This document shows positions 1 to 64,000 of a DNA stretch of 64,000 nt, one piece after another. The stretch spans positions 2,221,904-2,285,903 of the forward strand of contig CAWEHW010000004.1 in assembly GCA_963809045.1 (NCBI GenBank), read 5' to 3'. The position numbers and the translations under genes were made by a program. Positions within the stretch are counted from its first letter, which is position 1, and every line of letters begins with the position of its first letter. The DNA comes from an uncultured Chloroflexia bacterium (GTDB taxonomy: Bacteria > Chloroflexota > Limnocylindria > Limnocylindrales > CSP1-4). Under the pieces are notes generated by a model, which worked only from the letters and a program-made list of their open reading frames with translations, ran no database searches and had not been told where the DNA came from.

Positions 1-17
1 CCTGCGTCAGCCTCGCG

Positions 18-632
18 TCACGGCCGAAGCCCAACGCTGGCCAGCTCGGCGCGGGCGAGGCGATCGTGCCGCCCAGACGCCCAATCACCCAGCGGATCGG
101 GCGAGAACTCCAGGAGCGTCGAGTAGTCCAGCCGCGTGACGGCCCGCATGGCGAGGGTGCGCTCGACGAAGTCCTGGCCACCCCGCGGCGCCGTCCGGAT
201 GGCTCGATGGGCAGCGCGGATCCGCCTGAGCCGCGCCCATCGCCAGGGCAGATAGCGGTTCAGCCAGGGTCCGAGCGTCACGAGCGCCAACAGCAGTGCG
301 AGGACCACGGCGACCACGAAGATGAACTGCTCGAGCTGCGTGCCGAAGTCCGACAGCGGTCTCCCCGCTCCGCCGATCGCATCTCGCGCGATGTCGCGAA
401 CCTGGGAGCCGACGAGCGGCAGGCCGGCGAGCGATTCACCCAGGTCACGACCACCCTGGGTCAGGCCGTCGCCGCCCGCGCGGACCATCCGGCCGGCCTC
501 GGCGAAGCCGGCCAGGAACTGGAAGAGCTGCCAGACGATGCTCCCCCAGAACACGACCCAGATCAGTGTCGCGACGTCGGCCAGCTGCTCCCTGGTCCGC
601 GCAAGCGGTAGCTCGCTCCAGATCTTGATCAT
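18..632 (-). CDS. hypothetical integral membrane protein
   Basis: ORF 18..713(-). Internal ATG at 632 is preceded by a GGAGAG-like RBS. Two hydrophobic segments (LIWVVFWGSIVWQLFQFLAGF; FIFVVAVVLALLLALVTLGPW). No family recognised. Confidence 0.5.
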   Translation of the reverse strand: MIKIWSELPLARTREQLADVATLIWVVFWGSIVWQLFQFLAGFAEAGRMVRAGGDGLTQGGRDLGESLAGLPLVGSQVRDIARDAIGGAGRPLSDFGTQLEQFIFVVAVVLALLLALVTLGPWLNRYLPWRWARLRRIRAAHRAIRTAPRGGQDFVERTLAMRAVTRLDYSTLLEFSPDPLGDWASGRHDRLARAELASVGLRP

Positions 633-768
633 CGTGGCCTCTCCGCCTTCTGGTCCTGCCTGCGAGAACCGCATTGGATGATCCTGTGCCTCCCGGCGAT
701 CCCTATCATCCATGGCTTGTAGCGGAACGAGGTCGCCTGTGAGCTCAACTGAAGGGTCAGGGTGGTCG

Positions 769-1503
769 ATGCCCTACCGTCACCCGTTCTACCCGCCGCT
801 GCCGGCGACGTACCGCGACGTCCGCTCGCAGCTGGTGCTGTTCGATGCGGACCCCGACGCCGTCGCACGCTTCCTGCCGGATCCGCTGGAGCCGAGCCCG
901 GATGGGTTGTGCGTCGCCGCGGGGATCAAGGTCCCGTTCTGCACCGCCTACGGACCGTTCAACGAGGCATTCCTGATGCTGAAGGCCCGCTTCAGGGGTG
1001 AGGACGGCTGGTACCTGCCGATCATCTGGCACGACGGACCGGCGGGGATCGCGGCGGGTCGCGAGATCTACGGGGCGCCCAAGGTCTACGCCTCCATCGA
1101 GATCGAATTCGACGGGTCGACCATGCGGACGGTGGCCTCGATGGGCGGCGTCGCGGTCATCGCCGTGACGTCGACCCAGGACGAGCCGATCGCGCCCGAC
1201 GACCTCCCGTCGCTGGCGCCCGATTGGCGCTTGAAGGTCATCCCGCGCGCGGATCGTCCCGGTCCGGCGATCAAGCAACTCATCGATGCGTCGGGCGCGA
1301 ACCACGACGTGACCGTGGCTGCGGCGTTCCGTGGTCGGGGTTCGGTCACGTTTGGGGCGTCGCCCGACTCGGACTTCACCGCGCTCGCTCCATCGGCGAG
1401 CGCAGAGGCATTCCTTGTCGAGTCCAGCTTCCGCGAGGGATACGGCCGTATCGTCTACGACTACCTTGCCGACGACGCGGATCCGCTCCTCAGCAGCCGA
1501 TGA
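769..1503 (+). CDS. acetoacetate decarboxylase (ADC) family protein
   Basis: ORF 712..1503(+). Start placed at the MPYRHPFYPP ATG (769). Overall pattern (YRDVRSQLVLFDADPDAVARFLP..., GREIYGAPK) resembles the ADC-family beta-cone proteins. Confidence 0.65.
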   Translation: MPYRHPFYPPLPATYRDVRSQLVLFDADPDAVARFLPDPLEPSPDGLCVAAGIKVPFCTAYGPFNEAFLMLKARFRGEDGWYLPIIWHDGPAGIAAGREIYGAPKVYASIEIEFDGSTMRTVASMGGVAVIAVTSTQDEPIAPDDLPSLAPDWRLKVIPRADRPGPAIKQLIDASGANHDVTVAAAFRGRGSVTFGASPDSDFTALAPSASAEAFLVESSFREGYGRIVYDYLADDADPLLSSR

Positions 1504-1867
1504 CGTCGCACACGATCCCAAGGTCCAGGGACAACCCGCTCAGCAACTGTTGAAGCGCCTGGACCTCGGACAGGATCGAGCCGATCTGGGAGCGATTCTC
1601 GGTCTCGGTCGGGAGCTCGGCGATGCTCGCGTCGAGGCGATCGAAACGGGCTGACATCGCCTCGAGCCTGATCTCGAGTGACTCGAGACGTGCGTCAACG
1701 GCTCGAACATCGTCGAGCACGGCTTCGGTCGAGGATCCACCGTCGACCGACGCGGCCAGGTCGTCGACCTCACTCCGAAGGCCCGAGATCTGGGCGAAGA
1801 GCACCAAGGCGACAACCACGATGGCGACGAGCGTCACCGACCCCAGCGCGATCGCCGGATTGCGCAC
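1490..1867 (-). CDS. membrane-anchored coiled-coil protein, hypothetical
   Basis: N-terminal TM helix (AIALGSVTLVAIVVVALVLFAQI) followed by heptad-like Leu/Glu/Asp-rich sequence. Its 3' end overlaps the convergent ADC gene by 14 nt. Confidence 0.45.
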   Translation of the reverse strand: MRNPAIALGSVTLVAIVVVALVLFAQISGLRSEVDDLAASVDGGSSTEAVLDDVRAVDARLESLEIRLEAMSARFDRLDASIAELPTETENRSQIGSILSEVQALQQLLSGLSLDLGIVCDVIGC

Positions 1868-1868
1868 G

Positions 1869-2072
1869 TCAGTCGTCTAGGACGAAGGTGACCATCAGGT
1901 TGACCTGGTACTGCACGATCGAATCGCCGTCGATATCGACGCGCTGCTCCTTGATCCACGCGCCCTTGACGTTGCGGAGCGTCTTCGTGGCCCGGGAAAC
2001 GCCCTGCTGGATGGCGTCCTCGAAGCTCTTTGTCGATGTCGAGCTGATCTCGGTGACTCGTGCGACAGCCAT
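1869..2072 (-). CDS. dodecin family flavin-binding protein
   Basis: 67 aa counted from the ATG at 2072, which has an AAGGAG RBS 8 nt upstream. VARVTEISSTSTKSFEDAIQQGVSRATKTLRNVKGAWIKEQ...VQYQVNLMVTF matches the dodecin pattern. Confidence 0.8.
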   Translation of the reverse strand: MAVARVTEISSTSTKSFEDAIQQGVSRATKTLRNVKGAWIKEQRVDIDGDSIVQYQVNLMVTFVLDD

Positions 2073-2215
2073 GGCGTGCACTCCTTTCGTGTGATGTCCG
2101 TACGGACTCCAGGAAGACCGTAGCAGGGGGATCGTTACGGCGGGGAAGCATCCGAGCGGCTTCCGTATACGCCTGCGCGACGACCTGCAAGGTCGGGGCC
2201 ACTACCCTGTGCACG

Positions 2216-3073
2216 ATGCCACGACTCCAGGCGCGAGCCTTCGCCACCGAAGCCGACGTTCGGTCGTACCCGCACGGGAAAGCAGAGATCGTCCGCCTCG
2301 ACGAGACGACGGTGGCTCGCGGCACCTACGAGCCGGGCTGGCGCTGGTCGACCGACATGCCGTCGCTGGCCGGATCCCCCACGTGCCAGCTCCATCACCT
2401 CGGCTATGCCGTCGCGGGCACGGTCCACTTCCTGATGAGCGACGGCCAGACCCTGGACGTCCGGGCAGGATCGGTCTACGAGGTCCCGCCTGGGCATGAC
2501 GCGTGGGTCGTCGGCGACGAGCCGTTCGTGACCATCGACTGGACCAGCGGTCACACCTGGCTGGCGCACGAAGTCGGCGGCGAAGGAACGATCGTCACCA
2601 TCGTCTTCACGGACATCGTCGATTCGACGGCGGTCCTGCTCGGGATGGGTGACCGCGCCTGGCGCGAGCTCCTCCTCGCCCATCACGCCCGCCTCCGGGA
2701 ACACCTGAACGAATACCGGGGTCGCCAGGTGAAGACGACCGGCGACGGGGTGCTGGCCGTCTTCGACAATCCGTCGCGAGCGGTCCGGTGCGCCGATGCG
2801 ATGACGCGTTCGGCGCGCACGATGGGCCTGTCGATCCGGGTCGGCGTCCATACCGGCGAGGTCGAATTCATCGGCGAAGACGCCCGTGGGCTGGCCGTTC
2901 ACACCGCCGCGCGCGTGATGGCGCTTGGTGCCCCGGACGAGGTGATTGTCTCGTCGACTACGCATGACCTGCTCGAAGGCTCAGGCATCGCGTTCGAGGA
3001 GGCCGGCACGCACGAACTGAAGGGATTGCCGGGGGCCAGGAGCGTCTTTCGGCTGGCTCAGCCGCCCGGTTGA
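2216..3073 (+). CDS. cupin-domain / class III adenylate-guanylate cyclase fusion protein
   Basis: N-terminal cupin-like barrel (GTVHFLMSDGQTLDVRAGSVYEVPPGHDAWV). Followed by a cyclase core (IVFTDIVDST...GRQVKTTGDGVLAVF...IRVGVHTGEV...GLAVHTAARV). Confidence 0.8.
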   Translation: MPRLQARAFATEADVRSYPHGKAEIVRLDETTVARGTYEPGWRWSTDMPSLAGSPTCQLHHLGYAVAGTVHFLMSDGQTLDVRAGSVYEVPPGHDAWVVGDEPFVTIDWTSGHTWLAHEVGGEGTIVTIVFTDIVDSTAVLLGMGDRAWRELLLAHHARLREHLNEYRGRQVKTTGDGVLAVFDNPSRAVRCADAMTRSARTMGLSIRVGVHTGEVEFIGEDARGLAVHTAARVMALGAPDEVIVSSTTHDLLEGSGIAFEEAGTHELKGLPGARSVFRLAQPPG

Positions 3074-3190
3074 CCCGGACAAGTCGCTACGGCTTGCGCC
3101 AGGGTCCAGAATGCCCGCAACACCGGCCTGGCAGGCGCCGTATCCAGGTGCGAGGGATGGCTGGTGTCAGGGCGGAGGGATCAGATCCGC

Positions 3191-6100
3191 ATGACCGCTC
3201 GGCAGGCACGGGCCGCTCGCAGCGATCCGACGCCGGAGGCAAACGTGCGCGTGCTCCAGGACCGGATCGACGAGCTCGAGGCCGAGACCAAGGAGCGCGC
3301 GGCCGAGCTCGCGATCATCAACAGCGTTCAGCAGGGACTCGCCTCGAGGCTCGAGACCCAGGCGATGTACGACCTCGTCGGCGACAAGATCCGCGAGATC
3401 TTCGACGCCCAGGTCGTTGATATCGGCATCCTGGACCCAGCCGATGGCCTGATCCATTTTCCGTACACGATCGAACGTGGCGTGCGCTATCCGGACGAAC
3501 CGCTCGAGATCATCGGCTTCCGGAAGCACGTCCTCGAGACCGGCCAACCGCTGCTGATCGCCGGAAACACCAAGGAGGCCGCAGCGGCATACGGAAACCC
3601 GATCGTGCTCACGGGCGAGATGCCGCTCGCCAGCCTGTTCGTTCCCTTGATGACCGGCGAGGTTGGAAGCGGCGTCATTTCGCTCCAGAACATCGACCGG
3701 GCGGATGCCTTCAGCGACGACGACGTCCACCTCCTTTCGACGCTTGCCTCCAGCCTGAGCGTCGCCCTCGAGAACGTCCGCCTGTTCGAGGAGACGAAGC
3801 GGCTGCTCACGGAGACCGAGCAGCGGAGCGCCGAGCTGGCGGTCATCAACGAGATCGGCACGGCCCTCGCCCAGCAGCTCGACTTCCAGGCAATCCTTGC
3901 GCTGGTTGGCGATCGGGCCGCGGAAGCGCTGGGCGCCCGCGGGCTATCGATCTGCCTCATGGATCCCAGGACCTCGGATCTGACGTTCATGTACTGGGTG
4001 GACGAGGGTGTCCGGAACCGCGAAAAGGAAGGTTTCGTCCTCCGCGATCCCCTGTCGGCGGAGATCCTCAGCTCTGGTCTCCCGGTGCGGATCGGGTCGG
4101 CCGAGGAGGCCGCCGCTCGGGGAACCCCCTTTGCGATCGGCGGCACCGCGTCCTACCTAGGCGTGCCCATTCCCGCCGGCGATCGGGCCATCGGCGTCTT
4201 CGCCCTCGGGACGCGCGATCAGGACGCCTACACCGAAGCCGACGAGCGACTGCTGATGACCCTCGCCGCGAGCACCGGTGTCGCGCTCGAGAACGCGAGG
4301 CTGTTCGACGAGACGAAGCGACTGCTCGCAGAGACCAACGAGCGCGCCGCCGAGCTCGCGATCATCAACAGCATCCAGCAGGGCCTCGCGTCAGAGCTCG
4401 ACATGCAGGCGATGTACGACTTGGTCGGCGACAAGATCGCGGAGATCTTCGATGCGCAGGTGGTCGACATCGCGCTCTACGACCTCGCGGCGGGCACCGC
4501 CCGATATCCGTACACCCTCGAACGCGGGATCCGCCATCCAGACGTGCCGGGCCCCATCGGCGCGATGGGACGGGCCGTCCTGGAGGCACGCCAGTCATTC
4601 CTGATCACGGACTTCGATGCCTGGACCCGCGACCACGGTGTGGAGCTCGTCGCCGACGTCGGAGAGAAGCCGCGATCTGGCCTGTTTGCTCCGCTCAGTG
4701 TGGCCGGAGAGGTCCGGGGTCACATTTCGCTCCAGAACGTCGACCATACGGACGCCTTCAACGAGTCGGACCTGCGCCTCCTGACGACACTGGCATCGAG
4801 CCTGAGTGTCGCGCTCGAGAACGCCCGCCTGGTGGACGAAACGCGGCAGCGAGCCGCCGAGCTGGCGATCGTCAACGACGTCGGGCAGGCGGTCGCGTCG
4901 CAGCTGGACCTCGATCGCCTGATCCAGCTGACGGGCGAGCAGCTGCGAACCACGTTCCGTGCCGACATCGTCTACGTCGCGTTGCTCAACCAGACGATCG
5001 GGATGATCGACTTCCCGTACCGGATCGAACGCGGCAAGCCGGCGCCGCGGGCGCCGCTGCCACTCGGCGAAGGTCTGACCTCGCAGATCCTGCTGTCGCG
5101 GGAGCCGTTGCTCCTCAACCGCGCGGACCAGTTCGAGGTCCTGGAGAAACAGGGCGTTGGCACGACGGTCCGCTCGTATCTTGGCGTGCCGATTGTCATC
5201 GGGGACGAGGCGATCGGCGTGGTCAGCGTCCAGAGCATCGACGAGGCCGGGCGGTTCGGCGACGCGGAGACCCGGCTCCTGCTCACGATCGCAGCGAACG
5301 TAGCCGCCGCAATCCGCAACGCGCAGCTCTACCGCGAGGCGCAGGGCCGGGCGCGCGAGATGGCCGCCCTTGCCGAGATGGGTCGTGAGATCTCCGCAAC
5401 GCTGGATCTCGAGGGACTGCTCCAACGGATAGCGGAACGCGCCCAGACCCTGCTCGAAGCCGGCACCAGCGCGGTCTTCCTGCCGGACCCCGACGGCACG
5501 TTCCGCGCCATCGCGGCGATCGGAGAGATCGCCGACATCATCAAATCCGATCGGATCGCTCTCGGCGAGGGAATCATCGGCACGCTCGCCGTCGAGGGTC
5601 GCGCCGAGGTCGTCAACGACGCGACGCACGACCCACGGAGCGTATCGATCGCCGGGTCCGATGACGACGACACCGAGGAACGGCTGATGGTCGCGCCGTT
5701 GGTCGGACGCCAGGGGGTCATCGGGATGATGGCGGTGTGGCGCTCGGCCACCCGCCCGCCGTTCACGCCCGGCGAGCTCGACTTCCTCGTCGGCTTGTCC
5801 CAGCAGGCCGCGATCGCCATCGACAACGCTCGCCTCTTCGCGGAAGCGAACGAGTCGCGCCTGGCGGCCGACGCGGCGAACCAGGCGAAAAGCGCATTCC
5901 TCGCGGCGATGAGCCACGAGATCAGGACCCCGATGAACGCGATCATCGGGATGAGCGGCCTGTTGATCGACACGCCAATGAACGAGGAGCAGCGCGACTA
6001 CGCGGAGACGATCCGGACGTCCGGCGACGCACTCCTGACGATCATCAACGACATCCTCGATTTCTCGAAGATCGAAGCCGGACGGGTGGACCTGCTGAAC

Positions 6101-7504
6101 GAACCCTTCGAGCTCGCGGCTTGTGTCGAGAGCGCCCTCGACCTGATGGCGCCGTCGGTCGCCAAGAGACGTCTCGAGCTCGCCTACTCGGTCGACAGCG
6201 AGCTGCCGGATGGGATCGTGGGCGACATCGGGCGCCTGCGCCAGATCCTGCTGAACCTCCTCTCGAACGCCGTCAAGTTCACCGAGCGCGGCGAGATCGT
6301 GGTGACCGTCGCGGCGCGTCGGCTGACGGAGCCGAAGCGTGGCCCGAGCCGATGGGCGATCTCGGTCACCGTGCGCGACACCGGCATCGGCATCCCACCC
6401 GACCGGATGGACCGGCTCTTCCAGTCCTTCAGCCAGGCCGACGCCTCGATTTCGCGGCGGTTTGGCGGCACCGGCCTGGGCCTGGCGATCAGCCGTCGCC
6501 TCGCGGAGGCGATGGACGGCGCGCTCACCGCCGAGAGCGGTGGCGTCCCGGGCGAGGGTGCAACATTCCACCTCGTCATCGAGGCCGACGAAGCCCCTGC
6601 CGCGACGCTGCCGTCCCGAATGCGTGCTCCGGCACTGGCCCAGGACCTGATGGCCGGACGATTGGCGCTCGTCGTGGACGACAACGCCACGAACCGACGA
6701 ATCCTGGCCGCCCAACTCGAGCGTTGGGGCTTACGGGTGCGAGCCACGGCATCGGCCACGGAAGCGTTGGGCTGGACTCAGGCTGATGAGCCGTTCGATC
6801 TTGCCTTGCTGGACATGGTCATGCCCGACATGGATGGCCTCGCGCTCGCGAACGCCATCCGTGCCGTCCGCCCGACCCGAGCGCCGCGGATCGTGCTCAT
6901 TTCGTCCTTCGGCTTCCACGACCAGAAGCAGCCCGGTATCGATGCGTTCCTCACCAAGCCGGTCAAGCCGTCGGCGCTGTACGACACCCTCGCGACTGTC
7001 CTGGCCGGCGATGGAGCGACGGCAAGCCGCCGGGAGCGGGCGCCGAGCGGCGACGAGATTGATCCTGACCTCGGCGCTCGCTACCCGCTGCGGATCCTGC
7101 TCGCCGAGGACAACCCGGTGAACCAGAAGCTCGCGCTGCGACTCCTGACGCGCATGGGCTACGCGGCCGATGTAGCCAACAACGGTCTCGAGGCCATCGC
7201 CGCCGCCGAATCGGGAACGTACGACCTGGTCCTGATGGACGTCCAGATGCCGGAGATGGACGGCCTCGAAGCCACCCGACAGATTCGCAGCCACCGGAAG
7301 GCGCGCCCAGTCCGAATCGTCGCCATGACGGCCAACGCGCTGGCAGAGGATCGGGAGGCCTGCTTCGCGGCCGGCATGGACGATTACCTCAGCAAGCCAA
7401 TTCGGGTGAACGAGCTGATGGCCGCGCTCGTTCGATCGGCGGAGAGCCTGGCGAATGGCGTCGCACCGACATCGCGTCGAAAGCGATTGAACGCCCATGC
7501 CTGA
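3191..7504 (+). CDS. multi-GAF hybrid sensor histidine kinase with two receiver domains
   Basis: ATG 3191 lies behind a GGAGGG RBS (the track ORF opens at GTG 3164). Five GAF-like modules, each introduced by a ...AELA(I/V)(I/V)N... linker. H-box [15 protein letters not shown] boxes [28 protein letters not shown]. Two REC domains ([22 protein letters not shown]; [22 protein letters not shown]). Confidence 0.9.
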
Positions 7505-7868
7505 TGCCGCCGACGGCGTCCTCGACGGGCCGACCCTCGAGGCGCTCTTCGAAAGCGTCGGCGACGATTCCGAGTTCCTCGCCGAGCTGATTGACACGTA
7601 CGTCGCGGATGCGCCTGCGCAGGTCGCTTCGTTGCGCGCAGCGCTCGAGGCCGGGGACGTCGAAGCCCTCGTTCGACCAGCGCACACCCTCAAGTCGTCG
7701 AGTGCCAGTCTCGGCGCCCTGGGCCTTGCCGAGCAATGCCGGCAACTGGAGCACGCCGCGCGCGATGGATCGCTGGGTGGCGCAGCGGACGCGGTCGAGG
7801 CGATCGCCGCGGAGGTCGACCGCGTCGCCACGGCCCTGGAAGAGACGAAGCGGTCATTCGCGGCATGA
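7497..7868 (+). CDS. Hpt (histidine phosphotransfer) domain protein
   Basis: 123 aa with the [12 protein letters not shown] phospho-His motif. Its start overlaps the kinase stop by 8 nt (translational coupling). Confidence 0.85.
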
Positions 7869-8998
7869 CCGGCGGCCGGGTCCTGGTCGTGGAGGACGCG
7901 ATCGTCAACCGCAAGCTCATCGAGCGGCTCCTTCGCGAACAGGGTCACACCGTCATCGCAGCCGGCGATGGGTTCGAAGCGCTCGAGGCACTGAGCGGCG
8001 ATGGCGAGCCGCCGTTCGACGTGGTGCTCCTCGACCTGGTGATGCCCGGCCTCGATGGCTACACGACCCTGGAGCGGATGAAAGCCGACCCTCGGCTGGC
8101 GCATCTCCCGGTCATCGTCATCAGCGCCGTCGAGGAGCTTGATTCGGTCGTCCGATGCATCGAGCTCGGCGCCCTCGACTACCTGCCCAAGCCGGTGGAT
8201 CCGGCGATCCTGCGGGCTCGGCTGAACGCGGCGCTGTCCGCCAAGCGCCTGCACGACCTGGAAGTCGAAACGGCAGCGAGGCAGGCCGAGCTCCTGCGCA
8301 CGATCGAACGCCAGAAGGACGAGTTGAGCCGCTTCCTGTCGCCACAGGTCGCGGCTCTCGTATCCAGCCCGGAGGGGGCGCAGCTCCTCGCCGGTCATCG
8401 GCGGGAGGCAACCACGCTGTTCCTCGACCTCCGGGGGTTCACCTCATTCAGCGAGGCGGCCGATCCCGAGGAGGTGCTGGGCGTCCTGCGCGAGTACCAC
8501 GCAGCGATGGGTCGGCTCATCGTCGAACACGGCGGGACGCTGGAGCACTTCGCCGGCGACGGGATGATGGTCTTCTTCAACGACCCCGTCCTACAGGAGG
8601 ATCACGAACTGCGGGCCGTCCGCATGGCCGTCGCGATGCGCGAGCGCTTCGCGGAGCTCGCGAGCGCATGGGAGTCGCGCGGCCACAAGCTTGGCTTCGG
8701 CGTTGGGATCGCGACCGGCTTCGCGACGCTCGGGCGCATCGGGTTCGAGGGTCGCTACGACTACGGCATGGTCGGGATGGCCGTGATCGTCGCCTCGCGT
8801 CTGAGTTCAGCCGCGGAAGCCGGGCAGATCCTGCTCGCGCCGCGATCGCATGCAGCCGTCGAGAACCTCGTCACGGTCGAGCCAATCGGGGAGATCCAGC
8901 TCAAGGGCATGAGCCACCCGATCGCGGCGGTCAATGTGCTTGGGCTGCGAGGGGCCGGGGACGCCGACGTGAGGAGGGCGACAGAGGCAAGGGCGTAG
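7865..8998 (+). CDS. response-regulator receiver / class III nucleotide cyclase fusion
   Basis: ATG 7865 overlaps the Hpt stop (ATGA). REC motifs VLVVEDAIVNRKL, LLDLVMPGLDG, LPKP. Coiled linker, then cyclase core FLDLRGFT...HFAGDGMMVFF...FGVGIATG...VIVASRL. Confidence 0.85.
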   Translation: MTGGRVLVVEDAIVNRKLIERLLREQGHTVIAAGDGFEALEALSGDGEPPFDVVLLDLVMPGLDGYTTLERMKADPRLAHLPVIVISAVEELDSVVRCIELGALDYLPKPVDPAILRARLNAALSAKRLHDLEVETAARQAELLRTIERQKDELSRFLSPQVAALVSSPEGAQLLAGHRREATTLFLDLRGFTSFSEAADPEEVLGVLREYHAAMGRLIVEHGGTLEHFAGDGMMVFFNDPVLQEDHELRAVRMAVAMRERFAELASAWESRGHKLGFGVGIATGFATLGRIGFEGRYDYGMVGMAVIVASRLSSAAEAGQILLAPRSHAAVENLVTVEPIGEIQLKGMSHPIAAVNVLGLRGAGDADVRRATEARA

Positions 8999-9064
8999 CC
9001 TCGGTGGGCGACTCGTTTCCGCCGCGTTGCACGATCCACGAGCCCGGGCCGCTACCCTTGAGGC

Positions 9065-10741
9065 ATGCCCGCTGAATTCATCTACACGACCTACCGTCTG
9101 GCGCGGCACTACCCGCCCGACCGAACCGTCCTCGAGAACATCTCGCTGTCGTTCTATCCGGGCGCCAAGATCGGCGTCATCGGGCCGAATGGCGCCGGCA
9201 AGTCGAGCCTGCTGCGGATCATGGCCGGGCTCGACGACGGGTTCAACGGCGAGGCGCGGCTCACCCCGGGCTTCACGGTCGGCTTCCTGAGCCAGGAGCC
9301 GGAGCTCGATCCCACCAAGGACGTCAAGGGCAACGTGCTCGACGGCGTCCGCGAGGTCCAGACGCTCATGGACCAGTACACCGCCGTCATGGCCAAGTGG
9401 GCCGAGCCCGACGCCGACTACGACGCGATCGGCAAGGAGCAGGCCGCGCTCGAGGACAAGATCAACGCGGCCGACGCCTGGAACCTCGAACGCAACGTCG
9501 ACATCGCGATGGACGCGCTGCGTTGCCCGCCCGACGACGCCGACGTCACGAAGATCTCCGGCGGCGAGAAGCGACGCGTGGCGCTCGCCCGGTTGCTCCT
9601 CCGCCACCCCGACCTGCTGCTGCTGGACGAGCCGACCAACCACCTCGATGCCGAGTCCGTCTTCTGGCTCGAGCGGTTCCTGCAGGAGTATTCGGGTACC
9701 GTCGTCGCGATCACCCACGACCGGTACTTCCTCGACAACGTGGCGCAGTGGATCCTCGAGCTCGACCGCGGGCGTGGGATCCCGTTCGAGGGCAACTACT
9801 CGAGCTGGCTGGAGCAGAAGCTCGAGCGGATGGGTCGCGAGCAGAAGACCGAGGACGCCCGGCAGCGAACCCTCGCCCGCGAGCTCGAATGGGTCCGCCT
9901 CTCCCCACGCGCCCGCCAGGCCAAGGGCAAGGCACGTCTCGGTGCCTACGAAAAGCTGCTGGCCGAGGCGACCGCGACCAAGGACTCGACGCGCGAGCTC
10001 GAGATCGCGATCCCGCCCGGTCCACGCCTCGGCGACTCGGTCATCGAGGTCAAGAACCTGTCGAAGGCATTCGGCGACAAGGTCCTGATCGATGGCCTGT
10101 CGTTCTCGCTGCCGAAGGCCGGCATCGTCGGCATCATCGGACCGAACGGTGCCGGCAAGACGACCCTGTTCCGGATGATCGTCGGGGACGAGCCCGTCGA
10201 CCGCGGGACGATCGAGATCGGCGACACCGTCCAGCTGAGCTACGTCGACCAGAGCCGCGACGACCTGTCGCCCGAGAAGTCCGTGTTCGACGAGATCAGT
10301 GGCGGTGACGAGTTCATCAAGGTCGGCAACCGCGAGCTCCCCGCGCGCGCCTACGTGAGCAGCTTCAACTTCCGGGGCACGGACCAGCAGAAGCCGGTCG
10401 GCAAGCTGTCAGGCGGCGAGCGCAACCGGGTCCACCTGGCCAAGCTGCTCCGCTCGGGCGGCAACGTGCTGCTACTTGACGAACCGACCAACGACCTCGA
10501 CGTCGACACGCTCCGGGCGCTCGAAGCGGGACTCGAGTCATTCCCAGGCTGCGCGGTGGTGATCAGCCACGATCGCTGGTTCCTCGACCGGATCGCCACC
10601 CACGTCCTGGCGTTCGAAGGCGACAGCGTCGTCCGCTGGTTCGAGGGCAACTTCACCGAATACGAGGAGTTCCGGCACCGGGAGTTGGGCGTCGCCGCCG
10701 ACCAGCCGCATCGGATCCGGTACAAGAAGCTCGCGAGCTAG
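9065..10741 (+). CDS. ettA: energy-dependent translational throttle protein EttA (ABC-F ATPase)
   Basis: Two ABC cassettes (GPNGAGKS twice; signatures ISGGEKRR and LSGGERNR; Walker B LLLDEPTN twice). EttA-like N-terminus MPAEFIYTTYRLARHYPP. 558 aa. Confidence 0.9.
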   Translation: MPAEFIYTTYRLARHYPPDRTVLENISLSFYPGAKIGVIGPNGAGKSSLLRIMAGLDDGFNGEARLTPGFTVGFLSQEPELDPTKDVKGNVLDGVREVQTLMDQYTAVMAKWAEPDADYDAIGKEQAALEDKINAADAWNLERNVDIAMDALRCPPDDADVTKISGGEKRRVALARLLLRHPDLLLLDEPTNHLDAESVFWLERFLQEYSGTVVAITHDRYFLDNVAQWILELDRGRGIPFEGNYSSWLEQKLERMGREQKTEDARQRTLARELEWVRLSPRARQAKGKARLGAYEKLLAEATATKDSTRELEIAIPPGPRLGDSVIEVKNLSKAFGDKVLIDGLSFSLPKAGIVGIIGPNGAGKTTLFRMIVGDEPVDRGTIEIGDTVQLSYVDQSRDDLSPEKSVFDEISGGDEFIKVGNRELPARAYVSSFNFRGTDQQKPVGKLSGGERNRVHLAKLLRSGGNVLLLDEPTNDLDVDTLRALEAGLESFPGCAVVISHDRWFLDRIATHVLAFEGDSVVRWFEGNFTEYEEFRHRELGVAADQPHRIRYKKLAS

Positions 10742-10799
10742 GTTCGCAGGAGCGGTATCGACGGAATCCGTCCTCGGGCTGCCGGCCGAGGGGCCCCGG

Positions 10800-10952
10800 T
10801 TCACAGTACGCCAGGTGACCGAGTACGCCAGCGACGGTCCAGTACTCGTTCACGGGAGCGTCGAGTGCCGCGTCGTCCGCGAACTCGATGAGTGCGCGAA
10901 GGCGCTCTCGCTGGCGGGTGTTCGCTTCGATGTAGGCCCGATCCTCAGTCAT
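10800..10952 (-). pseudogene. DinB/MDMPI-N-like gene fragment (5' part only)
   Basis: ORF 10653..10952(-) begins MTEDRAYIEANTRQRERLRALIEFADDAALDAPVNEYWTVAGVLGHLAY, a DinB-type helix 1-2 pattern with the conserved His. It then runs into the 3' end of ettA as Arg/Pro-rich nonsense. No continuation is visible in any frame. Confidence 0.35.
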
Positions 10953-11014
10953 GGTCTGACGATACAGCCCCGGGACTTGAGGCTGCGGACCGGGCGGGCC
11001 GGCGGAAGGCCCGC

Positions 11015-11434
11015 CTACTCGGCGCCGATCGGTTCGAGCGTGATCACCGGGATCTTTCGGCCGGCCTTTGCGGGGTAGGCAGCGAAGTCGGGCCGAGACT
11101 CGACGAGGGCGTCCCAGAGCCGCCGGTATTCGGCCTCATCGGTGACAACCTGCGCTCGCGCCTGGAACACTCTTGCCCGGGCCTCCACCTTGACCTCTGG
11201 GTTCTTCGTGACGTTGCGAACCCAGGCCGGGTCCTTGGGTGCGCCGCTGGCCGTGCCCGCGATGACGTACTTCTCGCCATCGCGCACGAACGACAGGATC
11301 GCCTCGCGCGGCTCGCCAGTGCGAGCTCCGGTGGAGGTCATGATCATGTGGGGCTTGCCCGCGAGCGGGCCCGAGGAGATTTCGCCGTCGCCTGACCGAA
11401 GGTCGGCCATGAGCATTCGAGTCCAGTCAGCCAT
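11015..11434 (-). CDS. deazaflavin (F420)-dependent nitroreductase family protein (DDN-like)
   Basis: Start at MADWTRML (ATG 11434, GGAAGGAG RBS). MIMTSTGARTGEPREAILSFVRDGEKYVIAGTASGAPKDPAWVRNV...PEV pattern typical of the split-barrel DDN/PF04075 family. Confidence 0.8.
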   Translation of the reverse strand: MADWTRMLMADLRSGDGEISSGPLAGKPHMIMTSTGARTGEPREAILSFVRDGEKYVIAGTASGAPKDPAWVRNVTKNPEVKVEARARVFQARAQVVTDEAEYRRLWDALVESRPDFAAYPAKAGRKIPVITLEPIGAE

Positions 11435-11568
11435 CGCTGGCTCCTTCCGTACAGTCGTTGCAGAGGCAACGATCTCACGAAACCGGCCAGGGTGCAATGA
11501 AGCAACGGGCATGGGGGCTCGGGCGAAGCCCGATTGACTCATGTCGATGAGTCACCTACGCTCCTTGG

Positions 11569-11832
11569 GTGACTAAACGACTGCAAGTGCTCCTCGATGC
11601 CTCCGAGCTTCGGACGATCCAGCGACTCGCGCGCCGCGAGAAGCTGACGACGGCCGAATGGGTTCGACGTCGCCTCCGCGAAGGCGCCGCGAGCGCGCGT
11701 GGCGATACCGCGTCAAAGCTCGCCGCGATCCACGCCGGCTATCGCCATACTCCTGCGGTGCCTGAGGTGGACATCGATCAGATGCTGGCCGAGATCGAGC
11801 AGGGTTATCTGACCGGTCCGCCGGAGACGTGA
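11569..11832 (+). CDS. vapB: type II antitoxin (VapB-like, ribbon-helix-helix type)
   Basis: 87 aa. Its stop overlaps the start of the PIN toxin gene by 4 nt. N-terminal RLQVLLDASELRTIQRLARREKLTTAEWVRRRL is RHH/CopG-like. Confidence 0.7.
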   Translation: MTKRLQVLLDASELRTIQRLARREKLTTAEWVRRRLREGAASARGDTASKLAAIHAGYRHTPAVPEVDIDQMLAEIEQGYLTGPPET

Positions 11833-12224
11833 TCTTCGTCGACGCCAACATCCCGATGTACCTGGTCGGCGGCGAGCATCCGAACCGGGAGGCGGCGCGG
11901 CGCGCGCTCGAAGAGGCCGTGACTTCCGGCGAATCCCTGTGCAGCGATGCCGAGGTCTTGCAGGAGATCCTGCACCGATACACGGCGACGCGTCGCACGG
12001 ACAGCATCGACCCCGCATTTGACGCGCTCCTGGCGATCGTCGACATCGTCTATCCCATCGAGCGGACCGATGTCGAACGGGCTCGGCGTCTGCTCAAGAC
12101 GACGCCGAAGTTGGGCGCGCGCGACGCCATCCACGTTGCGGTCATGCAGGGACGCGACATCGGCCGGATCCTCAGCTTCGACACCGGGTTCGATGGACTC
12201 CCAGGCATCGTCCGAGTGGCCTGA
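11829..12224 (+). CDS. vapC: PIN-domain ribonuclease toxin VapC
   Basis: MIFVDANIPMYL... (first acidic residue), ...DAEVLQEILH..., ...GARDAIHVAVM..., ...ILSFDTGFD: the four PIN acidic motifs in order. Confidence 0.85.
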   Translation: MIFVDANIPMYLVGGEHPNREAARRALEEAVTSGESLCSDAEVLQEILHRYTATRRTDSIDPAFDALLAIVDIVYPIERTDVERARRLLKTTPKLGARDAIHVAVMQGRDIGRILSFDTGFDGLPGIVRVA

Positions 12225-12257
12225 ACGTTCGGGCGACATAGCCCAGCGGCCATAAGG

Positions 12258-12530
12258 TCAAGTGCGGCGGTACGTGCTCTCTGAACGTCGAGCGACCCGC
12301 AATACGACGACGAGCCTCTCCTCGTCATCGATCTCATAGATCACGCGCAGGTCGCCCACGCGGAGCCTCCAGATGTCGGAATCGACGAGCTTCGTGGCGC
12401 CTGCCGGGCGTGGGTCGATCCCGAGGGCCAGGATCGGTCCGCGTAACTTCGCCGCCTCACCCGGTGGCAGGCGCCTAAGTTGCCGCTGAACCGCTGGAGC
12501 CAGGTCGACGCGGTAGCGCGCCCCGCTCAC
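12258..12530 (-). CDS. relE: RelE/ParE-family type II toxin
   Basis: 90 aa. YRVDLAPAVQRQLRRLP...IWRLRVGDLRVIYEIDDEERLVVVLRVARRSE is the RelE/StbE-type pattern. 4-nt overlap with the upstream antitoxin. Confidence 0.8.
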   Translation of the reverse strand: MSGARYRVDLAPAVQRQLRRLPPGEAAKLRGPILALGIDPRPAGATKLVDSDIWRLRVGDLRVIYEIDDEERLVVVLRVARRSESTYRRT

Positions 12531-12781
12531 CGGCCTGGATCGTAGGTTGCCTTCGTTTCGGCGGCGAGCTTGCCGAAGAACGCCTCGGCCGACTCGCCGC
12601 CGTCCCGCCGGTATTCCTCGAGCGCAGCATGCGAGGACTCGAGGTCTTCGCGTGTCTCCTCTGCTTCGAGCCAGGCGGCAAGTGCTCCATCGACGACCTC
12701 GCGGACGCTTCGGTCAGATCGAGCCGCTTCGACCTTGATGGCGCGGTAGACATCCGAGTCGATATCGAGCGTAACCTTCAT
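12527..12781 (-). CDS. type II antitoxin (RHH-type) cognate to the RelE-like toxin
   Basis: 84 aa. MKVTLDIDSDVYRAIKVEAARSDRSVREVVDGAL is an RHH-like N-terminus. Overlaps the toxin start. Confidence 0.7.
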   Translation of the reverse strand: MKVTLDIDSDVYRAIKVEAARSDRSVREVVDGALAAWLEAEETREDLESSHAALEEYRRDGGESAEAFFGKLAAETKATYDPGR

Positions 12782-12793
12782 GGACCCATCTTA

Positions 12794-12805
12794 CCAGCAT
12801 GCTGG
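12794..12805. promoter_or_regulatory. perfect 12-bp palindrome CCAGCATGCTGG, candidate RelBE operator
   Basis: Read directly. Lies 13-24 nt upstream of the antitoxin start codon (12781, minus strand). Confidence 0.35.
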
Positions 12806-12842
12806 CTATCTTGGCCCTTGCCAGAGTGGTGACATGGGTCAT

Positions 12843-12855
12843 ATATTGACAATAT
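12843..12855. promoter_or_regulatory. AT-rich 13-bp palindrome ATATTG-A-CAATAT, candidate TetR operator
   Basis: Read directly. Perfect 6+1+6 palindrome overlapping the TetR ATG (12854). Conspicuously AT-rich in a GC-rich genome. Confidence 0.4.
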
Positions 12856-13474
12856 GCCTCATATCGCGAATACAAAACCGCAGCCTCGGGAGTACCGAAG
12901 CGAACTGCGGGCTCGGCACACGGAGGAGACACGAACACGAATCCTTGAGGCTGCGCTGCGGGTCATCTCCGCCGGGTTCGCCAGCATTTCCATCCCGTAC
13001 GTGGCCCGCGAAGCCGGCGTCTCGGTCCCGACGGTCTACCGCCACTTCAAGACCAAGCAGGACCTGCTCGACGCGCTCTATCCGTACGCGCTCCACCGCG
13101 CGGGTCTCTCCATGCCGCCACCGCCGACGACGGTGGCGGAGCTCCGCCAGGCCGTCATCGACTACATCGGCCGCCTCGACTCGCTCGACGACGTCACTCG
13201 TGCTGGCATGGCAAGCCCGGCATCAGAGGAGATTCGAGCCCGGAGCATTGGCCGCCGGTACGCCGTCTTCCGTCCGCTCGTCGAGTCGATCGAGCCTCCG
13301 CTTTCGAAGGCGAATCGCGAGCGTGTCCTGCGCTTGATCGTGGTGCTGACCCAGTCGTCGGCGCTGCGGATGCTGCACGACCACCTCGGCCAGTCGCCAG
13401 AGCAGGTCGCAGCCGATGTCGACTGGTTCGTACGCGCCGCGGTCGCGTCCGCGGGTGGGAGGGCTGCACAGTGA
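12854..13474 (+). CDS. TetR/AcrR family transcriptional regulator
   Basis: N-terminal HTH TRTRILEAALRVISAGFASISIPYVAREAGVSVPTVYRHFKTKQDLLDAL. 206 aa. Stop overlaps the next gene (GTGA). Confidence 0.85.
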   Translation: MPHIANTKPQPREYRSELRARHTEETRTRILEAALRVISAGFASISIPYVAREAGVSVPTVYRHFKTKQDLLDALYPYALHRAGLSMPPPPTTVAELRQAVIDYIGRLDSLDDVTRAGMASPASEEIRARSIGRRYAVFRPLVESIEPPLSKANRERVLRLIVVLTQSSALRMLHDHLGQSPEQVAADVDWFVRAAVASAGGRAAQ

Positions 13475-15678
13475 CCCTGATGGCGGTGCCCGTGGCAACA
13501 TCGTTGGTTCGCAGGCTGCGGGACGTGCGGTCAACGGACGCAAGCGAGGTTGGCGGCAAGGCCGCGAGCCTCGGCGAGCTCATGGCAGCCGGCATTCGCG
13601 TTCCCGAGGGCGTCGTCCTGACGCTCGACGCCGCCGCCCTGGACGCAAACGATCGGCGAGCGCTGCTTGAGGGTGTCGTCGGCGAGCTCGGCGATGGCCC
13701 ATTCGCCGTCCGTTCGAGCGGGATCGCCGAAGACGGCGCCGCGCAGTCGTACGCCGGGATGTTCGAATCGGTCCTGGGTGTCGCGGCGCACGACCTGCCA
13801 GCGGCGGTCGATCGAATCCTCGCCAGCGCCGGCGCGGGTCGCGTCGCCGAATACGCGAGCGCCGGTCACGACATCCGGATGGCCGTCATCGTCCAGCGGC
13901 TGGTCGATGCCACGGCAGCGGGCGTCGCGCTGACCGCCGATCCGTTGACCGGCGAACGCACGGTCGCGGTGGTCACCGCGGTCAAGGGCCTCGGGGACCG
14001 GTTGGTGTCGGGCCAGGCGATTGGCGACGAATTCATCGTTCGGGGCAACAAAGCCACACGCAACCGGCAGCTCGAGGGCGCCATCGACTCGCACCAGGCC
14101 GGCCAGATCGCGCTCGAAGCCCGCCGGATCGAGGCGGGACGTGGCGAGCCGCAGGACGTCGAATGGGCCATCGATCGCGAAGGCACCCTGTGGATCCTTC
14201 AGGCACGGCCGATGACCGCGCTGCCCGCGGACGTCTCGTGGGCGTCCCCGGCGAGTGGCGCCTTCACAAGAACGCTGCGGTTCGGCGAATGGATCTCCGA
14301 ACCGGTCACGCCCCTCTTCGAGTCGTGGCTGCTATCGGGGATGGAGGAGCGGTTCCACGCCGATCTCCTGCAAATCGTCCGCCAGCGGGTGCCACGTCCG
14401 TTCCACGTCGTGGTCAATGGCTGGTATTTCTACTCGATGAACTGGATGCTCCCGGGCCCGATGCTCCGCAACCTGCCGCGGATGCTGGGGAACGCGATCC
14501 GACATCCCCGCGTGATGGCGGGAATCTTGCCGCCGACCGTCCGCCACAGTATCCCGATCCTCGAACGGGAATGGCGGGAAGACATCCGGCCGCGCTACCG
14601 GGCTGCGGTCGCGGATGCCGAGGAGCGGGTGGAGCGCCTCGCGGTCACCGAGCTTCCAGGTCTCGTCGACGAGCTGGCGGATCTCGCCGGCGAGTACTTC
14701 ACCTCGATCGCGTCCTTCGGGGGCACCGCCTACAAGATGGAGATCAACCTCGCTCGCTTCTATCGGCGGCATATCGGCAAGCGTGTCGGCGGAAGCCATC
14801 TGCCGCTGCTCACGGGCTTCGATGTTCCGGTCGAACCAGACCGGCACGCGATGCCCTCGTTGGACTGGTGGCGCGCGCCCGGGCCGCCACCGAGCGTTGC
14901 GGGTGTGGTGATTCCCGACCGTGCCCGCCTCGTCGCGGAGCGGGAGTCGGCCGAGGCAGTCGCGTTCGAGGCGCTCGCTCACGCTCCCCGGAAGCTCGCG
15001 GCGTTTCGGAAGCTCCTGGCCGAGACCCAGCGCCTCGTGCCGATCCGGGAAGAAATTGTCCGCGAGCTGACGCGGCCGTGGCCGGTCATGCGCCGCGCCG
15101 TGCTGCGGATGGGTGACGCGCTCGTCGAGCGCGGGATGATCGCGAGCGCGGACGACGTGTTCTTCCTGACGCGCGGCGAGGCAATGATGGGTTTGCGTGG
15201 CGATCAGCCGAGCGCACCGATCGACGTCGGGGCTCGGCGCCGTGTCCGCGACGAGCAGTCGAAGCTCGTTGCGCCCTTGTTCGTCGGGAACCGGGCGGGG
15301 CTCGTCAAGCGCATTGCCGGGATGTTCGCAGGCATGGTCGGCGCCAGGCGCTCGGAGCGGGCGATCGTCTCGGGCGCGCCCGCTTCGCCGGGTCGGGTGA
15401 CCGGGACCGTTCGGGTGGTTCGCGGCCCGGATGACTTCGAAACGCTCCAGGCAGGCGAGATCCTCGTCGCGCCGATCACGGCGCCAGCCTGGACGCCGCT
15501 CTTCCTGCGAGCCGCTGCGGTCGTGACCGACGTCGGGAGCGCGGCTGCCCACGCCTCGATCATCGCCCGCGAATACGGCATCCCGGCCGTGGTCGGGTGC
15601 GGGGACGCGACGGCCCGCCTTCGGGATGGCATGCGAGTCACGGTCGACGGCAGCACGGGGAATGTCGAGCCAGCGTAG
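13471..15678 (+). CDS. PEP/pyruvate-binding + PEP-utilising mobile-domain protein (PEP-synthase-like; rifampicin-phosphotransferase-type architecture)
   Basis: N-terminal ATP-grasp-like PPDK_N pattern (VGGKAASLGELMAAGIRVPEGVVLT ... FAVRSSGIAEDG ... WAIDREGTLWILQARPMT). C-terminal swivel domain with catalytic His (TDVGSAAAHASIIAREYGIPAVVG). Confidence 0.8.
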   Translation: MTLMAVPVATSLVRRLRDVRSTDASEVGGKAASLGELMAAGIRVPEGVVLTLDAAALDANDRRALLEGVVGELGDGPFAVRSSGIAEDGAAQSYAGMFESVLGVAAHDLPAAVDRILASAGAGRVAEYASAGHDIRMAVIVQRLVDATAAGVALTADPLTGERTVAVVTAVKGLGDRLVSGQAIGDEFIVRGNKATRNRQLEGAIDSHQAGQIALEARRIEAGRGEPQDVEWAIDREGTLWILQARPMTALPADVSWASPASGAFTRTLRFGEWISEPVTPLFESWLLSGMEERFHADLLQIVRQRVPRPFHVVVNGWYFYSMNWMLPGPMLRNLPRMLGNAIRHPRVMAGILPPTVRHSIPILEREWREDIRPRYRAAVADAEERVERLAVTELPGLVDELADLAGEYFTSIASFGGTAYKMEINLARFYRRHIGKRVGGSHLPLLTGFDVPVEPDRHAMPSLDWWRAPGPPPSVAGVVIPDRARLVAERESAEAVAFEALAHAPRKLAAFRKLLAETQRLVPIREEIVRELTRPWPVMRRAVLRMGDALVERGMIASADDVFFLTRGEAMMGLRGDQPSAPIDVGARRRVRDEQSKLVAPLFVGNRAGLVKRIAGMFAGMVGARRSERAIVSGAPASPGRVTGTVRVVRGPDDFETLQAGEILVAPITAPAWTPLFLRAAAVVTDVGSAAAHASIIAREYGIPAVVGCGDATARLRDGMRVTVDGSTGNVEPA

Positions 15679-15731
15679 CAATTCGCCTCGGGGTTGTTGC
15701 CTCTCGCCCCGGGGTGACGCATCCTTCCTGC

Positions 15732-16565
15732 ATGCCGTTCTACATGGACCGCCACGAGTTCTCGGCGATTACCGCTGAAGCCGCCGCGCAGTCCCACCTC
15801 ATGGACATCGCGATCCAGGACCAGTTCGGGGTGCGGTTCCTCACCTACTGGTTTGACGATGAGCGCCAGACCGCGTTCTGCCTCGCGAAGGCGCCGAGCC
15901 CTGACGCCGTGGAGGATGTCCACCGCGCCTCACACGGCTTCATGGGCTACGAGATCATCGAGGTCGATCCGCGAATGGTCGAGCTCTTCATGGGCGGCAT
16001 CGTCGAGCACGCCCCCGGCGAACCTTATGTCGCGACGGCCTTCCGGACGATTTTGTTCACCGACATCGAGGGCTCCACGCGCCTGACGCAGGAGCTCGGT
16101 GACGCCCGCTCGATGGCGCTCCTGCGCAACCACGACCGGATCCTGCGCGAATCGCTGGCCCGCCGTGGCGGGTCAGAGGTCAAGCACACCGGCGACGGGA
16201 TGATGGCCTCGTTCCCTCTCGTGAGCAGCGCCATCGAATGCGCCATCGACATCCAGCGGCGGCTCGCGCAGGAGGACGTCGGTGGGACGCGACTTCGTCT
16301 CCGGATCGGCCTCGCGGCCGGCGAGCCGGTCACCGAAGGCGACGACCTCTTTGGGGCAGCCGTGCAGCAAGCAGCCCGGCTCTGCCAACGGGCGAAGCCG
16401 GAGACGATCCTCGTGTCGAGCGGCGTCCGTGATCTCGCAGTCGGCAAGACGTTCGCCTTCGAGAAGCGTGGCCGGCTGACCCTCAAAGGCTTCGACGAAC
16501 CCGTGCCCACCTTCGAAGTCGTGTGGCAGGAGCAAGCCGCAGCAACGTCAGTGGGACAGACCTAG
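15732..16565 (+). CDS. DUF4242-like domain / class III nucleotide cyclase fusion
   Basis: N-terminal MPFYMDRHEF...HLMDIAIQDQFGVRFLTYWFDDERQTAFCLAKAPSPDAVEDVHRASHG (SCO4226/DUF4242-like). Followed by ILFTDIEGSTRL...GSEVKHTGDGMMASF...LRIGLAAGEP...GAAVQQAARL. Confidence 0.8.
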   Translation: MPFYMDRHEFSAITAEAAAQSHLMDIAIQDQFGVRFLTYWFDDERQTAFCLAKAPSPDAVEDVHRASHGFMGYEIIEVDPRMVELFMGGIVEHAPGEPYVATAFRTILFTDIEGSTRLTQELGDARSMALLRNHDRILRESLARRGGSEVKHTGDGMMASFPLVSSAIECAIDIQRRLAQEDVGGTRLRLRIGLAAGEPVTEGDDLFGAAVQQAARLCQRAKPETILVSSGVRDLAVGKTFAFEKRGRLTLKGFDEPVPTFEVVWQEQAAATSVGQT

Positions 16566-16620
16566 GAGCATCATGACGGGTCAGTCGCGGCCGGTCGTGC
16601 CCAGAGTGTCTCGAGCCTCG

Positions 16621-17337
16621 TCACGGCTCCGGTATGACGTGGATGTCGCCGTCAGTCGTAGGTGAACTGGCGGGATCACCAAAGCCCGTGGTATCGCAGT
16701 CAGGTCGGCCGGTCCCGATGATCATGCCGTTCGGGCGATCGCTGACCATCACCACGAAGTCCGTCCAGTCGGCTCGACCGCCGAAGACGCCGGTGTTGCC
16801 GTCGATCCGGGCGCAGGTGACAGCTCCGGTGACGTGGTTCGGGCCTGAAGGATCCGCCACGCTGCCGTCGAAGACGCCGTGAGCACCACCCTCATGGTCG
16901 ATCCAGACATCAATCGTGAAAGGACGGCCTTCGAGATGTCCGATCCCGGAAATCGTGGCGAACGGCCATGGCGTCGGTGTTGGCGGCGTCGACGGGGCGA
17001 GGCTTTCGCTCGGTTCCGACGTGGGTCCCGGACTGAGCGAAGGCTTGGGATGGGGCGCGGGCGCGGGCGTGGGCGGCGGGTTGGTCGCATCTGACTCGAT
17101 CGTCGGGAGCGGGGTCGCATTCGGCGACGTCTCGGCGGTTGGAGGAAGGGTCAGCGCAGGGGTTGACGGAGGGGCAGCAAGCGACGCGTCGGCCACTGGC
17201 GACGAACCAGGGGACTCGGTCTCACCGGTCGCGTTCGACGGAGGTGCGCTGACCGAGCAGCCGGTCATCAGCAAGGAAGCGGCGATCAGTCCGGTGGCCG
17301 ACCGGCTCGGCGTTCGCGAACGAAGGAGCGTCCCCAT
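16621..17337 (-). CDS. lipoprotein with Pro/Ser/Thr-rich linker, hypothetical
   Basis: Signal peptide plus lipobox (LIAASLLMTGC), about 100 aa of P/S/T-rich spacer, then a C-terminal globular domain. Confidence 0.6.
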   Translation of the reverse strand: MGTLLRSRTPSRSATGLIAASLLMTGCSVSAPPSNATGETESPGSSPVADASLAAPPSTPALTLPPTAETSPNATPLPTIESDATNPPPTPAPAPHPKPSLSPGPTSEPSESLAPSTPPTPTPWPFATISGIGHLEGRPFTIDVWIDHEGGAHGVFDGSVADPSGPNHVTGAVTCARIDGNTGVFGGRADWTDFVVMVSDRPNGMIIGTGRPDCDTTGFGDPASSPTTDGDIHVIPEP

Positions 17338-17385
17338 CTCGACCTGTGACGCTAGTGGTGGGATCGCAGGTTACTCCTCGCGAAG

Positions 17386-17769
17386 TCAGCGGGGTAGCGA
17401 CGTTGAATGGACCGCCTCGAGTGCGCACACGACGAGCGCGCCGTCCGCCCCTGCGCCGCCGAAGAGCGTCACTTCGTCGCCAGATGCTGCAATGAACTCC
17501 GATCCTCGAACGAGCTCGCCGAGCCCGTTGGCCGCACCTCGAACTTCGATAGCTCCGGGGATCAGCGGGATGACGTCTCCCTCGGGTGTCTCGAGACGCC
17601 CACCCGCCGAATCGATCCGCAGCGTGCCGCGCCACAGGCTGGCTGCCCTGGCATCGCCTTCCGCCCAACATTTGTCGCGGCCACCGAGCATGTTGGTCGA
17701 GCAACCGGCCAGCGTGAGGAGGACGGCCGCGACGACGACCGCCAAGTCATGGCGGAGGCGCGATCGCAT
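17386..17769 (-). CDS. small lipoprotein, hypothetical
   Basis: Signal peptide plus lipobox (VAAVLLTLAGC). 127 aa. Confidence 0.55.
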   Translation of the reverse strand: MRSRLRHDLAVVVAAVLLTLAGCSTNMLGGRDKCWAEGDARAASLWRGTLRIDSAGGRLETPEGDVIPLIPGAIEVRGAANGLGELVRGSEFIAASGDEVTLFGGAGADGALVVCALEAVHSTSLPR

Positions 17770-17804
17770 GGTTTGATAGTACGAGTCGAGCTAAGCTCCG
17801 ACCC

Positions 17805-18371
17805 GTGAGACGACTCGAGTTCTACATGATCCTCACGGCCGACGGCCTGTATGCCGATCCTGACGGCGGTCTCGGCCACTACGACCCGGCCGAGGACGAG
17901 CATCGATACGCGAACGAGCTGACGCGCGACAACGGCGGCATCGTCATGGGCCGGGTGATGTACGACGTCATGGAGTACTGGGACACCGTGGATGTCGACG
18001 ATCCGGCGACGCCCGAGGTCGAGCGCGAGTTCGCGAAGTACTGGCGGGAGACGCCAAAGTACGTCGTGTCTCGCGGCAAGCCGGCCCTTCGCGCGAACGC
18101 GACGCTCCTCGAGGGCGATCCGGTCGAGGCGGTGCGAGCGCTCAAGGCGACCGACGGGCCGGTCCTGGGGCTCGGCTGCGGCGCGGACCTGCTGGCGACG
18201 CTGAGCGAGGCCGGGCTCGTGGATGCCTACCGGTTGATGATGACGACGACGGTGCTCGGCCAGGGCAAGCACATGTTCGGATCGTTCCATGAGCCGTTGC
18301 GCCTGCGGTTGACCGGCACACGCACGTTCGACGCCGGCAGCGTGCTCCTGGAGTACGAACCCCTCCGTTGA
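17805..18371 (+). CDS. dihydrofolate-reductase-family protein (RibD C-terminal domain type)
   Basis: LEFYMILTADGLYADP..., IVMGRVMYDVM..., KYVVSR..., GPVLGLGCGADLLATL...GLVDAYRLMMTTTVLGQGKHMF pattern. Confidence 0.75.
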   Translation: MRRLEFYMILTADGLYADPDGGLGHYDPAEDEHRYANELTRDNGGIVMGRVMYDVMEYWDTVDVDDPATPEVEREFAKYWRETPKYVVSRGKPALRANATLLEGDPVEAVRALKATDGPVLGLGCGADLLATLSEAGLVDAYRLMMTTTVLGQGKHMFGSFHEPLRLRLTGTRTFDAGSVLLEYEPLR

Positions 18372-18808
18372 CGGCTGACGTGGACGGGCTGGGCGAGCTG
18401 ACGCCGGAGCTGCGCCGCCGGCTGCGGATCTTGGGTGACCTGTTGCCGATTCTCGAGGCGCCCGACCTCGTTGCCGGCGAATGGCACTACTCCGAGCGCC
18501 GGGACGACGGCGTCATCGTGATGCCGTGGTACGAGCTCGGCGACGCGGGACATGCCTTCACCCGGGCTGTTGGCGAGAGCGGGTTCATGCTGCTGGGGTT
18601 TGCGTGGCCGGACTGGGCTTCGACGCCGGAGTCGATCGCACTCCGAACCGATCGCGACGCGCTCGCCCAGGCGACGCCCGATCAACTCGCGAAGCTGGTG
18701 ACGATGCTGATCCGCGAGGATCGGTTCAACGAAGGCGCGCTCGCCCACTCGTTCGACACGGGACTCATCGCCGCGATCGCGCGCAGGGCGAAGGCCCTGG
18801 CCGACTAG
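18368..18808 (+). CDS. hypothetical protein
   Basis: 146-aa ORF with a TTG start overlapping the upstream stop. Coding-like composition. No family recognised with confidence. Confidence 0.5.
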   Translation: MTADVDGLGELTPELRRRLRILGDLLPILEAPDLVAGEWHYSERRDDGVIVMPWYELGDAGHAFTRAVGESGFMLLGFAWPDWASTPESIALRTDRDALAQATPDQLAKLVTMLIREDRFNEGALAHSFDTGLIAAIARRAKALAD

Positions 18809-18839
18809 GAGTAGGGCCAGCACGTGGCCGACACCGCCG

Positions 18840-21539
18840 TCAGGTTGCCGGAATGACCGCCTCCGAGCCAGTGCCGGACCGAGCCTTGAACCGCGGGATC
18901 GCTTCCTGGACGAGGAACTCGAGGATGGCGTCCGTGTTCATGGAGGCTCCCAGGCGGACGTGTTCCGCGAATTCCGGCTTCTGCGCGTCCGCGCGCATGG
19001 CCTGGATCACGGTTCCCAGACCCAGCCAATCGCTGTCGACATCGAGGGGCGGCTGCACCCCATACCTTCGACCGTGCGCCCCGTAGGCGGCCGCGAGCGT
19101 GAGGGCCTCGGCTGGCAGCCCGGCCACGTACAGCAGCGCGGCCGAGGCCTGCAGGCTCAAAGTGATCGAGGCGACGTCGCCCATCGCATGGGAAATGAGC
19201 AATCCACGCATGCCCATGTCGACGGCCCCACCGAGATCGCCCTTTGCAAACGCGACGCCGCCAAGCGCGGTGGTTGCCAAGGCGATGTAGTACGCATCGC
19301 CCGCAGCTTCCGACTTGGGCAACGTGTCGCGTGCGATTCGCTCGGCCTCTGCGATATTTCCCTGGGCCATGAGGGCAAACGCTTCCGTCCAGGCAACGCG
19401 CGTCACGAGTTGCTCGTCCCCCACCCTGCGAGCGAGCATGGCTGCCTCTGCCCGAATGCGCGACACCGCCTCCGGATCCGGGTCCGTGACGAAGCGCGTA
19501 TGCGCCAGGTTGAACAGCGCTTCGGCGAGACCCTGGTCGTCTCCAAGCTGGCGCGCCATGTCCACTTGAGACTGGTACAGCACGTCCGCGGCCGGTACAT
19601 CGCCGCCCCACCAGGCCAGCCCGCCTGCGGCCTCGAGCCCACGCATCCGCCATCCGGTCGCGGCGTCGGCACCCGGCATCGCCAGGACCTGGGCAGCTCG
19701 ATCGCGTCCCTCGGCGACATGGCCGCGGAACTGCCAGTACCGCCAGAGAGCTGCCAGCAGCCGGTGGGCGATCTCGGCCTCGCCGGTCTCGAGCGCCCAG
19801 GCCATGGCGCCGCGCATGTTGTCTCGCTCCACGACCAGGCGATCGAGCCACGGGACCTGGTCCTTGCCGGGCATGTGCCTGGCGGCTTCCTCGGTGAAGG
19901 CCAGGTAGGCGGTCGCGTGGCGGCGCTGGATCGTTTCGCGCTCCTCGGTCTCGGCCAGCCGCGCGGAGGCAAACATCCGGATCGTTTCAAGGAGCCGGAA
20001 CCGCGGCACGTCGGGTCCGGCCATCGACTGGATGAGACTGTGGTCGGCGAGGGTGGTCAATCCTTCGATGACGTCGACGCCGAGGCCTCCGTCCAATGCA
20101 CCGACCGCCTCGCCCTCCTCCAGCCGGAACCCGCCGGCGAACACCGAGAGGCGAGCGAGCAGACGCTGCGACGGCGCATCGAGCAGGTCGTAACTCCACG
20201 CGATCGCCTGCTCGAGTGTCTGCTGTCGCGCCGGCAGGTCTCTGGACTTGCCACCCGGCACATCCAGCTGCTTGCGCAGGCGCTCCGCGAGCGCCCGAGG
20301 CGGGAACATGCCGACCCGGGACGCCGCAAGCTCGATCCCGAGGGGCAGGCCATCGAGCCGCTGGCAGATCTCTGCGACGGCCGCCGTGTCCTCGACCGAG
20401 AGCGAGAACCCGGGCTTCACGCGGCCGGCTCGCTCGACGAACAGGCGCACCGATTCGCTCTCGAGCGCGTCGTCGGTCCGGTCGGACAGGTCGGGCACGC
20501 CCAGCGGCGCGACGGGATATTCCTGCTCGACCGAGAGTCGGAGCGGCGCCCGGCTCGTCACCAGCACGTGCAGCCGGGGCGCCGCCTGGAGGAGCTCGCC
20601 GATCCGCGGCGCCGCGTCGATGACCTGCTCGAAGTTGTCGAGCACCAGCAGCGTCTCGCGGTCGGCCAGGTAGGCGGCGAGGCGGTCGGCGGGTGTCGTC
20701 CCCGGCGATTCCACCAGCGAGAAGCTCGACGCGATCGCCGCCATGACCAGCTCCGGATCGCGAACCGCGTCGAGGGTGACGAGCCACGCCCCGTCCTCGA
20801 ACTGGCCGGCCACTCGTCGCGCGAGCTCGATCGCCAGCCGCGTCTTGCCCGTGCCACCGGGGCCGGTGAGTGTGACCAGCCGCTTCTCCGGCACGAGCGA
20901 GGCCAGCTCGACCAGCTCCGACACGCGGCCGATGAAGCTCGTGAGGTGGTCCGGGAGATTGCCGATGGGTCGATCGATCGGGCGCAGCGGCGGGAACTCG
21001 GAGCGCACGCCATCGATGACGAGCTGGTGGAGGCGCTCGGGCCGGGCCAGGTCCTTGAGCTGGAACTCGCCGAGGGGCTTGAGCGACGCGTCCGCCGGGA
21101 GCGCCCCCTCGACCAGGGCGCGGCTGGCGTCCGACAGCAGCACCTGGCCGCCGTGCGCGAGCTGCGCGATGCGGGCGGCCCGGTTGACGTCGACGCTGAC
21201 GTAGTCGTCCCCGCCGAGGGTGCCGATCCCCGTGTGCAGCCCCATCCGGACCCTGACCGGTGCGTCCGTGACCCAGGTGGCCTCGGCGAGCGCGCGCTGG
21301 GCCCACGCGGCGGCCGACACGGCGGCGGGCGCCTCCCGGAACATCACCAGGAACGAGTCGCCCTGGGTCCCCCGCTCCACCCCGCCGTGTGCCGAGTAGG
21401 CCTCGCGGAGGATGGCGTTGTGCTGGTCGAGGACCTGCGTGAAGACCGCCGGACCGAGATCCTGGACAAGCCGCGTCGAGCCCTCCATGTCCGAGAACAG
21501 GAAGGTCACGGTTCCGGTGGGCAGCATCCGATCGGTCAT
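18840..21539 (-). CDS. class III cyclase / P-loop NTPase / TPR multidomain signalling protein
   Basis: Start at ATG 21539 (MTDRMLPTGTVTFLFSDMEGSTRL). Cyclase core, then Walker A (LTGPGGTGKTRLA) and Walker B-like LLVLDNFEQV. Long helical-repeat C-terminus. No LuxR HTH at the end. Confidence 0.85.
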   Translation of the reverse strand: MTDRMLPTGTVTFLFSDMEGSTRLVQDLGPAVFTQVLDQHNAILREAYSAHGGVERGTQGDSFLVMFREAPAAVSAAAWAQRALAEATWVTDAPVRVRMGLHTGIGTLGGDDYVSVDVNRAARIAQLAHGGQVLLSDASRALVEGALPADASLKPLGEFQLKDLARPERLHQLVIDGVRSEFPPLRPIDRPIGNLPDHLTSFIGRVSELVELASLVPEKRLVTLTGPGGTGKTRLAIELARRVAGQFEDGAWLVTLDAVRDPELVMAAIASSFSLVESPGTTPADRLAAYLADRETLLVLDNFEQVIDAAPRIGELLQAAPRLHVLVTSRAPLRLSVEQEYPVAPLGVPDLSDRTDDALESESVRLFVERAGRVKPGFSLSVEDTAAVAEICQRLDGLPLGIELAASRVGMFPPRALAERLRKQLDVPGGKSRDLPARQQTLEQAIAWSYDLLDAPSQRLLARLSVFAGGFRLEEGEAVGALDGGLGVDVIEGLTTLADHSLIQSMAGPDVPRFRLLETIRMFASARLAETEERETIQRRHATAYLAFTEEAARHMPGKDQVPWLDRLVVERDNMRGAMAWALETGEAEIAHRLLAALWRYWQFRGHVAEGRDRAAQVLAMPGADAATGWRMRGLEAAGGLAWWGGDVPAADVLYQSQVDMARQLGDDQGLAEALFNLAHTRFVTDPDPEAVSRIRAEAAMLARRVGDEQLVTRVAWTEAFALMAQGNIAEAERIARDTLPKSEAAGDAYYIALATTALGGVAFAKGDLGGAVDMGMRGLLISHAMGDVASITLSLQASAALLYVAGLPAEALTLAAAYGAHGRRYGVQPPLDVDSDWLGLGTVIQAMRADAQKPEFAEHVRLGASMNTDAILEFLVQEAIPRFKARSGTGSEAVIPAT

Positions 21540-21629
21540 TGGCTCGCAGCATACGGCGAGCGGAACTCGGTCAACCTGTCGAGCCTGCGGCAACAACGTC
21601 GCCAATGAGCTGGCGGCGGCAGACAATTC

Positions 21630-22545
21630 TTAGCTTGCCGCTTGCCTGAACAATTCGTACCGGCGCTCGAGGCGTGCTGGATCAGGAAGATTGATGGCGC
21701 GACTTGGCAGGTGGATCAGCTGGTCATGGATCTGTTGGAGACCCACCACCAACATCTGTCCGTCAAATTCCTGGAGAACTGATGGTCGGACCTCGATAAT
21801 GTAATCGGGTCGGATTGCAAAGAAGTGCCGATCGAACGCGGCGTGATGCAGTTTGCAAAGTGCAATTCCATTGCTGACTACCGGCTCGCCCTCGGCATCA
21901 CGATCCGGAGTGATGTGTGCCGCATCCAGCAGTTCGACATGTTGCAGCCGACAAAGCGCGCACTTCTCCGCGTACGCCCGAAATCACACGCTCTCGAAAC
22001 GCGACTTGGTGGAGTCGACGGCGGAATGTCGCAGTGACGTAGGCGCGACGTGGTTCCGCCATGTCCTCCCCTGCCAAAACAGGTTCCGAGCTCTGGCGCA
22101 CAGAAGCGAACAGATCGTCAACTTGGACGGAGAAGCGAAGCCGCTCTGGATAATCCCCGACGATGAATGCCGGGTAGGCAGCAACGTAGCTCCCGGGCTC
22201 AATCGCGTAGAAGTACACGATCGGAACACGCTGCGCCATTACTTGGCGCAATCCGCGATTGTCTCGATGTGCGACATCGACTCCTCGATACGCGTAACTC
22301 AGAGCGCCGGTGGCAGGATCCGATCTGTCGTCATACGAACTGTCAACCGTCGTGGTGATCGAGAGGGGAAGCTCGCACGCTGCTGGCTTCCAGATACCCG
22401 ATGGTCCAACCAGTGGGATTCGCCGGCCATCGAGGGTGAACGCTTCGAGCGCAGTCCTTGACATGGCCTCGCCGAATTCCTCCCGTTGCTGCGTTAGCCA
22501 GGCAAACACCCGAGACCTGACCTCACGATCCGCGTCTCCGATCAA
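21630..22545 (-). pseudogene. reader-domain + HNH (HNH_2-type) nuclease, disrupted by a 1-nt frameshift
   Basis: The N-terminal ORF 21898..22545 ends ...HQVAFRERVISGVRGEV.... Shifting one frame at the C-run 21977-21979 gives AYAEKCALCRLQHVELLDAAHITPDRDAEGEPVVSNGIALCKLHHAAFDRHFFAIRPDY...RQAAS-stop (TAA at 21630-21632). I translated this by hand from the reverse complement. Confidence 0.7.
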
Positions 22546-22557
22546 TGCCGATCCACC

Positions 22558-24480
22558 CTAATCGGACCCATAGGACCTGGGAGGTTCAGCGGCGCGCTTA
22601 GATGCGACTTGACTTCGCTCAATGCGGCTTAGGACAAAATCCCTCGTCGGTCCGTCCATGAAGTAGACGTAGCAGCCGCGGAGACCGCGAGTGAGCAGGA
22701 CCCGATATGTGCTCTTGACGAACTCCCGGAACTCCGCGTCCGTGACGCCGCTGCGGACGACCCGGTCGTGCGACTGGTCCCGTTGGCCGACCCACCCCCC
22801 ATCCATCGGCCGGTAAACCAGGTCAGGACCGACGATCACCCCCACGTAGTCGAACTCGAAGCCCTGTGCCGTGTACACGCAGCCGACCTGGTCGATCCCC
22901 TCCTTCGCACTCGCCCAGAAGTCGGACTTCGGGATGCCGGGACCCAGCCGCCCGACGCCATCCCTGGCGTTCCAGGGCATCGACCAGTCCGCCACCCGCA
23001 CGTCAGGTTCGAGCTGACCGGCGGCGTCGGGATCTGACCATGGCCAGCAGAAGCCGGCGACGAGCCGGGCGGTGGCGCCCTCCCCTGCCCTCACTCGAAT
23101 CACCCGCTCGAGCTCGCGGACGTCACCGACGATCTGGAAGTCGAACTCATCGTCCATCGACCACAAGACCTGCGGCGTCCGCGCGAGCTCAAGGGTGTTG
23201 TCGACCCACTGGATGAACGAATCGGAGCCGTTCGCGCGGAACTGGGCTTGAAGCTTGAAGTCGCGGACTTCGATCGATCGCTTGGCGGCCTCCTCGCGGA
23301 TGAGGTCTGTACTGCCGACCTCGCCGGGGCGCACGACCTGCAGATCATCGATGAAGAAGACCGCGACCCGGCTAGCGTCCAGGATGTCGTCGATCTGGGC
23401 CTTGCCGGTTCGAGCCTTGGCCGGGGTGAAGCGGCTCGTGCTAATCGTCCGGATTCGGTGGGCCTCGTCTAGGACTACGACGTCGAGCTTGTCGGTAACG
23501 GTCGCAGTGTCTCGGAAGTACTTGAAAAGCGCCGCCGCACGTCCACCGACGAGCTTGCGGAGGTTCTCAGTGAACGCCTTCGAGCCCGTCAGGTGGAGCG
23601 TGCTGAGACCGCGCTCGGCCAGTTCGGCGACGAGATTCAAAGCGATGACCGACTTGCCGGTGCCCGGTCCACCCTCGACCAGGAAAACTGCCGATTGCTG
23701 ATTCTGGCCGGCCGACCGAACCGAATCCATCACCGCGTTGTAAGCGACGAGCTGTTCGTCGAGCAGCGTGAACGCCGGTTGGCGACGGATGACCGCAGCG
23801 ACGTGGTCGAGCAGTCGCTTGTGCGGCTTGAAAGCGGTCGCGGCCACTCGCTCGAGGATCGCGCCTTCGTCCGGACCGCTAACCCGATGGTCTAGGAAGG
23901 TGGCGAACGCATCACGCTGGTCACCGGCGAACGACGGGCTCGTGGCGAGGAGCGTCGCGAAGTCTGCATGGTAGAGCGGCGACTTCGGGTCGTATTGGGC
24001 GTAATGGAGGTACGCGCAGGCGTCGAGGGCGATCGCACCGTCGGAGAAGGCTGGATGCGTGTCGATCAGGTAGCGCTGGTATTGGGCGACCTGGCGCGAT
24101 GGGTGGAGGTGATCGCGCGGACGGCCACCGAAGTCGACCGTAACGCAATCCGTGATGTTCGACCGACCGACTTCGGTCCATTGCTTTAGCTCGACGATGA
24201 CAGCGGAATCGCCGGTCGCAGGATTCGAACCCGTTATGAGTACGTCGAGGCGCTTCGATGAGAGCGGCAGCTTGAGTTCGACCAGGATGCCTTGGTCGGT
24301 TAGGTCCGCGAGCTGAAGAACCGTCGCCATAGCGCTCAGGGAGTTGCGCCAGGACGTAACTTCCGAAGGCGCAGGCCGATAGCGGAACTCGTCGAAGAAG
24401 CGATCGGACAGCAGGTTCGCCAAACGAGCCTGGGTGGCATCGGCGATGAATTGGTGCGTTGACCCCTGGTAGAGGTGCAC
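22558..24480 (-). CDS. DUF2075-type protein: N-terminal PD-(D/E)xK-like nuclease motif + SF1-like P-loop helicase
   Basis: 640 aa. RLD79..VIVE97-L-K99 (coordinates 24184-24246). Walker A GGPGTGKS (23650-23671). Walker B VVVLDEAHR. C-terminal VYTAQGFEFDYVGVIVGPDL and YRVLLTRGLRGCYVYF motifs. Confidence 0.85.
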   Translation of the reverse strand: MHLYQGSTHQFIADATQARLANLLSDRFFDEFRYRPAPSEVTSWRNSLSAMATVLQLADLTDQGILVELKLPLSSKRLDVLITGSNPATGDSAVIVELKQWTEVGRSNITDCVTVDFGGRPRDHLHPSRQVAQYQRYLIDTHPAFSDGAIALDACAYLHYAQYDPKSPLYHADFATLLATSPSFAGDQRDAFATFLDHRVSGPDEGAILERVAATAFKPHKRLLDHVAAVIRRQPAFTLLDEQLVAYNAVMDSVRSAGQNQQSAVFLVEGGPGTGKSVIALNLVAELAERGLSTLHLTGSKAFTENLRKLVGGRAAALFKYFRDTATVTDKLDVVVLDEAHRIRTISTSRFTPAKARTGKAQIDDILDASRVAVFFIDDLQVVRPGEVGSTDLIREEAAKRSIEVRDFKLQAQFRANGSDSFIQWVDNTLELARTPQVLWSMDDEFDFQIVGDVRELERVIRVRAGEGATARLVAGFCWPWSDPDAAGQLEPDVRVADWSMPWNARDGVGRLGPGIPKSDFWASAKEGIDQVGCVYTAQGFEFDYVGVIVGPDLVYRPMDGGWVGQRDQSHDRVVRSGVTDAEFREFVKSTYRVLLTRGLRGCYVYFMDGPTRDFVLSRIERSQVASKRAAEPPRSYGSD

Positions 24481-24603
24481 TTTCGTTCCCCCACGCCCTC
24501 AGCCGGCCGGCCACAATGGTACCGAGATTGTGGGGGCCGGCTACGCTCGTTGCGCTGGCTGTGCCTCGCTCGCATAGGCGCGATTGGTCACTTTGTGCGC
24601 CGA

Positions 24604-24643
24604 TGTAGTCACCAACCGGCATTCACGTGATACCGTGACTACA
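24604..24643. promoter_or_regulatory. 9-bp inverted repeat TGTAGTCAC...GTGACTACA with central palindrome TCACGTGA, candidate TA operator
   Basis: Read directly. Arms at 24604-24612 and 24635-24643. Inner palindrome at 24623-24630. The right arm abuts the antitoxin ATG (24643). Confidence 0.4.
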
Positions 24644-24909
24644 TGGAAGTTGGTATCCGCGACCTGAAGGCACGACTGTCGGAACATCTCGAGCGGGTGG
24701 CGGGCGGCGAGACCATCACCGTCACGAGTCGCGGCCGGCGCGTTGCACAGATCGTCCCGTTGGTCGGGCGCGCCAACCTGGAGCGCGGCCTGGCCGAGGG
24801 TTGGCTCACCCGAAAGGTAGATCGAGTACCGGAGCCAGTTGCGCGTCAACGCCCCCGACCCGGCACGCCGACCACCACGGAGCTCATTTCGCGCGATCGG
24901 GATGCATGA
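24643..24909 (+). CDS. Phd/YefM-family type II antitoxin
   Basis: MEVGIRDLKARLSEHLERVAGGETITVTSRGRRVAQIVP is the Phd/YefM N-terminal pattern. Stop overlaps the PIN toxin start (ATGA). Confidence 0.8.
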   Translation: MEVGIRDLKARLSEHLERVAGGETITVTSRGRRVAQIVPLVGRANLERGLAEGWLTRKVDRVPEPVARQRPRPGTPTTTELISRDRDA

Positions 24910-25310
24910 CCGTCTACCTGGATAGCAGCGCGTTCGTCAAGCGCTACGTCGCCGAAGACGGGAGCGACAGGCTTGACGTCCTCTTGTCCAACGATCCCGA
25001 GTGGGTCACGGCCGGCCATACCCTCGTTGAGGTCGTCCTGGCCCTGCATCGGCGTCTCGGCGACACCGAGTGGATCGTCGCCAGGGACGCCTTCGAGCGC
25101 GACTGGGAGCGGTCCTACATCGTCTCGCTCGACGACGAGGCCTGTCGGCGAGCGGCTGAATTCGGCGTCGCGGCGGGCGCGCGGACACTCGACGCGCTGC
25201 ATCTGGCCGCTGCGGATCGCGTTGGCGGCAGGTCCATCCCGATCGTGACCTTTGACATCCGCCTCGGAGTGGCCGCGCGCGCCCTCGGTTTCAGCGTCAT
25301 CGGGGCGTGA
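24906..25310 (+). CDS. vapC: PIN-domain toxin VapC
   Basis: MTVYLDSSAFVKRYV..., ...TLVEVVLAL..., ...TLDALHLAAA..., ...IVTFDIRL: PIN acidic motifs. Confidence 0.85.
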   Translation: MTVYLDSSAFVKRYVAEDGSDRLDVLLSNDPEWVTAGHTLVEVVLALHRRLGDTEWIVARDAFERDWERSYIVSLDDEACRRAAEFGVAAGARTLDALHLAAADRVGGRSIPIVTFDIRLGVAARALGFSVIGA

Positions 25311-25385
25311 CGGCAGCGAGTCCCTGGATCGTCGCAGCGACGGATCGAATCAACCGAAGCGTGCGGGCATTCCGCAGGCCAATGA

Positions 25386-25796
25386 CTACTGCGACGGCCC
25401 CATCGGCGGCAGCCGAAACTCGCATTGCGGCCCAGGCGCCCTGGCGACGCGGCGGTCCAACGTGACCAGCGGCAGGTCCAATGCCTCCGCCAGGGCCACG
25501 TACCACGCGTCGTATGCGGTCAGGTTGTCGCGCAGCGTCCAGACGCGCTCTGCGTGCGGCTCATACGGGAAGAGGTCAACGCGAAGTCGGACGAGGTCAC
25601 CGTGCGCCAGGGCGGCCACGTCGACCGACAGGTCTCCTGCCCGCACAGCCCGCCGGAGCGTATTCGCAACCTCGACCGGCATCAGGTGCGGTGCCACGAG
25701 GTCCTCGCGAGCGAGCATCGATTCGGCCCATTCGCCATCTGATCCGCCATCGACCAGTGCGGCAACGATCACGCTCGCATCAACGACGACGGTCAC
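25386..25796 (-). CDS. vapC: PIN-domain toxin VapC
   Basis: MTVVVDASVIVAALV..., ...LMPVEVANTL..., ...AYDAWYVALAE..., ...LVTLDRRV: PIN motifs. 4-nt overlap with the upstream antitoxin. Confidence 0.85.
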   Translation of the reverse strand: MTVVVDASVIVAALVDGGSDGEWAESMLAREDLVAPHLMPVEVANTLRRAVRAGDLSVDVAALAHGDLVRLRVDLFPYEPHAERVWTLRDNLTAYDAWYVALAEALDLPLVTLDRRVARAPGPQCEFRLPPMGPSQ

Positions 25797-26026
25797 CTCC
25801 GATCGGCGTCCCGGTACTCGAGAATCCGTTCGGCTGGGAGCCTGGATGACGTTGCACGGCTTCGCGAGCGTGCCCCCGCGAGAACATCCCCCACGGAGGG
25901 TTTCCGCGCAAGCTCGATCAGCTCCGCACGCAAATGCTCCTGGAGCGACCGACCGACCCGCGCAGCGCGGGCAGCGAGTTCGGCGCGCACAGGCTCGGGA
26001 ACGTTTCGAATGGTGATGGACGGCAT
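25793..26026 (-). CDS. vapB: type II antitoxin (FitA/VapB-like, Arc/RHH type)
   Basis: MPSITIRNVPEPVRAELAARAARVGRSLQEHLRAELIELA is the typical plasmid-stability/VapB N-terminus. 77 aa. Confidence 0.75.
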   Translation of the reverse strand: MPSITIRNVPEPVRAELAARAARVGRSLQEHLRAELIELARKPSVGDVLAGARSRSRATSSRLPAERILEYRDADRR

Positions 26027-26099
26027 GATGTCATTGTGCTGCTAATGCATGCAGAGTGCAAGCGCTGGTGACTGACCCGATGGCGAGTGCGGGAGACGT

Positions 26100-26744
26100 C
26101 TACTCCGGCAGCCGCGGATAGCAGCCCTGGACCCTGATCCCGGTCGAAAGGTCGTCTGGCGTGAATGAGCCGGCGAGCAGGATGCCTTCGAGGTAGTACG
26201 GATCCTCGTACGAGCCTGCCGCCGAGGCCCGGCTGACCTGCGCCATGACCGCGTCACCGGCGCTGGCGAACAATGCCCCGGTTTCGTCGTAGACCGTCGC
26301 TTCGGGTTCGAAGTAGAGCTCGAAGCCCGCCGGCCACAACACGCGCAGGATCGTCCCATCCGGCGAGGCAAGCCAGACGGGCTCGTCGACGCTGAAGGTA
26401 GCGCCACCCTCGAGGTGCCCGAACACGGGGTTGTCCACGCCCATGGAGTCGCAGCCAACCGGACTGCCATCCCGCATCCGGGACCACGCGAACGTTCGAA
26501 TTGCGATCGCCGTGGAACTCGCGGATGGCAGCGGCGAGGGAACGGTCGTCGCTGACGGGCCAGGAGTGGTCGCAGGCGCGCTGCTGGGACGCTCCGTTGG
26601 AGATGGTGTTGCCAGGATGGATCCCTGTGGCGACGCTGACGACGCGCCCGGACCACAGCCCACCAGGGTCATGACGACGACGGCGAAGGCAATGAGCGGC
26701 AGCCAGTCGGCCGCCGCCCTCTGCGATTGAGAGATTCGCGTCAT
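26100..26744 (-). CDS. lipoprotein with Ser/Pro/Thr-rich linker, hypothetical
   Basis: Start at ATG 26744 (MTRISQSQR). Signal peptide plus lipobox (FAVVVMTLVGC), S/P/T linker, C-terminal domain. Confidence 0.55.
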   Translation of the reverse strand: MTRISQSQRAAADWLPLIAFAVVVMTLVGCGPGASSASPQGSILATPSPTERPSSAPATTPGPSATTVPSPLPSASSTAIAIRTFAWSRMRDGSPVGCDSMGVDNPVFGHLEGGATFSVDEPVWLASPDGTILRVLWPAGFELYFEPEATVYDETGALFASAGDAVMAQVSRASAAGSYEDPYYLEGILLAGSFTPDDLSTGIRVQGCYPRLPE

Positions 26745-26893
26745 ACCGTCACTGGATCTCGCATGATCCCGGCGATCACCCCGAGGACCCCCATGATCGC
26801 GACCGTCCAGGGTCGATCCGCTCCTCGAAGGCGTGCTCAGGCGCATCGGCGAAGAGCAGATCGATGTTGGCGGAGAGCTCGAGCATCGAAGTC

Positions 26894-27478
26894 CTACTCG
26901 GGCACGTAGGTCAGGAGCAGGACGCCCTTTCCGGTTGGCTTCGAGTCCACCAGCCGAAGCTTGACCGGCGGCAAGTCGTCACGGAACAGGCGCTTTCCGC
27001 TGCCCAGCACGAGCGGATGGACCATCAGCTGGTACTCGTCGACCAGATTGTCGCGGATCAGCGACTGAACAAGCTCGCCGCTGCCGATGACCAAGAGATC
27101 CTTCCCGTCCTGCGCCTTGAGCTTGCGGACCGCGTCGGCGACGTCGGTCCGGATGAGGGTCGAGTTCTGCCACGCCAGCGGCTCAGACAGGCTTGAGGAC
27201 ACCACGTACTTCTGCATCGCGTTCATAGGGCCCGCCACGGGATCGTCGGCGGGCTGATTCGGCCAGAACGCGGCGAAGTTCTCGTACGTCAGGCGGCCGA
27301 GCAGGAAACCGCCGGCGGTCGCGAACCCACCCATGACGAAGTCGCCGAAGATGTCGTCGAAGTAGGCGAGCTGCCAGCCGCCCTGGTCGAATCCGCCGCT
27401 GCGATCCTCGTTCGGATCGCCCGGTGCCTGCATGACCCCGTCGAGGGTCAGGAACTCGCTGACGATGAGCTTGCGCAT
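26894..27478 (-). CDS. dihydrofolate-reductase-family protein (RibD C-terminal domain type)
   Basis: MRKLIVSEFLTLDGVMQAPG..., ...LLGRLTYENFAAFWP..., ...KYVVSSSL..., ...LLVIGSGELVQSLIRDNLVDEYQLMVHPLVLGSGKRLF. Confidence 0.8.
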   Translation of the reverse strand: MRKLIVSEFLTLDGVMQAPGDPNEDRSGGFDQGGWQLAYFDDIFGDFVMGGFATAGGFLLGRLTYENFAAFWPNQPADDPVAGPMNAMQKYVVSSSLSEPLAWQNSTLIRTDVADAVRKLKAQDGKDLLVIGSGELVQSLIRDNLVDEYQLMVHPLVLGSGKRLFRDDLPPVKLRLVDSKPTGKGVLLLTYVPE

Positions 27479-27682
27479 GCCAACTCCCCAGTGATCGGGT
27501 GAGGGTCCACCCACGCCAGACCGTAGCCCAAACGGCGTGGGTCGGCAGGCGTCCGACGACACGGAAGCAAGCTGCCATGCGGTCGTAACGTCCGACCGCT
27601 TGCCACCAGATGCTCTGTGCGTGCCGGCGCTGAATGATGTCGCGAGCCGTGATCGGGGCCATGGTCACGAGGGAACGACGAA

Positions 27683-29302
27683 ATGACACTCAACCGCCCA
27701 ACACGAAGCCGACCTAGCCTGTCCGGGCCACTCCGCATCGGCCTGCTGTCGCCGCCCATGCTCCCCGTGCCGCCGCTGAAGTACGCGGGAACTGAGCGGA
27801 TTGTCGCTGCGCTCGCGACGGGCCTCCACGAGCGTGGCCACGCGGTGACGCTCTTTGCACCGGGCGATTCAAAGGCTCCGGTGGAGCTGGTTCCGACGGT
27901 TCCGCGCAGCCTGTGGTCCACGGGCTACCGCGGCGACATCTCGTCCTACATGAACGTGACGCTGGCCAAGGCCTGGGCCCAGCACGATCGATTCGATGTC
28001 ATCCATTCGCACATCGAGGCGCTCGGGTTCCTCTTTGCCCGGCTCTGCCCTACCCCGGTCGTGTCGACCCTGCACGGGCGCCTTGACACGTCGGGCGTCC
28101 CGGACCTCATCGACGAGTTCTCGGACATCCCGCTGGTGGCCATCAGCGCGAGTCAGCGTCGGTGGTCTCCCAACGCCAACTGGGTCGGAACCATCCACCA
28201 CGGGCTCCCGCTGGCAGGAGCGCCGTTCGAGGCCGCGCCCGGCACGTACCTGGCCTTCATAGGCCGGATCGCGCCGGAGAAGGGCATCGGCGATGCCATC
28301 GCGCTTGCGCGGGCGACCGGCCTGCCACTGCGGATCGGGGCGAAGGTGTACGACCGCGGCGAACGAGAGCTGTTCGACTCGGTCGTCGCTCCGGCCATCG
28401 CGGAGGGCAGCATCGAGTTCCTGGGCGAGGTCAACGCCGCGGAACGCGACGCCCTGCTCGCCGGCGCCGTGGCGACGGTGATGCTTGGCGCCTGGCCCGA
28501 GCCGTTCGGGCTGGTGGCCATCGAATTGATGGCGACCGGCACGCCCGTCATCGCCAGGCGGGCCGGCGCCCTGCCCGAGATCATCGAGCACCATCGCACG
28601 GGCTTCCTCGTCGACGATCTGAGCGAAGCCATCCTGGCGGTCGCTCGTGCCGGGTCGCTCGATCGCGCCGCGATTCGCGAGACGGCGCTGACCCGGTTCT
28701 CCGTCGATCGGATGGTTGACGAGTACGAGGGTGTGTACCAGCGCTTGATCGAGCAGCCGAGCGGCGCCGCGTTCGTCGGGCGCGGCCGATGGGGTATTCA
28801 CGATCGAGCCTCGACGTGTCCGACCGGCGGTGCCGTCGTCTGCGATCGTCGAGGAGGCGCCCGTGGTGGCGGCAATCGCCGGCGGCATCCGGCGGGTAGG
28901 CGCCCGCCGTCAGGCATGACCCTCGAGACGTATCGTCGGAAGCGACGGTTCAACGAGACACCGGAGCCGCCAGGCGACCGGGGACCTGGCCGATCCCACG
29001 CTGCGAGGACGAGCGGGCGGTACGTCGTCCAGCGCCATCGCGCACGGCGCCTCCACTACGACTTCCGCCTCGAGCTTGGTGGCGTCCTTGTCTCATGGGC
29101 GGTTCCGCGCGGTCCCACGCTCGATCCGGCGCAACGTCGCCTCGCGGTTCGCGTGGAGGACCACCCACTCGCGTACTTCGACTTCGAAGGGGTCATCCCT
29201 CGCGCCCAGTACGGTGCCGGTGACGTGATCGTTTGGGATTGGGGCCAGTGGACGGCCGATCCCGCACACGCGGAACGCTTCGCTCGCGATCGAGGCCGGT
29301 GA
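27683..29302 (+). CDS. family-4 glycosyltransferase ORF that reads in frame into a LigD-PE-like segment
   Basis: The first ~355 aa are GT4-like ([36 protein letters not shown]..., [26 protein letters not shown]). No stop follows. After ~50 Arg/Gly-rich codons comes the PE-like sequence starting at ATG 28916. The ORF ends at 29302. Confidence 0.6.
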
Positions 29303-29516
29303 GCTCAAGCTCAGGCTCGACGGCGAGAAGCTTCGAGGAGCCTTTGTCCTGATCCGCACTGACCGTGACTACCGGGGCAAGGAGAAGTGGTTGGTCATCC
29401 ATCGGCGGGACGGGGATGCGGTGCCGGACTGGGATGCGGAGGACTACCCGGCGAGCGTCAAGTCCGGCCGCACCAACGAGGACGTCGCCCGGCGGCGGCG
29501 CGGTTCGCGCGCGTAG
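28916..29516 (+). pseudogene. LigD 3'-phosphoesterase (PE)-domain-like gene, frameshifted
   Basis: [18 protein letters not shown]...[37 protein letters not shown]...[16 protein letters not shown]...[11 protein letters not shown]. The motif then continues only after a +1 shift near 29271-29282: [30 protein letters not shown]...KWLVIHRRD...SVKSGRTNEDV, ending at TAG 29514-29516. Confidence 0.6.
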
Positions 29517-29617
29517 GCCTCAAATCGTTGCCATGTCCTTGGTATGGCCTGGATGCCTTCCATCACGTCCCCGGATATCGCCGGCGAGATGATGTGCTCA
29601 CGATCGGAGAAGCCACC

Positions 29618-30061
29618 ATGCTCGAACAAGGGCAAATCAACGCCGCGAACCGCAGGTTCCAGGCCGCGTCGTCGGAGCTTGGCGATCCTGCCTTGTCGGC
29701 CAACGCCACACTTCGAATGAGCTATCTCTGGGCGTGGGCGGTCGAGCTCGGCCATGAGCTCGATCTTGACGATCTCCACGAAGCGATCTGGTCATTCCAG
29801 ATCGAATACCAGGCGCAACGCGGCCGCCGATTGGGCGCGTCGGTCACACGACGTCCAGGGAGCCGAGGGATGACCGGACCAGTCGATGCGGCGACCGTCC
29901 CGCCGGCCAGATCCCTCAAGAAGAAGCGGTCGAAGGCCAAGACCAAGCGCAAGGCGGCACCCGTGGGCCGCTTCCCAATGGTTCCACGACCGGCGATCGC
30001 CGTGGCCGTTGCGCTCGTCGTTGGCGTAGGGATCGGGCGAGCACTCAGCCTGCGGGCATAG
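29618..30061 (+). CDS. hypothetical protein with Lys-rich segment and C-terminal TM helix
   Basis: ATG 29618 follows a GGAGA RBS. KKKRSKAKTKRKAAP is followed by AIAVAVALVVGVGIG. No family recognised. Confidence 0.4.
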   Translation: MLEQGQINAANRRFQAASSELGDPALSANATLRMSYLWAWAVELGHELDLDDLHEAIWSFQIEYQAQRGRRLGASVTRRPGSRGMTGPVDAATVPPARSLKKKRSKAKTKRKAAPVGRFPMVPRPAIAVAVALVVGVGIGRALSLRA

Positions 30062-30117
30062 TCCGCCATCGGGTTGACATCACCGAGTTCTCGGGCCCGG
30101 CGCGAGGCGTCGTCGTA

Positions 30118-30423
30118 GTGCGCCGCGAAGCGGTATTTACAGGGCGCGCATACTCAGCGTCCGACGCGCAGCATCCCGAGGCGAATGCCGTGTACGCATG
30201 GATCCGAGCGGTCGATCCGATGCAATCGGAGAATATCGAGCCTTGGCATCTGATCGCCACGACAAGCTCGAGCGGGCTCCGAATCGTGCATTGCGGCGAT
30301 ACGTTCCTGCCTGGTGACGCGATCGAGCAGCGCGAGTTTGCTGATCCGCCCGGTGCCCTCGCGATGTGCGATACCTGCGGAATGGTTGGAAGCCGGAGCC
30401 GTGGAGCGGCCGGAGTGCGCTAG
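30118..30423 (+). CDS. hypothetical protein (weak call)
   Basis: Only non-junk ORF in a lower-GC patch. Contains HCGD...CDTCG. Start uncertain (alternative MQSENIEPW). Confidence 0.25.
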   Translation: MRREAVFTGRAYSASDAQHPEANAVYAWIRAVDPMQSENIEPWHLIATTSSSGLRIVHCGDTFLPGDAIEQREFADPPGALAMCDTCGMVGSRSRGAAGVR

Positions 30424-30699
30424 CTCGATCCCGTTGATCGCTCGCCCGGCTTCGCCGGCGGCACCTCATCGGTGGTTACCCCAGCGGGTTCTTCGATCTC
30501 GTTGCCCGTTTTGCGCTGTTCGGCCGCGAGCGCAAAGATCTCGCGGCTCTTGTCGGCGATCGTCATCCGCAAGCTGATGGAAGCGGGGCGTTGAGATCTC
30601 TTGCTGCCGCTTCTCTCGCTCGAGGCGCTTGATCGCATCCAGGTCTTCGAGGAGCAGATCGGACACGTCCCGTAGCTGTTCCTCCTTGCGCTCAGCCAT
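30420..30699 (-). pseudogene. small charged coiled-coil protein gene split by a frameshift
   Basis: ORF A (30466..30699) reads MAERKEEQLRDVSDLLLEDLDAIKRLEREKRQQEISTPRFHQLADD and then Arg-rich junk. ORF B (30420..30638) carries the plausible continuation IADKSREIFALAAEQRKTGNEIEEPAGVTTDEVPPAKPGERSTGSS. The junction is near 30555-30567. Confidence 0.5.
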
Positions 30700-30742
30700 G
30701 CGGTCCTTCCTCTCTGGTTGCGGCGCAGTGCCGCGTTTCTGG

Positions 30743-31708
30743 TCAGGCGGCCTTCACGCGCGGCAATACCTCGCGGCGCATGGTCTCGATGAAGCGTTCC
30801 TGATCCGGGCCGATCTGGTGCAGGTAGACCCGCTCATAGCCCGCGTCGACGTATTTCTGAATCCCGTCGCGCACGCGATCGAGGTCAGGTCCACAGGCGA
30901 CACGTTCAGCGATCATGTCCTCCGTCACGATCTCGGCGAGCTGCTCGAAGTGGGCCGGATTGGGCAGCTCCTGGCCCGATTCGCCCGGGATGGCGGCGGT
31001 TGGCCAGAGCTCGCGGGCCAGCTTGCGTGCCTTCTTCTCGTCCGGTCCCCAACAGATGGTCATCTGGCCGTAATGGGGGCGTGATTTCGTCCGGCGGCCC
31101 TTGTCGAAGGCCTTGACGATCTCGGCCTCCGGACCCGTGCCGATGAACCCGTCCCCGAGCCGGCCCGCCAGCTCCGCCGCTCGGGGTCCGGACGCCGCGA
31201 TCATGATCGGGATCGGGTCCTCCGGCAGGGTGTAGAGGCGCGCGTTCTCGACGGTGTAGAACTCGCCCTCGTAGCTCGTGACCTCTCCGCGCCAGAGGTC
31301 GCGGATGACCTCGATCGACTCCTCGAGCATTCGAGCGCGGACGTCCCAGTCGGGCCACTTGTCGCCGAGGATGTGCTCGTTGAGGTTCTCGCCGGTGCCC
31401 ACGCCGAGGAAGAACCGGCCGGGCATCATGGCCGCGGTCGTGGCCGCGGCCTGGGCGATGATCGCGGGGTGAATCCGGATTGTGGGACACGTGACCCCAG
31501 TCCCGATCTGCATCGTCTTTGTCGCGTTGGCGATCCCGCCGAGCACCGACCAGACGAACGGGCTGTGACCCTGCTTGTCGATCCATGGATGGAAGTGATC
31601 GCTGATCAGGGCGAACTCGAAACCCGCCTCCTCGGCCAAGGCCGCGTGCCGGACCAGGTCCGATGGGGCGTGTTCTTCGCTCGAAAGCGCGTAACCGATC
31701 GACGTCAT
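30743..31708 (-). CDS. F420-dependent LLM-class oxidoreductase (G6PDH-family-like)
   Basis: MTSIGYALSSEEHAPSDLVRHAALAEEAGFEFALISDHFHPW...GHSPFVWSVLGGIA...RFFLGVGTGENLNEHI is the TIM-barrel luciferase-like pattern of the F420-dependent subgroup. Confidence 0.85.
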   Translation of the reverse strand: MTSIGYALSSEEHAPSDLVRHAALAEEAGFEFALISDHFHPWIDKQGHSPFVWSVLGGIANATKTMQIGTGVTCPTIRIHPAIIAQAAATTAAMMPGRFFLGVGTGENLNEHILGDKWPDWDVRARMLEESIEVIRDLWRGEVTSYEGEFYTVENARLYTLPEDPIPIMIAASGPRAAELAGRLGDGFIGTGPEAEIVKAFDKGRRTKSRPHYGQMTICWGPDEKKARKLARELWPTAAIPGESGQELPNPAHFEQLAEIVTEDMIAERVACGPDLDRVRDGIQKYVDAGYERVYLHQIGPDQERFIETMRREVLPRVKAA

Positions 31709-31869
31709 CGCTTGTTCGACGCCTTCGTCTCGCCCTTCTCCGCGCGCTGCTTGTTGACCGTGCGGGCCGCCCGCTCCTCGGCTTCGTCAGCTGAGACGCC
31801 TTCGTCCTTGTAGGAGTCCTTGATGTGCTCGTACTGGCGTTCGCGCTTGTCACTCCATGCCTTTGGCAT
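31705..31869 (-). CDS. small charged protein (54 aa), hypothetical, not in the ORF track
   Basis: Hand translation: MPKAWSDKRERQYEHIKDSYKDEGVSADEAEERAARTVNKQRAEKGETKASNKR-stop. A GGAGG RBS lies upstream. Its TGA overlaps the ATG of the LLM gene (ATGA). Confidence 0.55.
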   Translation of the reverse strand: MPKAWSDKRERQYEHIKDSYKDEGVSADEAEERAARTVNKQRAEKGETKASNKR

Positions 31870-32005
31870 CGCGGTGGACCTCCGTGCGTTGGACCCAATC
31901 GTCCGTCGCGCGCCGCTCCGCGGTCATGCCGATCCCCGGAGAACAGGTAAAGAGGACGTTGCGGACTGGCGTCGGCGGTGCGCGCGCCGATGGAGCTGGC
32001 CGAGG

Positions 32006-32296
32006 CTAGAACTCGGTCGTGATCCGGCCGGCCGTATAGGTGGCCCAACTGTCGGTCGACGTCGCCTCGTGCTCCTTGAAATCGGTGAACGTGCCCGACA
32101 GGAACCCCGCGAGCTCGTCCGCCGCGACATGGCGGCCGATGATCTTGCCAATCCCGTGCTCGACCGCGTAGGCGGCATACCACTCCGCCCAGTTCTCGTC
32201 GTACACGCCGTTTAGCTCGTTCGTCTCGAAGACGCCGTGCGCCGTTTCGGCCTTCGACAACAGGGCCGTGACGGCTTCGGTGCGATCAACTCCCAT
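32006..32296 (-). CDS. hypothetical protein (96 aa)
   Basis: Start at MGVDRTEAVTALL (ATG 32296). Coding-like, Trp/Tyr-rich core (NWAEWYAAYAVEHGIG). Family not recognised. Confidence 0.5.
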   Translation of the reverse strand: MGVDRTEAVTALLSKAETAHGVFETNELNGVYDENWAEWYAAYAVEHGIGKIIGRHVAADELAGFLSGTFTDFKEHEATSTDSWATYTAGRITTEF

Positions 32297-32515
32297 CAGG
32301 TCTGGATCTCCGGTTCGAGGCCAAATCGTAGGACGAGGCAAGGCATCGAGTCGAGCGGCGTCCGAGCGATCCGGGTCGCCGCCGACGTCCACACGCCCGA
32401 AAAGTTCCCGGAACCGAGCCCCTGGCCGTGTCGTCAGACCGGCAGAGCGACCCACGGGTCAACGTCAAGGACCCACCTTCCTGACGGGTCGCCAGAACAT
32501 CAGGAGAGCAAATTC

Positions 32516-33403
32516 GTGTTCCGTTTTGCCTCGCGTCTCGCGCGGCCCGCCGCGCTCCTCATGGTCGCGCTGATCGCGACCGCGTGCGTCAGCGCCGTGG
32601 GTGCCGCTCCCAGCGGATCCCCGTCCGACAAGCCCACCGACCCCGATCGAATCGTCTTTCGGGTCAGCTGGGATGGCGGCTTTGTCACGCCTGAGACGCT
32701 CCTCGGCCGTCTGCCGATGATCGTCGTCTACGCGGATGGCCGGGTCGTCACCCAGGGTCCACAGCTCCTCATCTACCCAGGCCCGCTCATGCCAAACCTG
32801 GTCGAGCACAAGCTCTCGCCTTCGGCGCTCGATCGGTTGATCGCGCTCGCCAGGGACAAGGATCTCCTCAAGACGATCCACTACGACTACCCGGGCATCG
32901 CCGATGCCGCCGATACCGTCCTCGAGCTCAACATCGATGGCAAGTCATATCGCGTCAGCGCCTACGCGCTGGCCGAGGCGTCCGACCTCGAGATCCCGAC
33001 CGGCGACGTGGCGCTCGATCCCGAGGCGGTCAAGGGTCGCGCAGCGCTCCGCGAGTTCATCGATGCGCTGACCAGCCTTCCCGAGTCGGACTTCGTGGAC
33101 GACGAGCATCCGCTCGACCTCACCGCGGTCCGGATCTACGCCGCCAAGGCGGTCATCGTCCCGGACAGCGAGCTCCCCGGCGAACAGCCGGCGGTCGCCT
33201 GGCCGCTCGAGGACCTGGCCACGGCCGGTGAGGCGGTGGAGAACTCGCCGATCGACGTTCGATGCCAGGTGATCGAGGGCGACGACCTCGAGACGGTTCT
33301 GCCGCTCCTCGAGGCCGCGAACAGCCTGCAGACGTTCGAGTCGGAAGGTGAGCTGTACAGCTTCACGGTCCGTCCGCTCCTCCCGGGCGAGACCGCCTGC
33401 TAG
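32516..33403 (+). CDS. lipoprotein, hypothetical
   Basis: GTG 32516 follows an AGGAGA RBS. Signal peptide plus lipobox (AALLMVALIATAC). 295 aa. Followed by a strong terminator hairpin. Confidence 0.6.
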   Translation: MFRFASRLARPAALLMVALIATACVSAVGAAPSGSPSDKPTDPDRIVFRVSWDGGFVTPETLLGRLPMIVVYADGRVVTQGPQLLIYPGPLMPNLVEHKLSPSALDRLIALARDKDLLKTIHYDYPGIADAADTVLELNIDGKSYRVSAYALAEASDLEIPTGDVALDPEAVKGRAALREFIDALTSLPESDFVDDEHPLDLTAVRIYAAKAVIVPDSELPGEQPAVAWPLEDLATAGEAVENSPIDVRCQVIEGDDLETVLPLLEAANSLQTFESEGELYSFTVRPLLPGETAC

Positions 33404-33420
33404 CACTCGCCTCCGCGTAT

Positions 33421-33456
33421 GGAAGCGCCCGTCCTCGCCCGAGGGCGGGCGCTTCC
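33421..33456 (+). terminator. rho-independent-type terminator hairpin
   Basis: GGAAGCGCCCG (33421-33431) pairs perfectly with CGGGCGCTTCC (33446-33456). The inner CCTCG/CGAGG extends the stem. A T-containing tail (TTGTG) follows. Lies 18 nt after the stop at 33403. Confidence 0.6.
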
Positions 33457-33473
33457 TTGTGCCCGGGAATTCA

Positions 33474-34079
33474 ATGCCGCATCCTCGCTGGATGTTGCGC
33501 TGGGGCGAATTTGCGGCCGAGCGACCCGATCTGGCCGCCAAGGGTCGAATCATGTTCTACGAGGCCGGCGCGATCGGGCTCGGCTTCCTGGCGACGGTTC
33601 GGAAGGACGGCGGACCGCGTGTCCACCCGATCTGCCCGTTGCTGACCGAGGAAGGCCTGTACGCCTTCATCGTGTCGGGTCCCAAGCTCGACGACCTGCA
33701 TCGCGACCCGCGCTACGCGCTGCATAGCGAAACGTTCCCGCCGCCGCACCACGACGACGCGTTCTACCTGACCGGGACAGCGGCTTTGATCCCGGATGCC
33801 GTGCTTCGAGAAGCGCTCGCCCAGCAATTCATGGCGGAACGCGATTTCGCCTTCACGCGCGAATCGATAGAACCGTGGGAGTTGTTCGAGTTCCGACTGG
33901 ATCGCTGCCTGCTGACGCTGACCGAGCCCGAAGGCGCCTTCCCCGCTGGACACACGACGTGGCGCGCCCAAGGCATCCTCGAATTGCCGCCGTCCCTCAC
34001 GTTGGCCGATCTCGACGACATGCGCCGGCATCGCTTCGAGGAAGCCCCATCCGACAAAGCCGAAGAGGCCAACGGGTGA
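33474..34079 (+). CDS. pyridoxamine 5'-phosphate oxidase-like (FMN/F420-binding split barrel) family protein
   Basis: Start at MPHPRWMLRW. LATVRKDGGPRVHPICPLLTEEGLYAFIV...DLHRDPRYALH is the PPOX-like pattern. Confidence 0.65.
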   Translation: MPHPRWMLRWGEFAAERPDLAAKGRIMFYEAGAIGLGFLATVRKDGGPRVHPICPLLTEEGLYAFIVSGPKLDDLHRDPRYALHSETFPPPHHDDAFYLTGTAALIPDAVLREALAQQFMAERDFAFTRESIEPWELFEFRLDRCLLTLTEPEGAFPAGHTTWRAQGILELPPSLTLADLDDMRRHRFEEAPSDKAEEANG

Positions 34080-34960
34080 GCGAACACCGCTTCGGGATCT
34101 CGGTCGTGCCGGTCGCGGACGCCCACGTCTCGATCGTGCAGCAGGTGCTGGCCGCCGAACGCGGCGGGCTCGACCTCGTGGGGATCCAGGACCATCCATA
34201 CCAGCGCCGGTTCCTCGACACGTTCGCGCTCATCGCCGACCTGCTCGCCCGGACCACGCGGATCCGGGTCTTTCCCGACGTCGCGAACCTGCCCCTGCGC
34301 GGGCCGACGATGATCGCCAAGGCGGCGGTGTCGCTCGACGTGATGAGCGGCGGGCGGTTCGAGCTCGGGCTGGGCGCCGGCGGCTTCTGGGACGCGGTGG
34401 CCGGGATGGGCGGGCCACGCCGGACGGGCCGGGAGGCGGCACAGGCGCTCGAGGAAGCGGTGCCGATCATCCGCGACGCGCTCGACGTCGGGCCTGAGCG
34501 GAGGGTCGTGCGCTCTGAAGGGTCGTTCTACCCCGTCCCCGGCTATCCACCCGGTCCCGCACCCGTGCACCGGGTCGAGGTCTGGATCGGCGCCTACCAG
34601 CCGCGTGGACTGCGGCTGATCGGCCGAGCGGCGGACGGCTGGGTACCGTCGATGGGCCGGATCAGCCTCGATCAACTCCGCGACTCCTCCAGGATCATCG
34701 ACGAGGCGGCAGCCGAGGCCGGCCGCGATCCAGCCGCCATTCGTCGGATCTACAACATCGGCGGCCTGATCACCGATGGCACCGGCGAGGGCGTCATCGT
34801 CGGCCCGGCGCAGCTGTGGATCGACACGCTCGTGGCCTGGGACGCCGACCCGGGCATCGATACGTTCATCTTCTGGCCCACGGCCGACGAGCTCGGGCAG
34901 GTCGAGCGGTTCGCCGCAGAAGTGGTCCCGGCCGTTCGCGAGGCGCTCGCGCGGGGCTGA
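34076..34960 (+). CDS. LLM-class flavin/F420-dependent oxidoreductase
   Basis: GTG 34076 overlaps the upstream stop. FGISVVP..., GLDLVGIQDHPY..., SLDVMSGGRFELGLGAGGFWDAV..., VWIGAYQPRGLRLIGRAADGWVPS. Confidence 0.8.
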   Translation: MSEHRFGISVVPVADAHVSIVQQVLAAERGGLDLVGIQDHPYQRRFLDTFALIADLLARTTRIRVFPDVANLPLRGPTMIAKAAVSLDVMSGGRFELGLGAGGFWDAVAGMGGPRRTGREAAQALEEAVPIIRDALDVGPERRVVRSEGSFYPVPGYPPGPAPVHRVEVWIGAYQPRGLRLIGRAADGWVPSMGRISLDQLRDSSRIIDEAAAEAGRDPAAIRRIYNIGGLITDGTGEGVIVGPAQLWIDTLVAWDADPGIDTFIFWPTADELGQVERFAAEVVPAVREALARG

Positions 34961-35013
34961 CTCGCGGCGAGCCCTCGAATGGACACGGCTTCCCAGCCTC
35001 GAGCGGACACCTT

Positions 35014-36627
35014 GTGCCTCGCTACACTTCCGCGGTGGCCAGCCGCACGCTCACCTTCGGGGGCACCAGCTACCCGCTGATCCTGCCCAGCATCCGCGAC
35101 CCGCGACTGCATGTGGCGGTGGTGCTCCTGACTGTCCAGGTGCTCGGGCAGGTCGGCCTGCACTTCCGGGTCAGCGTGCCCCAGATCCTGGCCGCGATCC
35201 TGACCTGCGCGATCATCGAAGTCGCCATCACGTTTGGGAAGAGCAAGGCATTCGTGTGGCCGGCCAGCGCGATGCTCACCGGCAACGGCGTGGCGCTCAT
35301 CTTCCGGGTCGTCGGGACGCCCGCGAACGAGCCCTGGTACACGAACGACTGGTGGATCTTCGCCGTGGTCGCCGGCCTCTCGCTGTTGACCAAGTACGTG
35401 ATCCGCTATCGCGGGTCGCACGTCTTCAACCCGTCGAACATCGGGCTCGTGCTCGCCTTCATCATCCTCGGCAGCACCCGGGTGGAGCCCCTCGACTTCT
35501 GGTGGGCGCCGCTGAACGTCTGGATGATCGCGGCCTACGCCGTGATCATCGGCGGTGGCCTGCTCATCACGCGGCGCCTGCACCTGCTCGCGCTCGGGGC
35601 CGCGTACTGGGCGACATTGACGATCGGCGTAGGGCTGCTCGCGGGATCGGGGCACTGCATGACCGCGAACTGGGCGTTCGAGCCGGTCTGCGGCATCGAT
35701 TTCTGGCGCGTGATCATCACGTCGCCCGAGGTCCTCATCTTCCTGTTCTTCATGATCACGGACCCGAAGACCATCCCCGCCGGGAACGTCGGGCGGGTCG
35801 TGTTCGGCGTGCTCGTCGGCGTCGCCAGCACGCTCCTGCTGGCCCCACAGACCACCGAATTCGGAGCCAAGGTCGGGTTGATCTCGGGTCTCGTCGTCGT
35901 GAGCGCGTTCCGCCCGGTGCTTGACCGCCTGTTCCCCGAGCCGCGATCCGCGGCGGACGACGTCGCGCGGTTCGCGCGGCGCCTGGTGACCGGGAAGGAC
36001 GTGGGCGGGGTGACCGCCCAGGTGGCCGGCCGGATCGGGCTCGCGGCCGTGGCCGTGCTGGTCACGGGCGTCGGGATCGTGGCGGCCGGCACGCCTGCCC
36101 GCGGTCTCCCAGCACCTGAGACCAGCGGCATCCTGGACGAGGTGCCGCACGAGATCGATCCATCGACGCTCCCCGCGATCTCGGTCGGACAGGATGTCGC
36201 GGACTTCGATCACACCATGGTCGAGGGCGGGGCCGAGGCGCTCGTGGTGACGCTCGCCGAGAACCTCCAGCTCGAGACCGAGGCGCTCCTGCGCTGGGAC
36301 GAGGCGATCCTCGCGGCCGTCGATCACGGTGACCGGCTCGAGGAGATGCAGCTCCAGGTCCGGAACGCGATCGCGACCGGGACCACCACGATCTCCCGCT
36401 ACGAGATCGACACCGTCGCGATCTCGCTCGTCGTGCCATTCGGCGTGCAGACCGGTTTGAGCATGGGGCTCAATTCCGTGGGCACCGTGACCGAGGAAAC
36501 CTACGACGCGGCCGGGGTCCTGCAGTCGCAGGCGTCATCCCCGTTCGAACTGACATTCGTGATGCGCCGGGCGACCGGGGAGCGCTGGCTCAACGTGGCG
36601 GTCCTGCCACCGGAAACGGCCAGCTGA
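35014..36627 (+). CDS. polytopic membrane protein with RnfD/NqrB-like core and large C-terminal soluble domain
   Basis: At least 8 predicted TM helices. Motifs HVFNPSNIGLVLAFIILG and FLFFMITDPKTIP resemble the NQR2/RnfD/RnfE family. About 200 aa of non-membrane C-terminus. Start uncertain (GTG 35014 chosen). Confidence 0.55.
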   Translation: MPRYTSAVASRTLTFGGTSYPLILPSIRDPRLHVAVVLLTVQVLGQVGLHFRVSVPQILAAILTCAIIEVAITFGKSKAFVWPASAMLTGNGVALIFRVVGTPANEPWYTNDWWIFAVVAGLSLLTKYVIRYRGSHVFNPSNIGLVLAFIILGSTRVEPLDFWWAPLNVWMIAAYAVIIGGGLLITRRLHLLALGAAYWATLTIGVGLLAGSGHCMTANWAFEPVCGIDFWRVIITSPEVLIFLFFMITDPKTIPAGNVGRVVFGVLVGVASTLLLAPQTTEFGAKVGLISGLVVVSAFRPVLDRLFPEPRSAADDVARFARRLVTGKDVGGVTAQVAGRIGLAAVAVLVTGVGIVAAGTPARGLPAPETSGILDEVPHEIDPSTLPAISVGQDVADFDHTMVEGGAEALVVTLAENLQLETEALLRWDEAILAAVDHGDRLEEMQLQVRNAIATGTTTISRYEIDTVAISLVVPFGVQTGLSMGLNSVGTVTEETYDAAGVLQSQASSPFELTFVMRRATGERWLNVAVLPPETAS

Positions 36628-36685
36628 CGGGAGGCGCTACCGTGCCGCGTACGCTTTCCAACCACCGATCCAGGAGATCCTGCTG

Positions 36686-37300
36686 ATGGCTCGCGACCAG
36701 GAACGCCTCGAACGTGCCCAGGAGGGACCGATCGTCGGGGGCCTGCCCGACGCCCCGGGCATCCTCACCGCGCTGCGACTGACACCGAACCTCGGACTGC
36801 ACCTGCGCGGTCTCGCCGACGAGCTGCTGGTCAACGACTTCCCTGGCGCCACGATCGTCCGCGCGGAGCGCGAAATGCTCGCAACGGCGGTCTCGGCCGC
36901 GAACGACTGTTTCTTCTGCATGGATTCGCATGCTGCGCACGCCGCAGCCTTGCTCGAGGTGACCGGCCGGACCGAGCTGGAGCCCCTGCTCGACACGGTC
37001 AAGGTCGGGTCGTCCGAGGGCTTCGACGACAAGATGAAGGCCCTGCTCCACATCGCCCGGACCGTGCGTGGCGATGCGCGCAAGCTGACGGCCTCGGATG
37101 TTGCGAACGCGCACGCCGCCGGGGCGAGCGATGCGGACGTTCAGCTCGCCGTCCTGATCTCCGCCGGGTTCTCGATGTACAACCGGTTGGTCGAGGGGTT
37201 CCGGGCGGCCACGCCACCGGTCACCGAGGTGTATCGCGAGCGAGCATCGGAGATCGCCGCGCACGGCTACAGCGCCCCGGCGACACCCGTCAAGAGCTGA
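36686..37300 (+). CDS. carboxymuconolactone decarboxylase (AhpD-like) family peroxidase-related protein
   Basis: EREMLATAVSAANDCFFCMDSHAAHA (CxxC-type AhpD motif) and a second half-domain LTASDVANAHAAGASDADVQLAVLISAGFSMYNRL. Confidence 0.8.
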   Translation: MARDQERLERAQEGPIVGGLPDAPGILTALRLTPNLGLHLRGLADELLVNDFPGATIVRAEREMLATAVSAANDCFFCMDSHAAHAAALLEVTGRTELEPLLDTVKVGSSEGFDDKMKALLHIARTVRGDARKLTASDVANAHAAGASDADVQLAVLISAGFSMYNRLVEGFRAATPPVTEVYRERASEIAAHGYSAPATPVKS

Positions 37301-37333
37301 CCCAACGCTCCCGCGGCCGCTCGGGGACTGCAG

Positions 37334-37993
37334 CTAGGCGCCGCCTGCCGCTCCCGACCATCGAACCACCAGGTCCGCGCGTCCGCGGGTGGCTTCGATG
37401 ACCCGCGCGTTGGCCTCGTCGCTTCGATGCACCCAGGCGTCGGCCTCCTCGGGCGTCTTGCCAAACTCGATGTGCCGCGCGATCAGGCGCCGGATCCGCT
37501 CGTCTTCGGGTCCCTCGATGTACCAGCACGCGTCGAGGAGCGGCCGGACCGAAGCCCATGACCCCTGATCCACCAGGAGGTAGTTGCCCTCGGTGACCAC
37601 CAGCGGCACGTCGCGGTGGATCGCGATCGCGTCCGGGACGGGTTCCTCGATCTCTCGGCGGAAGATCGGCGCCCGCACCACCTCGTCTTTCCGGTTCCGG
37701 AGTTCCCGCAGCACCTCGACGTACGCGTCCGCGTCGAACGTGTCGGGCGCACCCTTGCGGTCGCGCCGGCCCAGCCGCTCGAGCTCGCCGTTCGGGAGGT
37801 GGAAGCCGTCCATCGGCACGAGCGCCGCAAACCCGTCCAGCCGAGCCACCAGCGCTTCGGCGAGCGTCGACTTGCCGGCGCCGGGAGCCCCCGCGATCCC
37901 CAGGATCGCTCGTCGGCCGGTCGGGGCCAGGGTCCGGGCCAGGCCGATCAGGACGTCGAGGTCCGGCTCGTACCGCTGCGGCGCGAGTCTCAG
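37334..37993 (-). CDS. P-loop nucleoside/nucleotide kinase family protein (start codon non-canonical or lost)
   Basis: Walker A ILGIAGAPGAGKSTLAEAL lies upstream of the first canonical start (GTG 37849). The frame is open up to a TAG at 38000-38002 but contains only CTG/ATC candidates. The rest (VPMDGFHL..., VVTEGNYLL...) is uridine/pantothenate-kinase-like. Confidence 0.6.
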   Translation of the reverse strand: MRLAPQRYEPDLDVLIGLARTLAPTGRRAILGIAGAPGAGKSTLAEALVARLDGFAALVPMDGFHLPNGELERLGRRDRKGAPDTFDADAYVEVLRELRNRKDEVVRAPIFRREIEEPVPDAIAIHRDVPLVVTEGNYLLVDQGSWASVRPLLDACWYIEGPEDERIRRLIARHIEFGKTPEEADAWVHRSDEANARVIEATRGRADLVVRWSGAAGGA

Positions 37994-38388
37994 GTCGCGC
38001 TACCCCGCGGGTCGAGCCGGATGGTCGTCTCGAGGGTATGTGGCTGGACCATCGATTCGGTCGAGGACGGCGAGATCTTCCCGTACTTCGATCGGAAGGC
38101 GTTGCTGACCGCCTGGATGGACTCCGGGGCGTTCGCCAGCACCGCGGTCATGGGGATCGCCGCGCCATCAGCATGCACGACCACATCCGGGCGTCCGAGC
38201 GCCTCGCGATACCAGCGAGCCGGCGTGCCGTTGACCGAGCGGACGTAGGCGTGCTCCCCCGCCGTCACGATCCAGACGATCGTGCGATGCGTCCGATTGC
38301 CATCAGGCGATGTCGTCTCGACGCGAACCTCGCGGACACGCCCGAGGACCTCGAGCGTGGATGGATCGAGCGGGGCGGATTCTTGCAC
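37990..38388 (-). CDS. DUF2255-like protein
   Basis: GTG 38388. LEVLGRVREVRVETTSPDGNRTHRTIVWIVTAGEHAYVRSVNGTPARWYREAL...AVSNAFRSKYG pattern. Confidence 0.65.
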   Translation of the reverse strand: MQESAPLDPSTLEVLGRVREVRVETTSPDGNRTHRTIVWIVTAGEHAYVRSVNGTPARWYREALGRPDVVVHADGAAIPMTAVLANAPESIQAVSNAFRSKYGKISPSSTESMVQPHTLETTIRLDPRGSAT

Positions 38389-38455
38389 GTCCAGACGGTA
38401 CCTCCTGCGCCGGCGGCCGTCCCGTGCAGAATGCAGCGACACCATTGGAGCAGCC

Positions 38456-39052
38456 ATGACCGACCAGCACGACCACGAACACGAGCATGACCACGGGCAT
38501 CATGAGCATCGCCCGATGGACTACACCGAGGCGATTGCGGATTTCCGGGCGCGGAAGGACGCCTATTTCAAGGACGCCAACGGCAGTCCGATCCCGGAGG
38601 CCGAGCGCCAAGCGTTCACGGGTCTCCCCTACTACCCGATCGATGAGTCGCTCGTCTTCGACGGGCTCGCGCTCGCGCCGTACGCCGGCGATGAGCCGTC
38701 CAACTTCGAAATCCCCACGTCGGACGGGAAGCTCAGGCCGGCGCACCGGGCCGGCATCCTCAACTTCGAGCTCGCGGGCCAATCGGTCGGCCTGACCGCC
38801 TACACGTTCGACGGCGGCGACGAAGAAACGCTGTTCGTGCCCTTCCTTGATCCCTCGAGTGGGACGGAGACCTACGGCGCCGGGCGATACCTCGATCTCG
38901 AGCCGGAGGACGACGGCACCTACACCCTCGACTTCAACCTCGCGTACCACCCGTCGTGCGTCTACGACATGCGCTTCTCGTGCCCGTTGACCCCACGCGA
39001 GAACCGGTTGCCGGTCCGCGTCGCCGCCGGGGAGCGCCTTCCGCCCGACTGA
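38456..39052 (+). CDS. DUF1684 domain protein with His-rich N-terminus
   Basis: ATG 38456 (GGAG RBS). HDHEHEHDHGHHEH tail. Followed by RARKDAYFKDANGSPIP...FTGLPYYPIDESL...YGAGRYLDLE...LDFNLAYHPSCVYD..FSCPLTPRENRL. Confidence 0.8.
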   Translation: MTDQHDHEHEHDHGHHEHRPMDYTEAIADFRARKDAYFKDANGSPIPEAERQAFTGLPYYPIDESLVFDGLALAPYAGDEPSNFEIPTSDGKLRPAHRAGILNFELAGQSVGLTAYTFDGGDEETLFVPFLDPSSGTETYGAGRYLDLEPEDDGTYTLDFNLAYHPSCVYDMRFSCPLTPRENRLPVRVAAGERLPPD

Positions 39053-39079
39053 CCGTCGCCCGCTCCGGCGACGAGGCCG

Positions 39080-39481
39080 TCAGAACGCAGTTCGTTGCGG
39101 TTGCTCGGTCGCGCCGAGTTCGAGCCTGGCCGGATCGAGCAGACGCAGGCCCGTTCGCCCGACCCGGGCGACGGCGCCCTCGCGCTCGAGGTCGCGAAGG
39201 ACGCGCCCGGTCATCTCGCGGCTCGTCCCAACCAATCCGGGGAGGTGCGATCGCGTGAGCACCGGCGCGTCCGCGAAGAACAGGTCGCGATGGCGCACGA
39301 GCACGCGCAGGACACGTTGTCGGGCGTCCTGGTGCAGGAAGCCATCGACCTTGCGGGTCAGGACGTTCATGAACATCGACAGGCGGTCGATCACATCGAG
39401 CGCCAGGTCTGGATCCATGGCGACGAGCTGACGGAGCGTTTCCCTCGGCCAAGTCGCGATCTCACAGTCGGGCGGCGCCAC
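39080..39481 (-). CDS. Crp/Fnr-family HTH protein lacking the cNMP-binding barrel (truncated or remnant)
   Basis: 133 aa from GTG 39481. Only the last barrel strand and C-helix (CEIATWPRETLRQLVAMDPDLALDVIDRLS) plus the HTH (LTRSHLPGLVGTSREMTGRVLRDLEREGAV) are present. The upstream gene ends 55 nt away. Confidence 0.6.
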   Translation of the reverse strand: MAPPDCEIATWPRETLRQLVAMDPDLALDVIDRLSMFMNVLTRKVDGFLHQDARQRVLRVLVRHRDLFFADAPVLTRSHLPGLVGTSREMTGRVLRDLEREGAVARVGRTGLRLLDPARLELGATEQPQRTAF

Positions 39482-39535
39482 CGGCCGAAGGTGATTGGGT
39501 GTCCGTAGTCGGTCATGTCGTCGCCTGCTTCAAGC

Positions 39536-40186
39536 CTAGAACCCGAGGACCTCATCGACCAGGACGATGGTGATGCGTCCGGGCGTGATCTCACGATTGA
39601 TGATCAGGATCTTGTTGACCCCACTGTGGATGCCATACGCGGCCTGGGCGCGGGCGTCCTCGAGCGGGAAGCTGTACTCGTCGATGCGGCGCAGCCCCTC
39701 GTCGAGATCGGGCACGATCTTCTGCGTCCCGACGACGAGGATGACCCGCCCGGCACCGGCGACATACGGCGCGAGCTGGCTGCCACCCATCGAGGCGGCT
39801 ACGAGCGATCCGGTTTCGGTCACGGCGTGGACGCTGCCGAGCATCACGTCTGGCGCGGCGGACGTGCGACGGATCTCGTCGGCCTGAGTGGCACGGTCCA
39901 TGCTCCAGATCCGGGGACGGATCGGGTCATAGCGCCCGGACTTCTCGAGCTCATCGGTGATGCCGGTGACCTCGAGCGTCTGGGAGGCGCCGTGGTAGAC
40001 CTGTGAGCCATCCGGGATGAGGCCCAGCACGATCCGTTTCGCTTCGGCGGCGTCCCGTGCGCGGAGCACGTTCATGCCGTGCTGTTCCAGCGCGGCCGTG
40101 GTTCGACGTACACGAATGTCGTCGGCGAGTGTCGCGAAGCGACGTGTGACTGACTGGTCGATGTCGGGTTTGAAATCGGTGATCAT
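39536..40186 (-). CDS. LUD-domain (lactate-utilisation C-like, DUF162) protein
   Basis: 216 aa. ...RVRRTTAALEQHGMNVLRARDAAEAKRIVLGLIP..., GSVHAVTETGSLVAAS..GSQLAPY....VILVVGTQKIVPDLDEGLRRI pattern. Confidence 0.75.
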   Translation of the reverse strand: MITDFKPDIDQSVTRRFATLADDIRVRRTTAALEQHGMNVLRARDAAEAKRIVLGLIPDGSQVYHGASQTLEVTGITDELEKSGRYDPIRPRIWSMDRATQADEIRRTSAAPDVMLGSVHAVTETGSLVAASMGGSQLAPYVAGAGRVILVVGTQKIVPDLDEGLRRIDEYSFPLEDARAQAAYGIHSGVNKILIINREITPGRITIVLVDEVLGF

Positions 40187-40220
40187 GGATCTGCCTTCCG
40201 GTTGCGAATCGCTGATATAG

Positions 40221-40263
40221 TTGCGACTGCAAATACCGTACGCCTATTTGGTTGCACATGCAA
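40221..40263. promoter_or_regulatory. two TTGC-N4-GCAA-type boxes, candidate MarR operator
   Basis: TTGCGACTGCAA (40221-40232) and TTGCACATGCAA (40252-40263), read directly. Located in the divergent LUD/MarR intergenic region. The second box overlaps the MarR start. Confidence 0.3.
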
Positions 40264-40758
40264 GTACTTTCCGAACCTGACATCACCGGCCGACTTGAGG
40301 AGCTCGTGATGCGAGAGCTGCCTGGCGGGCGCGGGTTCAATGCGTGGCGCTCCCTGCTGCAAGCGCACGCCACGCTCATGCGCACGCTCGAATCCGATCT
40401 CGAGCGGAAGACCGGCCTCGCTCTCGCCGACTTCGACGTGCTGGCTCAGCTGGCCGTTGCGGGTGGCGAGCTGCGCATGACCGACCTGGCGGCGAAAGCA
40501 CTCATCTCACGATCGGGAATGACCCGTCGAGTCGCCCGGTTGGTCGAGGAAGGGCTCGTTCGACGAGCCAACGCCGACGCCGATGCCCGTGGGGTCGTCG
40601 TCTCCCTGACCGATCCCGGCGTCGAACGGCTGCTGGAGACGGTACCGATCCACGCGCACGGGATCGCTCAGCTCTTCGTTTCGCAGCTCGATGACAATGA
40701 GCTCGCAGTCCTCGAATCGGCCCTGGACAAGGTCACCGTCGATTGCCATTTCGGCTGA
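40252..40758 (+). CDS. MarR family transcriptional regulator
   Basis: LALADFDVLAQLAVAGGELRMTDLAAKALISRSGMTRRVARLVEEGLVRR...DARGVVVSLT is a winged-HTH MarR pattern. Start is TTG 40252 or ATG 40258. Confidence 0.85.
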   Translation: MHMQVLSEPDITGRLEELVMRELPGGRGFNAWRSLLQAHATLMRTLESDLERKTGLALADFDVLAQLAVAGGELRMTDLAAKALISRSGMTRRVARLVEEGLVRRANADADARGVVVSLTDPGVERLLETVPIHAHGIAQLFVSQLDDNELAVLESALDKVTVDCHFG

Positions 40759-40804
40759 TTCGCCTCATCGCCGGTAAGCGCCCGTGATGACGCGCTAGGC
40801 TGTT

Positions 40805-41728
40805 GTGGTGACGACCAACCCCGCCGACAGCCAGCTGGTCCGGTACACGGACGCGGCCCTCGAACGACCGATTTCGGCGGCCCTGCGATCCGCTCGGGTG
40901 GAAATGCTCACGGCCGTCGCGGAGTTGCGCCGGGTCCCGGACGCCAGCCTCATCAAGCCTTGGGCCTGGAAGGGCGGCAGCGAGGAAGAGCTCCGCTACG
41001 GCTTCTACCGGATCGGCGAGGCGTTCGAGCTCGCGGGCATCGAAGCCGAAGCCGGTCTCCGCGCCGCGGGCACCCAACGTGGGCGCGCCGCGGACCTCAT
41101 CGCGCCGGCGACGGCTGCACGGTGGGACCTCCAGGGTCTCCTCATTGGGCTCGAGAACGCTGCCTGGGACGCCACTCCGGGCGGTGAGGAATGGACGATC
41201 CGGCAGACGCTGGGGCACATCGTCGAGAGCCAGCGCTACTACGGCGTCGGCACCGCGTGGTGGCAGGAGCAGGCGTACCGAGCGGATGATCCCCAGTTGC
41301 CAAGCAGTACGCCGGATGCGGCCTACGAGGGCCTGCCGGACGAAGCGGCGGAGGCGGCGGGTTCGCCGGGCGAGGTGCGCGAGCGACTGGACGCTGTGCT
41401 CGATCGCGCCGCGGAACGGCTTGCCGGGCTGCCAGCCGACAAGCTTTCCCTGGGCTGCCGCTGGTCGGGTTTCGCCGTCGACGTCGGGTTCCGGCTCGGT
41501 CGCTGGTCGTCCCACATCCGCGAGCACACGGTCCAGGTTGAGAAGACGATGGTGATGCTCGACGTGCGCCCGCCCGAGGTCGATCGACTGGTCCGGCTCG
41601 TCATGGCCGCCTGGGGTCGCGCCGAGGCGGTCGTGTTCGGCGCTGATGCGGGCGCCGCAATCTCGATCCTGGCGGATGCGGCCACGAGCGCCCGCGCGAC
41701 GGCTGCCGAGATCGCAGCGCTCGGCTGA
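40805..41728 (+). CDS. DinB-family (DinB_2-like) protein
   Basis: WTIRQTLGHIVESQRYY and RWSSHIREHTVQVEK are His-containing helices typical of DinB four-helix bundles. 307 aa. Confidence 0.65.
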   Translation: MVTTNPADSQLVRYTDAALERPISAALRSARVEMLTAVAELRRVPDASLIKPWAWKGGSEEELRYGFYRIGEAFELAGIEAEAGLRAAGTQRGRAADLIAPATAARWDLQGLLIGLENAAWDATPGGEEWTIRQTLGHIVESQRYYGVGTAWWQEQAYRADDPQLPSSTPDAAYEGLPDEAAEAAGSPGEVRERLDAVLDRAAERLAGLPADKLSLGCRWSGFAVDVGFRLGRWSSHIREHTVQVEKTMVMLDVRPPEVDRLVRLVMAAWGRAEAVVFGADAGAAISILADAATSARATAAEIAALG

Positions 41729-41764
41729 CGTTTCGGACCGTCTGGCAGCCAGCCACGACGTATC

Positions 41765-43414
41765 GTGTCTGGCGTGGGAGCGGACAGTTCGATCCAGGTG
41801 GCGCGTGATGCGCACGCTCGGCGCGACTGGCTCCTCGCCTTCGAATTGCTGACGGCGGCTCGCGCGGAAACCGGCATCGGCGCCGATGACCACTTGGCGC
41901 TCGCGGATGCGGCCTGGTGGCTCGGGCGGGTCGACGACTCGATCGCCGGGTATTCGGACGCCTACGAGGCGTATCTCCGGGACGGCCGGCATCGAGACGC
42001 CGCGATGGCCGCCTGCGGTGTCGCCGTCAACGCGTTCCTGCGCGGCCAGGCGGAAACGGGATCGGGCTGGATCGGCCGCAGCCAGCGCCTGCTGGAAGGT
42101 GATCCCGAGGCGGTCGAGAACGGCTACCTGCGCTACATGACCGACGTCGAGGGCGGGCTCGACGGGCCAGATTTCGACGGCGCCATCGCGAGCGCCCGCG
42201 AGGTCCGCGACATCGGCCGCCGGCATGGCGATCCGGTGCTCGTAACCGCCTCGCTTGTCGCCGAGGGTCGTGCCCTGGCCAAGCTGGGGAACGTCGCGAA
42301 GGGCCTTGCGATACTCGACGAGGCAATGCTCGAGGTCGTGTCCGGCCAACTGCCGCCCGATTGGGCCGGAAACCTGTACTGCCACATGATGGCCGCCTGT
42401 CACGAGCTGGGCGACGTCCGGCGGCTGGCCCACTGGATGGACGCCACGACGAAGTGGCTCGACAGCCTGCCGGCGGCGGTCCTGTTCGCGGGGATCTGTC
42501 GGGTCCATCGGTCACAGGTGATGCTCGTGCTCGGCGACTGGGACGGGTCGGAGATCGAGGCCGAACGCGTCACCCACGACCTCGCCGAGATCCACGTGGC
42601 ATCCGCGGCCGAGGCGCACTACCAGGTCGGTGAGGTCCGGCGTCTCCGCGGCGATTTCACCGGAGCCGAGGCTGCGTACCGGCGCGCGCACGAGCGGGGC
42701 CGCGATCCCCAGCCCGGGATGGCACTGTTGCGCCTGGCCGAGGGCCGAGCGCGACCGGCGGCGGTCTCGATCGCGGCGGCACTGGCCGCGCAGCCCTTCG
42801 ATCGGCTCGCCCGCTTCGGGCTTCGGGTGGCCCAGGTTGAGGTCGCGGTCGCAATCGGGGACCTGGGGCTCGCTCGCGCCGCCCTGGACGAGCTCGAGGC
42901 GATTGCCGTGACCGCCAACACGTCCGGGTTCCTCGCCAGGGCCCGGCAGGCATCAGGTCTCGTGCTCCTTGCGGAATCGCGAGCCGAGGAGGCCCTGCCC
43001 GTGCTCCGAGACGCGTGCCGCCGTTGGCTCGAGATCGAGGCGCCCCTCGACGTCGCCCGCGTCCGGGTCTTGCTCGCGGGAGCCTACGTCGCGCTCGATG
43101 ACAGCGACGCGGCCGAACGCGAGGTCGAGGCGGCGGAGGCGACGATGCGCCGCCTCGGTGCCACCGCAGATCTCCGAGCGCTCGACGGCGTGCGGAGGCG
43201 TGCCCACGCGAGCGGCCTGAGCGCGCGAGAGATCGAGGTCCTGCGCCTTGTTTCGGCCGGCCGTGCGAACCGTGAGGTCGCCGATCGACTCGTGATCAGC
43301 GAGAAGACCGTCGCCCGGCACCTCTCGAACATCTTCACGAAGCTCGACGTGTCATCGAGGACCGAAGCCGCCGCCGTGGCGCACGACCTCGGGATCCGTC
43401 CAGACGCTAGCTGA
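41765..43414 (+). CDS. LuxR-family transcriptional regulator with long helical-repeat (TPR-like) N-terminal region
   Basis: C-terminal GerE/LuxR HTH: LSAREIEVLRLVSAGRANREVADRLVISEKTVARHLSNIFTKLDVSSRTEAAA. Confidence 0.8.
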   Translation: MSGVGADSSIQVARDAHARRDWLLAFELLTAARAETGIGADDHLALADAAWWLGRVDDSIAGYSDAYEAYLRDGRHRDAAMAACGVAVNAFLRGQAETGSGWIGRSQRLLEGDPEAVENGYLRYMTDVEGGLDGPDFDGAIASAREVRDIGRRHGDPVLVTASLVAEGRALAKLGNVAKGLAILDEAMLEVVSGQLPPDWAGNLYCHMMAACHELGDVRRLAHWMDATTKWLDSLPAAVLFAGICRVHRSQVMLVLGDWDGSEIEAERVTHDLAEIHVASAAEAHYQVGEVRRLRGDFTGAEAAYRRAHERGRDPQPGMALLRLAEGRARPAAVSIAAALAAQPFDRLARFGLRVAQVEVAVAIGDLGLARAALDELEAIAVTANTSGFLARARQASGLVLLAESRAEEALPVLRDACRRWLEIEAPLDVARVRVLLAGAYVALDDSDAAEREVEAAEATMRRLGATADLRALDGVRRRAHASGLSAREIEVLRLVSAGRANREVADRLVISEKTVARHLSNIFTKLDVSSRTEAAAVAHDLGIRPDAS

Positions 43415-43433
43415 CCGCGCGGGCCGCGGTCAG
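43411..43433. terminator. bidirectional terminator-like hairpin shared by convergent genes
   Basis: CTGACCGCG (43411-43419) / CGCGGTCAG (43425-43433), a perfect 9-bp stem with a 5-nt loop. Overlaps both stop codons (TGA 43412-43414; TCA 43430-43432). Confidence 0.45.
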
Positions 43434-43729
43434 TCCGTGTCGACCTGGACGTCCGCCGTCGGGATGACCGAGATCACCCGGTTGTGGGTTCGGCCGAGGA
43501 TCCCCAATTCGACGATCGCGTCGTCGATGACATGCGCGCTGGGAGCGTCGACGAGCATGAATGCCTCGTGGGACGGCCGGTTGATCCACGAGCCCCGGAT
43601 CTCGAGGCCGTCGGTCGCCTTGACCAGCTCCTCGAACCGATCGAACGCGCCGGTCGTCGCGACCGCGTCGGGCTTGCTGCGGAATGCGCAGCTCTCCGCG
43701 TTGTGCGTATTCACGATCATGTACAGCAT
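43430..43729 (-). CDS. small alpha/beta protein, DUF3303-like (tentative)
   Basis: Start ATG 43729 with a GGAGG RBS. MLYMIVNTHNAESCAFRSKPDAV...GLEIRGSWINRPSHEAFMLVDAPSAHVIDDAIVEL. The family call is by loose pattern only. Confidence 0.5.
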   Translation of the reverse strand: MLYMIVNTHNAESCAFRSKPDAVATTGAFDRFEELVKATDGLEIRGSWINRPSHEAFMLVDAPSAHVIDDAIVELGILGRTHNRVISVIPTADVQVDTD

Positions 43730-44113
43730 CCGTCGCGCCTCCGGGTTTGCCGGGGCTTTGGCCGCCGGTCCTCGTGACGACGATGCCGCTCGGGGGCTGT
43801 CGCCAGCCTCGGGCATTCGATGCAATCGCCGACGAACCTCGATGGGCATTTCCACCCATCGGCCGACGCCGTGTCGACCCGCGCCTTCTCGGCCGGGCAC
43901 CCCCAGGCATCGTCGAACCTACCCGAGCACGATCATGACCACGGCGATGCCCGCCAGCATCAGGCCCAGGGCCTGTCGACGTTCAGCCCCCGATGATGAC
44001 GGGGCGTCGGGTTTTCGCCAAACGGCGGGAAACCCCGAAACCGCAAGGTCTTTGCAGTCCATCGCAAGGTGCAGAAAGCGCAAGTTCGTGGCGCGCGCCG
44101 GCAGACTGTCCGG

Positions 44114-44464
44114 ATGGCCACGTACACCCTGAACAGGAAAGCCGTAGCCCACGCCAAAGGTCTCATCGAGGCACGCCGATACGTCCTGACCAGCGACTGG
44201 GGCGAGAAGCAGCCCAGCGCCGATGACGAGAACCGGTATCTCGGCTCGCATGGCTGGGATGACTACGGGGCGTGGTTCCTGGCATTGACCGACGGCGCGA
44301 CCGACGAGACCAAGGGACGCCACGCGTTCGTGTATGGCGACTTCAAGCGGATCCACCGAACGGGTCTGATCGCCTGCGTGTATCGGGCTTCCGAATGGCG
44401 CCACAAGGAAATCGAGCTCGCGGCCCACGACCTCCTGCAGCTGCTCGACAAGAAGAGCGGGTAG
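44114..44464 (+). CDS. hypothetical protein (116 aa)
   Basis: ATG 44114 (MATYTLNRKAV...). Coding-like composition. No family recognised. Confidence 0.45.
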   Translation: MATYTLNRKAVAHAKGLIEARRYVLTSDWGEKQPSADDENRYLGSHGWDDYGAWFLALTDGATDETKGRHAFVYGDFKRIHRTGLIACVYRASEWRHKEIELAAHDLLQLLDKKSG

Positions 44465-44586
44465 CCGACCCGGGCAAGTCCCGGATCCTGTCGATTCGCG
44501 ACCCGGGCGTTCGTCGTTGAGTCAGGTGGCAGACAGCCACGGACCGGGCTGAACGGCCCGGCAGCGACGTCCCGGAGGATGGATCC

Positions 44587-44901
44587 ATGGCGAACTATCT
44601 CCTCGTGTACCACGGTGGCCAGATGCCCGACAGCCCCGAGGAGGGCGCGAAGGTACTGGAGGCCTGGACGAACTGGTTCAGCGTGCTTGGCGACTCACTC
44701 GTCGATCGCGGAAACCCGGTCTCGCAGGTTCGAACCGTCGCCAACAACGGTTCGATCAGCGAGGGCGGCGTCAATCCGTCGTCGGGCTACAGCGTCGTGA
44801 CGGCGGCCAGCCTGGACGCCGCGGTCAACCTGGCCAAGGGTTGTCCGCTTCTCAACGGCGGTGGCGGCAGCGTCGAGGTCGCCGAAACCTTCGCGATGTA
44901 G
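44587..44901 (+). CDS. YCII-related (DGPF-type) domain protein
   Basis: MANYLLVYHGG...EEGAKVLEAWTNWF...GYSVVTAASLDAAVNLAKGCPLL..GGSVEVAE. GGAGG RBS upstream. Confidence 0.65.
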   Translation: MANYLLVYHGGQMPDSPEEGAKVLEAWTNWFSVLGDSLVDRGNPVSQVRTVANNGSISEGGVNPSSGYSVVTAASLDAAVNLAKGCPLLNGGGGSVEVAETFAM

Positions 44902-44963
44902 GCGTGGCGTGGCGTGGCCGGCTCACGAGGTGTGCGCCGGCCGCGTCCAGTCACAATGCTTCG

Positions 44964-45848
44964 ATGGAAGGCACGGGCGCAGCGCGGCGAGTCGATCGCA
45001 CAAGCTTGCTGGCCTTTGTCGCGCTCGTCGGCCTGGTTGGCACCAACGTCGTAGCCATTCGGTTCAGCAACCGGGAACTTGCGCCGTTGTGGGGCGCGGG
45101 CCTTCGATTTGCGTTTGCCGCCCTGATCTTCTGGGTGCTCGCGATCGCGCGGCGGTCAACCCTTCCCAGGGGCAGGGCGCTCGTCGGCTCGGCGCTGTAT
45201 GGGCTCCTTGGGTTCGCCGCGTTCTTCGCGTTCCTGTACTACGGGCTCGTTCGCGCCTCAGCCGGCCTCGGTCAGATCGTGACCGCGCTGGTTCCGCTCC
45301 TCACGATGCTCCTGGCTATCGCCCAGGGCCTCGAACCGCTCCGCTGGCGCGCCATCGGGGGTGGGGCCATCGCCCTTGCGGGCATCGCGATCGTCTTCGG
45401 TGGCCAGGCAGGCGGCGACGTCCCGTTGGTCTCGATGTTGTCGCTGGTCCTGGCGGCCGCGGCGTTTGCCGAGACGGGGATCGTTGCCAAACGACTGCCG
45501 CCAGGCGATCCCGTCGCGACCAACGCAGTGGCCACGACCGTCGGCGCGGCCGTGCTGCTGCTCCTGTCGCTGGTTGCGGGCGAACCCTGGATCGTGCCAG
45601 TCCAGGCCGCAACGTGGATCTCGACGATCTACCTGGTGACGCTCGGGACGGTGGTCATCTTCCTGCTCTTCCTGTACCTCACGAAACGCTGGCTGGCATC
45701 GTCGGTCTCGTACCAGTTCCTGTTTACGCCATTCGTGGGCGTGGCGCTCGGGGCTGTCCTTCTCGGTGAGCCGCTGACGCCCCTCCTCGTGGCGGGCGGA
45801 GCCCTGGTGCTCGTTGGCGTATACGTCGGGGCCATGACTCGTCGCTGA
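44964..45848 (+). CDS. EamA/DMT-family transporter
   Basis: Ten hydrophobic helices in two EamA-like halves. Start at MEGTGAARRV (ATG 44964). Confidence 0.8.
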   Translation: MEGTGAARRVDRTSLLAFVALVGLVGTNVVAIRFSNRELAPLWGAGLRFAFAALIFWVLAIARRSTLPRGRALVGSALYGLLGFAAFFAFLYYGLVRASAGLGQIVTALVPLLTMLLAIAQGLEPLRWRAIGGGAIALAGIAIVFGGQAGGDVPLVSMLSLVLAAAAFAETGIVAKRLPPGDPVATNAVATTVGAAVLLLLSLVAGEPWIVPVQAATWISTIYLVTLGTVVIFLLFLYLTKRWLASSVSYQFLFTPFVGVALGAVLLGEPLTPLLVAGGALVLVGVYVGAMTRR

Positions 45849-45884
45849 GCGACCCGATGGACTCGAGCCGGTCAACACAGACCA

Positions 45885-45908
45885 GCCGGCTCCCCCAGAA
45901 GAGCCGGC
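45885..45908. terminator. bidirectional terminator-like hairpin between convergent genes
   Basis: GCCGGCTC (45885-45892) / GAGCCGGC (45901-45908), a perfect 8-bp stem with an 8-nt loop. Confidence 0.45.
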
Positions 45909-45936
45909 CAGTCGGGAAATTCTCGAAAAGGGTTGT

Positions 45937-46893
45937 CTACGGCGTCGCGGGCAGGCGCGTGATCCAGAACTCCGTGGGTGCCGGCATGACGCCGAACCGG
46001 GCGTTGACCACGTAGAGGCCGCCGAGGGCGAACGTCGCGGTCGTGGGCACGCTCAGGTCGGCTGGGTTCGCCGACGTGATCTCACCCACAAGCGATGCGC
46101 TCAGCAGGTCCGAGCCCAATTTCAGCACGGCGACCTTGTTGAGCTGGTTGCGGACCACGTAGAGGTTCCTGCCCCGGAGCGCGAGACCGTCACCGTTGGT
46201 GACGCTGTAGCCGGCCGTGTCGATCTGCTTCGTGGCGCCCGTCTTTGGGTCGACGCGGAACAGCAGGCCCTCGTTGCCCTGGACCAGGATCAGCCAGCCG
46301 TCCTTGGCGACGATCCCGTTCGCGTTGAAGCCGGCTGAATACGACAGGTCGCCGGTCAAGGGCAGCAGCGTCGCGGCCGAAGGCTCCGGCAGGCGGCCGA
46401 ACCGACCCAGCGGGACGACGGCGAGCTGCTGGAAGTTGGAATCGGTGGCGTACACGGCCTTGCGCGTGATCACGAGGTCGTTGATGAAACCCTCGGTCGC
46501 GAAGGTGTAGGTCTGGAGCAGGCGGCCGGTGAGTGCGTTGTACACGCGGATCGTGTGGTTGTTGGCACCGGCGACCCACAGTCGGCCGCGCCAGTCGATG
46601 TGGATGCCGGCGGCCTGCCGGCCGGTCACGCCCTCGACGAGGATCCGGCCCTCGCCGGTCCTGGCATTGCCCCGCCAGATCGCGCCATTCGCCACCGAGC
46701 CGACGTAGAGACGGCTCTTGAAGGCGGAGGTGATCCCTTCGGGCGCGAAGCCGTCAGGCAGGTCAATGATGGTTGGCAGGTCCTTCGCGGCCAATTTCGC
46801 GCCACGGTCGCCATCGTGGGCCGTGACGGCCGGGACCGCACTGACGAGGAGGGCCATCACGAGCCCCAGGATCAGGGTGAGTCGACGTGTCAT
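45937..46893 (-). CDS. secreted beta-propeller protein (SMP-30/gluconolactonase/LRE-like or NHL-like)
   Basis: Signal peptide MTRRLTLILGLVMALLVSAVPAVTA. Repeated strand patterns (PEGITS..LYVGS, GIHIDWRGRLWVAG, INDLVITRKAVYATDS, NGIVAKDGWLILVQ, DGLALRGRNLYVV). Confidence 0.65.
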   Translation of the reverse strand: MTRRLTLILGLVMALLVSAVPAVTAHDGDRGAKLAAKDLPTIIDLPDGFAPEGITSAFKSRLYVGSVANGAIWRGNARTGEGRILVEGVTGRQAAGIHIDWRGRLWVAGANNHTIRVYNALTGRLLQTYTFATEGFINDLVITRKAVYATDSNFQQLAVVPLGRFGRLPEPSAATLLPLTGDLSYSAGFNANGIVAKDGWLILVQGNEGLLFRVDPKTGATKQIDTAGYSVTNGDGLALRGRNLYVVRNQLNKVAVLKLGSDLLSASLVGEITSANPADLSVPTTATFALGGLYVVNARFGVMPAPTEFWITRLPATP

Positions 46894-47109
46894 CGGGTTG
46901 CGTCCTCCTTGTACGCCACGAGGTACGCCCCGAGCGGGGTGACGGATTGCCCCGGCAGGTGTCGAGCGAACGTCATGGCGGACGTCGAATGTCCAAGGCG
47001 GACCTTGGGGCGGGACACCATCAGGCTAGTCGTGTCGGGGCGACGGGCAAGGTCCCCGGGCAACCGATGGCATTTCAGGGGCATCGCAAATGGATAGCAA
47101 CGCGGGGCA

Positions 47110-48660
47110 TCACGTCACGTCGAGCCACCCGTAGGACCGCTCGACGCCCTTGTGCCAGCGAGCGATCCCCGCCAGCCGCGTCGCCGGATCCCTCGCGGGC
47201 TCCCAGCGGCGATCCGCGCGGTCCATCGCCCGCAGCTCGTCGAGTCCCGACCAGAACCCGACGGCGAGTCCCGCGGCATAGGCAGCTCCGAGCGCCGTCG
47301 TCTCGGCGATCGGTGGCGCGACCACGGTCCGATCGAGGATGTCCGCCTGGAACTGCATGAGCAGGTCGTTGCCGATCATCCCGCCGTCCACGCGCAGCTC
47401 CCCGGGGAGTGGCATCCCGAGATCGGCCGCCATGGCCTCGCACAGGTCGTAGACCTGGTAGGCCGTGCTCTCGAGCGCGGCGCGCGCAATGTGGGCACGC
47501 GTCGCGTAGGCCGTGAGCCCCGCGATCACGCCCCTGGCCTCGCTGCGCCAGTGCGGGGCGAAGAGCCCGGAGAATGCCGGCACGAAGACGACGTCGCCGC
47601 TGTCGGGCACGGAACGGGCGAGCGCCTCGACCTCGCCGGCATCGGCAATGATCCCGAGGTTGTCTCGCAGCCAGCCGATGAGAGACCCGGTGACCGCCAC
47701 CGAGCCTTCGAGGGCATACGTAGCCGGTCCATCGCCGAGCTTCGCCGCCACGGTCGTGATCAATCCATGGCTCGATGGCACGGGTCGCTCGCCGGTGTGC
47801 ATCAGGAGGAACGCGCCGGTCCCGTAGGTGCACTTGAGCTGGCCAGGTTCGAAGCAGGCCTGCCCGAACAAGGCCGCATGCTGGTCCCCGAGGTCGCCGC
47901 TGATCGGGACGCCGGCCAGCTCCCCCACCCCGGTGCCGTAACGCTCGGACGAGGGCCGGATCGCCGGGAGCATCGCCCGCGGGATGTCGATGACGTCGAG
48001 GAGCTCGGCGGCCCAATCCAGACGTTCGAGGTCCATCAACATCGTCCGCGAGGCATTGGTCACGTCGGTCACGTGGCGACCGCCACTAGGCCCGCCCGTC
48101 AGGTGCCAGATCAGCCAGGTATCGATCGTCCCGAAGAGCAGGTCCCCGGCTTCGGCCGCGGCGCGCCGCTCGCGTACCGCCTCGCGAGGCCCGTCGTCGA
48201 GCATCCAGGCGAGCTTGAGCGCCGAGGAGTAGGTCGAGATCGGCAGACCGGTCGTCTCACGAAACCGGTCGATCCCCGACTCGGCTGCGAGCCTCGCGCA
48301 CGCGTCGGCCGTCCGGGTGTCCTGCCAGACGATCGCGTTGCCGATCGGGTGGCCGGTCGTGCGCGACCAGACCACGGTGGTCTCGCGCTGGTTGCTGATC
48401 CCGACGGCGGCGAGGGCCCGCGCTCCCACGCCGGCCTCACGCAGCGCACCGCGGACGCACCCCTGGACGTTACGGAGGATCTCGTCGGCATCGTGCTCGA
48501 CCCACCCGGGACGTGGCGTGATCTGCCGATGGGCAAGCTGATGTCTGGCGACTGGCTGACCGGAGCGATCGAACAGGATGCACCGGCTGCTCGTGGTCCC
48601 CTGGTCGATCGCCGCGACGAGGGAGCCATCGGCCCGGGCGGACAGGTTCGAGGCGGTCAC
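47110..48660 (-). CDS. glpK: glycerol kinase
   Basis: [78 protein letters not shown] motifs. 516 aa. Confidence 0.9.
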
Positions 48661-48673
48661 GGGCGCACCGCCG

Positions 48674-49807
48674 CTATGGCTTCGCGATGGTGTCGATCCA
48701 GAAACGCTTGATGAGCTCGTTCAGGGCGGTGTAGATCAGCGGTGCGCTGGCGATCAGGACGGCCCGCCCGAACGCGACCGTGTCGGCAAACGGCCAGGTG
48801 GTCATCTCGTGAACCGTCTTGCGAAGCGGGACCAGCGTGTTGGTCCGGGCGTTCAGCGCGGGGATCTCGGGGGCTGTCAGCGAACTCCGCCGGACCTCGT
48901 CATAGACCTCGGAAATCCGGGCGTTGAGGTCGGCCAGGACCGCGTCCTTCGCGTCGGACATCTGGCGGTGGACGCCTCGCAGCGGCAGGAGCAGCGCGAG
49001 CAGGCTGGCAACCGCGGCAAGCAGGAGCACGGTGTAGCTGATCCAGTGACTCGGCTGGCCGAGTCCGAGCAGGAAAATCACGATGATCCCGGCGGGCGCA
49101 AGGGCGCCGGCGAGCGCGATGTTGCCGAGCGGCAGGAGGTTGGTCGTGTCGAAGACGTCCACGTCCAGTGGTTCGCGGCAGAGCGCGCCCAGGGCGCGCC
49201 CATGCCGCACGGTCAGGAAGATGAGGCTGAGGCCCGCCCAGCCAAGGACCGTGTACCCGGCAAGGACCGCGAGCGCGGCAAGGGGACTCGAGGGCAGGAA
49301 CAGCTCGCCGCGCGTTGCGCTCGGCACGGGCAGATCCACGCCCAGACCAGCAAAGAGCGTCGTGACGATGAGCGCCGACGCAGCCAGCAGGACAAGGTTG
49401 GTGCGCACGTCGACCGGTTGGAGCCGATCGATGTACCCGCGCACGACCTTCGGATCGACCTTCATGACCCGCTCGATCGACGGGATCGCCCCCTGGACCG
49501 TTCGATCGACCACGCGGGTGATCAGCAGCATGTAGGCAACGACCGCAACCACCGTCCAGCGGGGCCCGGAAAAGGACGGCGGCAACATCTCGAGCGTCGC
49601 GCTGTCGGCCAGGTCCTCCGCCAGCTGCCCCGCCAGCACCAGGCCCACCGCAAGGACCACGACGAACGTCGCAGGAAACTCGAGATCGAACCGACGGTCG
49701 CGATCCCGGGCGGTCGCAGCGCGGGCGCGCCCGGGAGCGGCGGACGCCAGCGCCGGACCAGTCTTCCGCGTTGCGCTCTTCACGGGCCCTCCTGGGACGG
49801 CCCGCAT
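48674..49807 (-). CDS. polytopic membrane protein, hypothetical
   Basis: 377-aa ORF with about 6 hydrophobic helices and a C-terminal amphipathic region. Start uncertain. Confidence 0.5.
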
Positions 49808-49866
49808 TGTATGCCTCGTGTGAAGCGCTATTCTCGGCGCACCGTTCAGCCGGATTCGGGAGCTGC

Positions 49867-50790
49867 GTGACGATCCGCTCGCTCGACGTCCCCGACCTCG
49901 ACACGACCGACATCTCCGGGACGTTCAAGCGTCGCGTCCGTGAGGTCAGCCCCGGGCTGCTCCCGGAGGCGAACCGGCTGATCGAACGATTGCCACCGGA
50001 GCGCTGGATGCTCGAGTGGCACCTCCCGTGGTGGCTGGGGCATGCCCTCGGGCTCGATCGCGCGCTCGCGCGCGACATCGTGCTCAGCAACCTGTTCGGT
50101 CTCGGCTCGATCCGGATCCAGGACGACCTGGCGGATGGCGAGATCGCACGGCGCAAGACCGCCAAGGCGACGGCCCTCGCGACGACCCTGTACGAGCTCG
50201 CGCTCGAACCATACCGGGACCGGTTTCCTGCGGGATCGGCGTTCTGGGGGCACGTCGACGCGTGCATGATCGAGTGGCGAGCCGCCCAGGGTTCGGAGGG
50301 CCGGCTGGCGGCCCGGGGCGCGCCGCTCAAGATCTCGGCGTTCGGCGTCTGCCTGTTGGCCGGGCGCGACGACGTCTACCCAACCCTCGACCGGCTGCTT
50401 GACGATGCGCTCGAGGCGCTCGTCCTCTACGACCACATCGCCGATTGGCAGGCGGACCTCGATGCGGGGCGATGGAATGCCTTCGTCGCCGACCTGTCAG
50501 ACGGCCCGCAGGTCCCCGAGGAACGCACCCGGCATCGACGCGCGGCCCTCGTCGCGCTGATGACCACCGACACGATCGCGGTGCACATCGGTCGCGTGCA
50601 GGCCGGTCTCCTTCGCGCCGCCGATCTCGGCGACGCGTTGGTCGTGCCGGTCCCGCCGCTCGTGGCGCACCTTCGGTCGTTCGCGAGGCAGGTAGGCGAG
50701 GACGGCCGGGCGATCCAGGCGCACTACCGCGACCTTGGCGATCGCGCCGCGAGACTGCTGCTCGAGAGCCCGAACGATGAACGATCATAG
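49867..50790 (+). CDS. class-1 isoprenoid-biosynthesis-enzyme-like protein (polyprenyl/phytoene-synthase fold; ComQ-like candidate)
   Basis: GTG 49867 lies 4 nt after GGGAG. First Asp-rich motif IRIQDDLADGE (DDxxD). Second acidic motif LVLYDHIADWQADLDAGRWNAF. All-helical. 307 aa. Confidence 0.55.
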   Translation: MTIRSLDVPDLDTTDISGTFKRRVREVSPGLLPEANRLIERLPPERWMLEWHLPWWLGHALGLDRALARDIVLSNLFGLGSIRIQDDLADGEIARRKTAKATALATTLYELALEPYRDRFPAGSAFWGHVDACMIEWRAAQGSEGRLAARGAPLKISAFGVCLLAGRDDVYPTLDRLLDDALEALVLYDHIADWQADLDAGRWNAFVADLSDGPQVPEERTRHRRAALVALMTTDTIAVHIGRVQAGLLRAADLGDALVVPVPPLVAHLRSFARQVGEDGRAIQAHYRDLGDRAARLLLESPNDERS

Positions 50791-50840
50791 GAACCGGCAG
50801 GGACGGCGCTCGACGAGAGCCCACAGGGAGGAGAGGCCCG

Positions 50841-51119
50841 ATGGACAACAAGCACGACCCGCGCGAAGACACCCACGAGTACGGGTTCATGGAGCGGGAG
50901 CTGGCCTTCAAGCTGCTCGCGTCACACGCCCTGGTCGATGCTGAGTTCTTCGACTGGCTCCGAAAGGACCCGGAGGCAGCGGCGGCCCAGCTCCACATCC
51001 GCCTGACGGCGAAGGACGTGGAGTACCTCCGGGACGTGGTGGAGTGGGAGGGCATCACCACCGTGGCCGACGACATCCGCGAGCGCCTCCACCTGGACCA
51101 GGTGACCAACTCCTGGTAG
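50841..51119 (+). CDS. 92-aa peptide ending ...LDQVTNSW (candidate modified-peptide precursor)
   Basis: ATG 50841 follows a strong GGGAGGAGAGG RBS, 50 nt after the isoprenoid-enzyme-like gene. Acidic helical N-terminal region. The C-terminal residue is Trp. Confidence 0.55.
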   Translation: MDNKHDPREDTHEYGFMERELAFKLLASHALVDAEFFDWLRKDPEAAAAQLHIRLTAKDVEYLRDVVEWEGITTVADDIRERLHLDQVTNSW

Positions 51120-51191
51120 CGGCGACCCGCCCTGTCCGCTCGCGGGCCTCGACGAACCCGCCACGTGGCATCCATAGCGGCTCCATAACCT

Positions 51192-51234
51192 GATCCCAGG
51201 ATTCAAGGCATCGGATCCACGCAGGATCCCAAGG
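51192..51234. promoter_or_regulatory. direct repeats CAGGAT(T/C)C..AAGG / GATCC boxes upstream of the membrane-protein/two-component operon
   Basis: Read directly. CAGGATTCAAGG (51197-51208) and CAGGATCCCAAGG (51222-51234). GATCC-like cores at 51192, 51200, 51214 and 51225. RBS GAAGGAG and ATG 51254 follow. Confidence 0.3.
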
Positions 51235-51253
51235 TCTTGAAGGAGCACCACAC

Positions 51254-51688
51254 ATGTCTCGCACCATCGCCGCCATCCTGCTCGTCGCCCTGTTGGCGAT
51301 CGGGGGCGGGTTCATCGCCGTCACTGCCTACCAGGCGGGTCTCGGCACCGCCGTGACGACCGCCGTCGCCGAAGGCGGAGCAACGGTCGTGGCGCCCATC
51401 GCGCCGTACGGCATCGGGTACGGCTACGGCTGGCACGGCGGCGGCTTCGGGTTCTTCGGGTTCCTCGGCACGCTGCTGTTCATCTTCATCGTGTTCGGGC
51501 TGATCCGCGCCATCTTCTGGCGCGGCGGCCCGGGTCGGGGTCCGTGGGGCCACGATCACGGCGGCCGCGGGCGAACGTTCTGGGACAGCCGCTTTGGCGA
51601 GAGCTTCGATGACTGGCACCGACGCGCACACAACCCGGATTCATCCAACGAGCCGCCCGCATCGAATACCACTTCGAAGCCGGCTTGA
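51254..51688 (+). CDS. Gly/aromatic-rich small membrane protein
   Basis: Two TM helices (IAAILLVALLAIGGGFIAV; FFGFLGTLLFIFIVFGLI). YGIGYGYGWHGGGFGFFGF stretch. Cytoplasmic tail GRGPWGHDHGGRGRTFW. Confidence 0.6.
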   Translation: MSRTIAAILLVALLAIGGGFIAVTAYQAGLGTAVTTAVAEGGATVVAPIAPYGIGYGYGWHGGGFGFFGFLGTLLFIFIVFGLIRAIFWRGGPGRGPWGHDHGGRGRTFWDSRFGESFDDWHRRAHNPDSSNEPPASNTTSKPA

Positions 51689-51773
51689 CGGGGGGCCCTC
51701 CGCCGCTTCTTGCACCCTCGGACCCTTGGGTCCGGGGGTGCATGCGTTCTCCGCGGAGCACGCGCGAACTACG

Positions 51774-52481
51774 ATGCCTTCGATGAAGACCGTTCTCGTC
51801 GTCGATGACGAGCCGAAGATCACCCAGCTCGCTCGCGACTACCTCGAGCACGCCGGGTTCGAGGTCCTTGTCGCCGCCGACGGTCCCAGTGCGCTCAGCC
51901 TGGTCCGCCAGCGCCACCCGGACCTTGTCGTCCTCGATCTCGGGCTCCCCGGACTCGACGGCCTCGACGTCACCCGCGAGCTGCGACGCGATTCGACCAT
52001 TCCGATCGTGATGCTGACCGCCCGGGACGATGAGCTCGACAAGTTGCTCGGCCTGGAGCTCGGCGCCGACGACTACCTCACCAAGCCGTTCAGCCCGCGC
52101 GAGCTGGTGGCGCGCGTGCGGGCCGTGCTGCGCCGGAGCGAGACGGCCGCCGCGCCGAGCGACCTGATCCGGGCCGGCGACGTAGTCCTCGACGTGCCGC
52201 GGATGCGCACGGAGGTCGCCGGTCGCCCGATCGAGCTGACCGCCACGGAATTCGGGCTGCTGCGGACGCTCGCGGCGAGTCCCGGTCGGATCTTCACGCG
52301 ATCCCAGCTCCTCGACGAGATCCGTGGGGTCGCGTTCGAGTCGTACGAGCGGGCCATCGATTCCCACATCAAGAACCTGCGTCGCAAGCTGGAACCCGAC
52401 CCGCGCGAGCCTCGCTATGTGCTGACGGTGTACGGCGTCGGGTATCGCTTCGCTGACGACCGCGGGACGGCCAAGGCGTGA
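51774..52481 (+). CDS. OmpR/PhoB-family response regulator
   Basis: VLVVDDEPKI..., VVLDLGLPGLDG, DDYLTKPF. Winged-helix C-terminus (ELTATEFGLLRTLA...VYGVGYRF). Start ATG 51774 (or 51783). Confidence 0.9.
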   Translation: MPSMKTVLVVDDEPKITQLARDYLEHAGFEVLVAADGPSALSLVRQRHPDLVVLDLGLPGLDGLDVTRELRRDSTIPIVMLTARDDELDKLLGLELGADDYLTKPFSPRELVARVRAVLRRSETAAAPSDLIRAGDVVLDVPRMRTEVAGRPIELTATEFGLLRTLAASPGRIFTRSQLLDEIRGVAFESYERAIDSHIKNLRRKLEPDPREPRYVLTVYGVGYRFADDRGTAKA

Positions 52482-53641
52482 CCGGCGCGCCGAGCGAGCC
52501 CGGGAACGGCGAGCAGGAAGGCCGCGGTCCGTGGGGCCGGCGCGGCGATCACGGAGGCTTTGGGCCGTGGGCCAGTCGCGATCCCGAGGTCCGCCGGATG
52601 ATGCGCCGGCGGGCCCGCTACATGCGCCACGGACCGGGTGGGCCGTGGCGGTTCCGGCAGGGTTTCGGTTGCATCTTCGCGCTCCTCTTCCTCGTCGTCG
52701 TCGGTTCGATCCTGACGGCGACAGCCAGCGTGCTCTCGAGCCTCGAGCCGCTGCCCGTGCTGATCACGGCCCTGGTCATCGTCGGCATCCTGGCCACGCT
52801 CGCCCGTGGCACGGCCGGAGCGGCCCGCGACCTGGACACGATGCTCGCCGCCACGCAGCGGGTCGAGGAAGGCGACTACGCGGTGCGGGTCGGTCGGACG
52901 CGATCGGACCTCCGACCCATCCAGGAGCTCGCTCGGGGCTTCGACACGATGGCCGCGCGGCTCGAAACCAACGAGGAGCAACGCCGGACCTTGCTGGCCG
53001 ACGTCAGCCACGAGCTGCGAACGCCCCTTGCGGTCATCACCGGCAACCTCGAGGCCGTGATCGACGGGATCTACCCACCCGATCCCGAGCACCTGACGCC
53101 CATCCTCGACGAGACCCGGGTCATGGCCCGGCTGATCGACGACCTGCGAACGATCGCCTTGTCCGAGGCCGGCACCTTGACCCTCCATCCCGAGCCGACC
53201 GATCCCGACGTCCTCATCGGCGAGGTGCGGCAGGCGTTCGCGACGGTCGCCGCGTCCGCCGGTATCGCGCTCACCGCCGAGACCCGCGCTGACCTGCCGA
53301 TCCTCGACATCGATCCGGTCCGCATCCGGGAGGTCGTCGGCAACCTGGTCGCCAATGCCATTCGCCACACGCCGCGCGGCGGAACGGTCACGATCAGCGG
53401 TGTCGCGAGCCCGTCCACCGTGACGCTGACGGTCCGCGACACCGGCCCCGGGATCGATCCCGAGCTCCTCCCGCATGTCTTCGATCGGTTCGTCAAAGGC
53501 GCCGGATCGCGCGGCTCGGGGCTCGGGCTCGCCATCGCACGCGGGCTGGTGGAGGCGCACGGCGGCGCAATTTCCGTCGAGTCGCCCGCCGGTGGCGGAA
53601 CAACGTTCATGGTGGAGTTGCCGCTGGGCCCCGAACGCTAG
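52478..53641 (+). CDS. sensor histidine kinase (2 TM, HAMP, HisKA, HATPase_c)
   Basis: GTG overlaps the RR stop. H-box LLADVSHELRTPLAVI. N box VVGNLVANAIRHTP. G boxes RDTGPGI and GSGLGLAIA. The N-terminal tail carries GRGPWGRRGDHGGFGPW. Confidence 0.9.
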   Translation: MTGAPSEPGNGEQEGRGPWGRRGDHGGFGPWASRDPEVRRMMRRRARYMRHGPGGPWRFRQGFGCIFALLFLVVVGSILTATASVLSSLEPLPVLITALVIVGILATLARGTAGAARDLDTMLAATQRVEEGDYAVRVGRTRSDLRPIQELARGFDTMAARLETNEEQRRTLLADVSHELRTPLAVITGNLEAVIDGIYPPDPEHLTPILDETRVMARLIDDLRTIALSEAGTLTLHPEPTDPDVLIGEVRQAFATVAASAGIALTAETRADLPILDIDPVRIREVVGNLVANAIRHTPRGGTVTISGVASPSTVTLTVRDTGPGIDPELLPHVFDRFVKGAGSRGSGLGLAIARGLVEAHGGAISVESPAGGGTTFMVELPLGPER

Positions 53642-53752
53642 CCGAGGGCTCCTCCCCGCGGTGACAGACAGCACCGGGAACCGAGGCTGCGGCTCCGGAG
53701 TCTGACCGGCAACGGCCGACCACTCCCGTCGGTCAACCACAGGAGATCGACG

Positions 53753-54805
53753 ATGACCCGCTCGATCAGCCGCGCCGGCGCCGCGTTTGGCGCCGCCCTC
53801 TTCGTGATTGCCCTGACCGCGGCCCCGGCGCTCGCCTGCGGTGGCCTGATCGGCCCGAACGGGGCGGTCAACCTGATCCGCACGACCACCCTCGCCGGGT
53901 ACCACGATGGCGAGGAGCACTACATCACGGCGTTCCAGTTCGCGGGCGGTGGCGGCTCGTTCGGTTCGTTGACGCCCCTGCCGGGGATCCCGTCCAAGGT
54001 GGAGAAGGGTGGCGACTGGACGCTCCAGCGCCTGATCCTCGAGACCGAGCCGCAGCGCGACGCGTTCTTCGCCGCTCCGGAGGCGGCGGCTGGGTCCGCC
54101 GAGGAGCTGATGAAGGTCCGGATCGATGCCCTCGACGTCACCGTGCTGCGGGGTGGCCCGGCCGAGGTCGGCAAGTGGGCCTCCGATCACGGTTTCCGGC
54201 TCCCACCCGACGCTCCCGAGGTGCTCGATTTCTACGCGGCGCGGTCCCCGATCTTCCTCGCGGCGGTCTTCGACGCCGACGCGGCCGCCGAACGTGGCCA
54301 GGCAGTCGGCGACGGCACGCCCGTCCACATCACGATCCCGACGGACAACCCGTGGGTTCCGCTCCGAATCCTGGCGCTCGGCAAGGGCGAGGCGGAGCGC
54401 GTCGAAGCCGACGTCTACCTCCTGACCGACCGGCGGCCCGCCCTGCTGCCAAACCCGGACGGCGCGAACGGCCTCGAGCTTGGTCACAGCGCATCGGCCA
54501 GCGAATTGCTCCTGACCGACCTGCGTTCGGACCGCGGCATGGAGTGGGTTCCCGAATCGGCCTGGCTGAGCAAGGTCCGGATCGATGCGGCGGCGCCGCA
54601 GCTGGGCTTCGATCTCGCGATCGATGCGTCGGGGGCGCGGCAGCCGTCCCGGGTGATGGCCGGCCTGGACCTCCCGGGCGCCGTCGTCCCGGCCGATCGC
54701 TCGGCCGATCTCGTCCGGATCATCGTGGCCGTGACGTTCACGGTTGGCGGCATCGGCGGGATCCTCTACCTGCTGGCCCGTCGGCCACCGCTGACCGCGG
54801 CCTGA
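53753..54805 (+). CDS. DUF2330-like secreted/membrane-anchored protein
   Basis: Signal peptide ending ALACGG. ...EEHYITAFQFAGGG.... C-terminal TM anchor (IIVAVTFTVGGIGGILYLLA). Confidence 0.75.
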   Translation: MTRSISRAGAAFGAALFVIALTAAPALACGGLIGPNGAVNLIRTTTLAGYHDGEEHYITAFQFAGGGGSFGSLTPLPGIPSKVEKGGDWTLQRLILETEPQRDAFFAAPEAAAGSAEELMKVRIDALDVTVLRGGPAEVGKWASDHGFRLPPDAPEVLDFYAARSPIFLAAVFDADAAAERGQAVGDGTPVHITIPTDNPWVPLRILALGKGEAERVEADVYLLTDRRPALLPNPDGANGLELGHSASASELLLTDLRSDRGMEWVPESAWLSKVRIDAAAPQLGFDLAIDASGARQPSRVMAGLDLPGAVVPADRSADLVRIIVAVTFTVGGIGGILYLLARRPPLTAA

Positions 54806-54818
54806 GAGGCGCAACGAG

Positions 54819-55265
54819 ATGACCGTGCAGCTGAAGCGACATCGCCGGCCGGGGCGCCTCGCCCTGGCCGGTGGCCTCGCCCTGGCGCTCGGGATGGCCG
54901 GTATCGCAGCAGCGTGGGCGAGTGGGCCGGGTGGCCCGAGGACCGTCGAGATCCCGATCCGCTACTCGCACTTCGAGCGAACCGTCTTGACCGTCCGGGC
55001 CGGGGAGCCGATCACGTTCGTCCTGACCAACGGCGACCCGATCGACCACGAATGGATCGTCGGCGACACGGGCATCCATGAGCGGCACCGCACCGGCACC
55101 GAACCCGTCCACGGGGCACGACCCACTGAGGTGACCGTCAAGGCCGGCACGACGGCGACGACGACGGTCACGTTCACCAGGCCCGGGACCTTCCTGTACA
55201 TCTGCCATCTGCCCGGCCATGAGGCCTACGGCATGGTCGGCACGGTCCGGGTGACGGGCGGCTGA
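54819..55265 (+). CDS. cupredoxin (plastocyanin/azurin-like blue-copper) protein
   Basis: N-terminal anchor/signal. Type-1 Cu ligand pattern (His in PIDHEW) ... YICHLPGHEAYGM (Cys-x2-His-x4-Met). Confidence 0.8.
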   Translation: MTVQLKRHRRPGRLALAGGLALALGMAGIAAAWASGPGGPRTVEIPIRYSHFERTVLTVRAGEPITFVLTNGDPIDHEWIVGDTGIHERHRTGTEPVHGARPTEVTVKAGTTATTTVTFTRPGTFLYICHLPGHEAYGMVGTVRVTGG

Positions 55266-55288
55266 TCCGGGCGGCTATCCTCGCCGGG

Positions 55289-57007
55289 ATGCGCCCGCTT
55301 CCCGCCCCGTACGACACCATCGCGGCCGGTCTGCCGTCGAACATCGCCCTGGCCGGCCCTGCGCTCCTCGGCCATCGGCTGCTGACCAAGGACCTCGCCT
55401 TCCCGACGTCGGAGCGTGACGCGTTCCGGTTGCGCGGCCTGCTCCCCGACCGGGTCCTGACGATCGAGGAGCAGGAGGAGCTCGAGCTCGAACACCTGCG
55501 CCGCAAGACGGATGCCCTCGAGGCCTACATCGGGCTTGCCGCACTGCAGGATCGCAACGCAACGCTCTTCTACCGGCTCCTCGCCGACCACCTCCCGGAA
55601 TTCATGCCGATCGTGTACACGCCGACCGTCGGTCGTGCCTGTGTCGAGTTCAGCCACATCATCCGGCGGACGCGCGGCGCCTGGATCACGCCCGCGGACC
55701 GTGACCGGATCCCGGACCTCTTGCGACAGGGCCCATACGAGGATGTCCGGCTGATCGTCGTGACCGACAACGAGCGGATCCTCGGCCTTGGCGACCAGGG
55801 CGCCGGTGGCATGGCGATCCCGATCGGCAAGCTCGCGCTGTACACGGCGGCCTGTGGGATCCACCCGGCACTGACCCTGCCGGTGTCGCTCGACGTCGGC
55901 ACCGACAATCCGACGCTCCTCGCGGATCCGCTCTACCTCGGGTATCGCGCCCCGCGGCTTCGAGGCCCGGAATACGACGCGCTCCTCGAGGCGTTCGTCG
56001 ACGGCGTCGCGGAGGTCTGGCCGGGTTGCGTGATCCAGTGGGAGGACTTCAAGGGCAGCAACGCGCTCCGGATCCTCGATCGGTACAAGGCGCGGGTGCC
56101 GTCGTTCAACGACGACGTCCAGGGCACCGCCGCTGTGGTCGTGGCCGGGATCCTTGCGGCGACCCGATCGCTCGGAACCTCGCTCGCGGAGACGCGCGTC
56201 GTGCTGGCCGGTGCGGGCGCCGCCGGCATCGGGATCGCGAGGCTTGTCCGGCTGGCGATGCTGGACGCGGGGATGGACGACTCTGCCGTGCGGCGTTCGA
56301 TCGTGCTGGTCGACTCACAGGGTCTCGTCCACGAACAGCGAACCGATCTCGACGATTCGAAGCGCGAGGTGGCGGCGCCCGGTGAGCCGACGACTCCCGG
56401 GCTGGTCGAGACGATCCGACGGGTGCGGCCGACCGTCCTGGTCGGCACGACCGGGATCGGTGGGTCGTTCGGCGGCGACGTCATCGGGGCGATGGCTGCC
56501 GCCAACGACCGACCCGTGATCATGCCGCTGTCCAACCCCACGTCGCGCTGCGAGGCCACCCCGACCGACATCCTGCGCTGGAGCTCCGGCCGCGCGGTGA
56601 TCGCGACTGGTTCGCCCTTCGACGCGGTCGAGGTCGACGGCCGCCGCCAGGAGATCGGCCAGGCCAACAACGTGTTCGTGTTCCCGGGGTTGGGTCTGGG
56701 TGCGATCGCCGCGGAGGCGACCTCGATCACGCAGCGGATGTTCCTGCTGGCCGCCCGCGCCCTCGCCGATGCCGTGACCGACGAACGCCTCGCGAGCGGC
56801 GCCCTCTATCCGCCGGTGGGCGACCTGCGAGCGGTCTCACGCTCGATCGCCATCGAGGTCGCGCGGGAGGCCGTGGCGTCCGGCGTCGCACGGATCGATC
56901 CCGCGACCGACATCGACGCCCTCGTTGACGCCGCGACCTGGTGGCCGGCCTACGTGCCATATGCCCCGGCCCGGCCGGTCGAGCGCCGCCGCGACGGCGA
57001 GCCATGA
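55289..57007 (+). CDS. NAD(P)-dependent malic enzyme
   Basis: FYRLL..HL.EFMPIVYTPTVG, VVTDNERILGLGDQGAGGMAIPIGKLALYTAACGI, FNDDVQGTAAV, GAGAAGIGIA, MPLSNPTS, NNVFVFPGLGLG. Confidence 0.9.
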   Translation: MRPLPAPYDTIAAGLPSNIALAGPALLGHRLLTKDLAFPTSERDAFRLRGLLPDRVLTIEEQEELELEHLRRKTDALEAYIGLAALQDRNATLFYRLLADHLPEFMPIVYTPTVGRACVEFSHIIRRTRGAWITPADRDRIPDLLRQGPYEDVRLIVVTDNERILGLGDQGAGGMAIPIGKLALYTAACGIHPALTLPVSLDVGTDNPTLLADPLYLGYRAPRLRGPEYDALLEAFVDGVAEVWPGCVIQWEDFKGSNALRILDRYKARVPSFNDDVQGTAAVVVAGILAATRSLGTSLAETRVVLAGAGAAGIGIARLVRLAMLDAGMDDSAVRRSIVLVDSQGLVHEQRTDLDDSKREVAAPGEPTTPGLVETIRRVRPTVLVGTTGIGGSFGGDVIGAMAAANDRPVIMPLSNPTSRCEATPTDILRWSSGRAVIATGSPFDAVEVDGRRQEIGQANNVFVFPGLGLGAIAAEATSITQRMFLLAARALADAVTDERLASGALYPPVGDLRAVSRSIAIEVAREAVASGVARIDPATDIDALVDAATWWPAYVPYAPARPVERRRDGEP

Positions 57008-58113
57008 CCTCCATCAGGGCTGCCGTCCTCCGGGAGCCGGGCGATCCGGTCGTTGTCGAGGAGCTGGACCTCGCGGAACCACGGGCTGGCGAGGTCCGAG
57101 TCCGGATCCTGGCGTCGGGTGTTTGCCACTCCGACCTGCACGTCCGCGACGGCGACTGGCCGCGACCCACGCCGATCGCCATGGGCCACGAAGGCGCCGG
57201 CGTCGTCGACGCCGTTGGACCGGGTGTGCGGTCCCTGGCGGTCGGCCAGCCGGTGGCCCTGTCGTGGCAGGTTCCATGCGGGATCTGCCGGTCTTGTCGA
57301 GCCGGTCGCGTCTGGGCGTGTCTCGATTCCCCGTCGTTCCGGCACCGGATGCCCGACGGGGCGACGGTGCTGACCGGCTCGGACGGGGCCGCCGTCATGT
57401 CCTACTGCGGGATCGGCACGATGGCCGAGGCGACCGTGGTCCCCGAGGCGGCCGCGATCGCGCTCCCGACGGGCGTGGATCCAGCCGTCGCGGCGTTGAT
57501 CGGCTGCTGTGTGGCGACGGGCGTTGGCGCAGTGCTCAACACGGCGGCTGTGCCGGCCGGCTCGAGCGTTGCGGTCATTGGGCTCGGCGGCGTCGGGCTG
57601 TCATGCGTGATGGGTGCGACGCTCGCCGGTGCGGCGCGGATCGTGGCGCTCGATCGAGTGGCATCGAAGCTCGACGTGGCGCGTTCGATCGGCGCAACCG
57701 ACGGCCTGCTGGCGACCGACGACCGCGCGGGGATGATCGAAGCGCTTCGCGACCTGACCGACGGTGGCCCCGATTTCGTCTTCGAGGCCATCGGGCGGGT
57801 GCCGACGGTCGAGCTCGCCATCGAGTCCCTCCCGGTCGCTGGCACCGCCGTGCTGGTGGGACTGACCGCGTTCGAGGCCCGTGCCTCGTTCGGCGTGTAT
57901 CCCCTCGTCGACGGCAGCCGGCGAATCCTCGGCTCGAACTACGGGTTCGCCGATCCGGCCACCGACTTCCCACGGTACGCGGCGCTCAACCTGGCGGGCA
58001 GGCTGCCGGCAGAGCGCTTGATCGATCGTCGGATTGGCCTCGACGACCTCGAAGGCGCCTTCGATCGACTACGCGCCGGAGATGGTCTTCGCCAGGTCGT
58101 CGTGTTCGGCTAG
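57004..58113 (+). CDS. zinc-dependent alcohol dehydrogenase family protein
   Basis: GVCHSDLH, GHEGAGVV, Cys cluster CGICRSCRAG..C, GLGGVGLS Rossmann motif. ATG overlaps the malic-enzyme stop. Confidence 0.85.
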   Translation: MTSIRAAVLREPGDPVVVEELDLAEPRAGEVRVRILASGVCHSDLHVRDGDWPRPTPIAMGHEGAGVVDAVGPGVRSLAVGQPVALSWQVPCGICRSCRAGRVWACLDSPSFRHRMPDGATVLTGSDGAAVMSYCGIGTMAEATVVPEAAAIALPTGVDPAVAALIGCCVATGVGAVLNTAAVPAGSSVAVIGLGGVGLSCVMGATLAGAARIVALDRVASKLDVARSIGATDGLLATDDRAGMIEALRDLTDGGPDFVFEAIGRVPTVELAIESLPVAGTAVLVGLTAFEARASFGVYPLVDGSRRILGSNYGFADPATDFPRYAALNLAGRLPAERLIDRRIGLDDLEGAFDRLRAGDGLRQVVVFG

Positions 58114-59519
58114 GCCCTGTCGTCGGCGACGCCCGAGCCAGCCGTGGGCATGTCGTCTGGCTCGAGCGGCGCGAGCACCGGCGGTTCGGGCTCCTCGATC
58201 GGCGGCAATAGCTCGACCCCGGTGATCAACCTTGTGCCTCGGCCGTGCGTGAGGAAGCTCCACGCCCACCGGATCACCACCACCAACCGGTTGGCGAATC
58301 CGATCAGAAACACGATGTGGATCCCCAGCCAGAGCGCCCACGCGAAGAACCCGCTCTGGCGCCCGAACGGGCCCAGCCAGCCGATGTTGGTGACCCCGGC
58401 GAGTCGGCCGATGATCGCGACGTCGCCCTTGTCCTGGTATCGGAATGGACCATATGGACGGCCCAGGACCCGACGTCGGATCACCTTCGCGGCGTACGAC
58501 CCCGACTGGATCGCGCCTTGCGCGACGCCCGGGACCGGGCGACCGTCCTTCCAGGGCTGAACCGCCGCGTCGCCGACGACGAAGATCTCCGGATGGCCGG
58601 GGATCGTCAGGTCCGGTCCGACGATGACCCGCCCCGCTCGGTCCGTCTCGCCACCGACGGCTTTCGCGACGACGCGTGCGAACGCCGACGCCTGGACGCC
58701 GGCGGCCCAGAGCACCGTTCGGGCCGGCACCTCCTGCGTCTCGTCATCGGGCGTGGTCACCCGGACATGCCGATCGTCGATATGGACGACCCGGGTTCGG
58801 GTCCGGACCTCCACGCCGAGGCGCTCCAGCTGCCGCTGCGCCGATTTCGAACGATCGGGCGGGTACGGCGGCAGGATCCGATCCATCGCCTCGACCAGGA
58901 TGATGCGCGCCTCGCCGGATCGGATCGCGCGGAAATCCCGCTTGAGCGTGTCGTGCGCGATCTCGCCCAGCGCGCCCGCGAGCTCGACGCCCGTGGGCCC
59001 GCCACCGACGACCACGAAGGTCATCCATTCGCGCCGCCGTTCCGGGTCAGCTTCCCGTTCCGCGGCTTCGAAGGCGATGAGGATCCGCCGGCGGATCTCG
59101 GTCGCGTCCTCGATCGTCTTGAGGCCCGGGGCAAGCGCAGCCCAATCCGGCTGGTCGAAGTAGGAGTGATGGGCGCCCGAGGCGACGATGAGGGTGTCAT
59201 AGGCGATCGGGCCGCCGTCCGCGATGAGCACCTCGCGACGATCGGGATCGAGCCCGACGGCCTGGCCGAGGATCACCGTCGTGTTCCGTTGCTTGCGAAG
59301 CACTGACCGAAGCGGCTGGGCGATGTCACCGGGCGACAGGGCTCCGGTCGCAACCTGGTAGAGCAGCGGCTGGAACAGGTGGAAGTTGCGCCGATCGACG
59401 AGGGTCAGGCGGACCTCCGGATCGATCCCGAGGTTGCGCGCCGCGTACAGGCCGGCGAACCCGCCACCGACGATCGTGACGCGGTGCGGGAGCGGCGGCT
59501 TCGGGGCGGCGATGGTCAC
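58110..59519 (-). CDS. ndh: type II NADH dehydrogenase (NDH-2) family FAD-dependent oxidoreductase
   Basis: VTIVGGGFAGL, NFHLFQPLLYQVATG, VVVGGGPTGVELAG, VVGD. C-terminal membrane-associating helices. Confidence 0.85.
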   Translation of the reverse strand: MTIAAPKPPLPHRVTIVGGGFAGLYAARNLGIDPEVRLTLVDRRNFHLFQPLLYQVATGALSPGDIAQPLRSVLRKQRNTTVILGQAVGLDPDRREVLIADGGPIAYDTLIVASGAHHSYFDQPDWAALAPGLKTIEDATEIRRRILIAFEAAEREADPERRREWMTFVVVGGGPTGVELAGALGEIAHDTLKRDFRAIRSGEARIILVEAMDRILPPYPPDRSKSAQRQLERLGVEVRTRTRVVHIDDRHVRVTTPDDETQEVPARTVLWAAGVQASAFARVVAKAVGGETDRAGRVIVGPDLTIPGHPEIFVVGDAAVQPWKDGRPVPGVAQGAIQSGSYAAKVIRRRVLGRPYGPFRYQDKGDVAIIGRLAGVTNIGWLGPFGRQSGFFAWALWLGIHIVFLIGFANRLVVVIRWAWSFLTHGRGTRLITGVELLPPIEEPEPPVLAPLEPDDMPTAGSGVADDRA

Positions 59520-59633
59520 GACTCCGAGTCTAGCGAGACCTCTCGAATCGTGGCTTCGGAAACCGGTCGGTTGATACGACCTGCCCGGAGCAGAGCCAGC
59601 GATCGTCGCGGTCCAACCTCAGCGGGGCCGGGC

Positions 59634-60224
59634 TTATCGGCGACGCTTGGATGTGGGCCCGGCCGGGACGGGGTCGGACGCCTCGACGGCCGTCTCGTCG
59701 GCCGTCACGTCCTCCACGGCCAGGTCGGAAAGCATGAGCGACTCGCCCTCCTCGCCAACGACGGGCACGGCCGTCGGCGCATGTCGCCCAGGGCCAACCG
59801 GGATCGCGTCGGTCGGGGAGGCCGGGTCGCCCATGACCGGAACGCCGATGCCGCGACCCTCGACCTGCCTCGGATTGGCAGCGATGGCCGCGAATGGCGA
59901 ACCCGCAGGCACATCGAAGCTCGCGGGCGGTCCGGACGGTTGCTCGACGATGACCTCGAGCTCGCCGCCGGCATCGCGCGCCACGCCGCAGCGATAGCAG
60001 TGCGGGTGCCGCAGCTCGTTGACCGAGCGACAGTCGTGACAGACCCAGAACGGCTCGGCCTCGGGCTCGGGTCCCGTCTGCATGCGGCGCGTGATCCAAA
60101 TCAGGCGGTAGCCAACGAACAGGAGGGTCGGTCCGGCGAGCAGGCCCAGCGCGACGGCCACGGGCGGAATCTGTGCGAGAGCGCGCTGCAAGGACTCGCC
60201 GAGACTGCTCAGATCGATCGGCAT
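59634..60224 (-). CDS. membrane protein with cytoplasmic zinc-ribbon motif, hypothetical
   Basis: One TM helix (VAVALGLLAGPTLLFVGYRLIWI), then WVCHDCRSVNELRHPHCYRCG (CxxC-x10-CxxC). Confidence 0.5.
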   Translation of the reverse strand: MPIDLSSLGESLQRALAQIPPVAVALGLLAGPTLLFVGYRLIWITRRMQTGPEPEAEPFWVCHDCRSVNELRHPHCYRCGVARDAGGELEVIVEQPSGPPASFDVPAGSPFAAIAANPRQVEGRGIGVPVMGDPASPTDAIPVGPGRHAPTAVPVVGEEGESLMLSDLAVEDVTADETAVEASDPVPAGPTSKRRR

Positions 60225-60385
60225 GGCAACGTTTCGCCCCGAGGTTACGTTCCCCTCGCGCGGAATGGTACGCCGTCAGCATTGCAACGTGCGCGTTGCG
60301 TGCACGCACCAGTATCGAGGGCTGCCAGCGTAACGACCGTGGCGGGCCGGCGCACGAACGGCGCTGCGCGAGGCCCACCGATGGA

Positions 60386-63160
60386 CTACTTGTCGCGTTC
60401 GGCGCTCGCCATGACGGCCTGGGCCGCCGCCAGGCGGGCGACGGGGACCCGGAACGGCGAGCACGACACGTAGTCGAGCCCAATCCGCTCGCACTTGTGG
60501 ATGGACTCGGGGTCACCGCCATGCTCGCCGCAGATGCCGAGCTCGAGGTCGGGGCGGGTCGCCCTCCCCTTCTCCACGGCGGTGCGCATCAAGCCAGCGA
60601 CCGCGTCGTCGAGCGTCTGGAACGGATTGACCGGCAGGATCCCGTCCTCGACGTACTTGAGGAGGAACCCGCCCTCGGCGTCGTCCCGGCTGTACCCGAA
60701 GGTCATCTGGGTGAGGTCGTTGGTGCCAAAGCTGAAGAATTCGGCGTGGTGAGCGATCTCGTCGGCCGTCAGCGCGCCCCGGGGAACCTCGATCATCGTC
60801 CCGAAGACGTACTCGACCTCCACGCCGGCCTTCGATTCGACGGCCTTCGCCTCGGTTTCGAGCAGCGCCCGGGTGGCCGACAGCTCGTTCACGTGTCCCA
60901 CGAGCGGGATCATGATCTTGGCCTTGGGATTGCCGCCGGCCTTCTTGACGGCGATCAGGGCGTTGAGGATCGCCCGGGTCTGGACCTTGACGAAGTCCGG
61001 GATCATCAGGCCGAGGCGACAGCCGCGCAGGCCGAGCATCGGGTTCTGCTCGTGCATCGACTTGATCGTCGCGAGCAGCTCCTTGTCCTCCGCCGTTGCC
61101 GCATCGCCGGCCTTCGTGACCTTGACCAGCTGCTCCTCGAGGTTGGGCAGGAATTCGTGGAGCGGCGGATCGATCAGGCGGATGACGACGGGCAGGCTGT
61201 CCATCGCCTTGAAGATGCCCTCGAAATCGCCCTGCTGGAGGACCTCCAGCTTGGCCATGGCGGCGTCGAACGTCGCGACGATGCTGGCCTCGTCCGCGGT
61301 GAGCTGGGTTCCGGCGGCCTTCTTTGCCTTGGCGCGAGTGGCGGCGTTGGCGACGAGGATGGCGCCGCGCACGATGTCGAGCCGCTCCCCTTCCCGGAAC
61401 ATGTGCTCGGTCCGGCACAGGCCGATGCCCTGGGCGCCGTAGCGGCGGGCCTGGGCGGCCTCCTCGGGCTTGTCCGCGTTGGTCCAGACCTGCATCCGAC
61501 GGATGCCATCGGCCCAGGCGAGGATCTGCTGGAGCTCCGGCTGGTCTTCGAAGCGTGCGTCAACGGTGGGCAGCGCCCCGACGTAGAGGGCCCCGGTCGA
61601 CCCGTCGAGGCTGACCCAGTCACCCTCCTTGAACTCGGTCCCGGTGACGTTGCAGTGCGCCTGCTGGTTGGCGTAGTCGACGATCAGGTCGCTCGACCCG
61701 GCCACGCAGGGCTTGCCGATCTGGCGAGCGACCACCGCAGCATGGGAGGTGGCCCCGCCGCGGGCGGTGATGATCCCCTCCGCCACGGCCATGCCGTGGA
61801 AGTCGTCGGGTGAGGTCTCGATCCGGACCAGGATGACCTTCTCACCCCGGTTGACCCACTCCACGGCGGTGTCCGCGTCGAACACGGCGCGCCCAACCGC
61901 GGCCCCGGGCGACGCGTTCAGGCCGTTGACGATCTTGGTCGCCTGCTGCAGCGCCTTCGCGTCGAACGTGGCCCGCAGCAGCTGGTCCACGTGGGCCGGC
62001 TCGACTCGCCCGACCGCATCTTCCGGCGTGATCAGGCCCTCCGCGACCATGTCGACGGCGATCTTCACGGCCGCCGCGGCGGTCCGCTTCGCCGATCGCG
62101 TCTGGAGCATGTACAGCTTGCCGCGTTCGATCGTGAACTCGAGGTCCTGCACGTCACGGTAGTGCTTCTCGAGCTGCTTCCCGATCCGCTGGAACTCGGC
62201 GTACACCTCCGGCATGTCGGTCTGCATCTGGCTGATCTTGGGCGCCGTCCGGATCCCGGCCACGACGTCCTCGCCCTGGGCGTTCGTCAGGTACTCGCCG
62301 AAGAGCGTCTTCTCGCCGGTGTTCGGGTCTCGCGTGAACGCGACGCCGGTCCCGGAATCCTCGCCCATGTTCCCGTAGACCATGGTGACCACGTTGACCG
62401 CGGTCCCGAGATCGTGCGCGATCTTCTGGTTGTTCCGGTAGTCCACGGCCCGCTTGCCAAACCAGCTCGCGAACACGGCCTTGATCGCCAGGTCGAGCTG
62501 CTCGTACGGATCGCTCGGGAACTCGCGGCCGGCATCCTGTTTGACGATGGACTTGAACTCGTCGACCAGGGCTCGAAGGGCCGCAGCGTCGAGATCGGTG
62601 TCCTGCTCGGCGCCGTGCTTCGCTTTCGCTGCTTCGAGCGCATGGTCGAACCGCTCGCCCTTCACGTCCATGACGATCCGGCCGAACATCTGGATGAACC
62701 GCCGGTACGCGTCCCAGCCAAATCGCTCGTTGCCGGTCAGCGCGATCAGGCCCTTGAGCGTCTCCTCGTTGAGGCCCAGGTTGAGGACGGTGTCCATCAT
62801 CCCCGGCATCGAGAACTTGGCCCCGGAGCGGACCGAGACGAGCAGTGGATCGGCCGCGAGACCGAAGCCCTTGCCGGTCAGCCGCTCGACCTCCTTGACC
62901 GCCTCGAGCACGTCCTCCCAGAGACCGTCCGGGAGCTTCTCGCCAGCCGTGAAGTAGTCGTTGCACGCTTCGGTCGTGATCGTGAAGCCCGGCGGCACCG
63001 GAAGGCCCGCGTTGGTCATCTCGGCGAGGCCCGCGCCCTTGCCCCCGAGCAGATCGCGCATCTTGGCATCGCCCTCGGCCGTTCCGCCGCCCCAGGCGTA
63101 GATGTAGCGCTTGGCGGCAGCGTGGGCACGCTCGCCGGCTGGGCTCGCGGTCTGGGTCAT
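60386..63160 (-). CDS. ppdK: pyruvate, phosphate dikinase
   Basis: 924 aa. LLGGKGAGLAEM, ATP-grasp N-terminus, phospho-His loop GGATSHAAVVAR, PEP-binding TIM barrel (GLCRTEHMF, FSFGTNDLTQ, CGEHGGDP). Confidence 0.95.
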   Translation of the reverse strand: MTQTASPAGERAHAAAKRYIYAWGGGTAEGDAKMRDLLGGKGAGLAEMTNAGLPVPPGFTITTEACNDYFTAGEKLPDGLWEDVLEAVKEVERLTGKGFGLAADPLLVSVRSGAKFSMPGMMDTVLNLGLNEETLKGLIALTGNERFGWDAYRRFIQMFGRIVMDVKGERFDHALEAAKAKHGAEQDTDLDAAALRALVDEFKSIVKQDAGREFPSDPYEQLDLAIKAVFASWFGKRAVDYRNNQKIAHDLGTAVNVVTMVYGNMGEDSGTGVAFTRDPNTGEKTLFGEYLTNAQGEDVVAGIRTAPKISQMQTDMPEVYAEFQRIGKQLEKHYRDVQDLEFTIERGKLYMLQTRSAKRTAAAAVKIAVDMVAEGLITPEDAVGRVEPAHVDQLLRATFDAKALQQATKIVNGLNASPGAAVGRAVFDADTAVEWVNRGEKVILVRIETSPDDFHGMAVAEGIITARGGATSHAAVVARQIGKPCVAGSSDLIVDYANQQAHCNVTGTEFKEGDWVSLDGSTGALYVGALPTVDARFEDQPELQQILAWADGIRRMQVWTNADKPEEAAQARRYGAQGIGLCRTEHMFREGERLDIVRGAILVANAATRAKAKKAAGTQLTADEASIVATFDAAMAKLEVLQQGDFEGIFKAMDSLPVVIRLIDPPLHEFLPNLEEQLVKVTKAGDAATAEDKELLATIKSMHEQNPMLGLRGCRLGLMIPDFVKVQTRAILNALIAVKKAGGNPKAKIMIPLVGHVNELSATRALLETEAKAVESKAGVEVEYVFGTMIEVPRGALTADEIAHHAEFFSFGTNDLTQMTFGYSRDDAEGGFLLKYVEDGILPVNPFQTLDDAVAGLMRTAVEKGRATRPDLELGICGEHGGDPESIHKCERIGLDYVSCSPFRVPVARLAAAQAVMASAERDK

Positions 63161-63293
63161 GGGTTCCTCCGAGGGAGCGGCGGCCGCGTTGCGACCGCAA
63201 AGAGATCAGGTCGTGACCGCCCGATTGTACCGTCGCTCCCAGCCGGGCTCGGGTTGCGTGACGGTTACGACCGCAGCCGGCAGGGACCCGCGG

Positions 63294-63992
63294 TCAACCC
63301 AGGCGGGCCAGGAACCGCATCACCGGGATCGCCACCTCGAACGACTCGACGAGCACATCCGGCAGCCTGGGTGACAACACGTCGTCATCGGCGAGGCGGT
63401 GGCCGAACGTCATGTCCTTCAGCTTGAGCAGGTCGGCCTCGGGATGGTCCGCCGGGAAGCCCGTCGGAACACGCTTCAGGCTGTCACCGGAGATCTTGCC
63501 AAACCGCTTCTTGAACTCGGGTTCATCGAGGATCCTGCGCACAGCCGACGTATCAGTCAGCACGGCCTGGCGGAACGCGGCCAGCTTGGCGGTGGGCGGG
63601 TGCCACATGCCGCCACCGACGAAGGCCTCGCCCGGTTCCAGGTGGAAGTACCCGCCGGGGTCGCCTTCCTGGTGGGAGAGCTCCGCGCCGCTTTCCTTCC
63701 ACCGGAAGGCGGCCGAAGCGCTCGTCTTGTAGGGCGACTTGTCCTTCGAAAACCGGACGTCTCGATAGATCCGGAAGGGTGACCGGGCGGGATCGGCCGA
63801 CAGCGGAACGCCGCGCGCCTCGAATCGTGCGGCGAGCGCGACGCAGAGGGCCTCGAGTGGCCCCTTGAGGAGGCGCTCGTACTCGGCCTTCCGGGGCTGG
63901 AACCAGGCACGGTCGTTGTTCTGGGCGAGATCGGCGAGGAACTGGATGGCCTCCGGTCGGAAGCCCGCAAAGGTCTCGGTCGCGGCGGTCAT
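63294..63992 (-). CDS. DUF2461 (TIGR02453-like) family protein
   Basis: FRPEAIQFLADLAQNNDRAWF...K.EYE..., FRIYRDVRFSKDKSPYKT, GYFHLEPGE.FVGGGMWHP. Confidence 0.8.
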   Translation of the reverse strand: MTAATETFAGFRPEAIQFLADLAQNNDRAWFQPRKAEYERLLKGPLEALCVALAARFEARGVPLSADPARSPFRIYRDVRFSKDKSPYKTSASAAFRWKESGAELSHQEGDPGGYFHLEPGEAFVGGGMWHPPTAKLAAFRQAVLTDTSAVRRILDEPEFKKRFGKISGDSLKRVPTGFPADHPEADLLKLKDMTFGHRLADDDVLSPRLPDVLVESFEVAIPVMRFLARLG

Positions 63993-64000
63993 GGCGTCAC

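Follow-up and report, generated by a model that had tools for sequence, protein, structure and literature searches.

A putative nuclease-helicase gene and an apparently SRA-like HNH nuclease gene, probably two self-sufficient immunity genes, form an operon in a lineage of Chloroflexota

Do two closely spaced genes, one for a DUF2075-type nuclease-helicase and the other for an HNH nuclease, constitute a two-component defence system, or are they self-sufficient immunity genes that share an operon? The question is raised by a locus of an uncultured Chloroflexia bacterium, contained in a stretch of 64,000 nucleotides that was analyzed as a whole and is called the window in the following (Table 1). 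An initial annotation, made from the sequence alone, had described the locus as a lower-GC island that adjoins toxin-antitoxin loci of the VapBC type and has neither an integrase nor a tRNA at its borders. All of these features were confirmed. The island (21633-24480) has a G+C content of 0.620, the minimum among 612 sliding 2.85-kb stretches across the window (mean 0.679, sd 0.017), and the values computed for three samples whose G+C had been counted by hand agree with the counts (0.517 at 21721-21840, 0.600 at 22561-22620 and 0.767 at 20101-20160). No tRNA was detected across the whole 64-kb window, the ten neighbouring ORFs that were scanned gave no match to any integrase family, and direct or inverted repeats flanking the island as a mobile-element border were not found. 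Promoter and terminator scans of the locus remained at chance level. Domain matches identified both neighbouring toxin-antitoxin loci as PIN pairs, in each of which a small antitoxin gene overlaps or abuts the toxin gene (PhdYeFM_antitox + PIN and FitA-like_RHH + PIN).

Table 1. Features of the operon and its surroundings (positions counted from the first nucleotide of the window)
Feature	Position	Strand	Description
Gene 1	22558..24480	-	Intact ORF, 640 aa; N-terminal PD-(D/E)xK motif + DUF2075/SLFN-g3 SF1 helicase
Putative PD-(D/E)xK catalytic segment, gene 1 residues 68-99	24184..24279	-	E68, D79, E97-x-K99
SF1 helicase / DUF2075 domain, gene 1 residues 264-609	22654..23691	-	Walker A GGPGTGKS, Walker B VLDEAHR
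Spacer gene 1 / gene 2	22546..22557	-	12 nt; Shine-Dalgarno-like GGTGGA ahead of TTG start
Gene 2	21630..22545	-	SRA-like reader + HNH_2 nuclease, 304 aa once repaired; 1-nt insertion
Reader domain, gene 2 residues ~1-150	22096..22545	-	SRA-like by fold; GIWKP, HRDN motifs
Frameshift site	21981..21983	-	TTT run, one extra T
HNH_2 beta-beta-alpha-Me core, CxxC...CxxH zinc finger	21831..21962	-	Shifted frame
Toxin-antitoxin pair 1	24643..25310	+	Phd/YefM-type antitoxin 24643-24909, PIN toxin 24906-25310; context, outside operon
Toxin-antitoxin pair 2	25386..26026	-	PIN toxin 25386-25796, FitA-like RHH antitoxin 25793-26026; context

For gene 1, the earlier reading as a PD-(D/E)xK-type nuclease joined to a DUF2075 SF1 helicase is supported by a domain match for the helicase and by invariant motif residues for the putative nuclease. 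Residues 264-609 matched the family PF09848 (SLFN-g3_helicase, formerly DUF2075) with an E-value of 2.9e-86. In an alignment of 18 homologues (49-100% identity), the helicase motifs Walker A G270-S277, D338-E339-A340-H341-R342, T537-E542 and T597-R598-G599 were invariant, as were the putative nuclease residues E68, D79, E97, L98 and K99. Residues 1-254 were covered by no Pfam family and gave no sequence match in the PDB. Gene 1 has more than 6600 homologues, most of them of about 640 aa, and its dN/dS ratio relative to the syntenic locus L168 is 0.09.

Nhi and Nhi-like proteins are described as an N-terminal nuclease followed by DUF2075 (Bari et al., Millman et al.; 10.1101/776245, 10.1101/2022.05.11.491447), an architecture for which single-gene phage defence has been demonstrated experimentally (bioRxiv, same references). 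Judged by its motifs, gene 1 appears to have the same architecture, with a putative nuclease at the N-terminus. Like Nhi of S. epidermidis (SERP2475) and the Nhi-like proteins (Millman et al. 2022), it encodes a single polypeptide of at least some 600 aa in which a PD-(D/E)xK-type motif precedes the PF09848 helicase, and its surroundings resemble a defence island. On the other hand, the similarity of gene 1 to the Nhi model of PADLOC is weak. This model (7.6e-13) aligned to residues 243-424 alone, which comprise the first half of the helicase, and the other distant PADLOC matches were AbiO (5e-12) and, as the top match, the untested candidate PDC-S41 (1e-17, in three stretches). Gene 1 also differs from Nhi in that an HNH nuclease gene comes after it in its operon. 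By analogy with Nhi, the product of gene 1, a putative nuclease fused to an ATP-driven helicase, would load onto replication or recombination intermediates of an invader and destroy them by unwinding and degradation.

Gene 2 begins with a TTG codon at 22545, 12 nt past the stop codon of gene 1 and thus at the distance originally given, but its frame is interrupted. An alignment with seven homologous DNAs traced the interruption to a single surplus base in the T-run 21981-21983; the homologues have GTGA-TCCGG at this place and the window GTGATTTCGG. Frame 0 terminates at a TGA codon (21898-21900), while the HNH core is encoded in the next frame, which is open up to the TAA at 21630-21632. Once repaired, the product of 304 aa aligns end to end with homologues of the same length. 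It matches PF13391 (HNH_2) with an E-value of 6.7e-11, and this domain is present in 131/131 members of its HNH family. The residues C195, C198, H210, N225, C230, H233, H234 and D238 (repaired numbering) are invariant in the HNH core, which in PDB profile searches with the family aligned to the HNH domains of TagI and VcaM4I. The HNH_2-type core previously proposed for gene 2 is thus corroborated by a family match as well as by invariant zinc-finger and catalytic residues. The possibility of programmed frameshifting at ATTTCGG was dismissed, since the frames of the homologues are intact at this site; moreover, ATTTCGG is not known as a slippery site.

Attempts to name the reader domain by sequence, including Pfam searches on 131 members, three profile searches of the PDB and hhalign, were all negative or marginal. 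None of the 131 HNH-family members matched Pfam SAD_SRA at E-values up to 10, hhalign against the SRA domain of UHRF1 was negative (probability 0.2), and in the PDB profile searches HMMER aligned the SRA pocket segments of TagI and SUVH4 only weakly (E 0.4-1.1). An AlphaFold model of gene 2 reached a pLDDT of 81.4 once a distant subgroup from a third homologue search was included; with 22 close homologues the value was 35.6. Using Foldseek with this model against the PDB, the best 16 matches were all SRA-domain proteins. The first was the SRA-HNH restriction enzyme TagI, with 286 columns aligned, and the SRA domain of SUVH5 gave TM values of 0.40-0.48 and probabilities up to 0.94, the SRA matches being weak by E-value (1.8e-3 to 0.4) with TM below 0.5. 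Since the best structural matches are SRA proteins, headed by TagI, gene 2 appears to encode a diverged type IV enzyme of the SRA-like-HNH kind and not a phosphorothioate reader, an assignment drawn for the reader from fold and motif only. A reader domain with SRA among its candidate folds had been suggested before; the fold search favours this choice, while SAD_SRA and hhalign did not bear it out. In sets of 131 and 38 sequences, Y71, D73 and Y84 of the reader never vary, and they make up a candidate pocket. A weak HMMER alignment places them in the pocket segment of TagI, whose pocket is Tyr55/Asp58/Tyr67 (PMC6212794), the Asp being located at Tyr+2 in gene 2 and at Tyr+3 in TagI and UHRF1.

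Enzymes of the SRA-HNH and EVE-HNH kinds belong to the type IV restriction enzymes (PMC6765204, PMC6212794). With the SRA-HNH enzymes ScoA3IV/Sco5333, TbiR51I and TagI (PDB 6GHS), gene 2 shares the order of reader, helical linker and C-terminal HNH_2 domain, a length of approximately 300 aa and a CxxC...CxxH zinc finger within a beta-beta-alpha-Me nuclease. TagI ranks first by structure when both domains are considered and, for the HNH part, also by sequence among the PDB matches. Unlike these enzymes, gene 2 has a reader that is not recognised as SRA by Pfam and hhalign and that carries an N-terminal extension of some 40 residues (helix 4-24), and its family possesses reader motifs of its own, namely GI(W/F)KP, (G)PY-D, Y-Y-RG-D, H-x-x-N and (Y/W)P. 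In the proposed mechanism, a modified cytosine (5mC or 5hmC class) would be flipped into the Tyr/Asp/Tyr pocket of the SRA-like domain, and cleavage close by would be carried out by the zinc-finger HNH_2 domain, probably in dimeric form, as with TagI. The HNH family of gene 2 is highly conserved, comprises more than 6000 homologues in 1156 clusters at 50% identity from many phyla and, as far as found in the literature, is apparently uncharacterised. Should its reader prove to be a diverged form of the SRA domain, this family would represent a sizeable unexplored pool of modification-dependent nucleases, enzymes which serve as epigenetic tools.

The motifs of the reader also call to mind the SBD-HNH enzymes EcoWI and SprMcrA. 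Their profile (NCBIfam NF045808, 284 positions) resembles gene 2 in length and in its order of a reader and a C-terminal zinc-finger HNH domain, and matches it with an E-value of 4e-15. For SBDs, sulfur recognition has been reported for 'HR/HK' and 'YP' residues (PMC7461809); the family of gene 2 shows HRDN and (Y/W)P motifs, by which H93-R94 and Y124-P125 would form the pocket of a phosphorothioate reader, and SBD-SRA chains of ScoMcrA are among the fold matches. Yet the NF045808 match, at 55.7 bits, stays below the cutoff of 180 and is confined to the HNH part (profile positions 157-270). The reader itself is matched neither by this profile nor by SBD structures, and three family profiles run against the PDB retrieved no SBD chain. 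Furthermore, R94 and Y124 vary in the wider family (HPDN, HWQN and WP variants). Among the fold matches, ScoMcrA is preceded and surrounded by SRA-only domains, e.g. that of SUVH5, and therefore the SRA domain is the element shared with ScoMcrA. For these reasons, the phosphorothioate idea was rejected as very improbable, and the fold search leaves the SRA-like reading as the favoured one. A more serious competitor, with chances not far below even, is that gene 2 is a decaying pseudogene and the nuclease-helicase alone is functional; the alternative state would be an assembly error, with both genes intact. The single extra T breaks the frame ahead of every catalytic residue, and both the G+C content (0.58) and the GC3 (approximately 0.61) of gene 2 are the lowest of the region. 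However, a low G+C content is shared by the intact copy of L168 (0.605), and the insertion lies in a homopolymer, where errors are typical of assemblies from long reads. Moreover, the 116 codons behind the frameshift are open to the normal C-terminus of the HNH family, all catalytic and zinc-binding residues have been kept, and the dN/dS ratio of this part relative to L168 is 0.076, compared to 0.06 for the part before the frameshift. Any inactivation of gene 2 must therefore have been very recent, and the interruption reflects either such an event or a homopolymer sequencing error. The single-T frameshift is also a warning for the automated annotation of this assembly.

As to the relationship between the two genes, the pair is present on the same strand in all four nearest lineages, i.e. 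the window and three relatives, with spacers of 12 nt (window and P0122 contig), 36 nt (P0123 contig) and 22 nt (L168, where the HNH gene is intact). Both genes are under purifying selection, as indicated by the dN/dS value of gene 1 and, for gene 2, by those of 0.06 before and 0.08 after the frameshift. Beyond this, the families are mostly found apart. A DUF2075 gene lies within 8 kb in 3/83 loci of the HNH family of gene 2; 62 of the remaining 80 have an upstream flank of at least 2 kb. Conversely, the HNH family was found at none of 80 DUF2075 loci of 46-66% identity, and it was absent beside DUF2075 genes of 79-85% identity in four loci. Homology to DUF2075 relatives without the HNH partner ends at the borders of gene 1, and the slot downstream of close relatives is occupied by unrelated genes (for a reverse transcriptase, a PIN protein and a hemerythrin). 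The adjacency for which the DUF2075 homologues were surveyed thus exists in the nearest clade and is missing among more distant homologues. The suggestion that the pair is a distinct two-component module fared correspondingly: the co-occurrence test went largely against it. Each gene usually occurs without the other elsewhere, so there is no new conserved two-gene system. Probably, the operon joins two self-sufficient DNA-targeting immunity genes of known types in one Chloroflexota lineage, which extends known classes of defence genes by two members. That both genes are of defence type, as initially supposed, agrees with the reports on Nhi-like defence (10.1101/776245, 10.1101/2022.05.11.491447) and on type IV enzymes of the SRA-HNH and EVE-HNH kind (PMC6765204, PMC6212794).

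It is conceivable that the two products could nevertheless cooperate, given the tight spacing, the retention in 4/4 nearest lineages and the presence of HNH_2 genes beside roughly 15% of the DUF2075 genes. In an ATP-dependent type IV module, loosely comparable to McrB/McrC or to the helicase part of SauUSI, the HNH protein would read modified DNA and the DUF2075 protein would act as motor and second nuclease. In favour of this unlikely arrangement, the two genes lie on one strand with spacers of 12-36 nt, and purifying selection has maintained the pair since the window and L168 diverged. HNH_2-type nuclease genes, one or more per locus, were detected at 13/84 DUF2075 loci, and loci L066 and L070 exhibit a gene row of a MazG-like gene, DUF2075, a second HNH_2 type and the HNH family of gene 2. 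A looser association of DUF2075 with modification-dependent nucleases is already published for another group of enzymes: McaZI-group enzymes adjoin DUF2075 NTPase genes, and Lutz et al. (2019, PMC6765204) proposed to assay both jointly. The McaZI group resembles the window in that a modification-dependent nuclease gene, the dependence being predicted for gene 2, is located beside a DUF2075 NTPase gene, and both pairs are known as an adjacency. The McaZI-group nuclease is a DUF3427-DUF3883 PD-(D/E)xK fusion, whereas gene 2 is of the HNH_2 type. Cooperation is hard to reconcile, however, with the separate occurrence of the two families and with the unrelated genes in the downstream slot. The HNH_2 neighbours at other loci are found on either side and on either strand of the DUF2075 gene, whose commonest direct neighbour is not an HNH but a MazG-like gene (approximately 41/80 loci, 46-66% identity). 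In addition, TagI-type SRA-HNH enzymes and Nhi each act alone (PMC6212794; 10.1101/776245), as the products of two self-sufficient genes would do here.

The variety of neighbours permits a further, distinctly improbable interpretation, in which DUF2075 nuclease-helicases are a common ATP-driven hub for interchangeable accessory genes and the operon of the window is one instance of an undescribed motor-assisted type IV system. The accessories would comprise MazG-like pyrophosphohydrolases, PIN proteins, reverse transcriptases and HNH_2 nucleases with varied readers. The HNH_2 nucleases near DUF2075 genes belong to the SRA-like family and to at least two other N-terminal types; in the window, neither a MazG-like gene nor a second HNH_2 gene was found. 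The recurrent position of DUF2075 (Schlafen-type) genes beside modification-dependent nucleases and a MazG-like gene may or may not reflect functional partnerships. Elsewhere, the homologues are adjoined by toxin-antitoxin, NERD, methylase, PIN and reverse-transcriptase genes, a defence-island setting that, like the toxin-antitoxin pairs of the window, speaks for the preferred reading of two self-sufficient immunity genes. Clustering of the ORFs near the HNH family yielded mostly alternative-frame ORFs of the HNH gene itself, and the sole real recurrent neighbour was the second HNH_2 type.

The pairing of the DUF2075 nuclease-helicase gene (gene 1) with the HNH gene (gene 2) is a clade-specific operon and not a conserved system, as emerged from surveys of HNH loci, DUF2075 loci and close relatives. 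The HNH side comprised 83 loci (80 species genomes from many phyla and three contigs), and upstream flanks of 2 kb or more were available for 62 of them. Only three (homologue loci L066, L070 and, as a fragment, L079) had DUF2075 within 8 kb of the HNH family member, and the sole recurrent genuine neighbour was a second, different HNH_2 gene (15/83). Among 80 metagenome DUF2075 loci (46-66% identity), none contained the window's HNH family. In close relatives, the pair is present at 91%, 89% and 87% DUF2075 identity, its genes lying 12, 36 and 22 nt apart and the HNH gene being intact. The relative L168 shares a syntenic block of 79-86% DNA identity with the window, comprising the pair, the cyclase gene and RibD_C. 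At 85%, 84% and 79% identity, the downstream gene encodes a reverse transcriptase, a hemerythrin and a PIN protein, respectively, while at 83% nothing is located nearby; DNA homology with the 84%, 83% and 79% relatives ends at the borders of gene 1. The contig of an 86% relative terminates approximately 100 nt past the gene and hence gives no information on this slot. With these counts and the absence of the pair at 79-85% identity, the new two-component system claimed in the initial annotation is unsupported, even though the observation as a whole was confirmed.

Coordinates of the genes and ORFs discussed
Feature	Sequence	Position	Strand	Remarks
Gene 1 (DUF2075)	window	22558-24480	minus	intact ORF, 640 aa
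Gene 2 (HNH)	window	TTG start 22545; TAA 21630-21632	minus	interrupted ORF; start 12 nt beyond gene 1
Cyclase-NB-ARC(STAND)-TPR protein	window	18840-21626	minus	~900-930 aa; starts few nt past HNH gene stop, same strand
Same	L168	5224-7914		as in window
DUF2075 protein	P0126 contig (JGI 3300056388)	5001-6941		85% identical to gene 1
RVT_1	P0126 contig	6938-8047
Four-gene row	L066	2071-6335	one strand	MazG-like, DUF2075 nuclease-helicase, second HNH_2 type, window's HNH family member
Same	L070	4488-9305	one strand	same order
DUF2075 protein of row	L070	4850-7237		795 aa
MazG-like gene	L084-L163, e.g. L102; L128; L088	4654-4995; 781-1119; 2368-2670		~115 aa; absent from window
Genes downstream of DUF2075	L096; L138; L157	4792-5799; 2077-3015; 4238-5209
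Additional HNH ORFs	L006	9806-10291; 11039-11407		downstream of full-length HNH gene
Glycosyltransferase/LigD ORF	window	27683-29302	plus	539 aa

Other neighbours of DUF2075 recur. A MazG-like gene is directly adjacent in about 41 of the 80 metagenome loci, mostly immediately upstream; the L066 copy matched PF12643 (E 7.8e-17). The two genes may form a genuine two-gene module, and no paper surfaced in a full-text literature search that combined DUF2075 with MazG. Other HNH_2 genes occur in 13/84 DUF2075 loci, on either side and either strand. The slot downstream of DUF2075 often holds nucleases of varied kinds, and a loose association with modification-dependent nucleases is real; earlier work noted it for the McaZI group (PMC6765204). 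Judged by eye from the translations, the downstream genes of L096, L138 and L157 include one with classical HNH motifs plus a HIT-like HxHxH motif, one with a PLD-like motif and one of a further, third HNH_2 type with yet another N-terminus; the HNH_2 core of the L157 gene was matched in the HNH_2 count. The second HNH_2 type of L066 and L070, the one that recurs beside the window's HNH family in the 15 loci above, has the N-terminus KIWVAVTDKDWF..VNFWQP, a region without Pfam match, and the DUF2075 protein of L070 carries a C-terminal Peptidase_S24 (LexA-like) domain (residues 652-729, E 2.7e-6). In P0126, the 369-aa reverse transcriptase overlaps the DUF2075 gene by 4 nt and is followed by a 136-aa ORF; the arrangement could represent a defence-associated reverse-transcriptase module in the slot occupied by HNH in the window.

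Residues 264-609 of gene 1 correspond to PF09848 (SLFN-g3_helicase, formerly DUF2075; E 2.9e-86), and no Pfam family covers residues 1-254. E68, D79 and E97-L-K99 are invariant in 18 homologues (49-100% identity), as are Walker A, Walker B and the C-terminal helicase motifs. PADLOC gave distant matches to PDC-S41 (1e-17, N-terminus included), Nhi (7.6e-13) and AbiO (5e-12). Nhi and Nhi-like proteins, validated single-gene defences, share the architecture of an N-terminal nuclease joined to DUF2075 (10.1101/776245; 10.1101/2022.05.11.491447). On the basis of these domain, motif and PADLOC matches and the published architecture, gene 1 was filed as Nhi-like in architecture, its nuclease fold and its activity being putative.

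The C-terminal part of gene 2 is an HNH_2 domain (PF13391) with an invariant CxxC...CxxH zinc finger and catalytic His/Asn/His. Among PDB entries, the modification-dependent enzymes TagI and VcaM4I have the HNH domains closest to it in sequence. In L006, two additional ORFs cover the C-terminal part only (residues 175-304 and 190-304, ~80% identity); they are incomplete duplicates of this nuclease half. The N-terminal 150 residues matched no Pfam family. AlphaFold produced no usable model from 22 close sequences and one with pLDDT 81.4 from 131. The best 16 Foldseek matches of this model in the PDB were all SRA-domain proteins, led by the SRA-HNH enzyme TagI (E 1.8e-3, 286 columns) and followed by KRYPTONITE, SUVH6, the isolated SUVH5 SRA domain (TM 0.40-0.48, probability at most 0.94) and ScoMcrA. 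Y71, D73 and Y84 are invariant across the family and align, in a weak HMMER alignment, to the GGY-DD...Y-TG segment of TagI, whose pocket is formed by Tyr55/Asp58/Tyr67 (PMC6212794); they are candidate pocket residues. Tests for SRA homology at the sequence level were negative. Judging from the model, the reader domain is probably SRA-like at the level of fold. The domain-level reading of the initial annotation was largely right, and SRA, one of its candidate reader folds, was the one returned. A phosphorothioate reader is unlikely, since the NCBIfam phosphorothioate-dependent model reached 55.7 bits where its cutoff is 180, aligning to the HNH part only.

Frame 0 of gene 2 stops at 21898 and the remainder of the protein lies in the next frame. 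An alignment with seven homologous DNAs revealed a single additional base within the run of T at 21981-21983 (GTGATTTCGG versus GTGA-TCCGG elsewhere). Once one base is deleted, gene 2 encodes a 304-aa protein; hundreds of homologues are likewise 304 aa long and align with it over the full length (66-84% identity). Since the part past the frameshift retains all catalytic residues, runs to the family's usual end and shows a low dN/dS against L168 (0.076, compared to 0.06 for the N-terminal part of gene 2 and 0.09 for gene 1), the frameshift is either a very recent event or a homopolymer sequencing error.

Given its architecture, gene 1 would work by itself in the manner of Nhi: it would unwind DNA intermediates of the invader and degrade them. 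Gene 2, when in frame, may work like TagI or ScoA3IV: fold, motifs and family suggest that the SRA-like domain flips a modified cytosine and that the HNH domain cuts nearby. Co-transcription would then provide two complementary barriers. Functional cooperation, with the gene 1 motor assisting the type IV enzyme, is less likely; the distribution of neither family calls for it.

The island has the lowest G+C content (0.620) of any 2.85-kb stretch in the window (mean 0.679, sd 0.017), and the G+C figures of the earlier reading were reproduced exactly. Its statement that neither integrase nor tRNA lies at the borders also held, as the window contains no tRNA and ten neighbouring ORFs scanned gave no match to integrase families. 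Upstream, the island is flanked by a Phd-type antitoxin/PIN pair and a PIN/FitA-like RHH pair, downstream by the adenylate/guanylate cyclase-NB-ARC-TPR protein, whose gene has a host-like GC of 0.70 and retains synteny in L168 (79% DNA identity, dN/dS 0.21). Third-position GC is ~0.61 in the HNH gene (21633-22545) versus 0.79 in the DUF2075 gene, and L168 displays the same contrast in overall GC (0.605 versus 0.673), which hints at separate origins of the two genes. The ORF at 27683-29302 encodes a glycosyltransferase (residues 36-316) and, with a plausible start of its own, a LigD 3'-phosphoesterase domain (450-527); this may reflect either two genes with no stop codon between them or a further assembly frame problem.

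Follow-up and report, generated by a model that had tools for sequence, protein, structure and literature searches.

A predicted PalQ-type prenyltransferase, a small NHLP-clan protein ending in tryptophan and a seven-helix membrane protein as a candidate lipidation module in Chloroflexota

The window analyzed here, a 64,000-nucleotide stretch of DNA from an uncultured Chloroflexia bacterium, carries three neighboring genes that probably form a module for adding a lipid to the terminal tryptophan of a small protein, with chemistry and role read by analogy with PalQ. Judging from sequence comparison, the enzyme of the locus very probably attaches a prenyl group to the last Trp of the small protein encoded next to it. 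The first-pass annotation of this DNA had proposed an isoprenoid-synthase-fold enzyme that prenylates the C-terminal Trp of an NHLP-like peptide outside the Firmicutes, and that proposal now finds support in homology to PalQ, a trans-IPPS-like fold, and the co-occurrence of enzyme and peptide homologue in 41 of 42 related loci. The likeness to ComQ/ComX drawn at the same time fares less evenly: the pairing of an enzyme with a Trp-ended peptide stands, but the kinship to ComQ does not, the closest system being PalQ/PalX. On this homology, the system is a variant of the PalQ/PalX kind and not of the ComQ family.

Organization of the locus

The features of the locus are collected in Table 1. A called gene already on record (P0001) gives the enzyme product at 100% identity, and the enzyme stop codon is separated from the ATG of the peptide gene by 50 nt. 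Promoter and terminator scanning of positions 48400 to 51800 returned nothing exceeding shuffle expectation, and no match to the sigma-70 consensus was found in the 59 bp that separate memU from the enzyme gene. We infer shared regulation of these two genes from their divergent geometry alone. Much of this layout had been described before, namely the 92-aa open reading frame (ORF) with its strong ribosome-binding site and Trp end, and the membrane protein, response regulator, and histidine kinase that follow on the same strand; the coordinates bear this out. The earlier gene list did, however, omit the divergent memU gene, a conserved third partner.

Table 1. Coordinates of the features discussed, as positions of the window
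Feature	Position	Strand	Remarks
memU, 377-aa membrane protein	48674..49807	-	Divergent from enzyme gene; third conserved module member
Intergenic region memU/enzyme, 59 bp	49808..49866	.	Divergent; presumed site of both promoters, from geometry
PalQ-like trans-IDS-like prenyltransferase (predicted), 307 aa	49867..50790	+	GTG start; stop TAG 50788-50790
First aspartate-rich motif IQDDLAD, residues 84-90	50116..50136	+	Putative Mg2+ and prenyl diphosphate binding
Modified second acidic motif YDHIADWQADLDAGRWN, residues 188-204	50428..50478	+	From enzyme alignment
Shine-Dalgarno-like sequence GGGAGGAGAGG	50826..50836	+	4 nt 5' of peptide-gene ATG; read from sequence
NHLP-clan (Os1348-like) small protein, 92 aa, presumed prenyl acceptor	50841..51119	+	ATG at 50841
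C-terminal tail LHLDQVTNSW	51087..51116	+	Trp92 codon 51114-51116, proposed modification site
Gly-rich membrane protein, 144 aa	51254-51688	+	Downstream of peptide gene
OmpR-type regulator (Response_reg + Trans_reg_C)	51774-52481	+	Domain matches
Kinase, HisKA/HATPase_c	52478-53641	+	Domain matches; HAMP match sub-threshold

Enzyme motifs, fold, and homology

The AlphaFold2 model of the enzyme is all-helical, with 14 helices and a mean pLDDT of 94.9, and both acidic motifs of the first-pass description were located in the sequence. Foldseek matched the model to geranylgeranyl diphosphate (GGPP) and octaprenyl diphosphate synthases (TM 0.6-0.68), to the indole prenyltransferase Ord1, and to MoeN5; as modeled, the fold is of the trans-prenyl-diphosphate-synthase (trans-IPPS) type. 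In an alignment of 75 sequences, D86, D90, D189, D193, D197, R202, and N204 are invariant, and D87, H190, and W194 are each at least 90% conserved. The second motif reads DHxxDW (D-x3-DW-x2-D) and not DDxxD. The enzyme belongs to a family of 1116 cluster representatives at E<=1e-3 (about 1,100 clusters when grouped at 50% identity), most of them from Chloroflexota.

Searching with polyprenyl_synt and ComQ-type models, as the first-pass annotation had suggested, left the enzyme unmatched: no Pfam or NCBIfam family was hit at E<=1, including polyprenyl_synt (PF00348), ComQ, and other isoprenoid families. PADLOC likewise gave no match, and comparison with PDB sequences, using either the single protein or a profile, returned only noise. 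Kinship emerged instead with PalQ of Paenibacillus alvei, which was described together with PalX by Miyata, Ito & Fujinami 2023 (PMC10853753). The PalQ family was fetched using the OCR-garbled supplementary alignment of that paper as bait only. Family-to-family comparison by hhalign gave 99.65% (E 3.8e-25, 271 columns, 24% identity), and BLASTP against P. alvei PalQ gave E 5e-21 at 25% identity. By these measures, the enzyme is a clear distant homologue of PalQ.

The alignment places IQDDLAD on PalQ D89/D90/D93 (D86 with D89, D90 with D93), while D189, D193, W194, D197, and N204 match PalQ D200, D204, W205, D208, and N215 column by column. Two positions differ, as PalQ Q197 is replaced by Val186 and PalQ D201 by His190. 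The Gln that immediately precedes the second motif has been proposed as a key determinant of how PalQ, Ord1, and ComQ-like enzymes recognize Trp (PMC13290415). At this position every Chloroflexota-type member carries Val or Ala, save locus L031, which carries Gln.

Chain-elongating prenyl diphosphate synthases lead the structural matches, among them heteromers that contain small subunits (3aqb, 9kp1), and some relatives of PalQ are named "terpene synthase" or "polyprenyl synthetase" in UniRef. Both observations would suit an ordinary small-molecule enzyme that makes polyprenyl diphosphates or terpenes, with the peptide as its regulatory or small subunit or as an unrelated gene. We consider this very improbable, as the enzyme matches neither PF00348 nor any other isoprenoid family, has DHxxDW in place of the DDxxD required for IPP condensation, and is homologous to PalQ, a proven peptide prenyltransferase. 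It would also leave the conserved Trp at the end of the NHLP-clan protein without a role, and the small subunits of heteromeric prenyl diphosphate synthases are not known to be NHLP-like.

The small protein and its terminal tryptophan

An NHLP-like region had been noted in the small ORF before, and profile searches now place its product in the NHLP clan. The peptide matches NF038399 (Os1348 family, NHLP clan) at E 3.7e-9 and 36.6 bits, under the curated cutoff of 40 bits, and its residues 26-85 match residues 13-71 of the Os1348 crystal-structure sequence 6lk7 (E 0.0016). The peptide of locus L002 scores 31.5 bits, whereas those of L012, L013, L016, L021, L027, L031, and L034 pass at 46-67 bits. 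We therefore regard the window peptide as a divergent relative of the NF038399 family, because it falls below the cutoff while relatives from other loci pass it.

The first-pass annotation had also asked whether homologues of the peptide accompany the enzyme across genomes and whether the C-terminal Trp is conserved. For this we used a leader-only HMM, from which the last 15 residues had been removed before building. It found 48 ORFs (window included), all directly 3' of the enzyme gene and on the same strand, and by this HMM a peptide homologue follows the enzyme in all but one of the 42 related loci. Trp is the final residue in 35 of the 48 peptides and lies within the last five residues in 46; the corresponding shares among control ORFs of the same DNA (n = 7868) are 2.3% and 10%. 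The remaining 13 peptides extend past their last Trp, by 1-4 residues in 11 cases and by 6 and 16 in the other two. Among the peptides of 12 clade members, V88, S91, and W92 are invariant. The peptide is 55-80% identical in loci where enzyme identity is 39-56%, and on such identities it is the most conserved of the module's three genes.

With DMAPP, GPP, or FPP as donor and Mg or Mn present, PalQ attaches the prenyl group to the indole of the C-terminal Trp of PalX, an NHLP-type precursor, at C3; that Trp must come last, as extension past it abolishes activity (PMC10853753). PalQ would thus reject the 13 extended peptides. Because Val186 and His190 stand in place of PalQ Q197 and D201, the regiochemistry or the acceptor atom could differ here. 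The enzyme might accordingly modify the peptide by a chemistry other than that of PalQ, such as reverse prenylation, attack from a different position of the indole, transfer of a prenyl group that is longer or cyclized, or attack by the C-terminal carboxylate or by another residue. Trp position shifts the regiochemistry of PalQ itself (PMC13290415), and L031 adds a class-II-cyclase-like protein, both of which would fit such a departure. We nevertheless judge it unlikely. Trp is the sole conserved residue across peptide tails that are otherwise divergent, and it is the target of all characterized trans-IDS-like prenyltransferases (PMC13290415). StheQ Q212A, moreover, retains 94% activity (bioRxiv 10.64898/2026.08.29.745113), so the Gln is dispensable in some enzymes of this kind. 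Prenylation of the terminal Trp by PalQ-like chemistry remains our preferred reading.

The downstream two-component system

Kinase and regulator genes (51774-53641) lie directly downstream of the peptide gene on the same strand, and such an arrangement has precedents in ComQXPA and in the PalQ-PalX-PalP cluster with its histidine kinase (PMC10853753). They could be taken as the sensor of a quorum-sensing system of the ComQXPA type, with a ComQ-family enzyme and a secreted ComX-like pheromone. The two-component system, however, adjoins the module in just 2 of 42 related loci, the close relatives L004 and L014, where the regulator is 92-94% identical and the enzyme 50-53%. This difference points to synteny of close relatives and not to co-evolution, and we rejected the two-component system as the sensor; on its distribution it is outside the conserved module. 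The doubt that the first-pass annotation had voiced about a kinase/regulator sensing link was therefore well placed, as was its assignment of the regulator to the OmpR type.

Several other observations make a ComQXPA-type system hardly credible for this locus. Wide conservation is limited to enzyme, peptide, and memU; the regulator is OmpR-type and the kinase HisKA-type, in place of a NarL/ComA-type regulator and a ComP-type kinase; the enzyme lacks a polyprenyl_synt or ComQ match even at the permissive threshold used above; and the peptide is highly conserved and not polymorphic. A module of enzyme, Trp-ended small protein, and memU is the reading that we carry forward.

memU, the seven-helix partner

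The third gene, memU, encodes a protein with seven predicted transmembrane (TM) helices (AF2 pLDDT 86). Its predicted topology is N-in/C-out; the loops are short on the outer side and longer on the inner side, TM6 carries a long extension, and TM7 is split. A memU homologue adjoins the enzyme gene in 40 of 43 loci, upstream and divergent in close relatives and downstream and convergent in Anaerolineae and Caldilineae. The trio of enzyme, peptide, and memU is thus kept although memU switches side and orientation between clades. When loci were reached starting from memU, all three had the enzyme and W-ending peptides.

In sequence, memU gave no Pfam, NCBIfam, or PDB signal. A match to 7tm_7 (E 0.062, 1 of 59 members) and matches to SLATT_6 (about 0.1) were dismissed as noise, as was a PADLOC match to LeoBC at 0.0069. 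Relatedness to the membrane domain of PalP was rejected (BLASTP E 0.22, hhalign 0.08%), and no motif or family supports memU as an ICMT-like carboxyl methyltransferase or as a protease. A neighborhood cluster of "249-aa" proteins (26 loci) was discarded as a fourth gene, since it is antisense to memU; neighborhood clustering was contaminated by shadow ORFs of high-GC DNA.

The best Foldseek matches of the memU model in the PDB are the insect odorant and gustatory receptors AgamOR28, Gr43a, BmGr9, and Orco (probability 0.75-0.98). Bacterial homologues of these receptors (Or/Gr) are known as 7TMICs, for which no function or ligand has been reported (Himmel, Moi & Benton 2023, bioRxiv 10.1101/2023.08.30.555482). 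As modeled, memU would fit the 7TMICs in its seven TM helices, N-in/C-out topology, loop lengths, TM6 extension, and split TM7. TM-scores against the Or/Gr structures are, however, just 0.27-0.36, with rmsd >10 A and E 0.015-0.5, and the sequence signal is no better than noise. It is conceivable, if a long shot, that memU is a bacterial 7TMIC-type channel whose cognate lipidic ligand or regulator is the small protein in its Trp-prenylated form, whole or as a fragment, and that memU replaces the receptor kinases ComP and PalP. If true, this would for the first time pair a prokaryotic member of the insect-chemoreceptor superfamily with a ligand and give such a member a functional context.

Comparison with characterized systems

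The closest parallel is PalQ/PalX. The two enzymes are homologous, are both about 310 aa long and without a Pfam model, and carry DDxxD and D-x3-DW-x2-D...N at matching positions. In both systems the enzyme gene precedes a small precursor gene on one strand, and the precursor is a helical domain of the NHLP clan followed by a short tail that ends in a conserved C-terminal Trp. Loci of the Anaerolineae type also carry a convergent membrane protein after the peptide, at the place of PalP. There are also differences. Enzyme identity is low, with Val and His at the two positions named above, and the window precursor is Os1348-like (NF038399), whereas PalX belongs to subfamily TIGR03793; BLASTP of the window peptide against PalX returned nothing, their kinship being visible only through NHLP-clan profiles. 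PalP is a histidine kinase, whereas memU is an unrelated seven-TM protein without a kinase domain. Finally, PalQ comes from Bacillota and the window from Chloroflexota.

ComQ/ComX of Bacillus subtilis and StheQ/StheX of Sphaerobacter thermophilus likewise pair an all-helical IPPS-superfamily enzyme with a following small ORF that has Trp at or near its C terminus. StheQ/StheX is a ComQ-family system within Chloroflexota, and ComQ and StheQ bind Mg2+ at DDxxD (bioRxiv 10.64898/2026.08.29.745113). As proposed for the window peptide, StheX is ordered over its body (residues 1-59) and ends in a flexible tail. ComQ and StheQ, the latter compared by description, differ in having a pseudo-SARM NDxxD with Gln one helical turn earlier, where the window enzyme has V..DHxxDW. 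The modified Trp is internal or penultimate in ComX and StheX, the proposed one in the window peptide is terminal, and ComX is hypervariable, whereas the window peptide is the best conserved of its trio. Sphaerobacter was not among the results of a genome scan with the enzyme-family motifs.

Os1348 of Pseudomonas sp. Os17 (PDB 6lk7), the founder of NF038399, shares its small-protein fold family with the window peptide. It has a six-helix domain, its last six residues are disordered, and it is thought to be post-translationally modified; tryptophan goes unmentioned in the text of the paper (PMC7726476). The Os1348 gene is clustered with those for a GNAT, an HEXXH peptidase, and a SagB-type dehydrogenase and, unlike the window peptide gene, with no prenyltransferase. 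Distant members of the enzyme family occur in typical RiPP clusters; L031, for example, encodes a PqqD-M50 protease and radical SAM enzymes together with a protein resembling squalene-hopene cyclase.

Proposed mechanism

We propose that the 307-aa PalQ-type peptide prenyltransferase would recognize the 92-aa protein by its folded, helical NHLP-like domain, with the flexible tail LHLDQVTNSW entering the active site. DDxxD would bind Mg2+ and a prenyl diphosphate (C5-C15) and ionize the latter, and the resulting allylic cation would be captured by the indole of C-terminal Trp92. Given chemistry like that of PalQ, ComQ, and StheQ, attack at C3 would be followed by closure to a tricyclic pyrroloindoline. 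The lipidated product would then work together with the co-inherited memU in export, processing, or sensing. Because conservation within the trio is highest for the peptide, and its fold spans nearly the full length, the peptide may be an uncleaved, lipid-anchored small protein and not a hypervariable secreted pheromone.

Implications

Four isoprenoid-synthase-like Trp-prenyltransferases of peptides are reported as characterized, namely ComQ, PalQ, the P domain of ChrPC, and StheQ (the last in a 2026 preprint). Beyond these, the locus defines a large branch, the roughly 1,100 clusters of the enzyme family, that lacks the Gln proposed to recognize Trp and uses a different NHLP-clan carrier, and that is linked, in 40 of 43 loci, to a kinase-less seven-TM protein and not to a receptor kinase. 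If confirmed, the branch would offer new biocatalysts for C-terminal lipidation of peptides and a test of Trp recognition in the absence of the Gln. It would also provide a first handle on the roles of prenylated peptides in Chloroflexota, a phylum whose signaling is almost uncharted, and possibly a function for memU-like membrane proteins.

Gene organization of the locus

The first-pass annotation described a 307-aa enzyme ORF, a 50-nt gap and a 92-aa ORF ending in Trp, and both the coordinates and the C-terminus of the small protein bear this out. The 307-aa product is a called gene already on record (P0001, 100% identity). The membrane protein, response regulator and kinase that had been placed downstream on the same strand are also present. 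The listed genes were therefore all found, but the list lacked memU, the membrane-protein gene divergent from the enzyme gene.

Features of the locus in window coordinates
Feature	Position	Strand	Description
FGGY-family carbohydrate kinase	47110-48660	-	glycerol-kinase-like, 516 aa; directly beyond memU
memU	48674-49807	-	membrane protein, 377 aa; upstream of enzyme, divergent, 59 bp apart
Enzyme ORF	49867-50790	+	GTG start, 307 aa, TAG stop at 50788-50790
GGGAGGAGAGG	50826-50836	+	within the 50-nt spacer from enzyme stop to small-protein ATG
Small-protein ORF	50841-51119	+	ATG start, 92 aa, C-terminus ...LHLDQVTNSW
Gly-rich membrane protein	51254-51688	+	144 aa; downstream of small protein
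OmpR-type response regulator		+	downstream; Response_reg and Trans_reg_C
Kinase		+	downstream; HisKA/HATPase_c, HAMP match only sub-threshold
DUF2330 protein	53753-54805		downstream of kinase
Cupredoxin/plastocyanin-like protein	54819-55265		after DUF2330 protein

The unit of Gly-rich membrane protein, OmpR-type regulator and HisKA kinase (window 51254-53641) recurs in two related loci, L004 (9344-11773) and L014 (890-3363). As partner of the module (the enzyme, small-protein and memU genes), the two-component system was rejected: regulator and kinase adjoin the module only in these two loci, and the regulator is 92-94% identical between them and the window, versus about 50% for the enzyme. 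The doubt already voiced about a sensing link was well placed. This adjacency is synteny among close relatives with no functional link, and the two-component system is a very conserved, housekeeping-like neighbor. The FGGY kinase belongs to ordinary metabolism and is not kept with the module. The DUF2330 and cupredoxin-like genes occupy 53753-55265, and a multicopper-oxidase-like gene lies near the module in another locus, L047.

The enzyme is a homologue of PalQ

The window enzyme had no match in Pfam, NCBIfam or PADLOC even at E<=1, and the PDB sequences searched gave none. A word-indexed search recovered 166 relatives, all "hypothetical" and nearly all from Chloroflexota metagenomes; when 1.84 billion cluster representatives were searched with a profile, 1116 matched at E<=1e-3, 202 of them at E<=1e-30. 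AlphaFold2 predicts an all-helical structure with high confidence (pLDDT 94.9), whose Foldseek matches in the PDB are trans-prenyl diphosphate synthases (TM 0.6-0.68); the same list includes Ord1, an all-helical indole prenyltransferase, and MoeN5. At the level of the model, the isoprenoid-synthase fold proposed from sequence is therefore confirmed. The acidic motifs proposed with it, DDxxD and D-x3-D-x3-D, fall among the residues invariant in a 75-sequence alignment (W47, E50, W51, W56, G78, L79, R83, D86, D90, Y116, W127, P153, D189, D193, D197, R202 and N204).

PalQ of Paenibacillus alvei, an "orphan" within the isoprenoid-synthase superfamily, prenylates an NHLP-type precursor on its C-terminal Trp (at indole C3), using DMAPP, GPP or FPP with Mg2+ or Mn2+, and its activity is abolished by any residue added past that Trp (PMC10853753). 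The OCR-damaged PalQ sequence from the supplement of that paper served only as bait; the true family retrieved comprises 21 Paenibacillus proteins, which lack a Pfam domain as well. Profile-profile comparison of the two families gave a probability of 99.65% (E 3.8e-25, 271 columns), and pairwise BLASTP gave 25% identity (E 5e-21). The catalytic motifs correspond position by position: window D86/D87/D90 with PalQ D89/D90/D93, D189 with D200, D193 with D204, W194 with W205, D197 with D208, and N204 with N215. Judged by these alignments, the window enzyme is shown to be a PalQ homologue. Of the proposed ComQ/ComX-like pair, the enzyme and its Trp-ending peptide stand, but the assignment to ComQ does not, given the absence of family matches and of a ComQ signature.

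Two differences from PalQ are systematic. PalQ D201 is replaced by His190, and Q197, the Gln immediately preceding the second motif, by Val186; among Chloroflexota-type members, only that of L031, a Ca. Promineifilaceae locus, has neither Val nor Ala at this position. For PalQ, Ord1 and ComQ-like enzymes, this Gln has been proposed as the center of the hydrogen bonding that recognizes Trp (PMC13290415). The equivalent StheQ mutant, Q212A, kept 94% of its activity (bioRxiv 10.64898/2026.08.29.745113), so not every such enzyme needs the Gln.

A conserved small protein ending in Trp follows the enzyme

A scan guided by motifs and covering one genome per species yielded 41 loci, almost all from Chloroflexota (Limnocylindrales, Anaerolineae and Caldilineales); the exceptions by label are one Polarisedimenticolia MAG and one Clostridiales MAG. 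Because ORF picking by eye was to be avoided, a leader-only HMM (last 15 residues cut) was run against every stop-to-stop ORF in the window and in 42 related loci (L001, L002-L042). It found 48 ORFs, including that of the window, all directly downstream on the enzyme strand and in every locus but L038, the Clostridiales locus. Peptide and enzyme thus co-occur, a check that the first-pass annotation had called for, and the Trp is conserved: it is terminal in 35 of the 48 and among the last five residues in 46, whereas 2.3% of 7868 control ORFs drawn from the same stretches end in Trp. Tails include ...VTNSW, ...SLSFW, ...PGVLW, ...FGRGW, ...AVHWG and ...AAWGAE, and in many of the 48 this Trp is the protein's only one. 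Two or three precursor copies occur in L012, L022, L031, L035 and L046, and tandem copies differ in tail (...FGRGW/...PGFLW in L012; ...VVNPSW/...PTQASW in L046).

The suspected NHLP-like character of the small protein was upheld by NCBIfam NF038399 ("Os1348 family NHLP clan protein"; E 3.7e-9, 36.6 bits, narrowly missing the 40-bit cutoff) and by 6lk7, the Os1348 crystal-structure sequence (E 0.0016, residues 26-85 against 13-71). Os1348 of Pseudomonas sp. Os17 is dimeric with six helices and six disordered final residues, and is thought to be a modified precursor (PMC7726476). The window protein would likewise be a folded helical domain to about residue 85 with a short flexible tail ending in Trp. 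The Os1348 cluster holds a GNAT, a HEXXH peptidase and a SagB-type dehydrogenase, whereas the window peptide adjoins a PalQ-like enzyme; PalX, the PalQ precursor, belongs to the sister family TIGR03793.

Within the window clade neither of the other two genes is as well conserved as that of the small protein (55-80% identity, versus 39-56% for the enzyme and 49-66% for memU), in which V88, S91 and W92 are invariant. RiPP precursors and pheromones do not usually behave in this way, and the pattern is the opposite of the pherotype diversification of ComX; it suggests that selection acts on the whole folded protein.

memU is a conserved third gene

In 40 of 43 loci a memU homologue adjoins the enzyme, and starting from memU instead led to three loci, each with the enzyme and peptides ending in Trp. 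The gene lies upstream and divergent in the window clade but downstream and convergent after the peptide in Anaerolineae and Caldilineae, where it occupies the place of the PalP kinase in Paenibacillus. A relationship to PalP was rejected, the two being unrelated by BLASTP and hhalign, and searches of Pfam and NCBIfam assigned no family. In L011 (5942-11276), one of three loci where memU is not adjacent, the enzyme-peptide pair sits between two class-I Glu/Gln-tRNA-synthetase genes.

The memU model (pLDDT 86) and charge distribution (mean K+R by loop 7.0, 0.8, 6.4, 0.6, 3.3, 0.2, 8.2 and 1.5) indicate a seven-TM protein that has its N-terminus inside and its C-terminus outside. Outer loops are short, TM6 has a long cytoplasmic extension and TM7 is split. 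Together these features are the stereotyped criteria for 7TMICs, a seven-TM superfamily reported from bacteria (bioRxiv 10.1101/2023.08.30.555482). Insect odorant and gustatory receptors are the best Foldseek matches, with probabilities reaching 0.98, but TM-scores are only 0.27-0.36 with E>=0.015, so the likeness is only a lead. We consider it quite improbable that memU serves as a receptor or channel of 7TMIC type for a prenylated peptide.

Distant members lie in RiPP clusters

L031 (4664-12335; JBHIWP010000029.1) holds a distant enzyme homologue (6108-6812), the sole member keeping the PalQ-type Gln. The RiPP-like cluster around it also encodes three NHLP-like precursors (tails ...VSWP, ...VSWSE and ...STTW), a PqqD+Peptidase_M50 fusion, two radical SAM enzymes (one rSAM-SPASM, one B12-rSAM) and a squalene-hopene-cyclase-like protein, and it lacks memU. 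By analogy with ChrPC, this may be a prenylate-then-cyclize pathway. In L038 (3058-7555; WRNN01000048.1), a homologue with 27% identity precedes radical SAM and B12-radical SAM genes; the leader HMM found no NHLP-like peptide there, the 103-aa ORF downstream (4256-4567) is of another type, and memU is absent. The presence of relatives in such elaborate clusters supports the view that the family as a whole modifies peptides.

Proposed mechanism and relation to known systems

The data establish PalQ homology, the fold, a conserved metal-binding motif and an obligate neighborhood with a W-terminated NHLP-clan protein and memU. In the mechanism we propose, the enzyme would dock the helical domain of the peptide and Trp92 would enter the active site. 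Mg2+ at the DDxxD motif would ionize a prenyl diphosphate (C5-C15), and the indole would capture the allylic cation, by analogy through C3 attack and pyrroloindoline closure, although with the Gln missing the regiochemistry may differ. The leader may be cleaved off, and memU may serve to export, process, anchor or sense the product.

Isoprenoid-synthase-like enzymes known to prenylate Trp in ribosomal peptides include ComQ, PalQ (2023; PMC10853753) and the P domain of ChrPC, and a pair from a Chloroflexota species, StheQ/StheX, appeared as a preprint in August 2026 (bioRxiv 10.64898/2026.08.29.745113). Set against these, the window locus is nothing categorically new; it represents a large, distinct and uncharacterized branch, with 24-25% identity to PalQ and no ComQ signature, another carrier subfamily, no Trp-recognizing Gln, and a new conserved 7-TM partner in place of the receptor kinase.
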